This document shows, piece by piece, positions 1-64,000 of a stretch of 64,000 nt of DNA. Location of the stretch: contig CAWCMR010000008.1 in the NCBI GenBank assembly GCA_963796685.1, positions 224,001-288,000 on the forward strand, given 5' to 3'. The position numbers and the translations under genes were made by a program. Positions within the stretch are counted from its first letter, which is position 1. Each line of letters begins with the position of its first letter. The notes under the pieces are model-generated. The model did no database searches. It was given only the letters and a program-made list of their open reading frames with translations, and was not told the origin of the DNA. Origin of the DNA: an uncultured delta proteobacterium (GTDB lineage Bacteria > Myxococcota_A > Polyangia > Fen-1088).

Positions 1-372
1 ATTCGGCCCGGCGTCGCCTGTCGCGCCGCCCGAAGCGGCTCCGCCGGCGCCGGTCGAGCCACCGTGGCTCGTGGTGCCGCCGCTGGACATCCCGCCGGTT
101 CCGCTCGTGGCGCCCGCGGTGCCGCCCGTTGTGGCCCCACCGGCGGCCGCGTCAGCCCTGCCGCCGCTTCCGGACGTCGTTCCGGCCGTTCCGCCCGCGC
201 CGGTGGTACCGCCAGCGGAAACGCTACCTCCCGTATGCGTTGCGCCACCGCTTCCCCGGCTGCTGCCGGCGGCGCCTCCCGTCGAGGAAGTTGGGCCAGA
301 GGGGCTCGTTCCCGAGCAGTCCGCCCCGAAGACGGCGACCGCAAGCGCAAGAAGACATGCCTTGATCTTCAT
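1..372 (-). CDS. Partial lipoprotein-like secreted protein with Gly/Ser/Thr-rich linker; runs off the window start
   Basis: Not in the ORF track because it is open-ended. Reverse strand reads MKIKACLLALAVAVFGADCSGTSPSGPTSSTGGAAGSSRGSGG...; AGGAG lies upstream of ATG 372. Confidence 0.75.
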   Translation of the reverse strand, partial: MKIKACLLALAVAVFGADCSGTSPSGPTSSTGGAAGSSRGSGGATHTGGSVSAGGTTGAGGTAGTTSGSGGRADAAAGGATTGGTAGATSGTGGMSSGGTTSHGGSTGAGGAASGGATGDAGPN

Positions 373-495
373 CTCAAACGATCTCCTGTCCATCCGACGA
401 TGTGTTTTTGTGCACAGTCAGTGTGGCCTTCATCAACGAATACTCTCGCACATTTTCCATTGCGAGGGTGACGATGTCCGAAGTAGGGTAAATTC

Positions 496-1488
496 GTGAA
501 GGTCCGCTCCTTCCCGCGATCGAAAGTGAAGCTGTGGCGGCGCAACGCATTCGAGGTCCTCACCGCGGATGTCGTGGCAAGCCGACATCCAGGCCCGGCG
601 CCGCCACCAGAATGGGCGCCGACCCTGCACCAGCTTACCCGTTTGTTGCGCGATCCGGCAACGCCCCCATCGTGGTGGACGCCGATGACGGCGTTCTTCG
701 GCAGCGTCGAAACCCGGACCGATCCGAGCAGTTACCACTGGGACGGAATGAAGCGTCTCGGGCGCACCGATGCGCCGTTGTTCGCCTTCCAGCTGACCCT
801 GGCGGGTTGGGGGCACTTCCAACTCTACGGTGAATCGCCTCGCCGCGTTCCACCTGGTACCGCGTTCGTCGCGATCATACCGTCGCGCCATCGCTACTAC
901 TTGCCCGAGGATTCGCCGGGCTGGACGTTCGGCTGGATCTCCATCCACCATCCCTACCTTCTCGGCAGAATGGCCAAACAAGTGGAGGCCACGGGGCCGC
1001 TCATCGAGGTGGCGCCCGATGGTGCGCTGGCGGCAGTTGCCGTGCGCCTCATGCGTGGCGCGATCAAGAAGGATTTTCGCGATCGATACGAGACCGAGCT
1101 GGCCCTGTTCGAGTTCCTGGTTGCTTGCGAGCGAAGCGTGCAGCAGGCGCGCGACACCTCCAGCGAAAGCCGGCGGCTGCTGGAGGCGGTTCGGTCGCGC
1201 ATCGTCGCGAGCCTGCCCAAGGCCCTCGACGTCAATGCCCTGGCAGCCGAATACGGGATGAGCCGCACACACTTCAGTCATTTCTTCCGGGCACGTACCG
1301 GGCTCACTCCCGCGCGCTTCGCCACAGACGTGCGAATTCACCAAGCGACGCGCATGCTGCTGACCACCCGTACACCGCTGAAACAGATCTCCGACGCCTG
1401 TGGGTTCGCGAATGCCAACTACTTCTGCAAGGTGTTTCGCCGTCTGCAGCACCTGACCCCAGCTTCCTACCGGCGAGCCTTCGGCTGA
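496..1488 (+). CDS. AraC-family transcriptional regulator (start may be ATG 685)
   Basis: Cupin-like N-terminal part plus AraC double HTH: LAAEYGMSRTHFSHFF...PLKQISDACGFANANYFCKVFRR..TPASYR. Divergent from the gene at 1-372. Confidence 0.9.
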   Translation: MKVRSFPRSKVKLWRRNAFEVLTADVVASRHPGPAPPPEWAPTLHQLTRLLRDPATPPSWWTPMTAFFGSVETRTDPSSYHWDGMKRLGRTDAPLFAFQLTLAGWGHFQLYGESPRRVPPGTAFVAIIPSRHRYYLPEDSPGWTFGWISIHHPYLLGRMAKQVEATGPLIEVAPDGALAAVAVRLMRGAIKKDFRDRYETELALFEFLVACERSVQQARDTSSESRRLLEAVRSRIVASLPKALDVNALAAEYGMSRTHFSHFFRARTGLTPARFATDVRIHQATRMLLTTRTPLKQISDACGFANANYFCKVFRRLQHLTPASYRRAFG

Positions 1489-1602
1489 CCGAAGACTATC
1501 TCCAGCAGAAAACGGGGTCTTGTTTCGACTTGGTACCGAGTCCTTGCGGCAGACAACCGAATCTCTTTCGGCGAACAACCGTTCGAAGTCGCCTCCTCGC
1601 CC

Positions 1603-2008
1603 TCAACCACGCCGCTCGGCCACCTGCCTCACCTCGAGCGAGGAGACCCTCGCGAGTGCGGCGAAATCGCGGTCTCGGTGCAGGACGGCGACATCGTGCC
1701 GGATGGCACAGGCGGCGATGAGACAATCGACCCCGGAACGGATGGTCAGACCCGCCTTGCGTGCTGCCCGATACAGTCTGCGCCGCCTCCAAGAAGACTT
1801 CCTCTGGCACCGGCGACTCGATCATCGGCATGGACAGCAGTGCGTCCCGGGCCACGCGATAGCTTGCCTCATCCCGGATGCCTTGGAGGATCTCCTGGAC
1901 GATGGGAAGACAGACCACGACCTCGTCGAAGACTACCAGGGATTCGAGGTCCAGCGGCCGCTGCTTGCGAAACACCTCGATCCAGACGGACGTGTCGACC
2001 AGGATCAC
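1603..2008 (-). CDS. vapC: VapC/PIN-domain toxin, with a one-base frameshift at about 1777
   Basis: MILVDTSVWIE...VQEILQG, then in the shifted frame LYRAARKAGLTIRSGVDCLIAACAIRHDVAVLHRDRDF. GTGA overlap with the antitoxin stop. Confidence 0.85.
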
Positions 2009-2247
2009 GAACGTGCGCCCCGCCGTCTCGGCCCCGCCGAATCCGACAGATCCCGGCGCATCTCGGAAAGCGCTCCCTGCCACGCTCCACTGCCGCGCAG
2101 CGAGAGAATCCTTTGTGCGCGAACCCTCCTGACGAAATCCTTGAGCGCGGCGTTGACAGTCGCCGAGTAGGTCTTCTGCCCGCCCAACCTGGTCGCTTCC
2201 TTGAGCACGTCCACATCAAGCACAAGATTTGTACGTTGCATACACAC
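2005..2247 (-). CDS. vapB: VapB-type antitoxin
   Basis: RTNLVLDVDVLKEATRLGGQKTYSATVNAALKDFVRR...WQGALSEMRRD; directly upstream of and overlapping the PIN gene. Confidence 0.85.
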   Translation of the reverse strand: MCMQRTNLVLDVDVLKEATRLGGQKTYSATVNAALKDFVRRVRAQRILSLRGSGAWQGALSEMRRDLSDSAGPRRRGARS

Positions 2248-2608
2248 AGTATGCGAAGGACCCCCGGCGATATCAAGCCCGCGTCCCTGTCGTTCGCCAT
2301 CTCGCGGTCAACGCGATCGCTCTCCCACTCGTTGGCCTGATCGGCTGCAGTTTGCCGCTCTGTGAGTGGTATCGCGCGGGTCGCAGCGGACCACCAGGAT
2401 CACCGCGGGACAGCACGCACAATGCGCAGCAACCAGGGCGTAACCTTTGCCACGTGACAACTTGTCGCGCGCGGCAGATTGCCACGCTCTTGGCCACGAA
2501 CCGGGGCGTCCTTGTTGTTGCTTCTTCTCTTCGAGCTGGCATCGGCCATGCACGAAAAGCCTGCGGTTCTCCACAACCAATCGATGCCGATAGCCGAGGA
2601 GGTCCCCT

Positions 2609-4429
2609 ATGAGCCCTACCAAGGGTTGCGCCCTGTTTCTCGTAGCCGCGTTCGTGATGGCAGGTTCGCCCGACGCTGCCGCCCGAGGGAAGAGACGGAG
2701 AGCCACGGACGAACCTTCCGCCTCCTCGCCGCCTGGCACCCTGGCCGCTCCTTTGACGAGTGGCGGGGGATTGACGGCGCTCGACCGCGGCGACAAGTTC
2801 TACGCCCACAACGACCTCTACATGGCGTCGATCGAATACAACAACGCCCTCGAAGACAAGAGCAGCGACGAGCTCGTGCGGCAGACGGCCGAGTTCAAGA
2901 TGGCAAAGACCCTGTACAAGCTCCACTTCTACTCGGGAGCGCTCAGTTACTTCGACCGCATCGTACAGAAGGGGAATTCGCATCCCTTCTACAACGAAAC
3001 GCTGCAATGGTTGGCGGCGTTGACCCATGACATTCCCGACTCGGCCGGGGTCCTGGAGAAGATCGGCAAATACGATCGCAGCGAATTGGAAAATCCGCAG
3101 CTCGCTGCCGTGCGCGACGAGCTCTACTTCTTGCTTGGCAAGTACAACTACCAGAAGAACAAGTTCAAAGAAGCGGTGGAGCTCTTCGACATGGTGAATC
3201 CGCAGAGCCCCTTCTACGTGCAGGCCAAGCTTTTCGAGGGTGCGACCCACGTCCGCGAATACGATGCCAAGCCGGCGGTGGCCGCCTTCAAGGACGTGTT
3301 GCGCGTGGCCGAGAACAGCTCGGATCCCAAGGTTCGTCCTTTCGAGGATCTGGCCAATCTTTCGCTGGCGCGCGTCTTCTATTCCACCGGGCAGTACGCG
3401 CTCGCGGCGAAGTACTTCGACCGCGTGTCGCGTGACTCGTACGACTGGCCGAACAGCCTGTTCGAGTCCTCCTGGGCGAATTTCATGCTCAAGGATGCCG
3501 GCTACTCCAAGGCGCTCGGCGACATCCACACCCTGCGCGCGCCCTTCTTCGAATACTTCATCAAGCCGGAATCCGCCGCCGAAGCGCTCACGGTCAAGGC
3601 CACCATCTATTTCTACAATTGCCTATTCGACCGCGCCAGCGATGCCATGGACGAGTTCGACGAAACCGTTCCCGAAATCAAGAAGGGCCTCGACGAGCTC
3701 CTGAAACAGCACCAGGACAATGCGGAGTTTTACGACCTGGCCGTCAAGATTCGCGCTGGTCGATCGCGCATGAATCCGGTCGTGGAACGCGCGGCGCGCG
3801 CCGAGTTGCTCGACCGCAGCCTGGCCAAGCGTTTCGAATATGTACGGGAGCTGGACAAGGAGATGGCCCAATATGACAAGGCGGACCCGACTTGGAAGGC
3901 CACGGCGGTGGCCAACAATGTCTTCTCCGACCTCGGCGTGAATCGGGCGCTCATGGTGGCCGCGGCCGGCGATTTGGCGCGCAAGCGCGTCGAGCGTCTG
4001 GACAACGAGCTTTCGGCGCTCATCACGCGCGTGATCAAGATCAAATACGAGATTCTCGAAGGACAGAAACGCCAGGAGGAGGAGGATCTGAAGGAGGAGC
4101 AGGCCACCAGCCACGCGCGCAAGGCGAAGAGTATCGTCACCATCAATGTCGACGACGAGCACGAGTTCTGGCCATTCACCGGAGAGTATTGGCGCGACGA
4201 GCTCGGATACTATCGCTACAAGCTGGTCAACAAGTGCGGGCGGGCAGGAACGCCGCAGGGCGCGCCCGAGAATGCGCCAACCGCCGAGACCGGCGGCGAA
4301 GGCGCCGCGGCCACGGGCGGCGGCGAGGCCGCACCAGCCGAGGGTGCCCCACCCGCGGAGAGCGGCACGGCCCCCGGCGGCGGCGGGGAGGGAATGCCTG
4401 CGCCCTCCGCGCCAGGGACTTCACCGTAA
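2609..4429 (+). CDS. gltC: GltC-like adventurous gliding motility TPR protein
   Basis: Signal peptide, TPR-like helices and C-terminal WPFTGEYWRDELGYYRY..C resembling GltC; GAGGAGG RBS; Gly/Ala/Pro-rich tail. Confidence 0.7.
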   Translation: MSPTKGCALFLVAAFVMAGSPDAAARGKRRRATDEPSASSPPGTLAAPLTSGGGLTALDRGDKFYAHNDLYMASIEYNNALEDKSSDELVRQTAEFKMAKTLYKLHFYSGALSYFDRIVQKGNSHPFYNETLQWLAALTHDIPDSAGVLEKIGKYDRSELENPQLAAVRDELYFLLGKYNYQKNKFKEAVELFDMVNPQSPFYVQAKLFEGATHVREYDAKPAVAAFKDVLRVAENSSDPKVRPFEDLANLSLARVFYSTGQYALAAKYFDRVSRDSYDWPNSLFESSWANFMLKDAGYSKALGDIHTLRAPFFEYFIKPESAAEALTVKATIYFYNCLFDRASDAMDEFDETVPEIKKGLDELLKQHQDNAEFYDLAVKIRAGRSRMNPVVERAARAELLDRSLAKRFEYVRELDKEMAQYDKADPTWKATAVANNVFSDLGVNRALMVAAAGDLARKRVERLDNELSALITRVIKIKYEILEGQKRQEEEDLKEEQATSHARKAKSIVTINVDDEHEFWPFTGEYWRDELGYYRYKLVNKCGRAGTPQGAPENAPTAETGGEGAAATGGGEAAPAEGAPPAESGTAPGGGGEGMPAPSAPGTSP

Positions 4430-5471
4430 AAGCCTCCACTGGCGTCGGACGAGCTGTGCCTGGTCGGCGATGTTGGCGAGCCACTGGTGGGTGAGCTCGG
4501 CATGGGTCAGGTCGCTCCAGTGCGCGAACCAGGCGGCCCGCTCGCCGAGGGGCTTGCGGGTCAGGCGAACCGTGGGATGGATCTCCAGGGTCAGCGAGAT
4601 CCGATCGGGCGGGAGGTGCGCGTGGACGGCGTCGAGCACGCCGCGCAAGCCCTCGGCGCCCAGGATGGTAGGCAGGGTTCCGTCCGGCGCCAGCGCCGTG
4701 CTCGCCGGGATACGTTCGACGAAGGCGAGGTGGTCGCACACGCGGTAGGGGCTGAGTCGCGAGAGGAGATGACCGTCGTGCAGGTGGAAGTGCATCGGCT
4801 TGCCCAGGCGGGCGACCCGAGCCACCAGCGCGATCAGAGCGCGGGCGGCATGGCTGCCGGCCTCGTCAAGATCGCACGCCAGCGAGCCCAAGACCGGATC
4901 GGCGGGGTCCAGGCTCGAGACGTCGAGATCCGGATGGCGCGCCCGCATCCAACGACGGGCGGCGAAGATGGTCACGTGCCCGGTGTCGATGCACGCGCTC
5001 ACGTGGCGCAGCGGCGACAGCCCCTCCAGCATGGTCGCGTACGAAGAGAGCTTCGAGCCCGGCCGCGTACTCGAGATGCAGAACCGGCCCATCCGCGAGC
5101 GTCGCCAGTTGCGTATCGATCTCGCCCAGCGCCGTGGCCAGCTCGTCCGCGCGCGACGGCCAGTCGCCGCGATCGTGAACCACGAGGCCGCGCACGCGCC
5201 CCTGCAGCGCCCGCGCGAAGGCGGGGATGCGCGCTCGGTCCCCCGGCGCGAAGACATCCCAGTTGCGCGAGAGATGGAGCATGTGTCGAGCCAGGCCTCG
5301 TGGTACGAACCGCCAATCGTGCAACGCCTCGTCGACCGTACCGGGATAGACCTCGGCCCCCATCTCCGCCCGCTCGAGCTCGGCCTGAGCGAGGCGGAGC
5401 AGCGCCTCGTCGCCCGAAAAGTGGCGATGGAAGATCCCGAACAGCTCGGGCATGGCCCCTGGTCGACTCAC
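4421..5471 (-). CDS. TIM-barrel protein (sugar-phosphate isomerase/epimerase or AP-endonuclease-2-like), frameshift at about 5052
   Basis: Joining ORFs 4866-5471 and 4421-5257 gives LHLEYA...CIDTGHV...HFHLHDGH...DHL...TLEIHP, a metal-binding pattern. GTGA overlap with the dikinase stop and a GAGGAGG RBS. Confidence 0.6.
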
Positions 5472-8122
5472 GTCACCTCCTCGGCGGTCGGGATCGCGGG
5501 CCTAGACTGCACCAACCACAGGTCGTCGTGCACGATCGCACCCTCGACGTCCTGGGGTCCGCCCAGCTCGCGCTCGAGCGTCAGCGCGGCATCCAACAAC
5601 CGCTCGACCAGCCCTTGCCGCCAGGCCGGGTCGCGTCCGAAGCGGAGATCGTCGTGGCGAACCGCGCGCCAGCGCAGCTCGCCGTCCGCGCCGAGCATGA
5701 GCCCCTCGGCAAAGCTCAGGTGGGTTGCCAGCCGGTGGGTGCCTCGACGCCGATCGATGTGGACCCGATAGGGGCTGCCCTCGCCGCTGGCCGAGCAAAG
5801 GGTCTCGCCCAACCCCACCGCAAGCTCGACATAGGCCTGGTCGCCGGACGAATCGAAGGGGCTGCGCGTGTACATCACCAGGGAAAGATCGGCGGCAACG
5901 ACCGGCTGGATCAACAAGGACATGCGTAGATCGCGGGCGCGGACAGCCGCCGCGCGACAAGCGGCGAGCGCCCGGCGGCCATAGAGCGAGGCCCAGACCC
6001 GGCGCACCGCCGCGGACAGATCCGGTGGATGGACGCCGATGGCCGAGTCGAAGAGGCCGGCGCCCACTGCGCCTTTCAGGTCCTCGGCGTTGCTGCTGGA
6101 ACGTACCGCGAGCGGCTCGAAACCGGCGGCGCGCTGGCCGAGCTCGCGCTGGAAATCCTCGGGCAGCGCCGTGGCCTCGACCAGGTCGTGCAGGCGTCGG
6201 CCGGCATCGGCCCATGCACCGGATTCCTCGTGCCGGTCGGCGGCGGCCAGCAACGAGCGCATCTCGTCGGCGGCATGCGGAGCCCGCGCCAGGCAAGCCT
6301 CCATCACCCCGAACGGCACCACGAACCCGGGCGGCGCACGAAAACCGCCTCTTCCGTCCGCCGCCATCTCGGCCAACCTGCGCGCCCCCCAGGCCTTGCC
6401 GCCCGCCGTCGCGCTCTCCGCCTGCTCCAGCGCAAGCAGGCCCGGACTGCCAGTGCACGCAGCCTCGCCGAGCGTGAATCGCCGCGTGGCGGTGGTGCCG
6501 CCGCCGGCGCTTGCCGGCCGCACATGAAGACCTTCGTTGTCGACGGTGAGCGCGGTCAGTTGGCCCACGCGCGCGGCGAGCGAATCCTCGAGTGGCCCCG
6601 GGTCGCGGCGGGCCGCCATGACGACGCCACGCTGGCGAGCGCGAATCGCCACGTGCGATAGGTGGGGAAGGTCGTGGCCGACCAGCAGCCCGCGCACCCA
6701 GTCGGGCAGCTCCTCGTCCCCATCGAGGCGGTCGAGCAGCACGAGCGCGGGTTGGGCTTGCTCGTCCATCTCATGGAGATGGTCGAGCGAGAGCAGCCTC
6801 CCCTCCGCGGTTCCCTCGACCACGGCCTGCCAAGGGGACAGTCCCAGGGCCTCCGCGGTCGTGGACAACCCGAAGTCGACCAGACGGGACAGTTGAAAGG
6901 CCAGGCTGCCCCTGATCTCGCGCTCGGCGAACTGCCCGGTCACCTGCGCAGGCATGGCGAGCCGGCGACCCAGCTCGGCGGCGAAGCGGGCACACCCGCC
7001 GAGAACCCGATCCGCATAGCGCCCCAGCACGATTCGCGCGGTTTCGAAGCGCGCGCGCGCCAACCGCATGTCTTCCTCCCGCCCGCCGGGGATGCCTTCG
7101 TGTTTCTCGGGGCGGACAGCCAGAGCTTGCATGAATTCCGGCTCCACCCCCGAGATGGCAAGCTGCGCAGCCACCTCGGCCATCACGTCGAGCAAGGCAT
7201 CGACCTGCGTGGCGTCCGTCTTCGCTTCGAGACGGTTCACCCTCATGGACACGAGCACGAACGCCCTCTCGTCGAGCTTGAGATCCGCGAGACGCATCTT
7301 CTGCCCCAAGGGCGCCTCGCCGTCGGCGAACGCGGGCGCCAGAGCGCGGCGGAGGCGCGTGATGGCCACGAGCTCGCGGTCGATGCGGTCGGGCGAGTCG
7401 AGCGGCAGGCGATGGAGCGCGAGAAAATCCTCAGCGGCGGAGGCATCCACCGCAGGCAGCTTGGGCAGCAGCTCCCGCAGGTCCTGTTCGACGCTGCCGG
7501 CGTTGAAGAACGCCTCCAGCTCGGCATGAAACAGGCGAAACTCGCGAACGAAGGATTCCGGAAACTGTGCCTCGGGGCTGGTGATGCGCGCGAGCAGGTC
7601 GGCCGAGGTCTGGAGATCCTCGGGACCCGCGCTACGGTGCAGCTTGTTTTGCAGGGTACCCTTGATTTCGTTCTTGAGGGGCTGGGGAATGTCGTTGCGG
7701 TGGGCGATGTCGCGGATGCGCGTCAGCGGCTCGGCACGCCGAAACGGAAGATCGTGCGAGGGCAACCAGCGCAGGATGCCGCGCACCAGCGAGCGATTCT
7801 CGGGCCGAACGTCAGCCAACAGGACGTGCTCGATCTCGAGACCCAGCTCCGCATGGTGGCTGGGCCGGTAATGGCCGCCATCCTCGTGTCCTGGAATGGC
7901 GCCGCTCGCCACCAGCTTGAGAAAGACCCCAAGGTAGGCCAGCACCTCCGGATCACGCGCGCCATGGTCGCGTGTCAGGACGTCTCTGACCCACTCCAGG
8001 CGACGGCGCCAGCTCCCGCGCTCGCCGGAAATCCGCGCCACCTCCGCGGCAAGCTCCAGACACCGATCACTCCCTGCCGCGGACGGCGGCGTCCATGCTG
8101 GCTTGTCGGAGGATCTCGGCAT
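5468..8122 (-). CDS. Phosphoglucan, water dikinase (PWD/GWD3)-like protein lacking CBM20
   Basis: EDGGHYRPSHHAE; PLTRIRDIAHRNDIPQPLKNEIKGTLQNKLHRSAGPEDL; phospho-His motif LSHVAIRARQ; nucleotide-binding domain VRSSSNAEDL..AGLFDS..VWASLY..GLGETL..PQDVEG..VQSRP. Confidence 0.85.
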   Translation of the reverse strand: MPRSSDKPAWTPPSAAGSDRCLELAAEVARISGERGSWRRRLEWVRDVLTRDHGARDPEVLAYLGVFLKLVASGAIPGHEDGGHYRPSHHAELGLEIEHVLLADVRPENRSLVRGILRWLPSHDLPFRRAEPLTRIRDIAHRNDIPQPLKNEIKGTLQNKLHRSAGPEDLQTSADLLARITSPEAQFPESFVREFRLFHAELEAFFNAGSVEQDLRELLPKLPAVDASAAEDFLALHRLPLDSPDRIDRELVAITRLRRALAPAFADGEAPLGQKMRLADLKLDERAFVLVSMRVNRLEAKTDATQVDALLDVMAEVAAQLAISGVEPEFMQALAVRPEKHEGIPGGREEDMRLARARFETARIVLGRYADRVLGGCARFAAELGRRLAMPAQVTGQFAEREIRGSLAFQLSRLVDFGLSTTAEALGLSPWQAVVEGTAEGRLLSLDHLHEMDEQAQPALVLLDRLDGDEELPDWVRGLLVGHDLPHLSHVAIRARQRGVVMAARRDPGPLEDSLAARVGQLTALTVDNEGLHVRPASAGGGTTATRRFTLGEAACTGSPGLLALEQAESATAGGKAWGARRLAEMAADGRGGFRAPPGFVVPFGVMEACLARAPHAADEMRSLLAAADRHEESGAWADAGRRLHDLVEATALPEDFQRELGQRAAGFEPLAVRSSSNAEDLKGAVGAGLFDSAIGVHPPDLSAAVRRVWASLYGRRALAACRAAAVRARDLRMSLLIQPVVAADLSLVMYTRSPFDSSGDQAYVELAVGLGETLCSASGEGSPYRVHIDRRRGTHRLATHLSFAEGLMLGADGELRWRAVRHDDLRFGRDPAWRQGLVERLLDAALTLERELGGPQDVEGAIVHDDLWLVQSRPAIPTAEEVT

Positions 8123-8531
8123 GGGAGCCCACTCTGCTGATTACGTCGAGCAAGTGTACCTCCCCAAGCCTCGCGGGCGAGACGTTTCGAGGGCACTACT
8201 GGACGCGCGTCAATTTCCGGAAGCAGGGATCCGTGGTCATGGTCGCCGACAGCTCGTTGGCGGTCGCCACCATGCGAATCGGATCTCAGCGGCTTTGTCC
8301 CGCGATACTGCGCCACAACAGCTGTGCCACGATCGGGCCAACCCCGTGTGCCAAGACTGGCCATACGACCCGTTCCTGGCTTCCTGGCTTCCTTGGAGGG
8401 ACTTCCTCACGCAGTTCTGGGCGGAGAACGGATCCGAGGCTGCAGGCGCCTCGACAGCACCTGCAGCCGCAGAGATCAGCCCGTCGGTTGGGCGGGCTGC
8501 GGTCGGCGGGACCGGCCGGCTCGCTACCTGA

Positions 8532-11500
8532 CTACCACGCGGTGAAGTAGGCCCACGACTGATTGCCGGTCGTGGTCTGGATGCAGTAGCCGCCATTGCG
8601 CGTGGCGGGCAGCGACGACCAGTTGCCGCCGGTACAAGACTCCGTCGTGCCGTTGACCTTCAAGGTCCGCGGGCTGACGAAGTTGCCGCAATTCCCACTA
8701 TGCATGGTGGAAGTCGTTTGGTAGCAGACCGCGCCGGTTCCGAGGTTACCGGATGAGTAGCTGCCATTGACCGTAAAGGTGATGGGGTTCGTGCAAAGTC
8801 CGGTGCACGGCGTGGTTCCAGCGGCGTTGACCGTGATGACGATGTCGTCGGTCCCAGAGAGGGCGCTGTCGTTCGCGGTCAAGCGAAGCGTATAGCTTCC
8901 GGCCGTCGAGAACGTCGCAGTGGTTGCGCGTGCGCTGGCATTGCCGAAGGTCACGGTCCCTGATCCGCTTACTTTCGACCAGGTCGTGGTCACCGTCGCG
9001 GGCGGGCTCGGCAGGCCGTCGTCGGTCACGCTTCCCGACAGGCTGGCCGTGGCGGGCAAGGTGATCGTTTGATCCGGACCGGCGTTCGCCACCGGCGCGT
9101 GGTTCACCGGCGCGGCGTTGACCGTCACCACGATGTCGTCGCTGGCGGAGAGAGCGCTGTCACTCGCGCTCAGGCGAAGTGTGTAGCTGCCTGACGTCGA
9201 GAACGTCGCGGTGGTGGCGCGTGCGCTCGCGTTGCCGAAGGTCACGGTCCCGGGACCGCTGACTTTCGACCAAGTCGTGGTCACGGTTGCGGGCGGGCTC
9301 GGCAGCCCGTCATCGGTCACGCTTCCCGAAAGGCTGGCCGTGGCTGGCAAGGTGATCGTCTGATCCGGACCGGCATTCACCACGGGCGCCTGGTTCGCAG
9401 GCGCGTTGACCGTCACCACGACATCGTCGCTGGCGGACAAGGCACTATCGTTCGCGGTCAGGCGCAGGGTATAGCTCCCTGCCGCCGAGAACGTCGCCGT
9501 CGTGGCCCGCAGACTTGCGTTGCCGAAGGTCACGCTCCCCGGTCCACTCACCATCGACCAGGTCGTGGTCACTGTCGCGGGCGGGCTCGGCAGGCCGTCG
9601 TCGGTCACGCTTCCCGACAGGCTTGCCGCGGCAGGCAAGGTGACGGTCTGATCCTGACCCGCATTCACCACGGGTGGCTGGTTGACCGGTGGCGCTGCGC
9701 TCACCGTGATCACGATATCGTCGCTCGCCGACAGGGCGCTGTCGCTTGCGGTCAGACGAAGCGTGTAGCTGCCCGGCGCCGAGAAGGTCGCGGTGGTGGC
9801 CAGAAGCGCCGGATTGGCGAAGGTCACCGTGCCCGTTCCGCTCACCACCGACCACGTGGTGGTCAAGGTCGCGGGCGGGTTCGGCAAACCGTCGTCACTC
9901 GCCATGCCGGTCAGGCTGGCCTGAGCCGGCAAGGTGATCGCTTGATCGGGTCCCGCGTTGACCACCGGCGGCTGATTGACCGGCGGGCTCGACCCCACCG
10001 TGATGACGACGTCGTCACTGGCCGACAAGGCGCTGTCGCTCGCGGTCAATCGGAGGGTGTAGATCCCCGATGCCGAGAAGGTCGCGGTGGTGGCCGGAAG
10101 CGCCGGATTGGCGAAGGTCACCGTGCCCGTTCCGCTCACCACCGACCACGTGGTGGTCAAGGTCGCGGGCGGGTTCGGCAAACCGTCGTCCGTCGCCGTC
10201 CCCGTCAGGCTGGCGATGGCCGGCAACGTGATCGTCTGGTCAGGGCCGGCGTTGACGACGGGCGCGGTGTTCGCGGGTGGCGTGCCGTTGGGAGGCACGA
10301 AAGCAATCGCCTGCCCGTCGCTGAGCACGGCCTGGTTGTACGCGTACTGCAGAGCCACGGTTCCCGAGCTGTTCTCGATGCCGATGGTTGCCGAGTTGCC
10401 TTGCGCGCGCGGGTCGGTGCCGATGGTGGTGTACTGAAGCGTGACCTGGCCATTCTCGGCGAGAACCACCTCGAACCCGAACAGGGGCGCGGTAGTGTTG
10501 TAGAATCGCACCGTACGCCATTCGATGACGAAGCTGCGGTTCGGTGCCGTGCCTATGAGCCCGGTGCGAACGCTGCCGGTACTGCCATCGACGATAAGAT
10601 CATCCCACAGCGCATAGATGGCGGCGTTGGGGGTCGATGTGGATGGAATGCCGGTGTTGGAATACGACGTGTCCGCGGCGAGGAAGCTCACCAACCCGTT
10701 GGTGGAAACGTATGCCGTGTTGTAGGCCTGACCGTAGAGGGTGAAGGCGAACGGCAGCGTCACCGAGGTCGCGTAGTCGTCGCCCGTCAGCGCAAGCACC
10801 GTGTTGGCGGCAACATAGGCGTAGGCGGTGGCTCGGCACGTATAGCCGAAGCTGTCTTGACGAGCCACGACCGCGAAGTCCAGCGTGGTGTCCGAGCTGA
10901 TCGTCACGTGCAAGGTCTGGCCGGCAAGGCAACCATTGCTGTCCACCGTGACGTCGTATTCCCCCTCGAACACGGCCGCGAAGCTATAGCTACCGTCGGC
11001 GCCGGTGGTGGCGGGCGCAAGCGACGATCCGATAATGGTGACCTTGACATTGGCCACCGCTGCACCCTGGGCATCTCTTACATGACCCGAGAGAGCGTGC
11101 GCGGGGGGCGCTGGGTTCACGGTGATGACGATGTCGTCACTCGTGGACAGGGCACTGTCGCTCGCCGTCAGCCGCAGCGTGTAGGTCCCCGCAACCGAGA
11201 AGGTTGCGGTGGTGGCCAGCGCCGCTGGGTTGGCGAAGGTCACCGTGCCCGGCCCGCTCGCCACGGACCACGTGGTGGTCAAGGTCCCGGGTGGATACGG
11301 CAGGCCGTCGTCGGTTGCGGTCCCGGACAAGCTCGCCGTGGCCGGCAAGGTGATGCTCTGATCCGATCCCGCGTTGACGACAGGGGCCGTGTTCACGGGT
11401 GGCGTGAAGGGCGGCGACACGAAAACAATCGCCTGCCCATCGCTGAGCACGGCCTGGTTGTACGCGTACTGCAGAGCGACCGTTCCCGCGCCGTTCTCGA

Positions 11501-13904
11501 TGCCGATGGTCGCCGAGTTGCCCTGCGCCCGGGCGTCGCTGCCCACGGTAGCGTACTGAAGGGTTACCTGGCCGTTTTCGGAAAGCACCACCTCGAATCC
11601 GATCACCGGAGTCGAGCTGCCGAGGAACTGCACGGAACGCCACTCGATGACGAAGCTGCGATTCGGCGCCGTGCCCACGATCTCGGTGCGAACGCTGCTT
11701 CCGCTTGCCACATTCAGGTCATCCCACAGCGCATAAATGGCGGCGTTGGGGGTCGACGTGGACGGGATGCTGGTGTTGGAGTACGACGTGTCCGCGGCGA
11801 GGAAGTTCACGACCCCGTTGGTGGAAACGTAGGCGGTGCTGTAAGCCTGGCCGTAGAACGTGAAGAGGAACGGCAGCGCCACCGCCACCGCGGAATCGTC
11901 GCCCGACAAAGAGAGCACGGTATTGGCGGCAACATACGCATAGGCTCCGGCTCGGCACGAGTAGCCGAAGGTATCTCGCCGGGCCACCACCGCGAAATCG
12001 AGGGTCGTGTCGGCGTGGATGGTCACGTGCGAGGTCAGCCCAGCGAGGCAGCCGGTGGTGTCCACCTTGACGTCGTATTCTCCGTCGGGCACGGCAGCGA
12101 AGCTGTAGCTGCCGTCTGCACCGGTGGTGGCAGGGGCAAGCGGCGTGCCAAGGATGGTGACCTTGACATTGGCCACCGCCGCCCCCTGGTCGTCTCTCAC
12201 CTGACCGGAGAGCGCGTGCGAGGGGACCGCGACCATGACGAAGCTCTGGACCGTCGCCGCCCCTTCGGTGATCGCCACCTGGTTGGCGGTGGAGCTTTGA
12301 TAGGCGTACAGGCTCGCGGTCACGGTGTAGGAGCCCACCGGCAACGTGATCTGGTAGGCGCCGGTCGCGTCGGTGGTGGCGCTCCGACTGCTGCCCGTAA
12401 CCGTGATGGCCACACCGGCCAGGGGCGCGCCCGTCGACGACGACGTGACCGTGCCTTGCAGCGTGCCGGTAGGACCGCGCGGGGCCTGATCGATGGCCGC
12501 GTAGATGTCCAGCCTTCCCTCGCCCCAAACATTGTTGTTGGCCGCCGTGCCGCCGCAGCTGGTATCGGAGGTGTCCACAGCGGTGAGCGACAGCAGCGCC
12601 TTGGTGGCGGCGATGTCGCCAATCAGCGACGGCGCGGACGACCAGAGCAGGGCGACGGAGCCCGCAACATGGGGCGACGCCATCGATGTGCCACTGAAAC
12701 TGGCATAGCTGTTGCCCGGGATGCTGCTGCGAACGCTCACGCCGGGCGCTGCGATATTCGGCTTGATGATCCCGGCGAACGCCGACGGGCCACGGCTGGA
12801 GAAGCTGGCAATCACGTTGTTGACATCGTAGGCGCCGGCCGAGAAGCTCTCGGGATAGTCGCCCGGCGTGCCCGAGGTGCTGCAGCCCGAGCCCGAGTTG
12901 CCGTTGGAGAACGCGGGAAAGATGCCGGCCGCCACCCAACTCTGCACGATCTGCTGGTACCAGGTGTCCCCACCACCGCCGCCCCACGAGTTGTTGACGA
13001 TGTTGGGACGCAGGTCTGGACGCGGATTCTGGCCGTTGAGGTCGGTGGGGGCCAGGATCCACTGCCCGGCCGCCAGCAGCGAGGAGGTGCTGCAAGAGCT
13101 CAGCTCGCATCCTTTGGCGGCGATCCATTTGGCGTGCGGCGCGACGCCGATGCGGTTGGCGCCCGGAGAACCGTCGTCGCCCACCATGGTCCCCATGGTG
13201 TGCGTGCCGTGGTCGTTGTTGTCGCAGGGAACGAGCGACGGGTTGCCGCAGGTGTTGGACGGGTCGTACCAGTTGTAGTTGTGGTTGAAGGATCCGTCGG
13301 CCTGTCGGCCGCGGTATTGATTCACCAGGGCCGGGTGATCGTACTGCACCCCGGTGTCGACGCTCGCAACGACGATCCCGTCACCGAACGCCCCGAAGCT
13401 CTGCCAGGCATCGGGGGCCCTGATGCTGTTTAGCCCCCATTCCGTACCCTCGACGGGAACCACGTCCGCTGCCGGCAACAGCGGCGGCAGCGGGAAGGAC
13501 TTGTCTTCGACAATCCGAGCCACGTCTGGTCGCTTGGCGATCTCGTCCAAGGTGGCCTGATTCGCCGTCACCTTGATGGTGTTCACGATCCAGAACGGCT
13601 TGTGCTCGACCCCCTTCTGCTTGAGCCAGGCCCGCAGGCTCGCCTGATGGACGTCGGCATGGTTCCGGAGACCCTCGTGCACCGCCTTGCCTCGCGCCTT
13701 CCAGTCCTTAAGGCCACGGGCCTGTGTCAGGTCGGCCTGATCCTTCATCAACACCCACGCGGTGATCTTGTCCTTGTCTTTGCCGCCGACATCGCCTGCG
13801 GTCAGATTTTCCGTCGACGACTCGACCGGCGTCGGACTTGTCTTGTTACAAGAGGCCAGGACCAGGAGCCCGAGAGCGACGAACCGAAATTTGGTCTTCT
13901 TCAT
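8532..13904 (-). CDS. Large S8 (subtilisin/bacillopeptidase F-like) serine protease lipoprotein with carboxypeptidase-regulatory-like and PKD-like repeats
   Basis: Lipobox LASC; catalytic motifs [12 protein letters not shown] and [11 protein letters not shown]; six NxxPVVNAGxDQTITLP repeats; GGAGGT RBS before ATG 13904. Confidence 0.92.
8830..12218 (-). repeat. Intragenic repeats: a duplicated block of about 1119 bp plus tandem PKD-like units of about 290 bp
   Basis: HALSG(Q/H)VRD begins at 12218 and again at 11099. Five PKD-like units lie in tandem at about 8830-10270 and a sixth near 11110-11395. Confidence 0.85.
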
Positions 13905-14184
13905 CGATACACCTCCACGAATTCGCGAACTGCTATTGGGGGACAGTCTCCACGACGGTGACACAACAGGTCATCAGCGCGATGCTGCACCATCCCCTAA
14001 GAAAGGCAAGAGGCGACTTGGCGCGTACTGACTTTTGATGGGATGCCGTGTGGTCCGCGTCACCTGGGCTTGGTTGCGAAGACGGAGGCGATCGAAAATG
14101 CTCGGCCGGCAGACGGAGCCTGCACGCTCTCCGACGAGAATTCGCAGAACCGATCGTAGTCCGTAAACATCCTATGGATACCCC

Positions 14185-16861
14185 TTGTCAACGTATCGAG
14201 AACCGGAACAAAGCTTCGACGAGCACGTCGCCACCCGCTACCGGCTCTATTCCGGCCTTCTACTCGGCCTGCCTTACAACCTGCTGCAACGGGTGGGGAG
14301 GCTCTTGCCGGTTTTTACCGAGCACTGTCGCAAAGGCCTGCAACAGAAGGAGTCGCCCAGCGCCATCGTGGAGAGGTTCTTCGCGGAGAACCCCGCGCTC
14401 ACGGATGTCTCGCAGAGCGATGCGATCTTTCTCTTCCTGCAACTCATCGAGCGCCAGGTCGTACTGTTCGACGCCCTCGAGGACGCATCCTTCGGCCAAA
14501 CCCACGACCTCGACGCGCCGGGAAGCGTGTCCCAGATCGTCGAGGAGATCTTTCGCGACGACCGCCGCGCGGATCTGGCGAAACTCCTGGACCAAACCGC
14601 CACGCGCATCGTGCTGACCGCGCATCCCACGCAATTCTATCCGGACACGGTCCAGGAAATCATTCACGATCTCCGCTCGGCCCTGAGCCGCAACGCCCCG
14701 GCAGAGGTGGAGAGGCTACTCCTCCAACTTGGCAAGACGCGCTTTTCCAACCACGAGCGTCCGACACCCGTGGACGAGGCACGCAGTGTCCTGCGCTCCC
14801 TCGAAGACGTGTTCTATCCCGTGCTCTCGGGCATCGCCGCGCGCATGCTGGTCGTAGCGCACCGTCGCGCACGGCTGCCAGAGCACCTGCCGAAGCGTCC
14901 CAACATTCAGATCGGCTTTTGGCCGGGCGGCGACCGCGATGGCAATCCCTTCGTCACCGCCGCGGTCACCCGCGAAGTCGCGCGCCTGCTCAAGGAGCGG
15001 GTGCTCGAGCAACACCACGCCACCGCGGTCGCGCTGGCCCGGCGCCTGACCTTCGAAGGCGTCCACAGCAAGATCCAAGGTATTGTCGCCCGCTTGCGCT
15101 CGACGTGGCTTCACGCTGCCGACATCGGTCGCAACGGAGCCGGTGGCCATGCCGTGGCTGGCAGCACGCCCTATGCCACGGTGACGGAGCTGCAGTCCGA
15201 GCTACTCCAGCTGCGCAAGCTCATCGTTCGCGATCACCAGAGTCTGTTTTTGGACGAGCTCGACGATCTCATCGTCAAAGTCCACCTCTTCGGATTCCAC
15301 TTCGCCTCGCTCGATTTGCGCCAGAGCAGCGATGTCTTCTTCTCGAGTCTGCGTGAGATCGCGGAGGGCATGGGCGAGACCAACGCCTTCTCGGCATCCG
15401 ACCGTCTCGCCTTGACCAGGGCCGAGTCTGCCCAGCAGGTCCCGTTCGACGTGCTGGAGCGCCTTCTCGGCCTGGTCGAGCCCTTGTCCGCAGAAGCCGT
15501 CGCCCGCCTCTCGCCTCTTGCCAAGGACACCTTGGAAGTTCTTGGCCTGGTACCGAAAATCCAGGAGAGCAACGGCGAGCTCGGGCTCCATCGCGTGATC
15601 ATCAGCCACACCCGCGGACCCGAGGATCCCATGGTGGTGCTCGTGCTGGCGCGATTGGCGGGTCTTTTGCCGTCGGCCGGGCGCTTGGATATCGTGCCCT
15701 TGTTCGAGTCCATCGACGATCTGGAGCACGCCGAGGCCATCATGGGACGACTTCTGCAATCTCCCGCCTACCGCGAGGTCCTCGATGCACGCGAACAGCG
15801 GCAGGTGGTCATGCTGGGGTTCTCGGACGGCACCAAGGATGGCGGGTATCTCACCGCCAACTGGAGCATTCGCCGGGCCAAGCGTCGCCTGACCAAACTC
15901 GGGCGCAGCCAGGGCGTGCGCATGATCTTCTTCGACGGACGCGGCGGACCGCCGGCGCGCGGCGGCGGCAACACGCATCGCTTCTACCGTTCGCGGGACT
16001 CCCTGATCGAGCAGTGGGAAACCCAGACTGACCATCCAGGGCCAAACCATCAGCAGCAATTTCGGAAGCCCCGAAATGGCTTGCTACCATGTGGAACAAC
16101 TCTTCACCGCGAACATCGAGAACCACTTGTCTCCGACCCAAGGCGAGGATCCCGCGCCGGAATTTGGGCCCCTGATGGACGAGCTGTCGAGCTTGTCCTT
16201 CGAGGCCTACCGCAAGTTGCGCGACAACCCGGCCCTCATCACCTTTCTGGCCGAATGCAGTCCCCTGCCACTTTTCGACCACCTGACCAACGCAAGCCGG
16301 CCGGTAAGCCGTCGCGCCTCGCAGACCCTCGATTTGGAAAGCCTACGCGCCATCCCCCTGGTCGCGACCTGGAGCGTGCTCAAGATCCAGATCTCCGGTT
16401 TTTACGGGCTTGGCTCGGCCCTGGAACAAGTCATCGACTCGGGCCGCGAGGAGGAGCTGCAGCGGCTGTACCGCCACTCGCGCTTTTTCCGCGCCCTGGT
16501 CGACAACACAGCCATGAGCGTCATCAAATCCCGTTTCGATATCACCGCGCACCTCGAGCGTGACGAGCGATTCCGAACGCTCTGGGGGCAGATCCACGAT
16601 GAAGCCGTGCGCGTCGAGCGAAGCATCCTGCGTATCACCCGACAGCCGTGGCTGCTGGCGAATGACCCCCTCGTCAGGGCCAGCATCCGCTACCGCGAGG
16701 AAATCATCCTACCCTTGTTGGTCATCGTTCACGATGCCTTCGCCCGCTACAACGCCAATCTGCGCGCGGGTAGCGCGGGCACGGAACGGGCGGTGCTGGC
16801 TCGGCGAATGGCTTTGAAGGGCATCGCCGCGGTCATCAACGCCACCCGCAACGCCGCCTAG
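14185..16861 (+). CDS. ppc: Phosphoenolpyruvate carboxylase, frameshift at about 16027
   Basis: VLTAHPTQ, FWPGGDRDGNPFV, VPLFESIDDL, QVVMLGFSDGTKDGGY, FFDGRGGPPARGG; in the shifted frame LTIQGQTIS, LRAIP and a C-terminal TRNAA. Confidence 0.92.
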
Positions 16862-16971
16862 CCCCAAACCTGCCCGCACACGAAAGTATTGAAGGTTTGC
16901 CGCACTCCGGATTAGTCTCGCTTTGCGCAGCGCGAACACACTGCGTGAACAGCAACCAGGAGAGGTGAAGA

Positions 16972-18272
16972 ATGGTCCGTTCCAGCCGCTGCACGTATAT
17001 TCTCGCAAGCACAGGTGCCTTGATGTTCGCTGCCGGTTGTTGCCATTGCCCGGCGCCGGCGCCCATGGCCCAGCCACCCCGCCCCATGGTCTACGCACCC
17101 GCGCCGGTCCCCGTGCCCGCGCCCGCTCCGGTCGTTACACCCCCGCCGGCCGAGGCCGCGCCCGCATCGACGGCGACCATCGTGCTCAAGGACGCCGGAC
17201 TGCAGACACCCGAGTGCGCCTTGTGGGATCCCGATCAGGATATCTACTTCCTCAGCAACATCAACGGCGATCCAACGGCCGTGGACAAAAATGGATTCAT
17301 CTCGAAGATCAGCCCGGAGGGCAAGGTCATCGAGCTCAAGTTCATCGAAAGCGGCAAGAAGGGCGCCGAATTGAACGCGCCCAAGGGCATGGCCATCGCG
17401 GGCAACATTCTTTACGTGGCCGATCTGGACGTGGTTCGCAGGTTCGACCGCAAGTCAGGCAAGCCCAGGGGCAAGATTGCGATCAAAGGCTCCGTCTTTC
17501 TCAATGCCCTGACCGTCTCGCCCGATGGCAAGGTGCTGTACGTTTCGGACAGCGCGGTCAAGATCAACGCGGGCGGCTTCACGGGCACGGGCGGCGACGC
17601 CATTTTCGAAATCGATCTCAAGAAGCGCTCCGTGCGACCGCTCATCCAGAACAAGGCGTTGCACTGGCCGAACGGCGTGCTCGCAGACGACACCGGCATC
17701 TGGTCGGTCTCGCTGGGCGCGAACGAGTCGTTCACGTCAGCTACAAGGGCGAGCTCGGCTCGGTCACCAAGCTTCCCAAGGGCGCTCTCGACGGTATCGT
17801 CCGTCTCGCCGACAATTCGCTCTTGATTTCGAGCTGGGATGCATCCGCCGTCTATCGCGGCCTGCCCGGTGGCGAGTTCAAGGAGATCATTTCCGGCGTG
17901 ACCTCGCCGGCGGCCATCGGACTCGACAGCAAGCGACGCGCGGTGCTCATCCCGATCTTCATGGCATCGGCCTTCGAGATTCACCCCTTGCCCGTGCTGC
18001 CCCTGCTCGATCCTCCGGTGCCACCGGCGCCCGTCGCAAAGCCCGAGGCCGCACCGGCCCCCGTTGCCTCACCGGTGCCTGCCCGGCCCGCTTCACCAAC
18101 GGCGATGGCAGCGGCCCCCGTGCGCGCAACGGCGCCGGCCCCCGTGCCAGCGCCTGCACCAGCCGCCGCACCGGCACCCGCCGCCGTGCCAGCGCCCGCC
18201 GCCGTGCCAGCGCCGGCACCAGCTCCGGCCCCCGCGGCTCCGAGTGGCCCGCGCCCGGCGCGCTGGCAGTAG
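16972..18272 (+). CDS. SMP-30/gluconolactonase-like beta-propeller lipoprotein with Pro/Ala-rich ends, frameshift at about 17727
   Basis: GLQTPECALWDPDQDIYFLSNING...NGFISKISPEG...LNAPKGMAI...WPNGV, continuing in the other frame as LPKGALDGIV..LLISSWD..SPAAIGLD. Confidence 0.75.
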
Positions 18273-18445
18273 GGTCGTCGACGTCCCGTATACCTCTCGG
18301 TGCGGCCTAGGGTGATGAAGGCCGCACTGCTGGCCCTGGCCTTCGTTTGTGCGACCAGCGCCTCCGACGAAACGTGTTGCGCGTCCTGCCTGACAAGGTC
18401 GACCTGGCATCCCTGCAAGCGATCTACGGCGAAGTCCTCTACAAC

Positions 18446-19003
18446 TCAAATGAACAGCGTGGCCTTGCTCGATCCTGCCTGGCCGAGGAACGACCCGACG
18501 CCAGCGAATTTGAGACCGGGGTAATCGATGAGCTCTTCATGCTTCATGCCCATGAGATTCATGCTCATTTCGCACACGTAGATTTCCACGCCAGACTCAC
18601 CGGCGGTCTTGATGAGCTGTTCAAGCGACATCACGTTCTTCTTCTTCATGAGGCCTTTGAGCATCGCGGTGCCCATGCCTGCCATGTGCATCTGCGAGAG
18701 TTTCAGGTTCGGCGCGCCCTTGGGCAGCATCTTGCCGAACATGCGGCCCATCATGTCCTTCTTGACCGGCCCCTTCTTGGGATCGCGCAAGGCGGCCGTG
18801 GCCCAGAAGGTGAAGAACATCGTCACCTTCTCGAACATGGCCGCCGCGCCGGTGGCGATGATGAAGGCCGCCAGCATGCTGTCGAGGTCGCCGCTCATCA
18901 CCACCATGCTGAATTTGTCCTCGGGGGCGTTGGCTTTGATGGTCTCGAGCTCGGACTCGAGGGCTTCTACGCGAGATTTCAGGGACGCGAGCTCATCGGA
19001 CAT
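18446..19003 (-). CDS. DsrE2/DsrE-like sulfur-relay (peroxiredoxin-like) protein
   Basis: VMSGDLD..AAFIIATGAAAM..VTMFFTFW..LSQMHMAGMG..YVCEMSMNLMG. Confidence 0.88.
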   Translation of the reverse strand: MSDELASLKSRVEALESELETIKANAPEDKFSMVVMSGDLDSMLAAFIIATGAAAMFEKVTMFFTFWATAALRDPKKGPVKKDMMGRMFGKMLPKGAPNLKLSQMHMAGMGTAMLKGLMKKKNVMSLEQLIKTAGESGVEIYVCEMSMNLMGMKHEELIDYPGLKFAGVGSFLGQAGSSKATLFI

Positions 19004-19033
19004 GGGTTCTCCAGGGTGATGGGGTGGTCGGAA

Positions 19034-20254
19034 TCAGGGCAGCGAGGCCACTCTCTCGGTCGAGCATCCGGGACGAGGCACGACTTCGACCGCGGGGTCG
19101 CGGCGCATGTGCATGAAGAGAAGAGCGAGCGGGCGGCCCACCGCATGGAAGAGCTTGGTCGCGCCCATGAGCAGCACCAGCTCCATGGCCATCACGGAGT
19201 GGACCAGCAGGATCCAATCATTGACCGGGGCCTGGATGGCGAAGGTGACGGCGATTTCGATCCAGAACCCGGTCACGGCAAGCAGGAACAGCAAGATCAG
19301 CAACCAAGCATCGGCGGCCCGGGTGGTGGCCGCGCTCGGACCATCGCGACGAAGGCGACGAACGATGGCCAGCAGCACGCCGACAAGCAGGGCAAGACCG
19401 GCCCCGGTGCCCAGCACCCGCGCCGGCCAAAACACCGCCAGATGAAGCGTGTCCTTCAGCAGGTAGAGAACCACCAGGTCGAGGGTGGTGGCCAAGAGGA
19501 GTCCGGCGAAGCCACCCAGGATCAACATGTGAATGAACCAGGGGTTGCGTAGCCAGCCCAGCCCCTTGGGGCTTGACTCCGACCGCTGCCGCCGCATGGT
19601 CGCTACGTCCACAAGGGTGTTTCGCAGCGCCGCCAGAAGACTCGTCCGTGTGGCAGGGTCTTTCTGCAAAAGACGCTTTCGTCGCGGCCTGACGAAGCGA
19701 AAAAGCGAGACGGCCAAAGATAGGGTCAGCAACCCGCCGACTGCGATGCCCACGGCGTGAATCGTGCCGTAGGCAACCAGCGCCCGGAACGGCCAGCTGT
19801 CGACGCCGGCTTCAAATCCTTCTTGTGCCCCCACCTTGATACGCAGAAGGAAAAGCCCCAGCACCATTGCGATGCCGAGCGTCACCAAGATCGGTCCCAC
19901 CACGCCCCGGAGCATGAGCTTTCCGATGCCGGTAGGTTCGAGACGCGCAACCGTCCAGCGACGAACCGCGGCCATGTATTCGCCGGGGTCGGCCTGGCGC
20001 GGACAGGTTTGCGTACACTCGCCGCAGTGGTGGCACAGCCAGGGCTCGTCGCTGGCCAGCAGCTCTTGCGCGCGCCCCAGCTGACCCAAGCGAATGGCCC
20101 GGCGGGGAAAGCTCTCGGCTCCCTCGGACAAGGGGCAAACGGCCGAGCAATTGCCGCAATTGAAGCAGGCCGAGATGTCGACGGCACCGTAGCGTGCGAT
20201 GTCGCGCAGAAGACCGGGTCTGACCAGGGGAGCGTTCACGGTTGACTCCTTCAT
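19034..20254 (-). CDS. QmoC/HdrC-like 2x[4Fe-4S] protein fused to a cytochrome-b-type membrane domain
   Basis: CFNCGNCSAVCP and CHHCGECTQTCP, followed by about 6 TM helices with candidate heme His residues (FIHML, LVHSV, LFHAV). Confidence 0.8.
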   Translation of the reverse strand: MKESTVNAPLVRPGLLRDIARYGAVDISACFNCGNCSAVCPLSEGAESFPRRAIRLGQLGRAQELLASDEPWLCHHCGECTQTCPRQADPGEYMAAVRRWTVARLEPTGIGKLMLRGVVGPILVTLGIAMVLGLFLLRIKVGAQEGFEAGVDSWPFRALVAYGTIHAVGIAVGGLLTLSLAVSLFRFVRPRRKRLLQKDPATRTSLLAALRNTLVDVATMRRQRSESSPKGLGWLRNPWFIHMLILGGFAGLLLATTLDLVVLYLLKDTLHLAVFWPARVLGTGAGLALLVGVLLAIVRRLRRDGPSAATTRAADAWLLILLFLLAVTGFWIEIAVTFAIQAPVNDWILLVHSVMAMELVLLMGATKLFHAVGRPLALLFMHMRRDPAVEVVPRPGCSTERVASLP

Positions 20255-20257
20255 CCC

Positions 20258-20545
20258 TTACTTGCGCGTATAGGCGATGTAGTCGCCTTGCTTGGGGCCA
20301 TCGGCCACTTCGTTGTATTTCCGCAGCGCCGCCACCTGCCACAGAACCAAACGAGCGTCGGCGCCAAGCTCGGCCGCCAGCTCGGGCACCGTCCTCGGGC
20401 CCTTGGCCAAGGTATCGAGCACGGCCTTGCGCAGACGCATGCGCTCCTTGCGCTCGGCTGCGTGCGCGTCGGACGGTTTTCCGTGCAGCTCACGCGCGCT
20501 CTGCAGCTCTCGTTTGTAGCGCTCGGACATGGCCTTCTCGGTCAT
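20258..20545 (-). CDS. Small winged-helix protein within the Hdr-like operon
   Basis: KAVLDTLAKGPRTVPELAAELGADARLVLWQVAALRKY..DYIAY; GAGGAGG RBS before ATG 20545. Confidence 0.7.
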   Translation of the reverse strand: MTEKAMSERYKRELQSARELHGKPSDAHAAERKERMRLRKAVLDTLAKGPRTVPELAAELGADARLVLWQVAALRKYNEVADGPKQGDYIAYTRK

Positions 20546-20555
20546 CGCGCCCTCC

Positions 20556-22373
20556 TCATGTCGCCACGATGGCATCGACCATCGCCTCGTATTGGTCCAG
20601 CGACCATCCCGCCACATCCAGCGCCCGCGGCGCGCACACGGCGACGCATGCACCACAACCCTTGCACAGCGCCGGGTTGATGTGCGCGACCTTGTCCGAC
20701 TGTCCAGCGCCATTAGGCTCGCATTTCACCATCGAGAGCGCCCCCTCGTAAGCGCATTCCGCGAGGCAGTCGCCACACCCATTGCAACGGTCGAGGCGCA
20801 CGGTCGCGATGAAGGGATCGAGCGACAATTCGCTCTCGGACAGCAGAATGCCCGCCTTGGCCGCGGCCGCACCCGCGCCAGCCGCGGCCTCGGAAGCGTC
20901 CATGGGTGCCTGACAGGTCCCCGCCAGGAAGATGCCATTGTTGGCGACCTCCACCGGGCGCAGCTTGGGGTGCGCTTCAAGCAAAAAGCGATCGGCGCCC
21001 ACCGGCAACTTCATCGACTCGACCAGCTCGGCGATAGGATTCGGCAACATCCCCGTGGCGAGCACGACCAGATCTGCAGCAACGGCGATCTCCTCGTTCC
21101 AAGTGAGGGCATCCTTGAAGCGAACTTGCAGCGGGCTTTCCGCCTGCGCCGGAGCGGCCTCAACCACCGGGGGCTCTTCCCCGGGATAGCGGAAGAAAAG
21201 CGCGCCGCCCTTGCTGGCCCGCTCGTACATCGCCTCCTGGCCACGGCCGTAGGTGCGAATGTCGCGGTAAAGGTCGTAGACCTGCGTCTTGGAAAACTGC
21301 TCTTGCACTTGGCCAACCGCATTCATCGCGGCGGCACAGCATACGCGCGAGCAGTAGTCGTTGATCTTGCCGTCGGCGCCGGGCTCGTGCACGCCTTCGA
21401 TTTGCCGGCTGCCCACGCAGTGGATGATGGCCAGATTGCGCACCACCTTGCCTTGCCAAATCAGGGCGCCGTCCTTGCTGCGCGCCAACGTGGGCAAGGC
21501 TTCGAGCAACGCCGCCAGCGTCACCACACGCTCGTCGCCCCAGCCAAGCTCGCCCGCCGAGGGCCGATAGAGGTCGAACCCCGTGGCCAGCACCAGCGCA
21601 CCCGCGGTGACGGGTTCGCGGTCGCGCAGGCGCACGATGAAATTGCCCACGTAGCCGTCGACCTTTTCGACCGCCACACCCGTCAGAACGGTGATGAGCG
21701 GCTCGGCATTCACGCGCGTTTCCAGCTCGCCCGTAACTTTCGAGCCATCTTCGCGCGTTTGATGGAGGCGCCCGAGCGTGCGCAACTTGCCGCCCAGCTG
21801 CCCTTCACGCTCGATCAGAATCACAGGTAACCCGATGCCGGCCAAGGCAAGCGCCGCCCGCATGCCGGCGAGTCCGCCACCGATCACCGCCACGCGCCGT
21901 TCGGCGGGTACCAAGATTGCCTCAAGCGGATCCTTCAGCACAGCCGCGCGCACCCCTGCCCGAACCAAGCTCGCCGACTTCGCGGTGGCCGCGGCGTGAT
22001 CCGCCTTGTGCACCCAGGACGCCTGCTCGCGCACGTTCACGTGCTGATAGAGGTACGGATTCAGCCCGGCTTTCTGCATGGCCCGGCGGAAGGTGCTTTC
22101 GTGGAGAGCGGGTGAGCACGCGGCGACCACGACCCGATTGACGCCCTTGTCGCGAATGTCGTCGATGATCAGGTTTTGCCCCGGATCGGAGCACATGAAG
22201 ACGAAGTCCTTCGCGGCAACCACGTCGGCATCGAGACCGGCGGCCTCGGCGACCGCCTTCACGTCCACCACGTCCGAGATGTTCCCGCCGCAATGACAGA
22301 CGTAGACACCGACCTTGGGCTTGTCCTGTGCGGGCGGGGCAGACACGACGGGTAAGTGCAGCTTCTCGGTCAT
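20556..22373 (-). CDS. hdrA: HdrA-family flavoprotein/Fe-S subunit (second copy)
   Basis: VGVYVCHCGGNIS, FMCSDPGQ, VVAACSP, VIGGGLAG, HCVGSR..YCSRVCC, EAHPKLRPVE and C-terminal ferredoxin motifs. The true start is ATG 22373 (ATGA overlap), not 23507. Confidence 0.88.
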   Translation of the reverse strand: MTEKLHLPVVSAPPAQDKPKVGVYVCHCGGNISDVVDVKAVAEAAGLDADVVAAKDFVFMCSDPGQNLIIDDIRDKGVNRVVVAACSPALHESTFRRAMQKAGLNPYLYQHVNVREQASWVHKADHAAATAKSASLVRAGVRAAVLKDPLEAILVPAERRVAVIGGGLAGMRAALALAGIGLPVILIEREGQLGGKLRTLGRLHQTREDGSKVTGELETRVNAEPLITVLTGVAVEKVDGYVGNFIVRLRDREPVTAGALVLATGFDLYRPSAGELGWGDERVVTLAALLEALPTLARSKDGALIWQGKVVRNLAIIHCVGSRQIEGVHEPGADGKINDYCSRVCCAAAMNAVGQVQEQFSKTQVYDLYRDIRTYGRGQEAMYERASKGGALFFRYPGEEPPVVEAAPAQAESPLQVRFKDALTWNEEIAVAADLVVLATGMLPNPIAELVESMKLPVGADRFLLEAHPKLRPVEVANNGIFLAGTCQAPMDASEAAAGAGAAAAKAGILLSESELSLDPFIATVRLDRCNGCGDCLAECAYEGALSMVKCEPNGAGQSDKVAHINPALCKGCGACVAVCAPRALDVAGWSLDQYEAMVDAIVAT

Positions 22374-23680
22374 GGCGTCCTCGCGGACTTGGTGGTGCGC
22401 AGGTGCCCGAGCGCCTCCATGGCCGCCGAACCGGCATCCATGATGGAATCCACGATGTCCTTGGGGCCACTGGCCGTGCCGGCCGAAAAGACCCCACGAA
22501 TGTTGGTCAGGGTTGGCGAGTGCAGCAGGTGCGGCTGATCGACGAAGCCATCGGGCGAGACGCCGACGCCACAGCTGTCGAACAGCGCCGGATCGGCCCC
22601 TGGCACCATGCCGAGCGAAAGCACCACCATGTCGTGGCGCACCTCCTCGACCCGGCAGTCGTCCTCTTGCCGCTCGATGCGCAGGATAGGATTGTGTTCC
22701 GCGTCCTCCGCCACGCGCGCCACCTTGGCCTTCACGAAGTTGATGCCCATGGCTTTGGCCGACGCGTAGAACTGCTCGTAGCCTTTGCCGAAGGCGCGGA
22801 TGTCCATGTAGTAGATGGTGATATCTGCGATGGGCAGCGACCCCGAGAGCAACACGGCCTGCTTGATGGCGTACATGCAACAGACGCGCGAGCAGTAACC
22901 CGTGCCGAGTGACAGGTCCCGACTGCCGGCGCACTGAACGAAGGCAATGCTGTCCGGGATCTTGCCGTCCCCTGGGCGAAGCACACGTCCATACGGTCCG
23001 TGCGGCGCAAGCAGCCGCTCGACCTGCATCGGCGTGAGCACATTGGGCAGCTTGCCCAGCCCGTATTGAGGCTTGGCGTCGACGGGTGTCAGGTGGCTGC
23101 CCGTGGTCATGATGACCGACTTGGCTTGCACCTCGATCTCTTTCGGTTTCTGTAGGAAGTCGATGCAATCCGTTGGACACGCCCTGGCGCAACGGCCGCA
23201 CCACGTACAAGTTTCGGGATCGAGAACTGCGTACTGCGGAATGGCGTTGGTGAAGGGGATGGCGATGGCCTTGGTGGCGCCGAGTCCATGCTCGTAGGCA
23301 TCCGGCTGGTACTCGGGACAGGCTTCTTCGCACAGCCGGCACCCGATGCAGTTCGCCTCGTCCACGTAGCGCGGCTTCTTGCGCAACCGCCCGCGAAATC
23401 CGTCCCCAACGCGCGCGACCGAAAGGACCTCCGTGTGGGTGAGGGTCTCGATGCGGGCGTGGTGGGCCACCGAGGCCATGCGCGGCGTGGTGATGCAACT
23501 GGCGCAATCCAGGGTCGGGAACACCTTACTCAAGTTGATCATGCGACCGCCGATGCTGGCGTCCTTCTCCGCCAGCACCACGCGCACGCCCTGGTCGGCC
23601 GCCTCCAGGGCGGCCTGCATGCCCGCGATGCCGGCCCCCACGACCAAGACATCCGTCTCGATGATCTTCGGCTGGTCCAT
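22370..23680 (-). CDS. hdrA: HdrA-family flavoprotein/Fe-S subunit (first copy)
   Basis: VLVVGAGIAG, KVFPTLDCASCITTP, two ferredoxin motifs, QCAGSRD..YCSRVCCMYAIK, YMDIRAFGKGYEQFY, GPKDIVDS. Start set to ATG 23680. Confidence 0.88.
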   Translation of the reverse strand: MDQPKIIETDVLVVGAGIAGMQAALEAADQGVRVVLAEKDASIGGRMINLSKVFPTLDCASCITTPRMASVAHHARIETLTHTEVLSVARVGDGFRGRLRKKPRYVDEANCIGCRLCEEACPEYQPDAYEHGLGATKAIAIPFTNAIPQYAVLDPETCTWCGRCARACPTDCIDFLQKPKEIEVQAKSVIMTTGSHLTPVDAKPQYGLGKLPNVLTPMQVERLLAPHGPYGRVLRPGDGKIPDSIAFVQCAGSRDLSLGTGYCSRVCCMYAIKQAVLLSGSLPIADITIYYMDIRAFGKGYEQFYASAKAMGINFVKAKVARVAEDAEHNPILRIERQEDDCRVEEVRHDMVVLSLGMVPGADPALFDSCGVGVSPDGFVDQPHLLHSPTLTNIRGVFSAGTASGPKDIVDSIMDAGSAAMEALGHLRTTKSARTP

Positions 23681-23700
23681 GATTGGCCCGAACGTCAGGG

Positions 23701-23949
23701 TCACTTCTTCCGTGTTACGAAGATGCTGTCGTATCCGTCGCGCTCGGTGAAGCCCATGAACAGCTGGCCTGTCTTTTTGCACCAGGCGGGGATGTCTTCG
23801 CGGCTGCCCTTGTCCCCGCTGAGGATCTCCAGGATTTTGCCCACGGGCACCGAGCCCATCGCCTTCTTCGCCTCGAGCAAAGGGCCTGGGCAGGCCATGG
23901 CTCGCGCATCCACCACTTTGTCGCCCTTGAGATTCACCAGGTCGGTCAT
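23701..23949 (-). CDS. tusA: TusA-family sulfur carrier
   Basis: VDARAMACPGPLLEAKK...DIPAWC, containing the CPxP motif. Confidence 0.92.
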   Translation of the reverse strand: MTDLVNLKGDKVVDARAMACPGPLLEAKKAMGSVPVGKILEILSGDKGSREDIPAWCKKTGQLFMGFTERDGYDSIFVTRKK

Positions 23950-23979
23950 ACTTTCTCCATAGCTTTGGGTTGAGATCGC

Positions 23980-24285
23980 CTAATTGACTTTCAGTCCCGC
24001 GCAATACAGACCCCGCACACATCTCAGCAAGTCGCCAATCTTCGGATCCTTGATCGAATAGAAGATGCGATTGCCATCGCGGCGCTTGCTGATCAGGCCT
24101 TTGTTCTCCAGCAGCCGCAGGTGCTGGCTAACATTGCCCTTGGTGGTACCGATCTGCTCCAGCAGCTCTCCAACGAAGCGCTCGCGCTCGATGAGCAGAC
24201 AGACGATGAGCAAGCGCAGCGGGTGCGCAACACTACTTAGTACCCGCGCGGCCTTCTCGGCATGTTGCAATTGACGTTGATCCAT
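23980..24285 (-). CDS. ArsR/SmtB-family repressor, BigR/SqrR-like
   Basis: AHPLRLLIVCLL..VSQHLRLL..RRDGNRIFYSI..GLYC; Cys in helix 2 and in the C-terminal LYC. Confidence 0.85.
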   Translation of the reverse strand: MDQRQLQHAEKAARVLSSVAHPLRLLIVCLLIERERFVGELLEQIGTTKGNVSQHLRLLENKGLISKRRDGNRIFYSIKDPKIGDLLRCVRGLYCAGLKVN

Positions 24286-24290
24286 GGTCC

Positions 24291-24731
24291 TCAGGCAAGC
24301 TTGGGATGGGATGAGTCGGCTATACTCTTGCGCATCTCGCCGATCTCCTTGAGAAAGGCCGACCGGCATACGGTGCAGATTGTCGTCAGCTTGAGTCGCG
24401 TGGTCGGGATGCCGCGCTCCTTCATGAGCGTGTAGACGCGATCGATGCGCTTCGACAGCCGCGTATACGCACCCTCGTAGGGACAGTCCGAACCCGAGCT
24501 CATGATGATGATGCCCGCGATCCCCTTGTCGAAAGAGCGCAAGTAGAACGATTCGGGAAACATCACCGGATCGGGCACGCGCAGGATGTACGTGTTGGGG
24601 TCGTACTGAAGCCGTGCTTGTCCTACGGCGTTGGCGCCCGGATCGGAGCTGTGCAGCGTGGTCAGGACGAGGATCCCAGGGACCCGGTTCGCGCCAGGGC
24701 TTGGATCCTTCTTCTGTATCTCGGTATTCAT
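24291..24731 (-). CDS. MvhD/FlpD-like protein with a non-canonical Cys pattern
   Basis: GANAVGQARLQYDPNTYILRV..FDKGIAGIII..DCPY..GIPTTRL aligns by eye to MvhD; several Cys ligands are absent and an ICTVC motif is added. Confidence 0.7.
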   Translation of the reverse strand: MNTEIQKKDPSPGANRVPGILVLTTLHSSDPGANAVGQARLQYDPNTYILRVPDPVMFPESFYLRSFDKGIAGIIIMSSGSDCPYEGAYTRLSKRIDRVYTLMKERGIPTTRLKLTTICTVCRSAFLKEIGEMRKSIADSSHPKLA

Positions 24732-24744
24732 GGTCTGCTTTGCT

Positions 24745-24779
24745 GTTTAGTAGTTAAGCGATAACTAAACTAGAGTCAA
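24745..24779 (-). promoter_or_regulatory. Putative sigma70 -35 box with a nested palindromic operator, upstream of the mvhD-arsR operon
   Basis: TTGACT on the minus strand (24774-24779); GTTTAGT-N12-ACTAAAC (24745-24770) overlapping TAGTTA-N5-TAACTA; AT-rich island. The -10 box is poor. Confidence 0.55.
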
Positions 24780-24844
24780 GCCCGAATGTGATCTTTTTCA
24801 CGGCGGGCAAGCAATTTGCGTCTCATCCAGTTACACTTCGGCCC

Positions 24845-25696
24845 ATGGTCACCTTTCACGGGCAACTTCGCATGTGGCTTCCCTGGGTCGCGTCCGCGGC
24901 CTTCGTCTTGACCGGTGGGTCGTGCCGACACAAGGAAGGCAAACCCACCGCTCCGGGCGCCCATGCAAGCCTTGCGACGCCCTCCCTGCTTGGCAACACG
25001 CCCGCCGGCACTCCTTCCGTTGGCCACGGCGCCTCGTCAGCCATCGATGCCCAAGCCCACGATCCCGCGCACCCTCCTATCGACTGCCCGCTGCGCAAGC
25101 TGGGCATCGATCCACTGCACCTTCGGCCCTTCGATCAGGTCGAGAAGTACATCGCCTTCTTGGAAAAGCCCGAGCGTGCCATCTGGCAAAAGCCCGATGA
25201 GGTCGTCAAAGCGCTTGGCCTCACGGGAACAGAGACCATCGACGACGTCGGCGCGGGCTCGGGCTACTTCACGTTTCGATTCGCGCGGGCCTTGCCCCAC
25301 GGCAGGGTCATCGCCGCGGATACCGAGGCGGAGATGATCCGGCATATCCATCATCGGGCCATGAGCGACGGCATCCAGAATATCCAGGCCGTGCTCATCA
25401 AGCCCGACGATCCCGAGGTCAGCAAGGACGCGGACTGGGTCTTCATCTGCGATGTGCTCCACCATGTTCCCGATCGCTCGGCATGGCTCCACCGAGTCGC
25501 TTCGCAGATGAAGACCGGGGCCAGGCTGGCGCTCATCGAGTTCAAGCAAGGCAAGTTGCCCCAGGGACCGCCCGAGTCGGCCAAGATTCCGCGTGCCCTG
25601 CTCATCGAGCTTGCCACCAAGGCCGGCCTCAGGCTCGAAGGCGAAAAGACCACGCTTCTGCCCTATCAAGTCTTCCTGGTGTTCAAGAAGGCCTGA
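24845..25696 (+). CDS. Class I SAM-dependent methyltransferase with an export signal
   Basis: RAIWQKPDEVVKALGL..DVGAGSGYFT..DVLHHV..ALIEFK. The start is uncertain (24788, 24845 or 24872). Confidence 0.85.
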   Translation: MVTFHGQLRMWLPWVASAAFVLTGGSCRHKEGKPTAPGAHASLATPSLLGNTPAGTPSVGHGASSAIDAQAHDPAHPPIDCPLRKLGIDPLHLRPFDQVEKYIAFLEKPERAIWQKPDEVVKALGLTGTETIDDVGAGSGYFTFRFARALPHGRVIAADTEAEMIRHIHHRAMSDGIQNIQAVLIKPDDPEVSKDADWVFICDVLHHVPDRSAWLHRVASQMKTGARLALIEFKQGKLPQGPPESAKIPRALLIELATKAGLRLEGEKTTLLPYQVFLVFKKA

Positions 25697-25747
25697 AGCT
25701 CCGAACGTTGGCGCGCCCGCCGCACCGGTGAATTGAAGACCTCCGGC

Positions 25748-26236
25748 CTATGGGATTTTCCCGGTGGATGTCGCGCCGTCGTTCTTCAGAGATGACGGCA
25801 GCAGCGTGCGAGCGATGATGTCCGCTGCCGAGGCGACGATCCGAGCGCACGGGCGGATCGCGTAGTATTCTGCGGTTCGTTCCGAAGGGTCGGGATTGAA
25901 CGTACACGACGCCTTCTCGAGCAGCTCTCTGCAACAAATGGTCCCGTGTCGCTCGGTGAACGCATGGACCATCCTCTTGATCAGATCGTACAGCCTCGTC
26001 TTGGTCTCGATGTCCCCTGCCGGGTAGGGTCCGACATGCAAACCGGCAAGGTAGGCCATGGCGCCGACCGCGCCGCAGGTCTCCCGCAGTCCGCCGATGC
26101 CGGCGCCAAAGCCGGCGGTGGATTTCAAAACGAAGCATGGCTCGAGGCCAAAATCCTCGGCGAACGCCGCCGTCGTCGACTGGGCGCAGTTGTAGCCCTG
26201 CCTGAAGAGCTCCTCGGCCTTGTCGCTGTGTTTCAC
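25748..26236 (-). CDS. C-GCAxxG-C-C family redox protein
   Basis: GYNCAQS..FGAGIGGLRETCGAVG..TICCRELL..PCARIV; GTG start at 26236. Confidence 0.85.
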   Translation of the reverse strand: MKHSDKAEELFRQGYNCAQSTTAAFAEDFGLEPCFVLKSTAGFGAGIGGLRETCGAVGAMAYLAGLHVGPYPAGDIETKTRLYDLIKRMVHAFTERHGTICCRELLEKASCTFNPDPSERTAEYYAIRPCARIVASAADIIARTLLPSSLKNDGATSTGKIP

Positions 26237-26355
26237 GCGGGTGCCCCTCAGCCATCCGCACAAGCAACTCGCAGCGCTTGACGATGTCGCGCGAGATGAC
26301 GGGTCTTCATGCCCGCACGATAGATCCGAAGTGGGCGATACGCGCTCATATCTTT

Positions 26356-26371
26356 TGCACGCTTGGAGCCA
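26356..26371 (-). promoter_or_regulatory. Possible sigma54 (-24/-12) promoter for the C-GCAxxG-C-C gene
   Basis: TGGCTCCAAGCGTGCA gives GG-N10-GC spacing but matches the consensus imperfectly. Confidence 0.25.
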
Positions 26372-26447
26372 GACCGTGGCCGGAAGGGTTCGCAAATTGA
26401 AACAGCGGTCGACGGCGCGGCAGGTGCAGATACACGCGGCCGAGTCC

Positions 26448-26481
26448 TTGACCCAAGTAATGAACATATGCTAATAATACT
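26448..26481 (+). promoter_or_regulatory. Putative sigma70 promoter with an SmtB/CzrA-like box upstream of the ZIP fragment
   Basis: TTGACC-caagtaATGAACAtaTGCTAATaatact; an AT-rich element immediately before a metal-transporter N-terminus. Confidence 0.35.
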
Positions 26482-26487
26482 CCGTGG

Positions 26488-27009
26488 GTGATGACGCTTC
26501 TATCTATCCTGGCTGCCGCGCTGGCGGGCGGCCTACTGACCGTGCTCGTCGCAGGTGCCGTGCTGGCGGTGAACGCAACGCTACTGGACCGGGCCCTACC
26601 CCGTCTTGTCAGCTTCTCCACGGGCGCCCTGCTCGGCGCCGCCCTCATGGGGATGATTCCCCACGCCGCACGGGTGCTACCGGTTTCCACCGTCGCGCGC
26701 GTGGTCCTTGTGGGGCTGGTTCTTTTCTTCGTGCTCTCGGATGGAAAGCGCATCCCCATCCGTGTTTCGACCGCGTCGCTGCGCGACGATCGGGGAAAGG
26801 TCATGGGAGGAGCGGAAACCTTCCGCGATCTGAGTGTCATCGAAGAGCTGCGCAAGGAGATCAAGGGGCGGCGCCAGGTGGGTGACATCGTCAGTCGCAG
26901 CCCGTCCATGCGCCAGGTCCTCGAGGTACTCCCGCGCATCGCCGAAAGCGAAAGCACGATCTTGCTCCAGGGCGAGACGGGCACGGGCAAAGAGCTTGCG
27001 GTGCCGTGA
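26488..27009 (+). pseudogene. Chimeric remnant: ZIP metal transporter N-terminus fused to a PAS/sigma54-activator fragment
   Basis: LVSFSTGALLGAALMGMIPHA..VLFFVL joins SDGKRIPIRVSTASLRD..GAETFRDLS..ILLQGETGTGKELA and stops right after Walker A; GAFTGA is absent. Confidence 0.75.
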
Positions 27010-27860
27010 GTATGAGTACCAGCACCGGCACGATCACAATCACCATCCTGGTCGACAATCGGGCCAACGAGGGACTCGTCGCCGAGCACGGCTTTTCTGC
27101 CTGGATCGAGACCGCGGGCCGGCGAATTCTCTTCGACACCGGCCAGGGCGTGGCGCTCGCCCAAAACGCCGACGCGCTCGGCGTCGCCCTGAGCTCCGCG
27201 CACGCCTTGATCTTGAGTCACGGCCACTACGACCACACCGGCGGTGTGTCTCTGGTGGTCGAACGCGCACCGGCGGTTCAGGTCTACTGCCATCCGGCGG
27301 CGAATGGCCATCGCTACGCTGTCCGCGATGGGGTGGCCAGGCCGATCGACATGCCCCATTCGTCGGTATCGGCACTCGCGAATCTCCCGGCGGAGAGACT
27401 GCACTGGACCGAAAGGGCACGGGAAATCGCCCCGGGCATCGGTCTCTCCGGCCCCATTCCCCGGCGCACCGACTACGAGAATGTCGGCGGCCCGTTCTTT
27501 CTCGACATCCAGGGAAAGCACGCCGATCCCGTCGAGGACGACATGGCCCTTTGGCTGCGCACGGAGAGAGGGCTCGTCGTTGTTCTCGGGTGCGGCCACG
27601 CGGGCATCATCAACACGCTCGACCATGCCCTGCGCGTGGGTGGCTCTTCCCACATTCATGCGGTCCTCGGGGGCTTCCACCTGCGCGAAGCGAGCGATTC
27701 ACGCATCGACCGCACCCTGTCGGCGCTCGGGAAGCTTGCACCCGACGTCATCGTCCCATGCCATTGCACGGGAGAGCGCCCTATCGAAGCTCTGAAGAGC
27801 GTCTTTGGCGATCGCGTGCACCTCGAAGCGGCCGGGGCGATCCACAGCTTCGGGTCCTGA
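27006..27860 (+). CDS. MBL-fold metallo-hydrolase
   Basis: AEHGFSAWIE..ILFDTGQ..LSHGHYDHTGG..GCGHAG..GGFHL..PCHCTG. Confidence 0.9.
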   Translation: MSMSTSTGTITITILVDNRANEGLVAEHGFSAWIETAGRRILFDTGQGVALAQNADALGVALSSAHALILSHGHYDHTGGVSLVVERAPAVQVYCHPAANGHRYAVRDGVARPIDMPHSSVSALANLPAERLHWTERAREIAPGIGLSGPIPRRTDYENVGGPFFLDIQGKHADPVEDDMALWLRTERGLVVVLGCGHAGIINTLDHALRVGGSSHIHAVLGGFHLREASDSRIDRTLSALGKLAPDVIVPCHCTGERPIEALKSVFGDRVHLEAAGAIHSFGS

Positions 27861-27887
27861 GTCGCTGGAAGCGACAGCGGTACGACC

Positions 27888-28988
27888 TCAAGGCGCCGTC
27901 GCCAAACGATCACGCCCGGCCTGTTTGGCTGCATAGAGGCATCGATCGGCGCGTTCGAGCCAGGTCTTGGCGTCGTCATCGGCCTTGATCTCGGCCAGTC
28001 CGATCGAGACGGTGACGGAAAGGGTTTGGTCATTCGTCGTCGAAACGAGCAGCGAGCGAATGCGGCCAAGCACTCGCTCGGCCAAGGCGCTCGCGTCTCG
28101 AACCCCGGTCTCGCGCAGGATGACGGCGAACTCGTCGCCGCCAAGGCGTGACACGAAGTCGTTCTTACGCAAGAAGACCTTGACCACGGCATCGGCGACC
28201 TGGCGCAAGACCTCGTCCCCGGAGATGTGACCACTGCTGTCGTTGACGTCCTTGAAGTGGTCGACGTCCACCACCAACATGGACATCGGGGAGCCGAACG
28301 CCTTGTGAATCTCCACGCTGCGCGCGAGGTAGTCGTCGAACGCCTTGCGGTTGGAGATGCGGGTCAAAGGATCCGTTTCGCTCTCCCGCCGGGCAGATTC
28401 CAGCTCGCTGCCGAGCGACCGAACCTGCGCCCCCAGGAGTTGCACTTGCTTCTGCTGCCGCTGGTGGCGCTCTTCGATGATCGACTTGAGCATGCCTACG
28501 GCGTCGAGCACCTCCCGCTTCAAATCCGCGGTCGAGTTGGCCTCGACCAGCTTCTCGAGCCGCCCGATCTGCATGCCCAGTCTACCGTCGACCTCTTCGT
28601 CTTGCGCGAAGGCCTGGCTGAGATTGCGAATGAAGACCCAGATGACCTGTCGCAGATCGGTCGAGATCTCGCTCACGCGCTTGGAGCTGGCCTGGCAGTA
28701 GTCGCGCACGAAACGACGAACGCCTTCCCATTCGCGACGCCCCTTGCGCGTCTGGACATCATCCTCGACGGCTCCGGGGGGCGAGGTGGCCAACGTGACG
28801 TGCATGGCCCATGCCTCGGCGGTGGCGCGAAAGGTCGGAATGTCTGTGGCATCCTGTTCGAGGGCGAACTCGGCCATGCTGCGCAAGACCCCCGCCAGGG
28901 TATCCAGCGCCATGTCGCCCGCGATGGTCGCGTCAGCCTCCTCGACGGGCGGCTTGCTCTCGTGCGGCTTTGGCGATTTTCCGAACAT
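27888..28988 (-). CDS. Diguanylate cyclase (GGDEF)
   Basis: DPLTRISNR, DVDHFKDVND, an RxxD I-site (RKND) and an intact GGDEF; coiled-coil N-terminus. Confidence 0.93.
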   Translation of the reverse strand: MFGKSPKPHESKPPVEEADATIAGDMALDTLAGVLRSMAEFALEQDATDIPTFRATAEAWAMHVTLATSPPGAVEDDVQTRKGRREWEGVRRFVRDYCQASSKRVSEISTDLRQVIWVFIRNLSQAFAQDEEVDGRLGMQIGRLEKLVEANSTADLKREVLDAVGMLKSIIEERHQRQQKQVQLLGAQVRSLGSELESARRESETDPLTRISNRKAFDDYLARSVEIHKAFGSPMSMLVVDVDHFKDVNDSSGHISGDEVLRQVADAVVKVFLRKNDFVSRLGGDEFAVILRETGVRDASALAERVLGRIRSLLVSTTNDQTLSVTVSIGLAEIKADDDAKTWLERADRCLYAAKQAGRDRLATAP

Positions 28989-29280
28989 GGCGGCGAGCAG
29001 TCAAGGACGGTATCGGCAGCTACCAGATTGGGGTTGAGGAGATTGTGCCAAGAGCGTCAAACTGTCCATGCCGCATCCGCACACCGCTTGCCTCCACGCG
29101 CAGACACTCGTCCCGCGAAACGGACTTTCGCGGAGTCATGGACGCATTGTGCCCGCCACGTTTTCCAACACGCATCATCTATTCCGTATGACTGGCTCTC
29201 CTTTTCTTTCGGTACTAACTCTGCAGGGAGCTTCCACAATACGGCCTCTCTGAATCGCCCGCACACTTGCACCGCGGAGG

Positions 29281-31860
29281 TTGCGCCCAATGACAACTAC
29301 AGGTTCTTCTCGAATCATCGCGACGACAAAAGCTCTTTCTCCGACGCTGCTGCTTGGAGCAGTCTTTCTGCTTGGCGGGCATGCCTGCCAATCCGGCGGC
29401 ACCATCGGCCCGTCTGTTGCTGGAAACTCCGGCCATGGTGGCAGTGGCAAGGGCGGCGGCGGCGTCTCGGGCGGCGGCGGTACCGGCGGACTCACGCTCA
29501 CCACCGTGACCGTGGGCTCAAAGGAGAGTTGCGGAAATGGCAGCTTGGACCCGGGCGAGCAGTGCGATGATGGAAACACGACGAGCGGCGACGGATGCAA
29601 TGCGCTTTGCCAGCTCGAAGCCAACTACGTATGCAGGACGCCTGGGCAGCCCTGCACGAATCTCGCGGCGTGTGGCAACGGAGTCTTGACCTCCGACGAG
29701 ACCTGCGACGACGGCAACACGGTCAGTGGCGATGGTTGCTCGGGAGACTGCAAGACCGTCGAGGACGGCTATGTGTGTCGCGTGCCGGGCAAGGCGTGCA
29801 CCCCCAAGTGCGGAGACGGCCAGCTCAAAGGCTCGGAGAACTGCGACGACGGCAACGACGCCAGCGGCGACGGCTGCTCGAGCACGTGCCAAATCGAGCC
29901 AGGCTATACCTGCCCGACACTCGGACAGCCCTGTATCCAGTCCGTGTGCGGGAACGGCAAGCTGGAAACCGGCGAGCTGTGTGACTGCGGCACCGACCCC
30001 AAGAATCTTCCCAGCGGTTGCAAGGCGGTCAACGGGCTCTTCTACGGAGACGGCAAGGGGTGCTCGAAGACCTGCACGAAAGAGCCGACTTGCCAGGACA
30101 GCAGCGGCAAGACCCAGGCCTGCACCTCGACCTGCGGCGACGGCAACTTGGATCCGGGGGAAGACTGCGACGACGGCAATCTGGCCGACGGTGATGGGTG
30201 CTCCTCGCACTGCACGAAAGAGGACGGTTTCACTTGCACGACCAAGACCTACCAGGACTCCTCACCTTGCACGCAGACTACCGGGCAGTGTCTCGAATTG
30301 CCCATCATCTACCGCGACTTCAAACCCCAGAACCTGACCCCGGACGGTCATCCGGATTTCTACTTCTACGGTTCCAAGGACGCGAGCGGCAACAAGACCA
30401 TCTGCGTTCCCAATTCCGGCGGTCCGGCGAAGGGCAACGATTCGACGGCCCGTTGCTGGGGCATCGTGGCTCCCAACTTGCTCAATGGCAAACCGCAACC
30501 GGGACCTACCACGACCTGCACATGTCAATTCAGCGACTGGAACATCAGCAATTCAAGCCATATCCCGGGTGGGTACACCCAGGCCAACAACGACAGTCCT
30601 CTGTCCAACGGAAACGGCGGCTATATTCCGTCGGTGACCGCCTATACGACGGGCTCCCCTGGCGGGCCGATTGTGAAGGGGGTCATGGTCCCCACCTACT
30701 CCAGCACCAAGAGCTTCTCGCAGTGGTGGAACGACGATAGCACGGTCAACCAGACCTTCACGTCGGTGCTCGAGATGCCGTCGATCGGTACCAACATCTA
30801 CCAGTACGCCAGCACGTCGCATTTGGCCCAAGGGGGCTTCTTCCCCCTCGATACCCTGAATCCCAGCGAAGCAACCTTGTGCAACCTGTGGCCGTATTGG
30901 AACAGGAGCGACGGCAAGACGCCCATCTGGAGCACTTGCACCGGCGATCAATATCTATTTCCACCTCGCGTCGTTCAATCCGATTGCCCGAATCAGAACC
31001 CGCTCAGCAACGGCTGCTGGGTCACCGCAATCCCGGGCGTCAAGCACGACTCCTACTTCACGGACGAGGCGCGTTACTACTTCGTCTACGACGGCACCAA
31101 TGGTATCACGCTCCAGTTCTTCGGCGACGACGATCTCTATATCTTCATCAACGGCGTTCTCGTCCTCGATTTGGGCAGCGTCCACCAGCAGTTGCCCGGC
31201 AAGGTGGTCGTCACGGGCGATCCGGGTGACGCGCAGGTGACGGAAGGCGGGTGCCTCGATGCAGCCGGCAACATCACCGGTGTCACCGTGGGCTCGAGTG
31301 CCTGCTCCCCGACCAACACCACCCCTCCCACCGCGACGACACCGGATGACTTCCGGGTCCGCACGGTCCCCTTGGGCCTCAACACCGGCAAGGTCTACGA
31401 GATTGCCATCTTCGGCGGCGACCGTCATCCACCCGAGTCGAACTACCAACTCACCCTCAATGGCTACACCACCAAGCGATCGATCTGCACCCCACGCTGC
31501 GGGGATGGAATCGTATCCGGCGGCGAGGAGTGCGACTGTGGCGACGGCTCGGTGCCGACCCCCTCGGGTTGCTCGGGACCGAACAACGACTCCACCTACG
31601 GCGGTTGCACGACCCAGTGCAAATTCGGACCATTCTGCGGCGACGGTACCGTGCAGAGTCCACCCGAGGACTGCGACCTCGGCAAGCAGAATGGGGACAC
31701 CACCCTGGGTTCCTCCGGATGCACGATCGGCTGCACCAAGCCCCACTACTGCGGCGATGGCATCGTCGACACCAACCTAGGCGAGCAATGCGACCTGGGC
31801 GCCAACAACGGCCAGCCGGGACAGCCGTGCGACAGCCAGTGCAACTACGTCATTCAGTAG
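29281..31860 (+). CDS. Myxococcus Cys-rich repeat (DUF4215-like) plus fibro-slime domain lipoprotein
   Basis: Repeated CGNG....EQCDDGN..SGDGC; IYRDF..HPDF, FSQWW, FFPLD, FFGDDDLYIFINGVLVLDLGSVH. Confidence 0.85.
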   Translation: MRPMTTTGSSRIIATTKALSPTLLLGAVFLLGGHACQSGGTIGPSVAGNSGHGGSGKGGGGVSGGGGTGGLTLTTVTVGSKESCGNGSLDPGEQCDDGNTTSGDGCNALCQLEANYVCRTPGQPCTNLAACGNGVLTSDETCDDGNTVSGDGCSGDCKTVEDGYVCRVPGKACTPKCGDGQLKGSENCDDGNDASGDGCSSTCQIEPGYTCPTLGQPCIQSVCGNGKLETGELCDCGTDPKNLPSGCKAVNGLFYGDGKGCSKTCTKEPTCQDSSGKTQACTSTCGDGNLDPGEDCDDGNLADGDGCSSHCTKEDGFTCTTKTYQDSSPCTQTTGQCLELPIIYRDFKPQNLTPDGHPDFYFYGSKDASGNKTICVPNSGGPAKGNDSTARCWGIVAPNLLNGKPQPGPTTTCTCQFSDWNISNSSHIPGGYTQANNDSPLSNGNGGYIPSVTAYTTGSPGGPIVKGVMVPTYSSTKSFSQWWNDDSTVNQTFTSVLEMPSIGTNIYQYASTSHLAQGGFFPLDTLNPSEATLCNLWPYWNRSDGKTPIWSTCTGDQYLFPPRVVQSDCPNQNPLSNGCWVTAIPGVKHDSYFTDEARYYFVYDGTNGITLQFFGDDDLYIFINGVLVLDLGSVHQQLPGKVVVTGDPGDAQVTEGGCLDAAGNITGVTVGSSACSPTNTTPPTATTPDDFRVRTVPLGLNTGKVYEIAIFGGDRHPPESNYQLTLNGYTTKRSICTPRCGDGIVSGGEECDCGDGSVPTPSGCSGPNNDSTYGGCTTQCKFGPFCGDGTVQSPPEDCDLGKQNGDTTLGSSGCTIGCTKPHYCGDGIVDTNLGEQCDLGANNGQPGQPCDSQCNYVIQ

Positions 31861-31905
31861 GGCAAGGAACGCCGTACCACCGCGACAATCGGGGTGCGCG
31901 GGTCA

Positions 31906-32403
31906 TTAGTTGTCCTGCGCACCCTGGCAGACCCAGTTGATCATCGTCCGAATCTCGGCCGGAGCGAGCTGGCCGTTCTGCGGCATCGTGCCGACACAAC
32001 TGTCGATGCCAGTCAGCGCCTGCGTGAGCAGACTGAAGGACGGGTGGTCTGGGGCTACCAGGAGCCTCCGATCGCAGCAGGCACGCGATGGCTGGTTCAC
32101 GAGAGTACCGTAATCCCAAGGCGCGTGGCACACCTCCCCGGAGCAGCCAGCGAGGACCGGCGCGATGTCTCGACTGTAGGAGACCGATGCGGCATTCGGG
32201 TCGCACATGGGGTCGATTCCGGACGGGCTTGCATCAGGAGGTGGGGTATTCACGCAGAGAGAGGCGTCGCTCGAAGGCAGAACGATCACGACGGTGTCCG
32301 CATCAGGCTTTCGGCCTGAAGCTCCACTACACGCCGTGGGAAGAAAGCACAAGCACAATAGCGACGACGCAATCTCGTACCTCTGCGGCCGGATATTTCT
32401 CAT
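31906..32403 (-). CDS. Small Cys-rich lipoprotein, cytochrome c-like fold suspected
   Basis: Lipobox-like PTAC; VSYSRDIAPVLAGCSGEVCH..LVAPDHPSFSLL..MP..L...EI..MINWVCQGA. Confidence 0.55.
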   Translation of the reverse strand: MRNIRPQRYEIASSLLCLCFLPTACSGASGRKPDADTVVIVLPSSDASLCVNTPPPDASPSGIDPMCDPNAASVSYSRDIAPVLAGCSGEVCHAPWDYGTLVNQPSRACCDRRLLVAPDHPSFSLLTQALTGIDSCVGTMPQNGQLAPAEIRTMINWVCQGAQDN

Positions 32404-32496
32404 ATGAGTAAGACGTTCTTTGCACTGCAGTAGTCGCAAGGTATTACGGATTGCTCCGGTCGACGCGAGGTATGGGTGGCTCGCCCTCGATAGGGA

Positions 32497-35400
32497 CTAC
32501 GAAGCGAGGGTGGAGGCACCCGGCGCGTGCTTGCGATGTGCGAGCAAGATGAGAGCCGGCTGCAGCAGGCGCGGCAGGACCGCGAGGGCCAGCGCGCCGC
32601 CGATCACGACGATGGCGAGCGGCTTCTGCGTTTCCGAGCCGATCCCGTGCGAGACGGCTGCGGGCAGCAGCCCGAGCATGGCGACGAAGGTCGCCATCAG
32701 GACCGGCCGCAGCCAGCGCTCGGCCGCCAGCCGGGCGCTCTGCTCGGCGCTGTGACCTTCTTCCCGTAGCCTGCGGGCATAGGTGACCACGAGAAGTGCG
32801 TCCTGCACCGCCACGCCCAGAATGGAGATGAATCCCATGGCCGCCGAGATCGAGAAATCGGTTCCGGTCAGATAGAGCGCCACGACGCCGCCGCTCGACG
32901 CGACCGGCACGCCGAGCAACACGATGAGCGTGTCGCGGCCGTTCTTGGCCGAGCCGAACACGAGAAAGGCGATGACCAACAGAGTGATGGGGACGATGAC
33001 CAGGAGACGCTGCGTGGTCTTGTGCATCTGGTTCATCTCGCCGTCCCATTCGAGGTGCGTGTCGTAGGGGAGTTGTTTCACGATGGGCGCCACGCGCGAC
33101 TGCGCTTCGGCGATGGTCGACCCGAGATCGCGCCCGCGCACCGAAAATTTCACGGGCACGTAGCGCTTCAGATCTTCGCGGAAGATCACCGATGGCCCTT
33201 CTTCTTCGACGACCTCCGCGATTTGACCGAGAGGCACCTGCGCTCCGTCGGGCGTGGACACCAGGATATTGCGGATGGAGCTGCACATCGCGCCGGTACC
33301 GCTCCGCCCAGCGCAGGATCAGATCGAAGTGCTTCTCGCCCTCGAAGACCTGCGTGATGACCTGCCCGCCGATCGCCGCCTGCACCACGGCGGCCACGTC
33401 GCCGGTGTTGAGCCCGTAGCGTCCGATCTGGGTGCGGTAGGGCGTGATGCGTATGGCAGGCTGGCCGAGGGAGCGGAAGATGCCCAGATCCTCCACGCCT
33501 TGAACCTTCTTGAGCGCCTCGACGATGTCCTCGGCCTTGGACTCGTCCACGTGCAGGTCTGGTCCTACGACCTTCACCGTGTTCTCGCCCTTGACGCCCG
33601 ACATGGCCTCTTCGACATTGTCGGAAATGGCTTGCGAAAAGCTGAACACCACGCCCGGGAAGGCATCGGTCAGCTCCTTCTGCATCTCGTCGGTCATCGA
33701 GGCCTTGGTGATCCCCTTGCGCCACTCGTTGGCCGGTCGCAGAGGCGCGAGCAACTCGATGTTGTAGAATCCCGAGACGTCGGTCCCGTCATCCGGACGC
33801 CCAAGCTGCGAGATCACGGTCTGGATCTCGGGACGTCGCTGCTTGGCAGGGGTGCAGGTGGCATTCTCTTCGGTCGGACAGCCACGCACGATGGCCCGCA
33901 TGCGCCCCACCAGGCTCCCGGCCTTTTCCAGCGAGATGGACATGGGCAAGGTGGCGCGAATCCAGAAATTCCCCTCCTCGAGCTTGGGCATGAATTCTCG
34001 GCCTAGAAAAGCCGAGGCCACCAGCGCCAGGACCACTGGGGCCACACCGACGAACACCGCCAGCTTGGGACGACGCAGAGAGAACGAAAACAAGGGCGCG
34101 TACAGCCTGCTGACGAAGCGCATGGGCAGGCTTTCCTTCTCGTGGTCGCTCGAACCGACCGGAAGCATGCGCGACGCCAGCATGGGAGTGAGGGTGAGCG
34201 AGAGCAGAATGGAGCCGCCAATGGCGAAGGCATAGGTCTGCGCCATCGGCGACATGATGACGCCCGCCACGCCGGTCAACGTGAACAGGGGAATGAAGGC
34301 CACCGCGATGATGAGCGCCGACGAGAACATGGGTGGTCCGACCTCGCGCGCCGCTGCGACGATGCGCTCGAACGCGGTGCCGCCTTTGCGCGCGAAGTTG
34401 CGAAAGATGGTCTCCATCATGATCACCGTCGAGTCGACCACGATGCCGAAGTCCACCGCCCCCAGCGAAATGAGGTTCGCGGCGGTTCCGCTCGCCACCA
34501 TGCCGGTGAAGGCGAACATCAGGGCCAGCGGCAGGTTGATGGCGGTGATGAGGGCGGCGCGCGCACTGCCGAGGAACAGCCACAGCACGAGCGAGACCAG
34601 AATCATGCCGATGAGCAGATTCTCCATCACCGTGTGGGTGGTCAATTTCACCAGATCCGCGCGGTCGTAGACGGGGTGGATCTCCATGCCTGGCGGCAAC
34701 ACGCGATTCCGGCGAATGTAATCGACGCGATCGTGAATACCACGAATGGTCGTAAGCGAATCGCCACCGTAGCGCATGAGCACGATACCCTCGACCACAT
34801 CCGCGTCCGTGTCCTGACCCACGATACCCAATCGGGGCGCCGAGCCCACACTCACGTTGGCCACATCGCGCACGCGCACGGGCACGCCCTTGACCGCGCT
34901 GACGGTGATATCGCCGATGTCCTGCACGGAGCGAATCAGTCCGATGCCGCGCACGTCGAACGACTGTTCACCCAAGGTGAGTCGCTGACCGCCCACGTTC
35001 TGGTTGGCGTTGGCGATGGCGGACTGCAGTTGCGCCAGGGCCACGCCATGACCGCGCAGGCGGTAGGGGTCGACCTCGACATGGTACTGCTTGGTCAGAC
35101 CGCCGAAACCAACCACGTCGATCACCCCAGGGACCTGCCGGAACTGCTTCTCCAGAATCCAATCCTGCGCGGTCTTCAGATCGACGAGCGTGTAGCCCTT
35201 GCCCTCGACCTTGTAGCGGAAGAGCTCCCCGATGGCGCTCCAGGGAGACAGCGCGGGCGATACCCCCGGCGGCAACGAGATGAACCCGAGATGGTTGAGC
35301 ACCCGCTGTTTCGCCGTGGCGTAGGTGGTGTCCCAACCGAAGTAGCACTTGACGTCGGCCAGCCCGAACAGCGACTGCGAGCGGACGTGCTCGAGGCCGA

Positions 35401-35629
35401 CCATGCCGACGAGACCGGTCTCGAGGGGCACCGAGACGTAGCGCTCGACTTCCTCCGCGCTCCAACCCTGCGGCTGCGCGATGATCTCGATCATGGGTGC
35501 CACCGGATTGGGGTAGGCCTCGATGTCGAGCTGCAGGTACGAACGCAGTCCGACGCCAATCAGCGCCAAGGCCAGCACAGCCACGATCAGTGGCGCGCGC
35601 ACGGCGGCAGCGACCAACCTCGCGATCAT
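32497..35629 (-). CDS. czcA: CzcA/CusA heavy-metal RND pump, frameshift at about 33283
   Basis: IEAYPN, RSQSLFGL, ANLISLGAVDFGIVVDS, EFMPKLEEG; in the second frame GVAVQDA, RPVLMAT and GIGSETQKPLAIVVIGG. Confidence 0.9.
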
Positions 35630-35631
35630 GG

Positions 35632-36765
35632 CTAGAACATTCCAGACAGCAAAATGGCGCCCTGGGTGACCACCTTCTCCCCCGCTGCGATACCACGAAT
35701 GACGGGTAGGTAGTCGCCGCCCAATTCCTCGTTGACCGCCACCGGCCGCCGTTCGAAGCGGATGCGACCGTCGGGCGCCTTGCCTATCTCGACGAAGGCC
35801 ATGGTCTGATCGCCCAAGTGAAGGATCGCCGAGCGCGGAAGCGCCAGGGCACGCTGCCGATCGACGGCGAGAGCGGCCGTGGCGTACATCTCGGGCTTGA
35901 GGCTGCGATCGGCGTTATCCAGCTTGCAACGAACCTTGGCCGTTCGCGTGGCGGGATCGAGCGTGTCGGAAACCCAATCCGCCACGCCCTTGAAGACGCG
36001 CCCTGGATAGGCGACGACCTTGACCAGACACTCGGTGCCCTGCTTGACCCGACCGAGATCCATCTCGAAGAGGTCGGCCATGACCCACACGGTGTCAAGC
36101 TCGCCGATGGTGAAGAGCTCGAGAACGGTTCCTCCCGAGTACTGCCCCTGCACCTCCGCGCCCGGGTTCACGTTACGGGCAATGACCTCGCCGCCGATGG
36201 GGGCACGCAAGACATAGTTCTGGCTGCCCGCGTTGGCCCCGCCGGCGCGCAGGAGTTGCGCCTTCTTCTTCGCTCGCTGCAGCTCGGCCTTCGCCTTCGC
36301 GAAGTTGCCCTGAGCCGCCTCCAGGTCGCGCTGCGACCCCGCATGCACGTCGAACAGCTCTTTTTGTCGATTGAAGTCCTTCTCGGCGGAGATGAAATCC
36401 GCCTGCGCCTTTTCCAGATCGGAGAACGCGCTGCCCACGTCCGGCGATTCGATCACCGCCAAGGTATCGCCTTGCTTCACCCGCTGACCGGGTTGCGCCT
36501 CGATGCGACTGACCCGCCCCGTGACCGGGCTCATGACGTGCGCGACTTTCAGGTCGTCGAAGGTGACGCGCCCGCTGGTCACGACCAGCCCGCCAACCGG
36601 CTGAGGCACCAAAGGCTCGACGACCAGCTTGGCAGCGGCCACCTGGTCCTGCCACAGCCAGACTTCGCTCATCGGTGGATCCGCGGAATGCGGTTGTTGC
36701 GCGTGTCGCTCGCACCCTGGCGCGGCCCACAGCAGCGCGGAGAGAGTCAGAAGCCGTCCATTCAT
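35632..36765 (-). CDS. czcB: RND periplasmic adaptor subunit (CzcB-like)
   Basis: SPVTGRV..GQRVKQGD..LRAPIGGEV..VWVMADLFE..LDPATRT..LKPEMY. Confidence 0.9.
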   Translation of the reverse strand: MNGRLLTLSALLWAAPGCERHAQQPHSADPPMSEVWLWQDQVAAAKLVVEPLVPQPVGGLVVTSGRVTFDDLKVAHVMSPVTGRVSRIEAQPGQRVKQGDTLAVIESPDVGSAFSDLEKAQADFISAEKDFNRQKELFDVHAGSQRDLEAAQGNFAKAKAELQRAKKKAQLLRAGGANAGSQNYVLRAPIGGEVIARNVNPGAEVQGQYSGGTVLELFTIGELDTVWVMADLFEMDLGRVKQGTECLVKVVAYPGRVFKGVADWVSDTLDPATRTAKVRCKLDNADRSLKPEMYATAALAVDRQRALALPRSAILHLGDQTMAFVEIGKAPDGRIRFERRPVAVNEELGGDYLPVIRGIAAGEKVVTQGAILLSGMF

Positions 36766-38121
36766 GGGCCCATCTCCAATCCTATCGCTTGGCCAATGAG
36801 CACCACGGCCAGCCAGTAGTCGGACAAGTCGCCTTCATAGTCCAATTTGGTGGAGATCAGGATACGCTGCGCGTCCAGGTATTCGAGGAGCGACGCCGCG
36901 CCTTTCTGGTACTGAATTTGCACGAGATCGCGCGTTCGATTGGCGTGGTCGAGCAGCTCGCGCTCGGCCCGCTCGACGCGGCTACGCGCGGATTTGAATT
37001 GGGTGAACGCGGTGAGCACGTCGCTTTGCACCTGGGCTTCGGTCTTGGACAGCTGAGCCTTCTGCGCGGTCAGATCGGCCCGCGCCTTGACGATCTCGCC
37101 CTCGAAACGGTTGAAGAGGGGCGGGGTCAGGGTCAGGCCAAAGCTGAAGGTCGGCGGATTGATGGCGCTCGAATAGCTGCCTTGCCCGCTCACCCCTGCC
37201 GACAGCTCGACGTCGGGAAAGCGCAAGCGCTGGCTGGAACGCACGGAGGCCTCGGCGCGATCGCGGCTCAATTTTGCGCCGGCCAGGTCGGGCCGCTGCT
37301 TGCGCGCAACCTCCAGCAGGGAATCCACGCTGGCGCCCTGGAGGGCTGGCGGAACACGATAGCCGGGTAGCTCGGTGTCGACTTCGAACACGGGCACGCG
37401 TCCACGCGCGCCCAGCATGAAGGCGAGTTGCGCCTTGGCCACGTCCAAATCCCGTTGCGAGCGCTCGACTTCCTGGTCGGCGGTGAGCTTCTCGGTCTCG
37501 ATCTTCAGCACTTCGACCTCGGAGATGGAACCGTGCTGGTAGCGCGCTCGAATCAGATCGGCCAGATGACCCAGCGTGTCCTGGGCTTCCTTCTGCGTGG
37601 CAAGAGCTTGGCGCGCAGCGACGGTCTGCAGGTAGGCCTGGCGAAGCAGTCCTTCGAGGGTGCGGCGGGCGTCCGCCGCCCCTTGGCGCGCAACTTCGAG
37701 GGCCAGGCTCGCCGTGTTCTTGCGCAACCCGCGCTTGCCGGAGAGCGAGTCGAAGAGAGCGGAGCCGTCCGAGATCCCCACGCTCCAGGCCAGAGACGAA
37801 CAGTCAATTCCTTGAGCATCCGAACAGGCGAACGACCGCCCCACCCCGCCCGAGAGCGAAGGATTGGGCGCGGCACTGGCCAGCAAGGTATCCCCGCGTG
37901 CCCCTTCCACTGCTGCCTCGGCCAGAATGAGGTCAAGCCCGTGCTCACGGAACAGACGCATGGCGTCGTGAAGTCCCAGGTGCGCCGGCACCTCGAAATC
38001 GCCGTCGGGCTCGCGCGCGGCCGCCGAGCCTCAGATCCAGCAGGATCGGAATCGCCACCAACCAATGGTGCTTCGGGAACCAGAGTGACTTCCTCGTCGG
38101 TGAACGGATCGGTGCTCGCAT
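36762..38121 (-). CDS. czcC: TolC-family outer membrane factor (CzcC-like); the signal peptide is split off by a frameshift at about 38029
   Basis: RPDL, YQKGAASLLEYLDAQR. Removing one base gives MRAPIRSPTRKSLWFPKHHWLVAIPILLDLSSAAAREPDGDFEVPAHL, with a GAAGGAG RBS. Confidence 0.85.
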
Positions 38122-38375
38122 GCCTGTCCTGGGCTCCTTCAAAGAACCGGCACACTATGGCACTTATTCCCCGCGCTGTGGACACGCGTCCAGTGAAGAA
38201 GCACCCATCGCAACTTGGGCGTGGGGTCCCAAAACCCGACCCAAATCCGATTTCGCCTCCTGGCCCGCTTCAAGTCACGCCCAGGGTATCGACAGCACAA
38301 CAATAATTCTGCATAGTTCTTGCTGCGTGACCAATCTAACCTGTAGCGGGTTATGGCCCGCTGGGAGGTACTTTC

Positions 38376-39504
38376 ATGCGCGCATTGGGCAGTGTCACCG
38401 CTTTTTCCTTGGTTCCTGCGATCCTATTTTGGGGCCTGCTGGCGCCCTCCTGCAGTCCCAGCGCGTCTGGAACCGTGGGTTCTTCCGGTGGGACCACCAC
38501 CACCACGCAGGGCGGCGGCGGGGCCGGCGGCTCACCCCTGTCTCTGAGTCTGACCGCCCCTGACTTTGGAGGGTCGACCGGCAGCGGTGGCACCACGTCT
38601 TCGGTCCCGACTTGGCCGCCAACGGGCTTCGTGAACGTCACCGACGTGACCTATGGCGCCTATGCGACCGACCCGAACCAGCTTTCGTCGACCGGCGGCG
38701 ACACCGGACAGGGCGGCAGCTCGGGGGGCAGCAGCGGCTCCTCCCAGTGCGCCGGATTGTTCGGTGTGGTTCGCGACTTCAAGATGGACGACGGGACCGG
38801 CGGACATCCGGACTTTCAGCTCCCGACGCCGCGCCAGACCGCCGAGACGGGAATCGTGGAAGATACGCTTGGCGATGACGGCAAGCCGGTCTACGCCAAC
38901 CCGCCCCCCGGGGGAACGACGTCCACACAGGCCAATTTCGATCAGTGGTACCGCGACGTGGACGGCGTGAACATTCCCTTCGTGGTCGGCCTGCACTTCG
39001 TGGCGAATCCGAGCGCCGGGACCGACGTCGTCACCTTTGCCGCCTCGCTCGGGAGCGGGACCGGGACCGGAACGGGCCCCGGTCGGAACCGAGATGCGGG
39101 AGCCCCGGCAGCATCTGCCGGCTCGTCGTATTTCCCGGTCGATGGGCTGGGATGGAACGACACCGCTGTCGCCTCCGACGGCAAGGAGCACAACTTCGCC
39201 TTTACCACCGAGATTCACACCACGTTCATCTACAAAGGCGGCGAGAAGTTCACCTTCCAGGGTGACGACGACGTCTGGGTCTTCATCAACAAGAAACTGG
39301 CCATCGATCTCGGCGGAATCCACCAGCAAGCTGCAAGCGACCGTGGATCTCGATGCCCAGGCAACGACGCTCGGAATCAGCACCGGCAATTCCTACGATT
39401 TGGCCGTCTTCAATGCGGAACGACACACAACCCAATCCAACTTCCGCATCGACACGACCCTGGTCTTCACGGACTGCGGGCAAATTCCCATCCAGATTTA
39501 CTAG
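38376..39504 (+). CDS. Fibro-slime domain lipoprotein, frameshift at about 39328
   Basis: VRDF..HPDF, FDQWYRD, YFPVD, HNFAFTTEIHT.F.YKGGE.FTFQGDDDVWVFIN..IDLGGIH, then FNAERHTTQSNFRIDT. Confidence 0.88.
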
Positions 39505-39908
39505 GTACCCTCCCCTAATCCCAATGCCCTTTCCCGAGGGTGGCTTGCGGTTGTAGGCACTCATCCAGGGCTTGCTCGAGTTGCATGCGACCTCCCGCGT
39601 CCATGCTCAGCCTACCCGTGGCTTTGGCAATTTCTGCTTCTCCGCCCTCGCCATCTTCCTACTGTGCCCCGATGCCCAGCTGGCGCAGGCGTGGCGGGTG
39701 GCTGCGAGGGAGGGGCCCCGTCGTGCGCGGAGGTCGCGTGCCGCCTGTGCTGCAGGCGCACTCCGGGATCGTCGCTTTGTGCAATTTGCGAATTGAATCG
39801 ACCGCAGCACACGACGGGGAGCAAACCCGAGCTGACAGGACCCGTCACGCCGAAGCCGGCGGGTCGCCCAACAGCACTTTCCTAGGCTTATCCGAACGGT
39901 ATTGCCCC

Positions 39909-39969
39909 TAATCCCGCGATAGCCGCAGAAGGTAGTGGCCGTGGCCGTGGCCGTGGCCGTGGCCGGTTC
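39909..39969. repeat. Direct repeat copy 1 (TAATCCCGCGATAGCCRCAGAAGG plus GTGGCC x5)
   Basis: 23 of the first 24 nt are identical to the copy at 43061. Confidence 0.8.
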
Positions 39970-40069
39970 TAGTTGCCTTTGGCCACGACGGCGAGGACGC
40001 CTACGGCCAGGCCGGAATGACTGCGGCGTTCCAAACCCGCCCCGACGAGACCCCCGAACAGGCAGGCAC

Positions 40070-40108
40070 AAAAAAGGCGCGAAGAGGTTGCCCTCTTGCG
40101 CGCCTTTT
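40070..40108 (-). terminator. Rho-independent terminator of hppA
   Basis: Minus strand AAAAGGCGCGCAAGAGG-GCAA-CCTCTTCGCGCC-TTTTTT, about 25 nt after the stop. Confidence 0.85.
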
Positions 40109-40132
40109 CTTCTGGCTGAATTCAGCCGGCTA

Positions 40133-42550
<2,418 letters not shown>

Positions 42551-43060
42551 GGGTCTCCTTCTGATTTGGCGCGCAACCTAGACTAGCCAAGCGGCAGACG
42601 TCAAGGATGACCGCGGCACAGTGGGCGGTAGTCGTGAAAGTCTTACAACGCTAAGAGCCAAATGCGGTATCAGTCCAGGAGGAACGTTGAGTCATTGGCA
42701 ATAAGTAGCTGAAATTACGTAATATTGTAAGTCTAGACACCGAGCATTATGAGCCCGCATAAAGGACGGATCGGAAGCCCCCGCGGTGATCCATCGAAGG
42801 GGCTTGCAAGGCCGGCAAGATACCCGACGCGGCAGCAAGCTCGATGCGGCATCAGTCCCTGAAAAGCGTTCCCGGCAACAGGACCTAAAAAGGATCTAAT
42901 GATCCAATGGATCCCAGGCCCGGCTAGGGACTGCGATTGGGAAACCACAATCCAGCAGCGACAGTGCTCGGTCCCCACGACAGAGTAGAGGACCAACACC
43001 ATCCCATTTCGCATCTTCCCACCCCCTCGAAGCGGATCGTCGGCGGCGCTGCTGACACCG

Positions 43061-43117
43061 TAATCCCGCGATAGCCACAGAAGGCCGTGGCCGTGGCCCA
43101 CCCCGCATGGCCAGTTC
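43061..43117. repeat. Direct repeat copy 2 (GTGGCC x2)
   Basis: Matches 39909-39969, including the GGCCRGTTC end. Confidence 0.8.
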
Positions 43118-43142
43118 CAACTTGTGCAGTAGACTGCCGGCC

Positions 43143-46067
43143 ATGCATTCGTCCCCCCTTGTGTTTTCGTTTCTCGCCCTGGGCTTGCCCGTGCTGTTGG
43201 CGCCCGCGGCCGAGGGCGCCGTTCCCGACATCGCATTCGAGCAGTACCGTCTGCCGAACGGGCTCGACGTCATCCTGCACGTCGAGCACCGGGTGCCCAT
43301 CGTGCACGTCGAGGTCTGGTACAAGGTCGGCTCGAAAGACGAGGTCGCGGGAAAGACCGGCTTCGCCCACCTGTTCGAGCACATGATGTTCCAGGGCACC
43401 AAGCACATCCCCGAAGACGCCTACTTCAAGTATCTGTCGCAGGCCGGGGCCTCGGCGCGCAACGGATCCACGACCATGGATCGCACGAACTACTTCGAGA
43501 CCCTGCCCGCCTCGCAACTCGAGCTCGGCCTGTGGCTGGAAAGCTCGCGCATGGGCTTCTTACTCGAACGAGATGGGAACCCTGACAGGGTTCCCATACC
43601 CTCCCGCGACGCTTCGCTGCCGGCCAAGCCGGCAGGCTCCGCACGCGATCGTCCGTCGTTCCAGGAGACCTTTGCCAACCAGCGCGACGTGGTCAAGAAC
43701 GAGCGACGCCAGCGGGTAGAGAACGTCCCGCTGGGCGCGGTCTCGCACCTGGAGCTTGAAACCCTGTTCCCGGCGGGACACCCGTATCGCCACGAGGTGA
43801 TCGGCTCGATGGAGGACTTGGACGCGGCCAGCGTGACCGATCTGAAGGACTTCTACAATCGCTACTATGCGCCGGGCAACGCGGTTCTGCTCATCGCCGG
43901 CGACATCGATACGGCCATCACCAAGGGCCTCATCGAAAAGTACTTCGGCCCCATCGCCGCCGGCCCCCCCATCAAGCGCGTCCCCGTACCGCCAATCCCG
44001 GCGCCGCGGGCCGAGCGCAGGTTGGCCATGGAGGCCAACATCAACTTGCCGCGTGGACAGATGGTGTGGAACACCGTGCCCGTGTTCGCACCTGGCGATG
44101 CCGAGCTCGACCTCGTCGCCAACATTCTCGGCGAGGGCCACAGCTCGCGCCTGTACCGGCGCCTGGTCCACGATCTCAAGATCGCGCAGTCGGTGTCGGT
44201 CCATCACGGCAGCAGGTTGTATGAGGGTGCCTTCGTGATCGACTACAGCGCCATGCGCGGCCATTCGCTGGCCGAGATCGAAAAGGTCATCGACGAGGAG
44301 CTCGACAGGCTGCGCGCGCAGCCGCCCACGAGCGAGGAGATCGAACGCGCCAGGAACCAAATCAAGACCGACCTGCTGAGGAGCATGGAGCCGCTCTCCG
44401 GCCTGGCCACGAGACTTCTGTACTACGCCGTGTTCGCCGGCGATCCCGGATACCTGCGCCGGGATCTCGAACGCTACGACGCCGCGACGCCGGAAACCCT
44501 CGGCACCTGGTTGAGGAAGATCCTGGGCAAGAACGCGCGCGTCGTCGTCACGGTGGCGCCCAACCCCAAAGCGCCCATCATGGGCCGCCTGGTCAAGCCG
44601 TTGTCGTCCCCCGCGACGACGATGGCCGCCGCCATCGACGCAGGAGTGACGGACAAAACGCCATCGGCAAAAATCGCGGCACGCAACTCGCCGGATGCCG
44701 CCTTCCGCGCCACCCTACCCGCGCCAGGGGAAAGGCATCCCTTCCATGTGCCCTCGGTGAAGAGGTTTCGTCTCAAGAATGGCCTGCCCGTCATCCTGGC
44801 CGAGTCGCACAAGCTGCCGCTCGTAAGCGTGGATCTGGTCCTGAAGACGGGTAGCAGCGCCAACCCCAAGGACAAGGCCGGCCTGGCGGCACTGGTGGCG
44901 AGCATGCTCGACGAGGGAACCAAGAAGCGCACGGCGTCCCAGATCGCGAACGAAGTGGCGCAGCTCGGTGCCAGCCTCTACGCGCACACCACCTGGGACG
45001 CGACCGCGGTTTCGCTCTCGGTGCTGGCCGAGAATCTGGAGCGAGCCCTACCCGTCTGGGCCGATGTCCTTCTCGACCCCGCCTTCAACCAGGAAGACCT
45101 CGAACGCGTCGCCGACAACCTGCTTTCCTCGCTGTCCCAGCGCAAGGACTACCCACCCGTGGTCGCCGGCCAAGTCTACGCGCGCGCCCTGTGGGGCGAC
45201 GGCCATCCTTTCGGCTGGCCGGACGCGGGCACCCAAGATTCCATCAAGAAGCTCGGCCCGGCCGACCTGAGGCACTTCTATGACACCTACTACGCGCCCA
45301 ACAACGCCGTGCTGGTGGTGTCCGGCGACATCACGGAAAAGCAGATCCACGCCAAGATCGAGCCGCTGCTGGCCGGCTGGAAAGCCAAGAAGCTCGGAAC
45401 CATCAAACTTCCCCACGTCCTGGCCTCCCCAGAGCCACGCATCGTTCTCGTCGACAAGCCGGGCGCGCCACAATCGTCCATCCGCATCGGCCTGCCCGGC
45501 ATCGAACGCAAGAACCCCGACTACTACCGGGCCCTGGTGACGAACCAGATCCTGGGCGGCACGTTCAAGCGACTGACCATGAACCTGCGCGAAACCAAGG
45601 GCTGGACCTACGGCGTCACCTCGCAGTTCGATGCCCGGCGCGCCCAGGGGCCGTGGACCGTCAGCGGCGAGTTCGTGGCCGCGCACACCGCCGACGCCGT
45701 GGCGGAGATTCTCAAGGAGATCGAGCGGCTGCGCACGGATGACGTCACCGACAAGGAGCTGGCCGAAACCAAGGACGAGATCGTCGGTGCCTTTCCGGCG
45801 CGCTTCGCCACCGCGGGCCAGCTTGCCTCGCAGATGGCCGCGCTGGCGGTCTACGCTTTGCCGCCCACCGAGCTCGATGGCTTGGCGGCCAAGATTGCGG
45901 CGGTGAACAAGGACCAGGTGCGCCAGACGGCGCGCAAGTACTTCCGCCCCGACAACCTTCTCATCGTCGTGGTCGGCGATCGCACCGGCAACGAGGCCGC
46001 CTTGCGCAGGATCGCCGTGGTCGAACACCGCGATCTCGACGGCAACCTCATCGAGACCAACAAGTGA
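43143..46067 (+). CDS. M16 (pitrilysin/PqqL-like) zinc protease, two-module form
   Basis: Signal peptide, LPNGL, GFAHLFEHMMF (HxxEH), YYAPGNA; the second half lacks HxxEH and has LRETKGWTYG. Confidence 0.93.
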   Translation: MHSSPLVFSFLALGLPVLLAPAAEGAVPDIAFEQYRLPNGLDVILHVEHRVPIVHVEVWYKVGSKDEVAGKTGFAHLFEHMMFQGTKHIPEDAYFKYLSQAGASARNGSTTMDRTNYFETLPASQLELGLWLESSRMGFLLERDGNPDRVPIPSRDASLPAKPAGSARDRPSFQETFANQRDVVKNERRQRVENVPLGAVSHLELETLFPAGHPYRHEVIGSMEDLDAASVTDLKDFYNRYYAPGNAVLLIAGDIDTAITKGLIEKYFGPIAAGPPIKRVPVPPIPAPRAERRLAMEANINLPRGQMVWNTVPVFAPGDAELDLVANILGEGHSSRLYRRLVHDLKIAQSVSVHHGSRLYEGAFVIDYSAMRGHSLAEIEKVIDEELDRLRAQPPTSEEIERARNQIKTDLLRSMEPLSGLATRLLYYAVFAGDPGYLRRDLERYDAATPETLGTWLRKILGKNARVVVTVAPNPKAPIMGRLVKPLSSPATTMAAAIDAGVTDKTPSAKIAARNSPDAAFRATLPAPGERHPFHVPSVKRFRLKNGLPVILAESHKLPLVSVDLVLKTGSSANPKDKAGLAALVASMLDEGTKKRTASQIANEVAQLGASLYAHTTWDATAVSLSVLAENLERALPVWADVLLDPAFNQEDLERVADNLLSSLSQRKDYPPVVAGQVYARALWGDGHPFGWPDAGTQDSIKKLGPADLRHFYDTYYAPNNAVLVVSGDITEKQIHAKIEPLLAGWKAKKLGTIKLPHVLASPEPRIVLVDKPGAPQSSIRIGLPGIERKNPDYYRALVTNQILGGTFKRLTMNLRETKGWTYGVTSQFDARRAQGPWTVSGEFVAAHTADAVAEILKEIERLRTDDVTDKELAETKDEIVGAFPARFATAGQLASQMAALAVYALPPTELDGLAAKIAAVNKDQVRQTARKYFRPDNLLIVVVGDRTGNEAALRRIAVVEHRDLDGNLIETNK
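43572..43649 (+). repeat. Palindromic REP/RPE-like element, in-frame inside the M16 protease
   Basis: ATGGGAACCCT-GAC-AGGGTTCCCAT-ACCCTC, then CTGCCGGC-CAA-GCCGGCAG-GCTCCGCACGCGAT; related copies at 55851 and 55976. Confidence 0.85.
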
Positions 46068-47512
46068 AGTCGTTTCGGGAGCTGCGCGAAGAGCGCCTCG
46101 CGGCCGAACGAGGGACGATCTTCGCGCAGGCCGATCTGGCCATCGCGCTCGTCTACCCGAGCCCGTACCACATCGGCATGTCCTCGCTGGGATACCAGAC
46201 CATCTACCGCGAGCTCAACGCCTTGCCGGGCGTTACCGCCGAGCGCGCCTTCCTGCCCGACGACGTGGCCGACGCCCGCTCCCGGCGCGAGAGCCTGTGC
46301 ACCTACGAATCGAACCGTCCCCTCGCCGATTTTCCCATCGTTGCGTTTTCGCTCAGCTACGAGCTGGAGCTTGCCGGACTGGCGCACTGCCTGGACCTGG
46401 CCGGCATCCCGGCCCTGGCCGCCGAGCGGGACGTGCCCGGCCGCCGCTGGCCCTTGGTCGTCGTGGGCGGCCCCTTGACCTTCTCCAATCCCGTGCCGGC
46501 CGGCCCCATGGCCGATGTCATCGTGATGGGCGAGGCGGAAGAGGCGGTGGCGACACTGGTGCAAGCCTTCCGCGACAGTCCCGACAAGCGCGCCTTGCTC
46601 GAAACCCTGGCCAAGCGGCCCGGTTTCTTCGTACCGGTCATCCACGGCGAGCTGCCACGCCCCGTGCTGGCCGCGAGCAATGCCCGCTTGCCCGCGTTCT
46701 CACAGATCGTCACGCCCAACACCGAGCTCTCCGACATGTTTCTCATCGAGGCCGCGCGCGGCTGCAGCCGCACCTGCACCTACTGCGTGATGCGCAGGTC
46801 GACCAACGGCGGCATGCGCAAGGTCGAGCTCGACCAGATCCTGTCCAAGATCCCCGAGCATGCCCGGCGCGTGGGACTGGTGGGCGCCGCGGTCACGGAT
46901 CACCCTCGCCTGCCTGCCATTCTACGCGCGCTCATCGATTCGGGCCGCTCCATCGGCGTGTCCAGCCTGCGCGCCGACCGGCTCACCGACGAGCTGGTCG
47001 GCTTGCTGGCCGCCGGCGGCTACCGCACCCTGACCACCGCCTCCGATGGCGCCTCCCAACACATGCGCGACGAAATCCGGCGCGGCACCAGCGAGGAGAA
47101 CCTGCGCAACGCCGCCCGACTATGCCGCGCGCACGGCATGACCGCGCTCAAGCTCTACATGGTGCTGGGATTGCCTGGCGAGACCATGTCCGACGTGGAC
47201 GAGCTCGTCCGTTTCGCCCTCGAGCTATCCGAGCTCGCGCCCCGGCTGATCATCACCATCGCCTCCTTCGTGGCCAAGCGAAACACACCCCTCGATCGTT
47301 CGCCCTTCGAGGACATCGCCGTCCTGGAGTCCAAGCTCGGTCGCCTGCGCGCGGCCCTGCGCGGCCGCGTGAAGCTGGTCGGCGAATCGCCCAAGTGGGC
47401 CTGGGTCGAATACCGGCTGGCCCAGGGCGGTTTCGCCGAGGGCATGGCCGCTCTGGCAGCCGCCCGCGCGGGAGGCAGCTACGCGGCGTGGAGGACCGCC
47501 CTGCGGACGTGA
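46064..47512 (+). CDS. Radical SAM protein
   Basis: YPSPYHIGMSSLGYQ, IEAARGCSRTCTYC (CxxxCxxC), SSLRAD, LKLYMVLGLPGET; GTGA-coupled to the M16 gene. Confidence 0.9.
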   Translation: MKSFRELREERLAAERGTIFAQADLAIALVYPSPYHIGMSSLGYQTIYRELNALPGVTAERAFLPDDVADARSRRESLCTYESNRPLADFPIVAFSLSYELELAGLAHCLDLAGIPALAAERDVPGRRWPLVVVGGPLTFSNPVPAGPMADVIVMGEAEEAVATLVQAFRDSPDKRALLETLAKRPGFFVPVIHGELPRPVLAASNARLPAFSQIVTPNTELSDMFLIEAARGCSRTCTYCVMRRSTNGGMRKVELDQILSKIPEHARRVGLVGAAVTDHPRLPAILRALIDSGRSIGVSSLRADRLTDELVGLLAAGGYRTLTTASDGASQHMRDEIRRGTSEENLRNAARLCRAHGMTALKLYMVLGLPGETMSDVDELVRFALELSELAPRLIITIASFVAKRNTPLDRSPFEDIAVLESKLGRLRAALRGRVKLVGESPKWAWVEYRLAQGGFAEGMAALAAARAGGSYAAWRTALRT

Positions 47513-47565
47513 GGCCATAAACTGCAATCCATGATACAAGGGATCTCTCGCAATTGGAGGCTTTG

Positions 47566-48591
47566 ATGCGTGCATGGGTTCGACCGTTCGCTGTATCGTC
47601 TTTGCTCTTGGCCGGCGTGCTGGCGCCATGCGCGGCGCACGCACAAGCCGACCCGAATCAGCCAAACCAAGCCCAGCCCGGCGATCAACAGCCCCAACCA
47701 CCCCAGCAGCCTGAGCCTCAGCCTGGTTACCAGCAGCCCCAGCCACAACCTGGTTACCAGCAGCCGCAACAGCAGCCTGGCTACCAGCAGTATCCGCAGC
47801 CGCAGCCTGGCTACCAGCAGCCCCAGGGATATCCCTATCAACAGCAGGGGTATCCGCAGCAGGGCTATCAGCAACCACAACCCGGCTATCAGCAGCCGTA
47901 CCCGCAGCAAGGCTACCAGCAGCCGCCTGGCTATCCTCCGGCCCAGGGATACGCCCCGCAAGGCAACCCACCGCCGCCCGGCTACTACGCGCCCGCGCCT
48001 CGGCCCGCCTACGGCCCCCCACCCGGCTACGGCCCACCCCCGAGCTACGCGCCCCCGCCCGTCGAGCCGGCCTTTCGCCGTGGTTTTCTCTGGATGCCGT
48101 ACATCGGTGTCAACGTGCCGGTGGGCGACACCTCGAAGGGTGTTTCGACCGGTCTGCGCCTGGGTGGGCTTTTCGGTTTCAACGCCAGTCCTTTCCTGTC
48201 GCTCAACGGCGAGCTGACGATCGACGTCCTCAACCTCGACAGCTCGATGGGAACGAGCGCATCGGGGGCGGAAGTGGATTTTGCCTTCAGTCCGCTATTC
48301 CACATCGACCTCCCGGCCCTCGAGCTCGTCGTGGGGCCCAAGCTCGGGTTCTTCGCGATGTCCGCAACCTTCAGCGAAAGCGGATACCCGGACACGACGC
48401 TGAGCGGGAGCGGGCTTGCCTACGGATTCAACGCAGGTGTCTTCATCCCCCTCGGCCACATCGCCATCGGCGGTCTTTTCAATTTCACGGGTCGCAGCTA
48501 CTTCAGCTCCTGTCTGAACGATGTCTGCGGCGACGCATCCGGCGGCTCGGACGACAAGTTCTTCGGCTTCTCCGGCGCCCTGATGTACTGA
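47566..48591 (+). CDS. Exported protein with a Gln/Pro/Tyr-rich repeat region and a C-terminal outer-membrane beta-barrel-like domain
   Basis: GGAGG RBS, signal peptide ending AHA, PGYQQP repeats, alternating beta strands and a terminal aromatic residue (GFSGALMY). Confidence 0.75.
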
Positions 48592-48592
48592 C

Positions 48593-48758
48593 CTAGGAGG
48601 CTGGTGTTAAACAGCTCCCGTCGCTTGGCGGGCTGCGGGCCCCGCCCGCTTCGTTGCTCGTCGGTTGAATACGTCCAGTATTCGCCCTCCTCGCGCCTCG
48701 CGGCCGGGGCTCCTCGCTCCGCCAGGACTCGGTCCGCCGTTTAACATCAGTCTCCTAG
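48593..48758. mobile_element. MITE-like element, 158 bp between two CTAG flanks
   Basis: CCTAGGAGGCTGGTGTTAAAC ... GTTTAACATCAGTCTCCTAGG, a 19/21 inverted match; internal hairpin GAATAC-gtcca-GTATTC; no credible ORF. Confidence 0.8.
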
Positions 48759-49202
48759 GCCATGGTGCAGTCGCAGTTTACGGACTGCACTGCGAGGTCC
48801 ACCGTGCGAGGTGGGCGGATCGACCTGAGCTATCTCGCCGATATCGTTGTCGAACCCGAAAAAACGGCGCATGCGCCGCACGCGCAGTTGCCGCCTCACC
48901 GTCCGCACGGCGATGGTGGCCAGCCAACCCTTGATCGCCCCCGGCTGGCGCAGCCGCCCAATGCCACGCGCGGCCTCCACGAACACGTCTTGCACGAGAT
49001 CGTCGACCTCGTGGCTGCGGCCATCGAGCCGCAAGACCACCGCCGCCACATACCGGCAGTAGCGACGATAGACCTCGTCGAGAGACGAGCCCTGCTCCTC
49101 GGAATCGACGAGTCTCAGGACGACTTCGCTGGAACGTTCGGGCTTGGCCAATGTAGACTCTGAGTGTGCCACAACGGGAAAGCGGCTCACCCACTTCGCC
49201 AT
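48747..49202 (-). pseudogene. Truncated ECF sigma factor (region 2 only)
   Basis: LDEVYRRYCRYVAAVVLRL...VDDLVQDVFVEA..IKGWLATIAVR; region 4 is absent and the stop codon lies inside the MITE end. Confidence 0.75.
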
Positions 49203-49239
49203 TTTCCCCGAAACGCGCGGCACGCAGAGGCACGTTTCC

Positions 49240-50827
49240 ATGAAGACAGGCAATTCTCTCAGGGACCTTCTCTTGACCGCGCCGCTGGCCATGGCGATCT
49301 TGTCGATCGCGTGTGCCGGACCAAGCGGCGGCAGCGGCGGCAGCGGAGACGGGGGATCGAGCGGCGGCGGCAACTCGGGCACAGGCGGCGGATCGAGCCA
49401 GGGAGGCTCATCGGGCTCAGGCGGCACCGCCAGCTCGGGCGGAACGAGCACCTCGGGTGGCTCATCCGGCTCGGGCGGCACAAGCTCGAGTGGCGGCTCC
49501 AGCGCTCCCGATGCTTCCATTTCCTCGGGTGGTACCTCGGGTTCGGGCGGCAACGCCGGCGCCGGCGGTGCGTCCAATGCCGGAGGTTCGCACTCTGGTG
49601 GTGCGGGTGGCGGCGGAGGAGGTGCCTCGGGTGGTGCATCAGGTGGGGCGTCAGGTGGAATGACAGGCAGCGGTGGCACCACGACAACCGGCGGAACGTC
49701 CGGTCCTCCCCCCGTGAGCTACCAGCTTCCGCCGCCTGATCGATGTCACGACCAGGACTTCATCCCGTATGACTACAACGCCAAGACGGGCTGCAAAGAC
49801 GGTGACGCCACCAGCGACTGTGGCGGGAAATGCACGGTCGCCAACGCTGTGCACCGATCCCCCCGGCAGCAAGAACGGCGACTACACCTTCATGTGCCAA
49901 CGCAACCAGCTCTTCAGCCCCGAGATGGAGCAAGCCGCGATCGACGACGGCAACACCGGCTTCCACTACGCCGTGGTCGGACACGACGTGGGCGATCCAG
50001 GGGGAATCGACGGCACCGCCCAGAGCGCCTGCTGCCAGTGCTACCAGTTGGTCTACGCCTACCCCAGCCCCAGCAACGACAGGCAGGCGCAGCTCAATCC
50101 CGACAATCCCAATCCCCCGGCCTCGGGCGTGCAAGTTCCACCGCCCATCATCGCGCAGGCCTTCAACACCGGCGCCACGCCGACGACGTTCGACGTGTAC
50201 ATGCCGGCCGGTGGGCTCGGTGCCAACAACGCCTGCGCCCAGGTCGCCGGGGCCAAGTCGCAGTCGGGTCTCTACATGTACACCAGCTACCCCGCCGATG
50301 GTCAGCCGAGCCAGGGCGGCGTGAAGCCGGCAAGTCTCTATTCCGAGTGCAAGACCGCCGTGAATTGGGTGACCACCGCGACCATCAGCTCGTCGGCCTG
50401 CCAACAAAAGACCGCCGACGCGTGCGACAAGATCGCCTCGGACATCCCGGGCCTGACCCAGCAAGCGCAGAGCGGTTGCATCAAATCCAACAGCATCGAC
50501 ACGCTTTACCACCTCAACTGGTCGGTGTACGTGGCCAAAGTCGAGTGCCCCGAGAACCTCACGCGCGTCACCGGCTGCAAGCTGGCGCCGCAAGGCTTGC
50601 CCGCCGTGAAGAAGGACGTGACCACCGCGGCCCAGGCCGCCAAGGATCCGGACTTCCGGACCAAGACCGGCGGCGGCAGCAACCCGTACGAAACCACCAC
50701 GATGGAGGACTGCTGCCGTCCTTCCTGCTCCTCCATCACCTGGACCCAGCAAAAGGGGCTGACGACGGATCCCGAATACCGGGCTTTCTACCTGTGCGAT
50801 GCCAAGGGCGTGCCCTACACGCAGTAG
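49240..50827 (+). CDS. Lipoprotein with a Gly/Ser linker and a circularly permuted GH45-like domain, frameshift at about 49845
   Basis: Lipobox SIAC; ACCQCYQL, AQAFNTG, TFDVYMPAGGLG..C, VECPENLTRVTGC, followed by TTTMEDCCRPSCS. Confidence 0.7.
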
Positions 50828-50977
50828 CTCAGTTCGTCTTGGTCAGGAGGTCCAACCTGCACATCGGACCCAACGAACTCGACAGGTGCCCCGATGTGAT
50901 CTTTGATACTCGACGGCCCCAACGCCAGCATCCACGTCGGTGTGGATGCTGTAAACTGTTCATCAGGAGACATCGAG

Positions 50978-51943
50978 ATGTTCATCAAGTACCTGCCCAT
51001 GGCGATCGCCCTTGGGGCAATCGGATGCAGCAACGACAATTCGCAGTCCGTGGGCGGGGGCACCAGCGGAAACAATGGCAACGGTGGTGGTGGCGGGGTC
51101 ATCATCCCCATCAGCGGCACGGGGAGCGGCGGCAGCGGCGGCGGAACGGGAGTCTCCGTCGATCCGGCTGGGGAGCTCACCATCGTGGTCCGCGACTTCA
51201 AGTTCTGGGACGCGAACGATCCCCAGCACACGAACCCCGACTTCGAAAACGTGCCAGCCACGGATGGCAGCGGCAACCCCGTTCCCGCCAATACCTACTG
51301 GGGAGATTGGGACGACCGGGACATCGTCACGAACACGCTCGGCTCGGATTTCAAGCCGGTGTACAGCAGCGCATCGGGCACCACCCTTACCACCCACGGC
51401 AAAGCAGCTTTCGACCAGTGGTTCAATACCGTCGATGGGACCAACATCATGAAAGAGATCCCGATGACACTCACCAAGCAGGCCGACGGAACATTCCAGT
51501 ACTGGAGCGAGACCGCTGGCCCACCCCTCAGCCCGAACGGCGGGTTCTTTCCCATCGACGACGGAACGCCGTACGCGACCCCGTTCGGGAACCAGGGTGA
51601 GGATGGCAACGGCGTGAGTCACAACTTCTCGTTCACGGTCGAGATCCACACCGTGTTCACCTACACCGGCGGCGAAAAATTCACCTTCAAGGGCGACGAC
51701 GACGTGTTCGTGTATATCAACAATAGGCTCGTCATCAATCGCGGTGGCATCCATGGGGCGGAAGAGCAAACCGCAGAGCTGGACTCACTCAAGGTGTTCG
51801 GTACCGGGGAGACCATCACGCTCACCAAGGGCAACACCTATCCGCTCGACTTTTTCTACGCCGAGCGCCATGTGGTCGCGTCCGACCTCAAGATCACCAC
51901 CGCGCTTGGCCTCACCACCAACACGGACATTCCGATCTTCTGA
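50978..51943 (+). CDS. Fibro-slime domain lipoprotein
   Basis: AGGAG RBS, lipobox AIGC, VRDF..NPDFE, FDQWF, FFPID, HNFSFTVEIHT..GDDDVFVYIN..GGIH..FYAERH. Confidence 0.9.
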   Translation: MFIKYLPMAIALGAIGCSNDNSQSVGGGTSGNNGNGGGGGVIIPISGTGSGGSGGGTGVSVDPAGELTIVVRDFKFWDANDPQHTNPDFENVPATDGSGNPVPANTYWGDWDDRDIVTNTLGSDFKPVYSSASGTTLTTHGKAAFDQWFNTVDGTNIMKEIPMTLTKQADGTFQYWSETAGPPLSPNGGFFPIDDGTPYATPFGNQGEDGNGVSHNFSFTVEIHTVFTYTGGEKFTFKGDDDVFVYINNRLVINRGGIHGAEEQTAELDSLKVFGTGETITLTKGNTYPLDFFYAERHVVASDLKITTALGLTTNTDIPIF

Positions 51944-51974
51944 TTTCCTCGCCTGCGCGTGCGCGGGAAGACGC

Positions 51975-52529
51975 TCACATCGTGCGCACGTCGACCGAGC
52001 GCATGCCGGCCCGGCTGGCGGCCTCGAGGCCGAGCTCGGTGTCCTCGTAGACCGTGCATGCCGCGGGCGCCACGCCGAGGCGCCGGGCAGCCTCCAAGAA
52101 CACATCGGGCTCGGGCTTGTGCCGGGTAGTGTCCTCGGCGGCCACGATGACAGGGAACCAATCCAGGATCCCGATCTGACGCAGGGTCTGCTCGACCATG
52201 TAGCGGTGGCCGCCCGAGGCCACGGCCATGGGCACCGTGCCGCGAGCGCGGCGGGCGACCTCGACGACTTTCTCGATGGGACGAATCTCGTCGAGCTTCT
52301 CCATGAACGCCGCCTCCTTCTGCCGAGTCAGGACCTCGATATCGGGAGCTTTGCCGACCTCGGAGAAAAGCCGCTCCAGGATCTTCCCTGTCGGCATTCC
52401 GCCCAGGGAGTAGAAGCGCGCCTCGGGGAACGGGATGCCGTAGGGGCGCAGGATCTCGACCCAGGCACGGTAGTGCGCGGGCATGGTGTCGGCCAGGGTT
52501 CCATCGCAGTCGAAGATGAGGGCGCTCAC
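51975..52529 (-). CDS. HAD-family phosphatase (beta-PGM/YqaB-like)
   Basis: IFDCDGTLADT, ASGG, KPEPD, YEDT..GLEAA. Confidence 0.92.
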   Translation of the reverse strand: MSALIFDCDGTLADTMPAHYRAWVEILRPYGIPFPEARFYSLGGMPTGKILERLFSEVGKAPDIEVLTRQKEAAFMEKLDEIRPIEKVVEVARRARGTVPMAVASGGHRYMVEQTLRQIGILDWFPVIVAAEDTTRHKPEPDVFLEAARRLGVAPAACTVYEDTELGLEAASRAGMRSVDVRTM

Positions 52530-52614
52530 TGCGCCTGTTCATAGCAAAGCCGTGGCCAACTTGGCACAAGAGAGAGCACAGAGAAGACCAGAGGGCGCGG
52601 AGCGCCGCCCCTCA

Positions 52615-54246
52615 TCAGGACGTTGCGTGCTCTCGGCTCCGCGCGCCCTCTGGGGTTGCCGGGTCGCCGCGGGTGCGGCGCACGAACATGAAACCGGCGC
52701 CCACGGCCCCGCCCGAGAGGAGGATGAGCACCATCCACGCGGCCACCCGGTGCTGGCGGGTGTCGTAGAACCAGTGATCGACGCGCGCGCGATCGTAACT
52801 GTTCTTGATGTCGAGGGCGAGGCGCGTGTGCCTTCGCCAGGGCGCGTCCGCGGAAGCCTGCTGCCAGCTGTCGCCGAAGGGCACGTGGCGCAGAAGCCAG
52901 AAGTGCCCGAGAATCGGTTGAAACGGCGTCAGCCACACCGTCGGGTAGACGTCCTCGAAGCAGCCTTCGCAGAATCCCCCCTTGTCTGCGGTCAGCGAAG
53001 CGCTACGGTTGGCTTGGCCCAGCCACTTGGTGCGCACGTCGAGGGCGATGCGCAGGAAGTGATCCCAATAGAAGGCACTGCCCAGGATCTGCACGCACAC
53101 CCCCGCGACCAGCAGCCCCGCCGCCAGCGAGCGTCCGGGCCAGCGCGCGCCCGACAAAAACGAAACGGCGGGCAAGAGCAACACCGGCACCGCGAACACC
53201 ATGTAGCGCGGCCCCCAGGACCAGTCGCCGGGCCACGCCGGGAAGCGCAAATAGACGAACATCACGGGCACGATGGTGGCCAGCATGGCGAGCACGGTCG
53301 CGCGATGGCCGCGCCAGAAACGCGGCAAGCCCAGGACCGCCAGTACGAGCGGCGGGGTGTAAAGGAAGATGCTCTTGCCCGGCGAAAACAGGAACCCCCA
53401 CGCGCTGAGCAAGACGTTCTCGACCATCACGCCCGCCACGTTCGTATACCCGGTCTTGGTGATGCTGCCGAAGCGGATGAAATTGTAGGTAAGGAGCATG
53501 ATCGCGCCCGGCACGAAGCCCAGCGCCACGAACCCCAGCGCGCGCACGAGCTGACGCCAGGCCTTGCGGTGCTCGAACGCGACGACCAGCAGCGCGCCAG
53601 GCATGCACAGCACGTAGATGTACTTGGTGTTGAGCAGCATGCCGGCCCACAACCCCGCGGCCAGGGCGGTTCTCCGATCGAGCCGCCGCGCAAGCTGCGA
53701 CAGCTCGAGGAAGAAGCCGGTGAAACAGGCGATCTGGACGATCTCGGTGAAGGGCGAGCGCGCGTAGACCCAGACCATGCTGCCCGTGGCGAGCAGGATG
53801 GCCGCATAGCGCGCGACCTTCGGCGAGGCGCCGTGCCGGAGACAGAGCAGGAAGAACAGCCAGGCGATCAGCGCCCCGAGCAGCCCGCCGGCGAGGTGGC
53901 AGGAAAAGACGTCCACGAGGTGGGCCACGTCGGGCTCCATCTTGAAATGCATGGCCAGGGCGCGGAGGGCGACGCCGGGAACGTGGAGCAGCGAGGGCAG
54001 CCACGGGTGGGGTCCGTAGAACTTACCGCCGCGCCCGGGCTCCGCGTCAGAAGGCCAACGCGTGGGCACCGAAACGCCGTGTCCCTGCACCATGGAGACT
54101 GCCACCTCGTACACCGGCCGCGCGTCGCCCCAGGGCACCTCGCGGCTCATGGTCGCGAAATAGAGACAGGCCACGGCGGCGAACAAATAGAATCCGGGAC
54201 GACCGCGAGATACCCAGCCGGCCATGAGGTGGAGCTTGCTTGCCAT
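52615..54246 (-). CDS. Polytopic membrane GT-C-type glycosyltransferase (PMT/ArnT-like)
   Basis: Many TM helices; WVYARS.F.E, FSPGKSIFLYTP, WSWGPRY. Start inferred at ATG 54246. Confidence 0.65.
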   Translation of the reverse strand: MASKLHLMAGWVSRGRPGFYLFAAVACLYFATMSREVPWGDARPVYEVAVSMVQGHGVSVPTRWPSDAEPGRGGKFYGPHPWLPSLLHVPGVALRALAMHFKMEPDVAHLVDVFSCHLAGGLLGALIAWLFFLLCLRHGASPKVARYAAILLATGSMVWVYARSPFTEIVQIACFTGFFLELSQLARRLDRRTALAAGLWAGMLLNTKYIYVLCMPGALLVVAFEHRKAWRQLVRALGFVALGFVPGAIMLLTYNFIRFGSITKTGYTNVAGVMVENVLLSAWGFLFSPGKSIFLYTPPLVLAVLGLPRFWRGHRATVLAMLATIVPVMFVYLRFPAWPGDWSWGPRYMVFAVPVLLLPAVSFLSGARWPGRSLAAGLLVAGVCVQILGSAFYWDHFLRIALDVRTKWLGQANRSASLTADKGGFCEGCFEDVYPTVWLTPFQPILGHFWLLRHVPFGDSWQQASADAPWRRHTRLALDIKNSYDRARVDHWFYDTRQHRVAAWMVLILLSGGAVGAGFMFVRRTRGDPATPEGARSREHATS

Positions 54247-54251
54247 GCGAC

Positions 54252-55808
54252 TCACCTTCCCGACACTCCCATGGGCGTCAATCGCCCAAAGCCTGAGCTG
54301 CCCAAGGGCGGCTTCTTGCACGCCCCATCCCTCCGGTAGAGCACGTAGGCGCCCTGCTTGGAAAGGGTGCGATAGCGAGCATCGTCCATGTGTTGACCCG
54401 GCCCCAGGAGGACGTAGTTGGCGGCGTCGAAATCGGACTTGGTTCCGGTCCACAGGATGGGCACGGGTCGGTGCAGATACGCGTATCCGCCGGTCCAGTA
54501 GGGATTCATGGTAGGCGCCGCGAGTCCACAGATGTCCACATGGGTTCCTGCTTGCTCGAAAAGGCGATTTCTCTCATCGAAGGCGCGCCAAACCAAGCTG
54601 GAAGTTGGGCCGCCATAGCCATAGGCGTCCATCAGTTGACCGATGTCGGCGAAGGTCACGCTGCGCGCGCGCACGGCAAAAGCGACCAGGAGCACCAGCG
54701 CCAGCGCGGCTGTGGCGGCGCCTCGCCGCGCGCGTGAGAAGGGAAGCCTCGACAGAAGCCCGGCCAGGCCGACCGCGGCGCAGAGAAGAAACATGGGCAG
54801 CACGGGATAGAGGAAGCGCAGCTCCTTGTGGGAAATGGCCGTGTGCACGCCAAGGAAGAACAGCGCGGGCAGCGCGACGGGCCAGGTCCGGCGCAGCCCG
54901 GCGAGGAAACCCAGGACCAAGACGAGCACCGCGGGTCCGTTGGCCGACAGCAGGACGCGCAGGTAGAAGCCACGCTTGGCGATTCCCCACTGGCTGGCTC
55001 CACCTTCAACCAGGTTGAAGCGCAGGTAGACGATGAGCGACTGGAACGGCCGGCCCCACGTCGCCCAGTCGAGAATTCCACCCAGCAGCAAAATCGCGGT
55101 GATACCGGCTGCGACCCAGGCAGCGGCACGCAGGCTTCGTCTGGCCGCGACGACGAGCAGGATCACGGGAAGCAAGATTCCGCTCTGGTAGCGCAACACG
55201 GTGGCCAACCCGAGCAGGGTGCCCGCGCCGACGAGCCCGAGCACGCCGTTCCCGCGCCCGCCCGGCACCGGACGAACCGCATAGACGGCGGCCTTGCCGG
55301 CCTGGCCCATTCCCCAGGGCCATAGCAGCCACAAGCCCCATGCCAGAAACGCCGCGCTCGCTACCTCGGCCATGGCGCGACTGCCATAGATGAGGCTCGC
55401 GGGGAAAACGCTCGCGAACACGCCCATGAGAAGCAACGCGAAGACCCCGCCCCAGGCCTCTGCCATGCGCAGCATGGGATAGAAGGTGGCCAAGGCCAGC
55501 GCGGCGAACATCAACTTCACCCCGATGACCAAGCCCGCGGCGCTCGCGACCCCGAGGAGCGAAAGTAGCTTCATCGCACCGCCGATCAGACCAGGCAGAA
55601 GCCACGAGCGCGCGCCGACTTTGAATTCCCAGGGCACGAGACCGTAGCCGAAAACCAGGCGATGCCCCTGCTCGATGGTTTGGAAGATCTCGTCGGCCCA
55701 AATCATGCCCTGGTCGTAAATCGCCCCGTACGCGCGCGGCAGCAGGATGGCCGCGCACAGGCCGAGCCACAGCCATGCGCGCGAGCTTGAAAGTGAGGGA
55801 CGCTTCAC
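54252..55808 (-). CDS. GT22 (Alg9/PIG-B-like) mannosyltransferase
   Basis: ADEIFQTIEQGHRLVFGYGLVPWEF..GARSW, LRYQ, HKELRFLYP. Start probably GTG 55808; the longer ORF extends into a repeat. Confidence 0.8.
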   Translation of the reverse strand: MKRPSLSSSRAWLWLGLCAAILLPRAYGAIYDQGMIWADEIFQTIEQGHRLVFGYGLVPWEFKVGARSWLLPGLIGGAMKLLSLLGVASAAGLVIGVKLMFAALALATFYPMLRMAEAWGGVFALLLMGVFASVFPASLIYGSRAMAEVASAAFLAWGLWLLWPWGMGQAGKAAVYAVRPVPGGRGNGVLGLVGAGTLLGLATVLRYQSGILLPVILLVVAARRSLRAAAWVAAGITAILLLGGILDWATWGRPFQSLIVYLRFNLVEGGASQWGIAKRGFYLRVLLSANGPAVLVLVLGFLAGLRRTWPVALPALFFLGVHTAISHKELRFLYPVLPMFLLCAAVGLAGLLSRLPFSRARRGAATAALALVLLVAFAVRARSVTFADIGQLMDAYGYGGPTSSLVWRAFDERNRLFEQAGTHVDICGLAAPTMNPYWTGGYAYLHRPVPILWTGTKSDFDAANYVLLGPGQHMDDARYRTLSKQGAYVLYRRDGACKKPPLGSSGFGRLTPMGVSGR

Positions 55809-55850
55809 CGAGGCCAAGAATGCCTGCTCGCTCCAGCCCGGTCCATAGAG

Positions 55851-55997
55851 ATGGGAACCCTCGAAGGGTTCCCAAACCCTCGGCACCTGCCTCCCGCCCT
55901 GCCACCCCCGCGCTGCGCGCGGCCTCGCGCGCTCTGGCGGTGCCGGGCAAAGCCCGGCTCCGCCTACGCGATAAGATGGGAACCCTCGAAGGGTTCT
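55851..55997 (+). repeat. Intergenic copies of the palindromic element (one full, one partial)
   Basis: ATGGGAACCCT-CGA-AGGGTTCCCA-AACCCTC...GCCGGGC-AAA-GCCCGGC-TCCGCCTACGCGAT, then ATGGGAACCCTCGAAGGGTTC abutting the nagZ stop. Confidence 0.85.
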
Positions 55998-57119
55998 TCA
56001 GGCGTCCACGACGGGCGAATTCACGGCCGACAGCACGGACACGCGCGCGAACGACTCGGCGAGGGAACGATTGTCGGCGGTGCCGAGCAAGGCTGACAAG
56101 GCATCGGCCGACACGGGCATGGGCACGCTCAGCTTGGCCTTGAAGCGCAACACCCGTTCGGCGCTCTCCTTGATGCGTGCGCGCACGGCCGGTTTGGCTT
56201 CGCCGGCCTTGACCAAGGCCTCGAAGGCGCGCACCTGGCGCTCGCGCGGCTCACGCACCAGGAAGTGGTCGACCCCGGCGAGAAGGCTCTCGACCACCAG
56301 ATCCTCGACGGCGAAGTGGTCGGCTACCGCCCGCATCCCCAGGTCGTCGCTGACCAGCATGCCGGTGAAACCGAGCTCGCCACGCAAGATGTCGCGGGCA
56401 ATCCGTCGCGACAGCGTGGCCGGCACCTTCTCGTCCCAGGCGGGATACAGCACGTGCGCGGTCATCAAGGCCTCGATACCAGCCCGGGTCGCTGCGGCAA
56501 AGGGTGCCAACTCCACCGAGCGCAGCCGTTCGTCGCCATGGGACACGCGCGGAAGCTCGAGGTGGGAATCGGTCTGGGTGTCGCCGTGGCCGGGAAAATG
56601 CTTGCCGCAACCGAGAAGACCGGCATCGCGCAGGCCGCGCCAGAAGGCGAGAGCGTGATCGGTGACCGTTTCCACCCTGCTCCCGAAGGCACGGTTACCG
56701 ATAACCGGGTTTCGGGGATTGGTATGCACGTCGAGCACGGGGGCGAAATCCCAGCCGATGCCGAGCGCGGCCAACTCCCCGCCCAAGGCGCGGCCCACCG
56801 CACGCGTGCGCTGAACGTCGCCGGCTGCGGCCACCGAGCCCATGTCCGGCCACACCGTCAGCGGACTGCGCAGGCGCTGCACGAGCCCGCCCTCTTGATC
56901 GACGGAAACGACCAGCGGCGCGGAGGGTGGGCCAGCCATGCGCAAGGCCGCCACCAACGCGGCTACCTGGGCCGGGCCTTCGATATTGGGGCGAAATAGC
57001 ATGACCCCGCCGACCTCGGAGTCAGAGATGCGATGCAGCAATTCGGTCGGCGCGGTCAGTCCATCGAACCCCACGGAAAGGAGCTGACCACAGGCACGTC
57101 GAAGCTGAAATTGCGTCAC
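55998..57119 (-). CDS. nagZ: Beta-N-acetylhexosaminidase (GH3)
   Basis: VDQEGGLVQR, FAPVLDV, KHFPGHGDTQTDSH, MTAHV, SDDLGM. Confidence 0.92.
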   Translation of the reverse strand: MTQFQLRRACGQLLSVGFDGLTAPTELLHRISDSEVGGVMLFRPNIEGPAQVAALVAALRMAGPPSAPLVVSVDQEGGLVQRLRSPLTVWPDMGSVAAAGDVQRTRAVGRALGGELAALGIGWDFAPVLDVHTNPRNPVIGNRAFGSRVETVTDHALAFWRGLRDAGLLGCGKHFPGHGDTQTDSHLELPRVSHGDERLRSVELAPFAAATRAGIEALMTAHVLYPAWDEKVPATLSRRIARDILRGELGFTGMLVSDDLGMRAVADHFAVEDLVVESLLAGVDHFLVREPRERQVRAFEALVKAGEAKPAVRARIKESAERVLRFKAKLSVPMPVSADALSALLGTADNRSLAESFARVSVLSAVNSPVVDA

Positions 57120-57337
57120 AACACGAACTGTACCCGATGAAAGCGCGACGAAAAGGGAGAGACGAAAGAATTCGATACGACGTCAGAGATCCCGAGCTGC
57201 GGAGTCCGCCGAAGCGGAGGAGGCGGGGACAAACACGACCAAATCGCGGGCCGAGCTGGTAGGGGTTTCCGCCGCAGCGGGCTCTTGCTATAAGGTCCCC
57301 TGCCTTGCGCACCCCAGGAAAAATCGAGGTTCACCGA

Positions 57338-59320
57338 ATGTCCCCAAAGACACGCAGCTTGCGTTTCCGGCTGGCGATTGGCCTGCCGCTCACCCTCGCC
57401 CTTGCCGGCACCTCGCCAGCCTGGGCTCAGATGGGCGGCATGAGCCCTGGCATGGGCCCCGGCATGGGCAATCCCGGCGGCGCGTCTCCGCACGAGGAGA
57501 AGGAAGAGGGACCGGCCGAAGCCGCGCCGGATGCCGAAGAGAAGGCCCCGACCAGCAAGGAAGACAGCGCCAGCCATCTCGAGCTGGCTCGACGGCGGAG
57601 CAAGGTCGTGGAGCTCGACGGGTACTACCGGGTGCGCACGGACTACCTCTACAAGATGAACATGGGGCAAGGCTACAACACCGGGGGCCCGGTTCCCGCC
57701 CTGCCCCCGTTTCCCGTTCCCGCCGAATGCCTGCCCTCGGGGGCGATCGGGAACAGCGGAGGCGGCTCGGCGGGTACCAAGACCGGCGCCTGCGACAACG
57801 GCCTGGGTGACGGCAACATGCGCCTGCGCATCGAGCCCACCATCAATCTTTCCGACCAGGTCCGCGTGCGCAGCCAGTTCGACATCTTCGACAACTTGAT
57901 CCTGGGCTCGACGCCCGACTCGCTCGTGAATCCGTACGTGCCCAATCAAAGCCCCACCGTTGGCCAAACCACCGCAGCTGCGCCTGCCGACGTCATGTCG
58001 AACACCCAGAACAGCTACGTCGGGAGCATCCTGGCCAAACGGGCGTGGGGCGAGATCGATTCCGAGCTGGGCTCGCTGCGCTTTGGCCGCATGCCCTGGC
58101 ACTTCGGCCGCGGCATGTACTTCAACCGCGGGGATTGCGCCGACTGCGAGGGCGGCACGACCGTGGATCGCCTCATGGTGCTCACGACCATCTATGGACA
58201 TCAGCTTGCCCTCGCCTCCGATTTCGGAGCCCAGGGGTATCACATCGGCTACACCGACCTTGGCCAGAACAACACGGGCGGTTTTCCCCTGGACCTCACC
58301 CAGAAGGACGACGTCACGCAGTACATGATCGCCCTCACGAAAATCGACGACGAGAAGACCTGGCGCGAGCGCGTCGAGGCCGGTGACGTGGTGGTCAATT
58401 ACGGCGCCCAGCTCGTGTATCGCAGCCAGGACTACGCGACCTTCAACGTTACCCCCTATTCAGGGTCCGCCTACTCACAAAGCGCACAAAATTCTCAGGC
58501 GCCGCTTTCGAGCACCGACCTCGGGGGCTCCATCACCACCAATGTCAACGCCTTGCTGTTCATTCCGAGCCTGTGGTTCAAGCTGGGATGGAAGGCCCTC
58601 ACGCTGGAGTTCGAGGGCACCATGCTCGCCGGCAAGATGGGCAATGCCGGTCCGCTGCGCCTCGACAACAGCAACCAGAGCGACCAAGGTCTCACCATCC
58701 TGCAGGCCGGCTTCGTTCTGGCCAGCCAGCTCAAGCTCTATGGCGACTCTCTCTTCATCGGCTTCGAGACCGGCGGGGCCAGCGGCGACCAGGCCGAGCT
58801 GGCCTACGATCCCACGAAACAGATCGCCGGCAGTAACGGCCTCTACTACCCCTACCTCAACTACCGTTGGAAGTTCGTGCCCCAACCCCCTGGTGACAAG
58901 AACCTGAACGACTTCCACTTCTCGCCCGAGTACCACGTGGACGAGATCCTCTTCCGCCGCATCCTGGGTACGGTCAGCAACGCGATCTACTTCAAGCCGA
59001 GCATCGCCTACTGGCTGGATCTGGATTCGCGACGCGAGCACGACGTCGGCGTCTCCGGCTCGATCATCTACAGCATCGCGCCGGTTCCGGTATCCACGCC
59101 GGGCAACTCGATCAACTACGGCGTCGAGCTCGACCTCGGGCTCCACTACCGCAACCAGCGCGAGAACATCTACGCGGGCGCCACCTGGGGCATCTTCTGG
59201 CCCATGGCCGCCCTCAGCCGCCCGCTCGGCAGCGTGGACACCGGCAGCTCGCTGTGGAACGCGCCCGAGGACACCAGCGCTGCGCAGGTCATCCGCACCT
59301 TCGTCGGGATCAAGTTCTAG
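57338..59320 (+). CDS. Myxococcales outer-membrane beta-barrel protein (TIGR04551-like)
   Basis: Signal peptide, LDGYYRVR, NMRLRIEPTIN.S.QVRV..QFDIFDNLILGSTPD, GRMPWHFG, FSPEYHVDEILFR, terminal F. Confidence 0.75.
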   Translation: MSPKTRSLRFRLAIGLPLTLALAGTSPAWAQMGGMSPGMGPGMGNPGGASPHEEKEEGPAEAAPDAEEKAPTSKEDSASHLELARRRSKVVELDGYYRVRTDYLYKMNMGQGYNTGGPVPALPPFPVPAECLPSGAIGNSGGGSAGTKTGACDNGLGDGNMRLRIEPTINLSDQVRVRSQFDIFDNLILGSTPDSLVNPYVPNQSPTVGQTTAAAPADVMSNTQNSYVGSILAKRAWGEIDSELGSLRFGRMPWHFGRGMYFNRGDCADCEGGTTVDRLMVLTTIYGHQLALASDFGAQGYHIGYTDLGQNNTGGFPLDLTQKDDVTQYMIALTKIDDEKTWRERVEAGDVVVNYGAQLVYRSQDYATFNVTPYSGSAYSQSAQNSQAPLSSTDLGGSITTNVNALLFIPSLWFKLGWKALTLEFEGTMLAGKMGNAGPLRLDNSNQSDQGLTILQAGFVLASQLKLYGDSLFIGFETGGASGDQAELAYDPTKQIAGSNGLYYPYLNYRWKFVPQPPGDKNLNDFHFSPEYHVDEILFRRILGTVSNAIYFKPSIAYWLDLDSRREHDVGVSGSIIYSIAPVPVSTPGNSINYGVELDLGLHYRNQRENIYAGATWGIFWPMAALSRPLGSVDTGSSLWNAPEDTSAAQVIRTFVGIKF

Positions 59321-59326
59321 GATCGG

Positions 59327-60187
59327 CTATTTCTTCTTCGGCACGGCGGCTTCTAGCGACTTGATGCGCTCCTGGGCGTCTTGCTCGGACGCCGGATCGT
59401 GCCGGTCGCTGGTGGCCAGGTACTTCTTGAACGCGGCCAGCGCCTCGTCGTAGCGGCGATCCTGCGAGTAGAGCAACCCGAGGTCGTAGTAGGCGCCTGA
59501 GAGCAGCGGGTCGTATTTGATCGCCTCCTGGTACTCGGGAATGGCGTCGTCGATGCGCTTCTGCTGCCGGTAGACCACCGCCAGGTTGAAGTGGGCTCGG
59601 CCGTTCTTGGGCTCGATATCGATGGCCTTCTTGAGCGCCTGGGCGGCCCCCTCCTTGTCCGAGGTCTTGGACAGCGCGACGCCGAGATTCGACCAGCCGA
59701 GCGCCTCGCCGGGCTTGAGCTCGGTGGCCTTGCGCAGGTTGGCGATGGCCTTGGAATAGTCGCCCTTTTGCCGATAGGCCGTCCCCAAGGTCGCGCGCGC
59801 TTCGTAGTCATCGGGCTGCAGCGACACCGCGGTCTCCAACTCCTTGATGCCCTCGTCGATGCGCTTCAGGCGAATGTAGAGCGCACCCAGGTTGGCGTGC
59901 CCCGCGGCATCCTTGGGCTGCAGCGCGGTGGACCGCTGGTAGGCCTGCGCGGCATTGTTGTAGTCGCCCTCGCCGCGGTAGAGATTGCCCAGGGAAAACC
60001 AGGCCGCGGCGTAGTCCTTGCGCGCGGCGATGGCCTTCTTCATTTCGGCGATGGCCTCCGCCATCTTGCCCTGCCTTTTCAGCACCAGGCCCTGGTTGTA
60101 GAAGACCGCCGCGTCGTCCGCCGCCGCCGGACCGGCCACGGCCAGCGCCAGGACGAACACCCCAGGTTGCAACCATGCATGCTTCAT
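59327..60187 (-). CDS. Exported TPR-repeat protein
   Basis: MKHAWLQPGVFVLALAVAGPAAA, then about 7 TPRs (AWFSLGNLY, GHANLGALY, AHFNLAVVY). The upstream part of the 954-aa ORF is an alternative frame of the receptor gene. Confidence 0.88.
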   Translation of the reverse strand: MKHAWLQPGVFVLALAVAGPAAADDAAVFYNQGLVLKRQGKMAEAIAEMKKAIAARKDYAAAWFSLGNLYRGEGDYNNAAQAYQRSTALQPKDAAGHANLGALYIRLKRIDEGIKELETAVSLQPDDYEARATLGTAYRQKGDYSKAIANLRKATELKPGEALGWSNLGVALSKTSDKEGAAQALKKAIDIEPKNGRAHFNLAVVYRQQKRIDDAIPEYQEAIKYDPLLSGAYYDLGLLYSQDRRYDEALAAFKKYLATSDRHDPASEQDAQERIKSLEAAVPKKK

Positions 60188-60228
60188 GGCTGCAAGCTTC
60201 AACCCGATGCGGGTTTCAGTCAACCGCC

Positions 60229-62547
60229 CTACCACTCGACATGCACGCCAGCAGACGGAAGCACGAGACGGTAGTAGTTCTCGTAGATCGATCCGTCCAC
60301 CTGGCGCTTGACGTCGAACACCTCGCGGCTGAGCGTCGCGTTGACCAGCTCCACGTACGCCTCCATCACGAACTTGTCGAAGATGAAGCGCTTGTCGCAG
60401 CGCAGATCGAGTTGCGGGAAGGCGGGCAGGTTGATGTAGTAGTCGACATCGCCGCTCTTGTTGTCGAACAGGGGGTAGGGCCTGCCGCTGTTGTAGTGGA
60501 AGCGCACCGAGGTCGAGTAGTTGCGCGGCCAGCGATAGCCGACGACGAGGTTGAGGATGTGCCGCTGGTCCCAGTCCGACGGCACGATGAAACCGTCCAC
60601 CACGCGCAGCGAGCGCGACAGGGTGTAGGCCAGCCAGCCGTAGAGCTTGTGCTTCATGGGCCTGCGGATCATGACCTCGAGGCCGTAGCTTTCGCCCTCG
60701 CGCGTTTGCAGAAGATCGCCGGCTTCCGGATCGGGGATGAGGGTGTTCTTGAGATCGGTCAGGTGCAAGCGCTGGTAGAAGACCGACGTGTCGAGGTCGA
60801 CGTCCAGGCCCAGGCGATCCTCCAGCGCGGATTCCACGCCAAGCGACGCCTGCTGCGATCGCTGAAGGCCGTAGGTGGCCAGGCCGAACGATTCGAAACC
60901 AGGCACGCCCACGGGCAGGCTGGGCATCTGCGAAAATTGCCCCACCGCGGCCTTGAGCCAGTCGTGGGGGCCCACGCGCAGGCGAACCGAGAGGCGCGGG
61001 CTGGCCGCGCCCTTCTCGGTCCCTTGCTCGAAATAGCCGTCGTAGCGCAACCCCGGCGCGACCATGAGCCAGTCGCCTGCGCGCAGGGTGACCCCGGTAT
61101 ACGCCCCCGCGGACAGAATCCTGCGGTTGCTGAAGAGGTCGGTTTCGTAGTCTTTGAGCGCCGGATAGAGCGCGACCATCGAGATGGGCCGCGCCCACTG
61201 GATCTCGGAATCGGCGCCCACCTCGAATTCCAGCCAGCGCCAGACCGACCAGCGCTCGGATATCCGCGGCGCCAGGGTGTACATCTTGGTGCCCACGGGC
61301 AACGAAAAGAGCGAGGTCAGGCTGACGGTGGAATCGTCCATTCCGGCCACGGCCGCCACGGTAAAACGGCCTCCGGCCAGGGCGCCGTCCCAGCGTAGTT
61401 GCGCGCGATGGAACATCAGCTTGGCCAGGCCCGGTGCGATGGACTGGGGCGCGTTCACGAAACCGTAGTCCGTCTTGTCCGGATTCTTCTGATCGAGGTT
61501 GTCGCCCGAGCCAAAGGCGAAGAAGGTCAGTCTGCCCGGTCCCAGCGTGTGCTGGACGCGAACCTGGTAATCCCAGTAATCGAGCGAATAGGCGTTGGAA
61601 AAGGCCGACAGGATGAGTCCCGTGTAGGAATAGCGGCCGGCCACCGCCACGGTGCCCTTGCCGTCGTCGAAAGGCGAAGCCGCGATACCGCCGGCGTCGA
61701 AGAGCCGCACGTCGGCCGACACGTGCAGGCGATCGGTCGCCGGGGTGGCGGTATTGGCCGTGACGATGCCCGAGACGTACCGTCCGTACTCGACCGGGAA
61801 GCCGCCGGGATAGAACTGCAGATCCTGAATGAAGAAGGGGTGAATCACCGAGGGTCCGAGGGCGAAGTGAAAGAGCGCGGGAGCCCGTACGCCGTCGATG
61901 AAGAAGCCGGTGTTGCCGGGGTTGGCGCCACGAATGGCGTAGAACGGCAGCGGCCACGTGGTCTGCGCCACGCCGGGCAAAGACTCGATGACGCGAAAGG
62001 GATCGCCGAGCGAGCCCGCGGTGTGTACCAGCTCTTCCTTCTTGAGGGCAATGGAATCGGCCGCCTGGGGCTCGGCGGTCACGACGGTTTCGTAGCGTTC
62101 GCCTTCGCTGCGCGGATCGAGCCGGACCACGAACCCCGACGTGTCGACCGCGATGGTCACCGGGCGCGTGGTGGGCACGTAGCCGGGACACTGCACGTGA
62201 AGCTGGTGCTCGCCGGGCGGAACCTCCAAGGTGAAGCTGCCGTCGGGGCCCGTCTCGGTGCCGGCGTGTGAGCCGTCACCCACCGCGATGCCGAGCGAGG
62301 CACCGACGAGGAGCTGGCGCGTTCCCCGCGCGAGCACCCTGCCCGACAGCTTCACCAGTGCCACCCTCGGGGCCTGGCCGGCAAATCCGGTCGGCGAGGC
62401 TTCGCTTGCACCGCCGTCCACTTCCGTCGCTCCGGCGTCGGCGCCAGGCGCACGTGCCTCGCCCGCGTCCGCCGAGCCGTCCACAGGGCCGGCCCCGCCA
62501 TCGACGGCGAGGACCATCAAGAAAGTGACCAGGAGAACCGACGACAC
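60229..62547 (-). CDS. TonB-dependent receptor with an N-terminal carboxypeptidase-regulatory-like domain
   Basis: GDPFRVIESLPGV..IRGANP..FFIDG..LFHF..FYPGGFPVEYGR plug; beta-barrel with DWDQRH and a terminal W. Confidence 0.9.
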   Translation of the reverse strand: MSSVLLVTFLMVLAVDGGAGPVDGSADAGEARAPGADAGATEVDGGASEASPTGFAGQAPRVALVKLSGRVLARGTRQLLVGASLGIAVGDGSHAGTETGPDGSFTLEVPPGEHQLHVQCPGYVPTTRPVTIAVDTSGFVVRLDPRSEGERYETVVTAEPQAADSIALKKEELVHTAGSLGDPFRVIESLPGVAQTTWPLPFYAIRGANPGNTGFFIDGVRAPALFHFALGPSVIHPFFIQDLQFYPGGFPVEYGRYVSGIVTANTATPATDRLHVSADVRLFDAGGIAASPFDDGKGTVAVAGRYSYTGLILSAFSNAYSLDYWDYQVRVQHTLGPGRLTFFAFGSGDNLDQKNPDKTDYGFVNAPQSIAPGLAKLMFHRAQLRWDGALAGGRFTVAAVAGMDDSTVSLTSLFSLPVGTKMYTLAPRISERWSVWRWLEFEVGADSEIQWARPISMVALYPALKDYETDLFSNRRILSAGAYTGVTLRAGDWLMVAPGLRYDGYFEQGTEKGAASPRLSVRLRVGPHDWLKAAVGQFSQMPSLPVGVPGFESFGLATYGLQRSQQASLGVESALEDRLGLDVDLDTSVFYQRLHLTDLKNTLIPDPEAGDLLQTREGESYGLEVMIRRPMKHKLYGWLAYTLSRSLRVVDGFIVPSDWDQRHILNLVVGYRWPRNYSTSVRFHYNSGRPYPLFDNKSGDVDYYINLPAFPQLDLRCDKRFIFDKFVMEAYVELVNATLSREVFDVKRQVDGSIYENYYRLVLPSAGVHVEW

Positions 62548-62548
62548 G

Positions 62549-64000
62549 CTAGTTGGTGCCCCCGTCAGGCTGTACGGGCGGTGCCAAGGTGGTCAGCCAA
62601 AGGCCTGAGCGGTCGGAGTCCGTCCGGCCACGCACGACGTAGGCCGCGTAGGAGGTAGACAGGTCGGGGCCACCGCGCTCCGTCGCGTCGGAGACTCCCT
62701 GGGCGTAACGTGTCTGCACGCCCTTGTCGATATCCATATACACCAAGTCGCCCACGCTATCCTGTTGCGAGAAATTCAAGATGCCAAACAGAGCGTGGGC
62801 AGAGATCGAAACCGAGAGGATCGACTTGGCGATGAGGCGAAGACCGCTCGGCAAGGATCCGCTCTGATAGTCGGCGAAATAAAGATCGGAGCTTCCCCGG
62901 CCGAGGTGCGCCCAAAACACCAGGAGGGGACCGTGGTCGCCATCGGTGAAGAAGTAGCTTGCGCCGTTCTGGACATTCGCCAACAGCCCGGGTGGCGTCA
63001 CCATGGTGGGCGGCAGGTCGGTTTGATCGGCGTCCTGGAACATGAGTGGGCCTTGCACGCTCGTATCGTAGAGCGTGGCGGCCGCCGGCGAAATGTAGAC
63101 GAGGTATTTTCCGTCGGGTGTGAAGCTTGGCGTGAACAGGGGACCCACGAGCGTCCGCCGCCCGACGAGGTCGTTCTTGCCCGTGAAGACCCCATGTCCC
63201 TGGCTGTCGAGGATCAACCTTTCGTCGCTGTTCGGGCGATCCAGCGCCCCGCTGAGATTCACCAGCGGGCTTGGCAGAACCTCGAACGTGTCGTCGCCGG
63301 TATCCAGATTGAAGACGTGGAGCTCGGCCGGCGCGGTCGAGGTCGCGTTCTGCGAATAGGAGAAGGTGTTACCCGAAAAGCCACCCCAGCCCGACGGGTT
63401 GGGACGCGCGGGGGTCTTCTCGGCGCCGGTCTCGAGGTCGCGAACGACGGTCTTCGACTTGCCATTCTCGTTGACCGTGAGCGCGACGTAGTGCTCGTCC
63501 CCGCTGACCGAGAAGCTGAAGACATTGTCGCGCAGGGAATCGAGGGCATAGCTTGGCCGGTCGAGCCGCGTGAGGGTGTGTTGATCGTCGAGAAGGAAGT
63601 AGGCGTTCCGTCCCACCGTCTGAATCTGAAAGGAGCCGGCATCGGCGCCGAGGGGCAGGTGGTCCGTGCCGTCCCACAGCATGAGAGTAGGATACTTCTG
63701 CCCCGACTCCGTGGGGCGCTCGTAGAAGAGCTGCGGGCAGTTGCCCTGCAGGGTGGAAAATCCGGGACACGTGCGGCCAGCCGGCGGGTTGTCGTAGAGC
63801 GCGCCGAGGGGCACGGTGAAGCGCGTGTACCGCGCGATGCCTTCGAGGCGAAACTCCTCTTGCAGGGTCGACCCGAGCCGCACCAGAGAAGCCACCCTCG
63901 CCTGTCCGGCCGCGCTGTCGACGAGATGCTCGTCGACCATGAAGTAATCTTCGCCGGGACCGGGCGCCTGCTCTGGCCAGTAGTCGGAGCGATTGGCAAC
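62549..64000 (-). CDS. Hypothetical beta-rich (propeller-like) protein; 5' end lies outside the window
   Basis: The frame stays open to the window edge; TolB-like segments (FSVSGDEHYVA, SFTPDGKYLVY); ends 1 nt before the receptor start. Confidence 0.65.
   Translation of the reverse strand, partial: VANRSDYWPEQAPGPGEDYFMVDEHLVDSAAGQARVASLVRLGSTLQEEFRLEGIARYTRFTVPLGALYDNPPAGRTCPGFSTLQGNCPQLFYERPTESGQKYPTLMLWDGTDHLPLGADAGSFQIQTVGRNAYFLLDDQHTLTRLDRPSYALDSLRDNVFSFSVSGDEHYVALTVNENGKSKTVVRDLETGAEKTPARPNPSGWGGFSGNTFSYSQNATSTAPAELHVFNLDTGDDTFEVLPSPLVNLSGALDRPNSDERLILDSQGHGVFTGKNDLVGRRTLVGPLFTPSFTPDGKYLVYISPAAATLYDTSVQGPLMFQDADQTDLPPTMVTPPGLLANVQNGASYFFTDGDHGPLLVFWAHLGRGSSDLYFADYQSGSLPSGLRLIAKSILSVSISAHALFGILNFSQQDSVGDLVYMDIDKGVQTRYAQGVSDATERGGPDLSTSYAAYVVRGRTDSDRSGLWLTTLAPPVQPDGGTN

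Follow-up and report, generated by a model that had tools for sequence, protein, structure and literature searches.

A putative surface-tethered relative of GH45 endoglucanases with a naturally circularly permuted domain in a soil myxobacterium

The locus at positions 49240-50827 of the window (the whole stretch of DNA that was analysed, 64,000 nucleotides long) encodes a natural circular permutant of GH45, a putative enzyme. It is probably a surface-tethered relative of the GH45 subfamily A endo-beta-1,4-glucanases, although this activity is a prediction. A natural permutation with both catalytic Asp residues kept had been proposed in an initial annotation of the DNA, and it is supported by a profile search, AlphaFold models, disulfide co-variation, and the motif order across the family. 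In the domain, the GH45 body (canonical residues 47-213) comes first, followed by a connector of ~24 residues and then by the canonical N-terminal segment (~5-40), which brings with it the first barrel strand, the catalytic-base Asp, and three half-cystines. The C-terminal strand is expected to re-insert into the double-psi beta-barrel, where canonical GH45 disulfides would pin it. The two Asp residues, one in ..MEDCC.. and one in ..TFD.., would then lie opposite each other on the substrate groove, and beta-1,4-glucan chains would putatively be cleaved with inversion, through the same acid/base mechanism that endoglucanase V uses. Most likely, the permutation arose through tandem duplication of a GH45 domain, after which both outer ends were lost.

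Natural circular permutants in other glycoside hydrolase families include the GH16 lichenase of Fibrobacter succinogenes and the GH70 glucansucrases relative to GH13. As here, rotation of the segments of the catalytic domain has left the fold and the catalytic residues in place, but the folds are different ones (beta-jelly roll and TIM barrel). Literature searches returned no description of a permuted arrangement for GH45 or for any double-psi beta-barrel glycosidase, in agreement with the earlier impression that the arrangement was undescribed.

Gene layout and the frame break

The gene is made up of the following parts:

49240..49314, plus strand: putative signal peptide that ends like a lipobox (…AILSIA-C), frame 1, from translation
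49315..49713, plus strand: Gly/Ser-rich linker of 133 residues, frame 1
49714..49848, plus strand: family-specific N-terminal domain extension of 45 residues (VSYQLPPPDRC…TVANA), frame 1
49848..49849, plus strand: surplus base (GCT-G-TGC) at the change from frame 1 to frame 2, from homologue comparison
49850..50617, plus strand: core, canonical GH45 residues 47 to ~213, from structural alignment and profile stretches
50618..50689, plus strand: connector of ~24 residues bridging the old C- and N-termini, located after the structurally aligned part and before the final profile stretch
50690..50827, plus strand: relocated GH45 N-terminal segment (~canonical 5-40), ETTTMEDCCRPSC…FYLCD, from profile positions 334-371

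The domain, ~370 residues long, follows the signal peptide and the Gly/Ser tether and ends at a stop codon at 50825-50827. A lipid anchor through a Gly/Ser linker had been suggested for this protein, and the translation contains both a putative lipoprotein-type signal and the linker. The hydrophobic stretch terminates in Cys25 (…PLAMAILSIA-C25; codon 49312-49314), as it likewise terminates in Cys in homologues P0003, P0005, P0037, and P0050 and in the paralog L002, and the sequence agrees with the PROSITE-type lipobox rule. The linker (G 59, S 36, A 12, T 12) differs in length from that of the same-genus orthologue L012 only by multiples of 3. The core contains CCQCY (50030-50044), QAFNTG, and the catalytic-acid motif TFD, and the connector forms one short helix (residues 260-265) in the AlphaFold model of the window protein. 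Searches of the ORF and of the N-terminal part against Pfam and NCBIfam gave no family at E<=1. Across 48800-51100, no RNA family was found in Rfam at E<=1 and no promoter-like site by a promoter scan, while two terminator-like sites lay inside the gene on the minus strand, no more than in shuffles.

The initial annotation had treated 49240-50827 as one gene stretch, crossing a frameshift unawares; the stretch is split between two frames. Frame 1 runs from the ATG at 49240 through the signal peptide and the linker to the first 45 residues of the domain, and frame 2 takes up the remainder, 49850-50827. Intact homologues are continuous across the site (...GGKCTVANACTDPPGSK...; …TVANACTDPPG…), and alignment with L012, L013, and L015 places a 1-base gap at window position 49848, corresponding to one surplus base in the window copy; every other gap relative to L012 is a multiple of 3. 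A programmed frameshift was ruled out because the orthologues lack the extra base. Therefore, the window copy is either a recent pseudogene or the product of an assembly error. No such break affects close orthologues or the paralog (50% identical) that the genome also encodes.

It is quite possible, though short of probable, that the surplus base is real and that the gene is dead in the source organism, leaving a product of only signal peptide, linker, and out-of-frame tail; such a reading is limited to the window copy and does not extend to the family. The comparison with three orthologues favors it, as does the position of the break outside any homopolymer run. In addition, large genes nearby have uninterrupted frames, which speaks against an assembly full of indels, and the genome also contains an intact paralog and a canonical GH45. 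However, the domain 3' of the break retains 94-96% protein identity to intact homologues and is free of stops for 352 codons, a pattern compatible with either a mis-assembly or an event that happened very recently, and the assembly is of draft quality (26 contigs, 88.6% complete, 6.5% contamination). Among public data, contigs from three soil-metagenome runs of one study were only short, none of them spanned 49770-49980, and no RNA data set was listed as containing the sequence.

Rotated order of the GH45 segments

Five motifs had been reported in the initial annotation, and all were found in frame 2 where they had been placed and in the claimed order: ACCQCYQL (50027-50050), AQAFNTG (50153-50173), TFDVYMPAGG (50186-50215), VECPENLTRVTGC (50540-50578), and TTTMEDCCRPSC (50693-50728). 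The replacement of YW by ME was also recovered, M-E standing where the canonical TRYWDCC has Y-W. A phmmer search of the ORF against the PDB gave a single match, composed of three stretches of swapped order, to 5h4u_A, a GH45 structure (E 0.053). When a profile of 71 members was used instead, 10 of 10 PDB matches were GH45 endoglucanases (E 3.2e-19 to 1.7e-16). In this search, profile positions 108-187 matched canonical chain residues 69-137 and positions 279-305 matched residues 178-204, whereas positions 334-371, which come last, matched residues 6-37 of 1oa7, 1l8f, and 5glx; scored alone, this C-terminal stretch was weak (i-Evalue 0.13-0.15). All segments of the parent domain are accounted for, canonical 47-213 by window core residues 1-256 and canonical 6-37 by the C-terminal 38 residues.

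The same non-collinear order was obtained against each of the 12 canonical GH45 domains from the source and related genomes, and it turned collinear once the canonical domain was doubled, a test in which HMMER kept the core and the DCC stretch as separate envelopes and only the collinear order is readable. Among the 158 relatives that have DCC plus at least two other motifs, DCC was last in every case (order B-C-D-A, or a subset with A last), and an N-terminal DCC motif was found in none. Judging from the phmmer and profile searches, the swapped motif order is not due to chance.

Standard HMMs had been expected to score the domain only partially. This was right: the window protein itself had no PF02015 match at E<=1, a difference from GH45 subfamily A, and in another subclade partial PF02015 matches cover only model positions ~41-170, 24 of 24 such partials falling on permuted genes. 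P0002 and the paralog had none at E<=0.01, and a six-frame PF02015 search of the genome did not match the locus. The source genome also encodes a canonical GH45 (G000:C5:320683-321321; ORF L003:715-2151). It matches PF02015 collinearly over model positions 2-212 (of 214; E 1.3e-40 to 5.1e-41) and, unlike the permuted protein, starts with ..ASRYWDCCKPSCGW... It is homologous to the permuted-family profile (full E 2.8e-14), and it resembles the permuted protein in carrying a signal peptide and a linker, here rich in Gly/Ser/Thr.

Predicted fold, disulfide pairs, and catalytic site

Comparison of a predicted structure with Humicola endoglucanase V had been proposed as a check, and it yielded confident models, strong matches to GH45 subfamily A only, and complementary leftover segments. 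AF2 gave a pLDDT of 96.0 and a pTM of 0.94 for P0002, which is 96%-identical to the window protein, and a pLDDT of 93.7 and a pTM of 0.93 for the window's own 325 residues. Among 48,161 PDB representatives, only two reached Z>=5, and both were GH45 subfamily A structures (Z 12.7, for 5glx, and 12.3; rmsd 3.1-3.2 Å; 175-176 residues aligned). Residues 1 to 253-256 of the window model align to residues 47 to 210-213 of 4eng/3eng (Z 11.5-11.6, rmsd 2.8-2.9 Å, 161-164 residues aligned). Since model residues 1-253 cover residues 47-210 of Humicola endoglucanase V, canonical residues 1-46 and the last ~70 residues of the model are left over, and canonical residues 1-46 have no other counterpart in the window model. 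The C-terminal segment has a pLDDT of 87-97 in the P0002 and window models, with strand 279-285 of the window model at 87-94. Foldseek scores were modest (E 2e-4, TM 0.32/0.51), as a sequential aligner would be expected to give on a permutant with insertions. By these models, the predicted fold is closest to solved GH45 structures of the subfamily A type, a six-stranded double-psi beta-barrel with a helical lobe.

The subfamily A references were Humicola insolens EGV (2ENG/4ENG), Thielavia terrestris Cel45A (5GLX), and the enzymes of Melanocarpus albomyces (1OA7/1L8F) and Neurospora crassa (6MVI). The permuted protein has the same fold (Z 11-12.7) at 22-26% identity across 156-177 aligned residues, and its family shares CC.CY, VQ..NTG, FD....GG.G, and V.CP..L...TGC with them. 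In contrast, its chain is rotated, with canonical ~5-40 placed after ~213, and the domain has 45 extra residues at its N-terminus and a helical insert that is longer.

Cys pairs were scored as both present, neither present, or discordant across aligned family members:

Cys 174-333: both 68, neither 3, discordant 0
Cys 61-361: both 57, neither 4, discordant 0
Cys 106-338: both 63, neither 5, discordant 2
Cys 107-288: both 43, neither 25, discordant 2
Cys 109-278: both 67, neither 2, discordant 1
Cys 237-255: both 69, neither 2, discordant 0

These six co-varying pairs, whose co-losses come from few, related sequences, match all six TtCel45A disulfides as listed in passages of PMC10573353. Pairs 333-174, 338-106, and 361-61 correspond to canonical 13-136, 18-87, and 33-57 and would link the C-terminal segment to the core. 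Cys co-loss also suggests two extra disulfides in the N-terminal extension (11-36 and 27-40 in P0002 numbering), and the 20 Cys of P0002 would allow as many as ten. From the disulfide co-variation and the pLDDT values, we infer that the C-terminal strand would sit in the groove with the proposed Asp-Asp geometry.

The retention of both catalytic Asp residues, as originally claimed, extends across the family. The catalytic-acid Asp (codon 50192-50194, FD motif) aligns with the FD motif of PDB GH45 chains (Asp121 of HiEGV) and is Asp in 68 of 71 aligned members, and the catalytic-base Asp (codon 50708-50710, DCC motif) aligns with D10 of TRYWDCC and is Asp in 70 of 71; their roles are described in parts of PMC6509783 and PMC5829257. 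Other positions differ from subfamily A. Tyr8, which a passage of PMC6509783 describes as important in canonical GH45, has become Met in 69 of 71 members and is Tyr in none, and Trp9 is replaced by Glu/Gln. Asp114, a stabilising residue on the flexible loop of GH45, has no counterpart, its place being taken by a variable Gly/Thr-type profile column in a shorter loop, and no conserved Asp occurs among the near-invariant columns between N151 and D160. Similarly, the His of HFD (His119) has no conserved counterpart in the 71-member family.

The permuted family and alternative functions

The permuted family comprises at least 144 clusters at 50% identity (572 at 90%). Within the host's own genus, the canonical GH45 is present in all 12 genomes and the permuted form in 11 of them, so that both coexist, and in the source genome the intact paralog L002:1498-2982 (50% identical) accompanies a canonical GH45. 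The nearest neighbours by language model are 'GH45 domain-containing' clusters (score 0.93), while the cluster names of distant members are just 'hypothetical protein' or 'chitodextrinase'. The gene neighbourhood lends no functional support. In tblastn searches of 14 related loci, five neighbour proteins had no match within ±1.5 kb of the gene, and the sixth query, the upstream ECF-sigma ORF, had one match, in L012, confined to its first 62 residues and falling in a shared 5' region (49066-49240, blastn). These searches thus showed no conserved operon partner, and the fibro-slime neighbour is not conserved.

A permuted GH45-fold protein with another substrate or chemistry (a xyloglucanase, a mannanase, a fungal or prey cell-wall enzyme, or a lytic transglycosylase) is unlikely, yet it deserves weight. 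The hosts, by their Polyangiaceae names, are related to predatory myxobacteria. The loss of Tyr8 and Asp114 also fits, given that Asp114 or Asp121 substitutions correlate with xyloglucanase activity in beetle GH45s, according to a passage of PMC6509783. Double-psi beta-barrel proteins including MltA, a putative transglycosylase, do appear in the structure search, but at Z 2.2-2.3, ten Z units under GH45 subfamily A; moreover, the inverting pair is retained and the fusion partners are the cellulose-binding CBM_2, CBM_3, and CBM_1. Still less probable is a non-hydrolytic expansin- or loosenin-like protein that loosens or binds cell walls. Expansins, loosenins, and GH45 subfamilies B and C have a double-psi beta-barrel and the FD acid motif, as the permuted family does, the fold being common to GH45 and expansins in the account of PMC5829257; Phl p 1, cerato-platanins, and barwin were matched at Z 2.1-2.4, and the -1 subsite residues are altered. 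However, the Asp10 base retained in the permuted family is absent from these groups (stated for expansins and subfamily C in the relevant part of PMC5829257), their structural match is just Z 2.3-4.0, and catalytic enzymes of subfamily A are far closer in structure than any others.

It is very improbable that there is no true permutation and that the C-terminal DCC segment is independent, or is what is left of another GH45 domain that has degenerated and lies outside the barrel. The weak score of this stretch alone would agree with such a segment, but none of the 158 relatives has the motif at the N-terminus, canonical 1-46 would otherwise lack a counterpart, the three Cys of the segment co-vary with their canonical partners in the core, and the segment is modelled with high pLDDT.

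Under the preferred reading of a permuted GH45 endoglucanase relative, the locus is a natural experiment in topology, in which a double-psi beta-barrel glycosidase appears to fold with its catalytic-base strand at the other end of the chain, seemingly held by the original disulfides. The proteins of this large, so far unnamed family are likely cellulases; the cellulolytic potential of Polyangiaceae-type myxobacteria would therefore be under-counted in CAZyme surveys, since hundreds of soil-bacterial proteins now carry the label 'hypothetical' or are matched by the GH45 model just in part. We tentatively raise the possibility that they form a functionally distinct GH45 subfamily, in which the remodelled -1 subsite, with Met in place of Tyr8 and lacking Asp114, changes the substrate or product profile relative to endoglucanase V, and which might also occur in eukaryotic microbes (Lys/Asn-rich, CBM_1-bearing members), implying transfer between domains of life. 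At the new termini, tethers and binding modules are attached in a different geometry, a point of possible interest for enzyme engineering. Fusion partners point indirectly to a cellulosic substrate: the permuted domain is joined to CBM_3 in P0139, CBM_2 in P0130, and CBM_1 in P0257, and among 8 long relatives, PF00553 occurs in 5 and PF00942 in 2.

Gene anatomy and the frame break

The initial annotation had assigned 49240-50827 to a lipid-anchored, circularly permuted GH45 endoglucanase-like domain. This observation is real apart from an overlooked frame break: the parts of the sequence are all present, but they do not lie in a single frame, as frame 1 gives way to frame 2 at 49848/49849. Translation yielded the following features, and the five motifs on which the annotation rested were all confirmed at the places it gave, in frame 2.

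49240, +: ATG starting the putative signal peptide, frame 1, reading MKTGNSLRDLLLTAPLAMAILSIAC; Cys25 codon at 49312-49314
After Cys25, +: linker of 133 residues (Gly 59, Ser 36, Ala 12, Thr 12), frame 1
After the linker, ending at 49848, +: domain start, VSYQLPPPDRCHDQDF…GGKCTVANA, frame 1
49769-50827, +: frame 2 ORF of 352 codons, continuing the domain from 49850 with CTDPPGSKNGDYTFMC…; stop at 50825-50827
50027-50050, +: motif ACCQCYQL, frame 2
50153-50173, +: motif AQAFNTG, frame 2
50186-50215, +: motif TFDVYMPAGG, frame 2
50540-50578, +: motif VECPENLTRVTGC, frame 2
50693-50728, +: motif TTTMEDCCRPSC, frame 2

Beyond 49848, frame 1 translates to Arg-rich nonsense, yet remains open to 51600. 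Two intact relatives with 94-96% identity (P0003, 529 aa, and P0005, 507 aa) read uninterrupted across the break site as …GGKCTVANACTDPPGSK…. DNA comparison with the orthologues in loci L012, L013, and L015 places one surplus base in the window at 49848/49849 (GCT-G-TGC); every other length difference from L012 is a multiple of three. None of the public contigs examined spans the site. The surplus base represents either an assembly error or a fresh pseudogene.

Rotated order of the GH45 motifs

A search of the window ORF against Pfam and NCBIfam returned no family at E ≤ 1, and phmmer against PDB sequences gave a single weak match, the springtail GH45 structure 5h4u (E 0.053), with its stretches out of order (query 307-321 to chain 22-36, 25-100 to 56-115, and 127-207 to 121-200). 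A profile of alignment A1 (71 diverse members; first row P0002, a natural fragment of 370 residues that coincides exactly with the mature domain of a homologue with 96% identity) was then searched against all PDB sequences at E ≤ 10. Ten sequences were returned, from 1oa7 (3.2e-19) to 5h4u (1.7e-16), and all ten are GH45 endoglucanases. Profile positions 108-187 matched chain residues 69-137, 279-305 matched 178-204, and 334-371 matched 6-37, in three stretches in nine of the ten sequences and in two in 5h4u. The last stretch pairs TTMeDCCkPsCaw…fysCd with TRYWDCCKPSCGW…VYSCD, so that canonical Asp10 falls on the family Asp, Tyr8 on Met, and Trp9 on Glu/Gln.

When 12 canonical GH45 domains from the window's own and related genomes were compared with an HMM built from the trimmed family alignment, the DCC stretch came first in the canonical domain and late in the HMM in all 12. 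In doubled canonical domains, the first copy's core and the second copy's DCC stretch, taken in that order, were collinear with the family HMM, and HMMER did not fuse the two into one envelope. A motif scan of all collected relatives that carry DCC together with two or more of the other three motifs placed DCC at the end in all 158 (B-C-D-A 134, B-C-A 17, C-D-A 6, and B-D-A 1, where A is DCC) and at the start in none. Given that the A1 profile matches only GH45 in the PDB and in rotated order, that the DCC motif is last in every relative scanned, that cysteine pairs co-vary as in the canonical disulfides, and that the predicted models match GH45, the permutation itself is well supported, and the family is very probably a natural circular permutant of GH45, as had been proposed. 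Natural circular permutants exist in other GH families (GH16; GH70 vs GH13). The literature searched on circular permutation of GH45, double-psi beta-barrels, and expansins does not describe this arrangement, in agreement with the initial annotation, and two myxobacterial CAZyme surveys name GH45 only in lists.

Predicted disulfides and fold, and catalytic residues

Cysteine presence and absence co-vary in A1. Canonical equivalents were taken from the profile-PDB alignment, except that we infer C61≡C57 and the 237-255 pair.

Co-varying cysteine pairs in A1 (P0002 numbering; members with both/neither/discordant; canonical equivalent)
174-333; 68/3/0; 136-13
61-361; 57/4/0; 57-33
106-338; 63/5/2; 87-18
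107-288; 43/25/2; 88-200
109-278; 67/2/1; 90-190
237-255; 69/2/0; 156-168

Together, the six equivalents are the six disulfides listed for Thielavia terrestris Cel45A (TtCel45A) in a passage of PMC10573353. Three of the six pairs tie the relocated C-terminal segment to the core, and one of these joins the Cys beside the base Asp to the Cys after the acid loop. With three such bonds, the co-variation argues that the segment occupies the place of the canonical N-terminus, and it answers indirectly the condition set by the initial annotation, that the DCC strand lie in the active-site groove; this is supporting evidence rather than proof, since only a small number of related sequences show the co-losses. 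A further pair, Cys46-Cys334 (53/2/3), presumably corresponds to the seventh bond (12-47) of Humicola insolens endoglucanase V (HiEGV), and the family-specific N-terminal extension seems to hold two additional bonds, 11-36 and 27-40.

AlphaFold2 on A1 gave a P0002 model with a pLDDT of 96.0 (84-97 in the C-terminal blocks) and a pTM of 0.94. The top ten Foldseek matches in the PDB were GH45 subfamily A (E 2e-4 to 1.1e-3; TM 0.28-0.32 and 0.46-0.52), and the next match had an E of 2.1. VIA-align paired model residues 6-301 with residues 27-214 of TtCel45A (5glx; Z 12.7, rmsd 3.1 Å, 175 residues, 23% identity). A Foldseek-independent pass over 48,161 representatives reached Z ≥ 5 for two chains only, both GH45 subfamily A; the other eight, at Z 2.1-3.5, were GH45 B/C, cerato-platanins, the expansin-like Phl p 1, MltA, a putative transglycosylase, and a barwin-like protein, all of which we take to be double-psi beta-barrel proteins. 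The 325 residues that the window itself encodes from 49850, folded with alignment A2 (75 rows), gave a pLDDT of 93.7 and a pTM of 0.93. In this model, residue 1 (Cys) corresponds to HiEGV (4eng) 47 and residue 253 to 210 (Z 11.6, rmsd 2.8 Å, 161 aligned); therefore, in a sequential alignment canonical residues 1-46 and the final ~70 residues of the model remain unpaired, precisely the two segments matched to one another in the profile search. Both models are confident, and the GH45 fold expected from the initial reading is borne out.

For HiEGV, passages in PMC5829257 and PMC6509783 give Asp121 as the proton donor and Asp10 as the base of an inverting mechanism, with Tyr8, Asp114, and Ala74 as further important positions. 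Both catalytic Asp residues are kept in A1 (acid in 68/71, base in 70/71), and the noted change of YW to ME also holds, with Met at the Tyr8 position in 69/71 and Glu (33) or Gln (30) at that of Trp9 among the 71. The position preceding FD varies (Asn 23, Thr 13, Ser 11, Gln 9, and others) and is not His, and A1 and the profile alignment show no conserved Asp in the Asp114 loop, which is shorter than the canonical one. The acid/base pair is thus retained in a rebuilt environment around the -1 subsite.

The protein would be exported via Sec and lipidated at Cys25, with the domain displayed on a flexible tether of ~130 residues; the C-terminal strand would insert as the first barrel strand, and the enzyme would carry out inverting hydrolysis of beta-1,4-glucan, the predicted and likely activity. 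The permuted form most likely arose when a GH45 domain was duplicated in tandem and its outer ends were then lost, leaving new termini in the canonical loop at about residues 40-46.

Distribution, annotation, and genomic context

Searching 90%-identity clusters of 193-616 residues with the ORF yielded 572 relatives at E ≤ 0.001; among the best 120 there is no precomputed Pfam domain and the sole name is "hypothetical protein", four of them coming from MAGs labelled Polyangiaceae. An exhaustive search of 50%-identity representatives gave 144 clusters at E ≤ 0.001, of which 91 reached ≤ 1e-10 and 40 reached ≤ 1e-30. Within the window's order, the permuted protein occurs in 52 of the 89 genomes (one family; 6/19 genera; its own genus 11/12), usually as two paralogous copies; in a phylum-wide sample it was found in only 4 of 401, the window's genome (G000) included. 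There, a second, intact copy (C5:408546-409580; L002:1498-2982, minus strand; 494 aa, 50% identity) has its own Cys-ended signal and Gly/Ser/Ala linker. In a genome from another family of the phylum, two adjacent copies in divergent orientation (G114:C59:14231-16472; L008/L010) each share 45% identity with P0002. Among distant relatives, P0253, P0254, and P0247 are Lys/Asn-rich and P0257 has a CBM_1 of the fungal type; in all four, the DCC-type motif comes at the end of the order (…TMMDCCKPSC, …TTTMEDCSLPTC). GC-rich myxobacteria differ from them in composition, which suggests an origin in eukaryotic microbes.

G000 also encodes a canonical GH45 (C5:320683-321321, ORF L003:715-2151) beginning ..ASRYWDCCKPSCGW.., with a signal peptide, a Gly/Ser/Thr linker, and a small Cys-rich module ahead of the catalytic domain. 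Unlike the permuted gene, it is collinear with the Pfam GH45 model PF02015 (E 5.1e-41, model 2-212 of 214). Canonical GH45 is present in 12/12 genomes of the genus, and both forms coexist in most. The partial PF02015 scores foreseen for the native sequence were found in another permuted subclade (model ~37-47 through 147-174; 24 matches, 20 above the 27-bit cut-off, all inside places found with P0002), but PF02015 matched neither the window gene nor its paralog. Given these matches and the automatic name "GH45 domain-containing" of the nearest ESM-Atlas clusters, the kinship is partly visible to automatic annotation.

Permuted domains are joined to two CBM_3 and fn3 repeats in P0139 (1087 aa, ahead of the domain), to CBM_2 and Big_7 in P0130 (793 aa), and to CBM_1 in P0257 (after the domain). 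Eight relatives exceed 648 residues, with PF00553 (CBM_2) in 5, PF00942 (CBM_3) in 2, and PF11842 in 1. Whereas the genomic context is uninformative about the substrate, the fused modules bind cellulose, which makes cellulose or a related beta-1,4-glucan the most likely candidate. In the PF11842 protein P0269 (753 aa, 76% identical), gene calling may have joined the permuted gene to a neighbouring one.

DNA homology with L012, from the same genus, spans 49066-50839 (the gene, 174 bases upstream, and 12 downstream), and in nine other loci it covers the domain only. Both flanks are unrelated in L012, so the gene lies in different neighbourhoods in close relatives; none of the window's neighbours recurs within ±1.5 kb of the gene in 14 related loci. 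Downstream, 50903-51943 (+) encodes a fibro-slime/PA14 domain protein (TIGR02148 1.1e-29, PA14 7.4e-09) that probably starts further in, as a lipoprotein (…AIALGAIGC); it was not found beside the permuted gene in those 14 loci. Upstream, a short ECF-type sigma ORF (48747-~49060, -), with Sigma70_r2 as its sole hit (7.6e-14), an odd C-terminal tail, and no region 4, may be truncated or frameshifted. A 345-residue protein without a Pfam family at E ≤ 0.001 (47554-48591, +) looks secreted; it has a long repeat region rich in Gln, Pro, and Tyr (PGYQQPQ…), and its C-terminal half is rich in Gly, Ser, and Phe.
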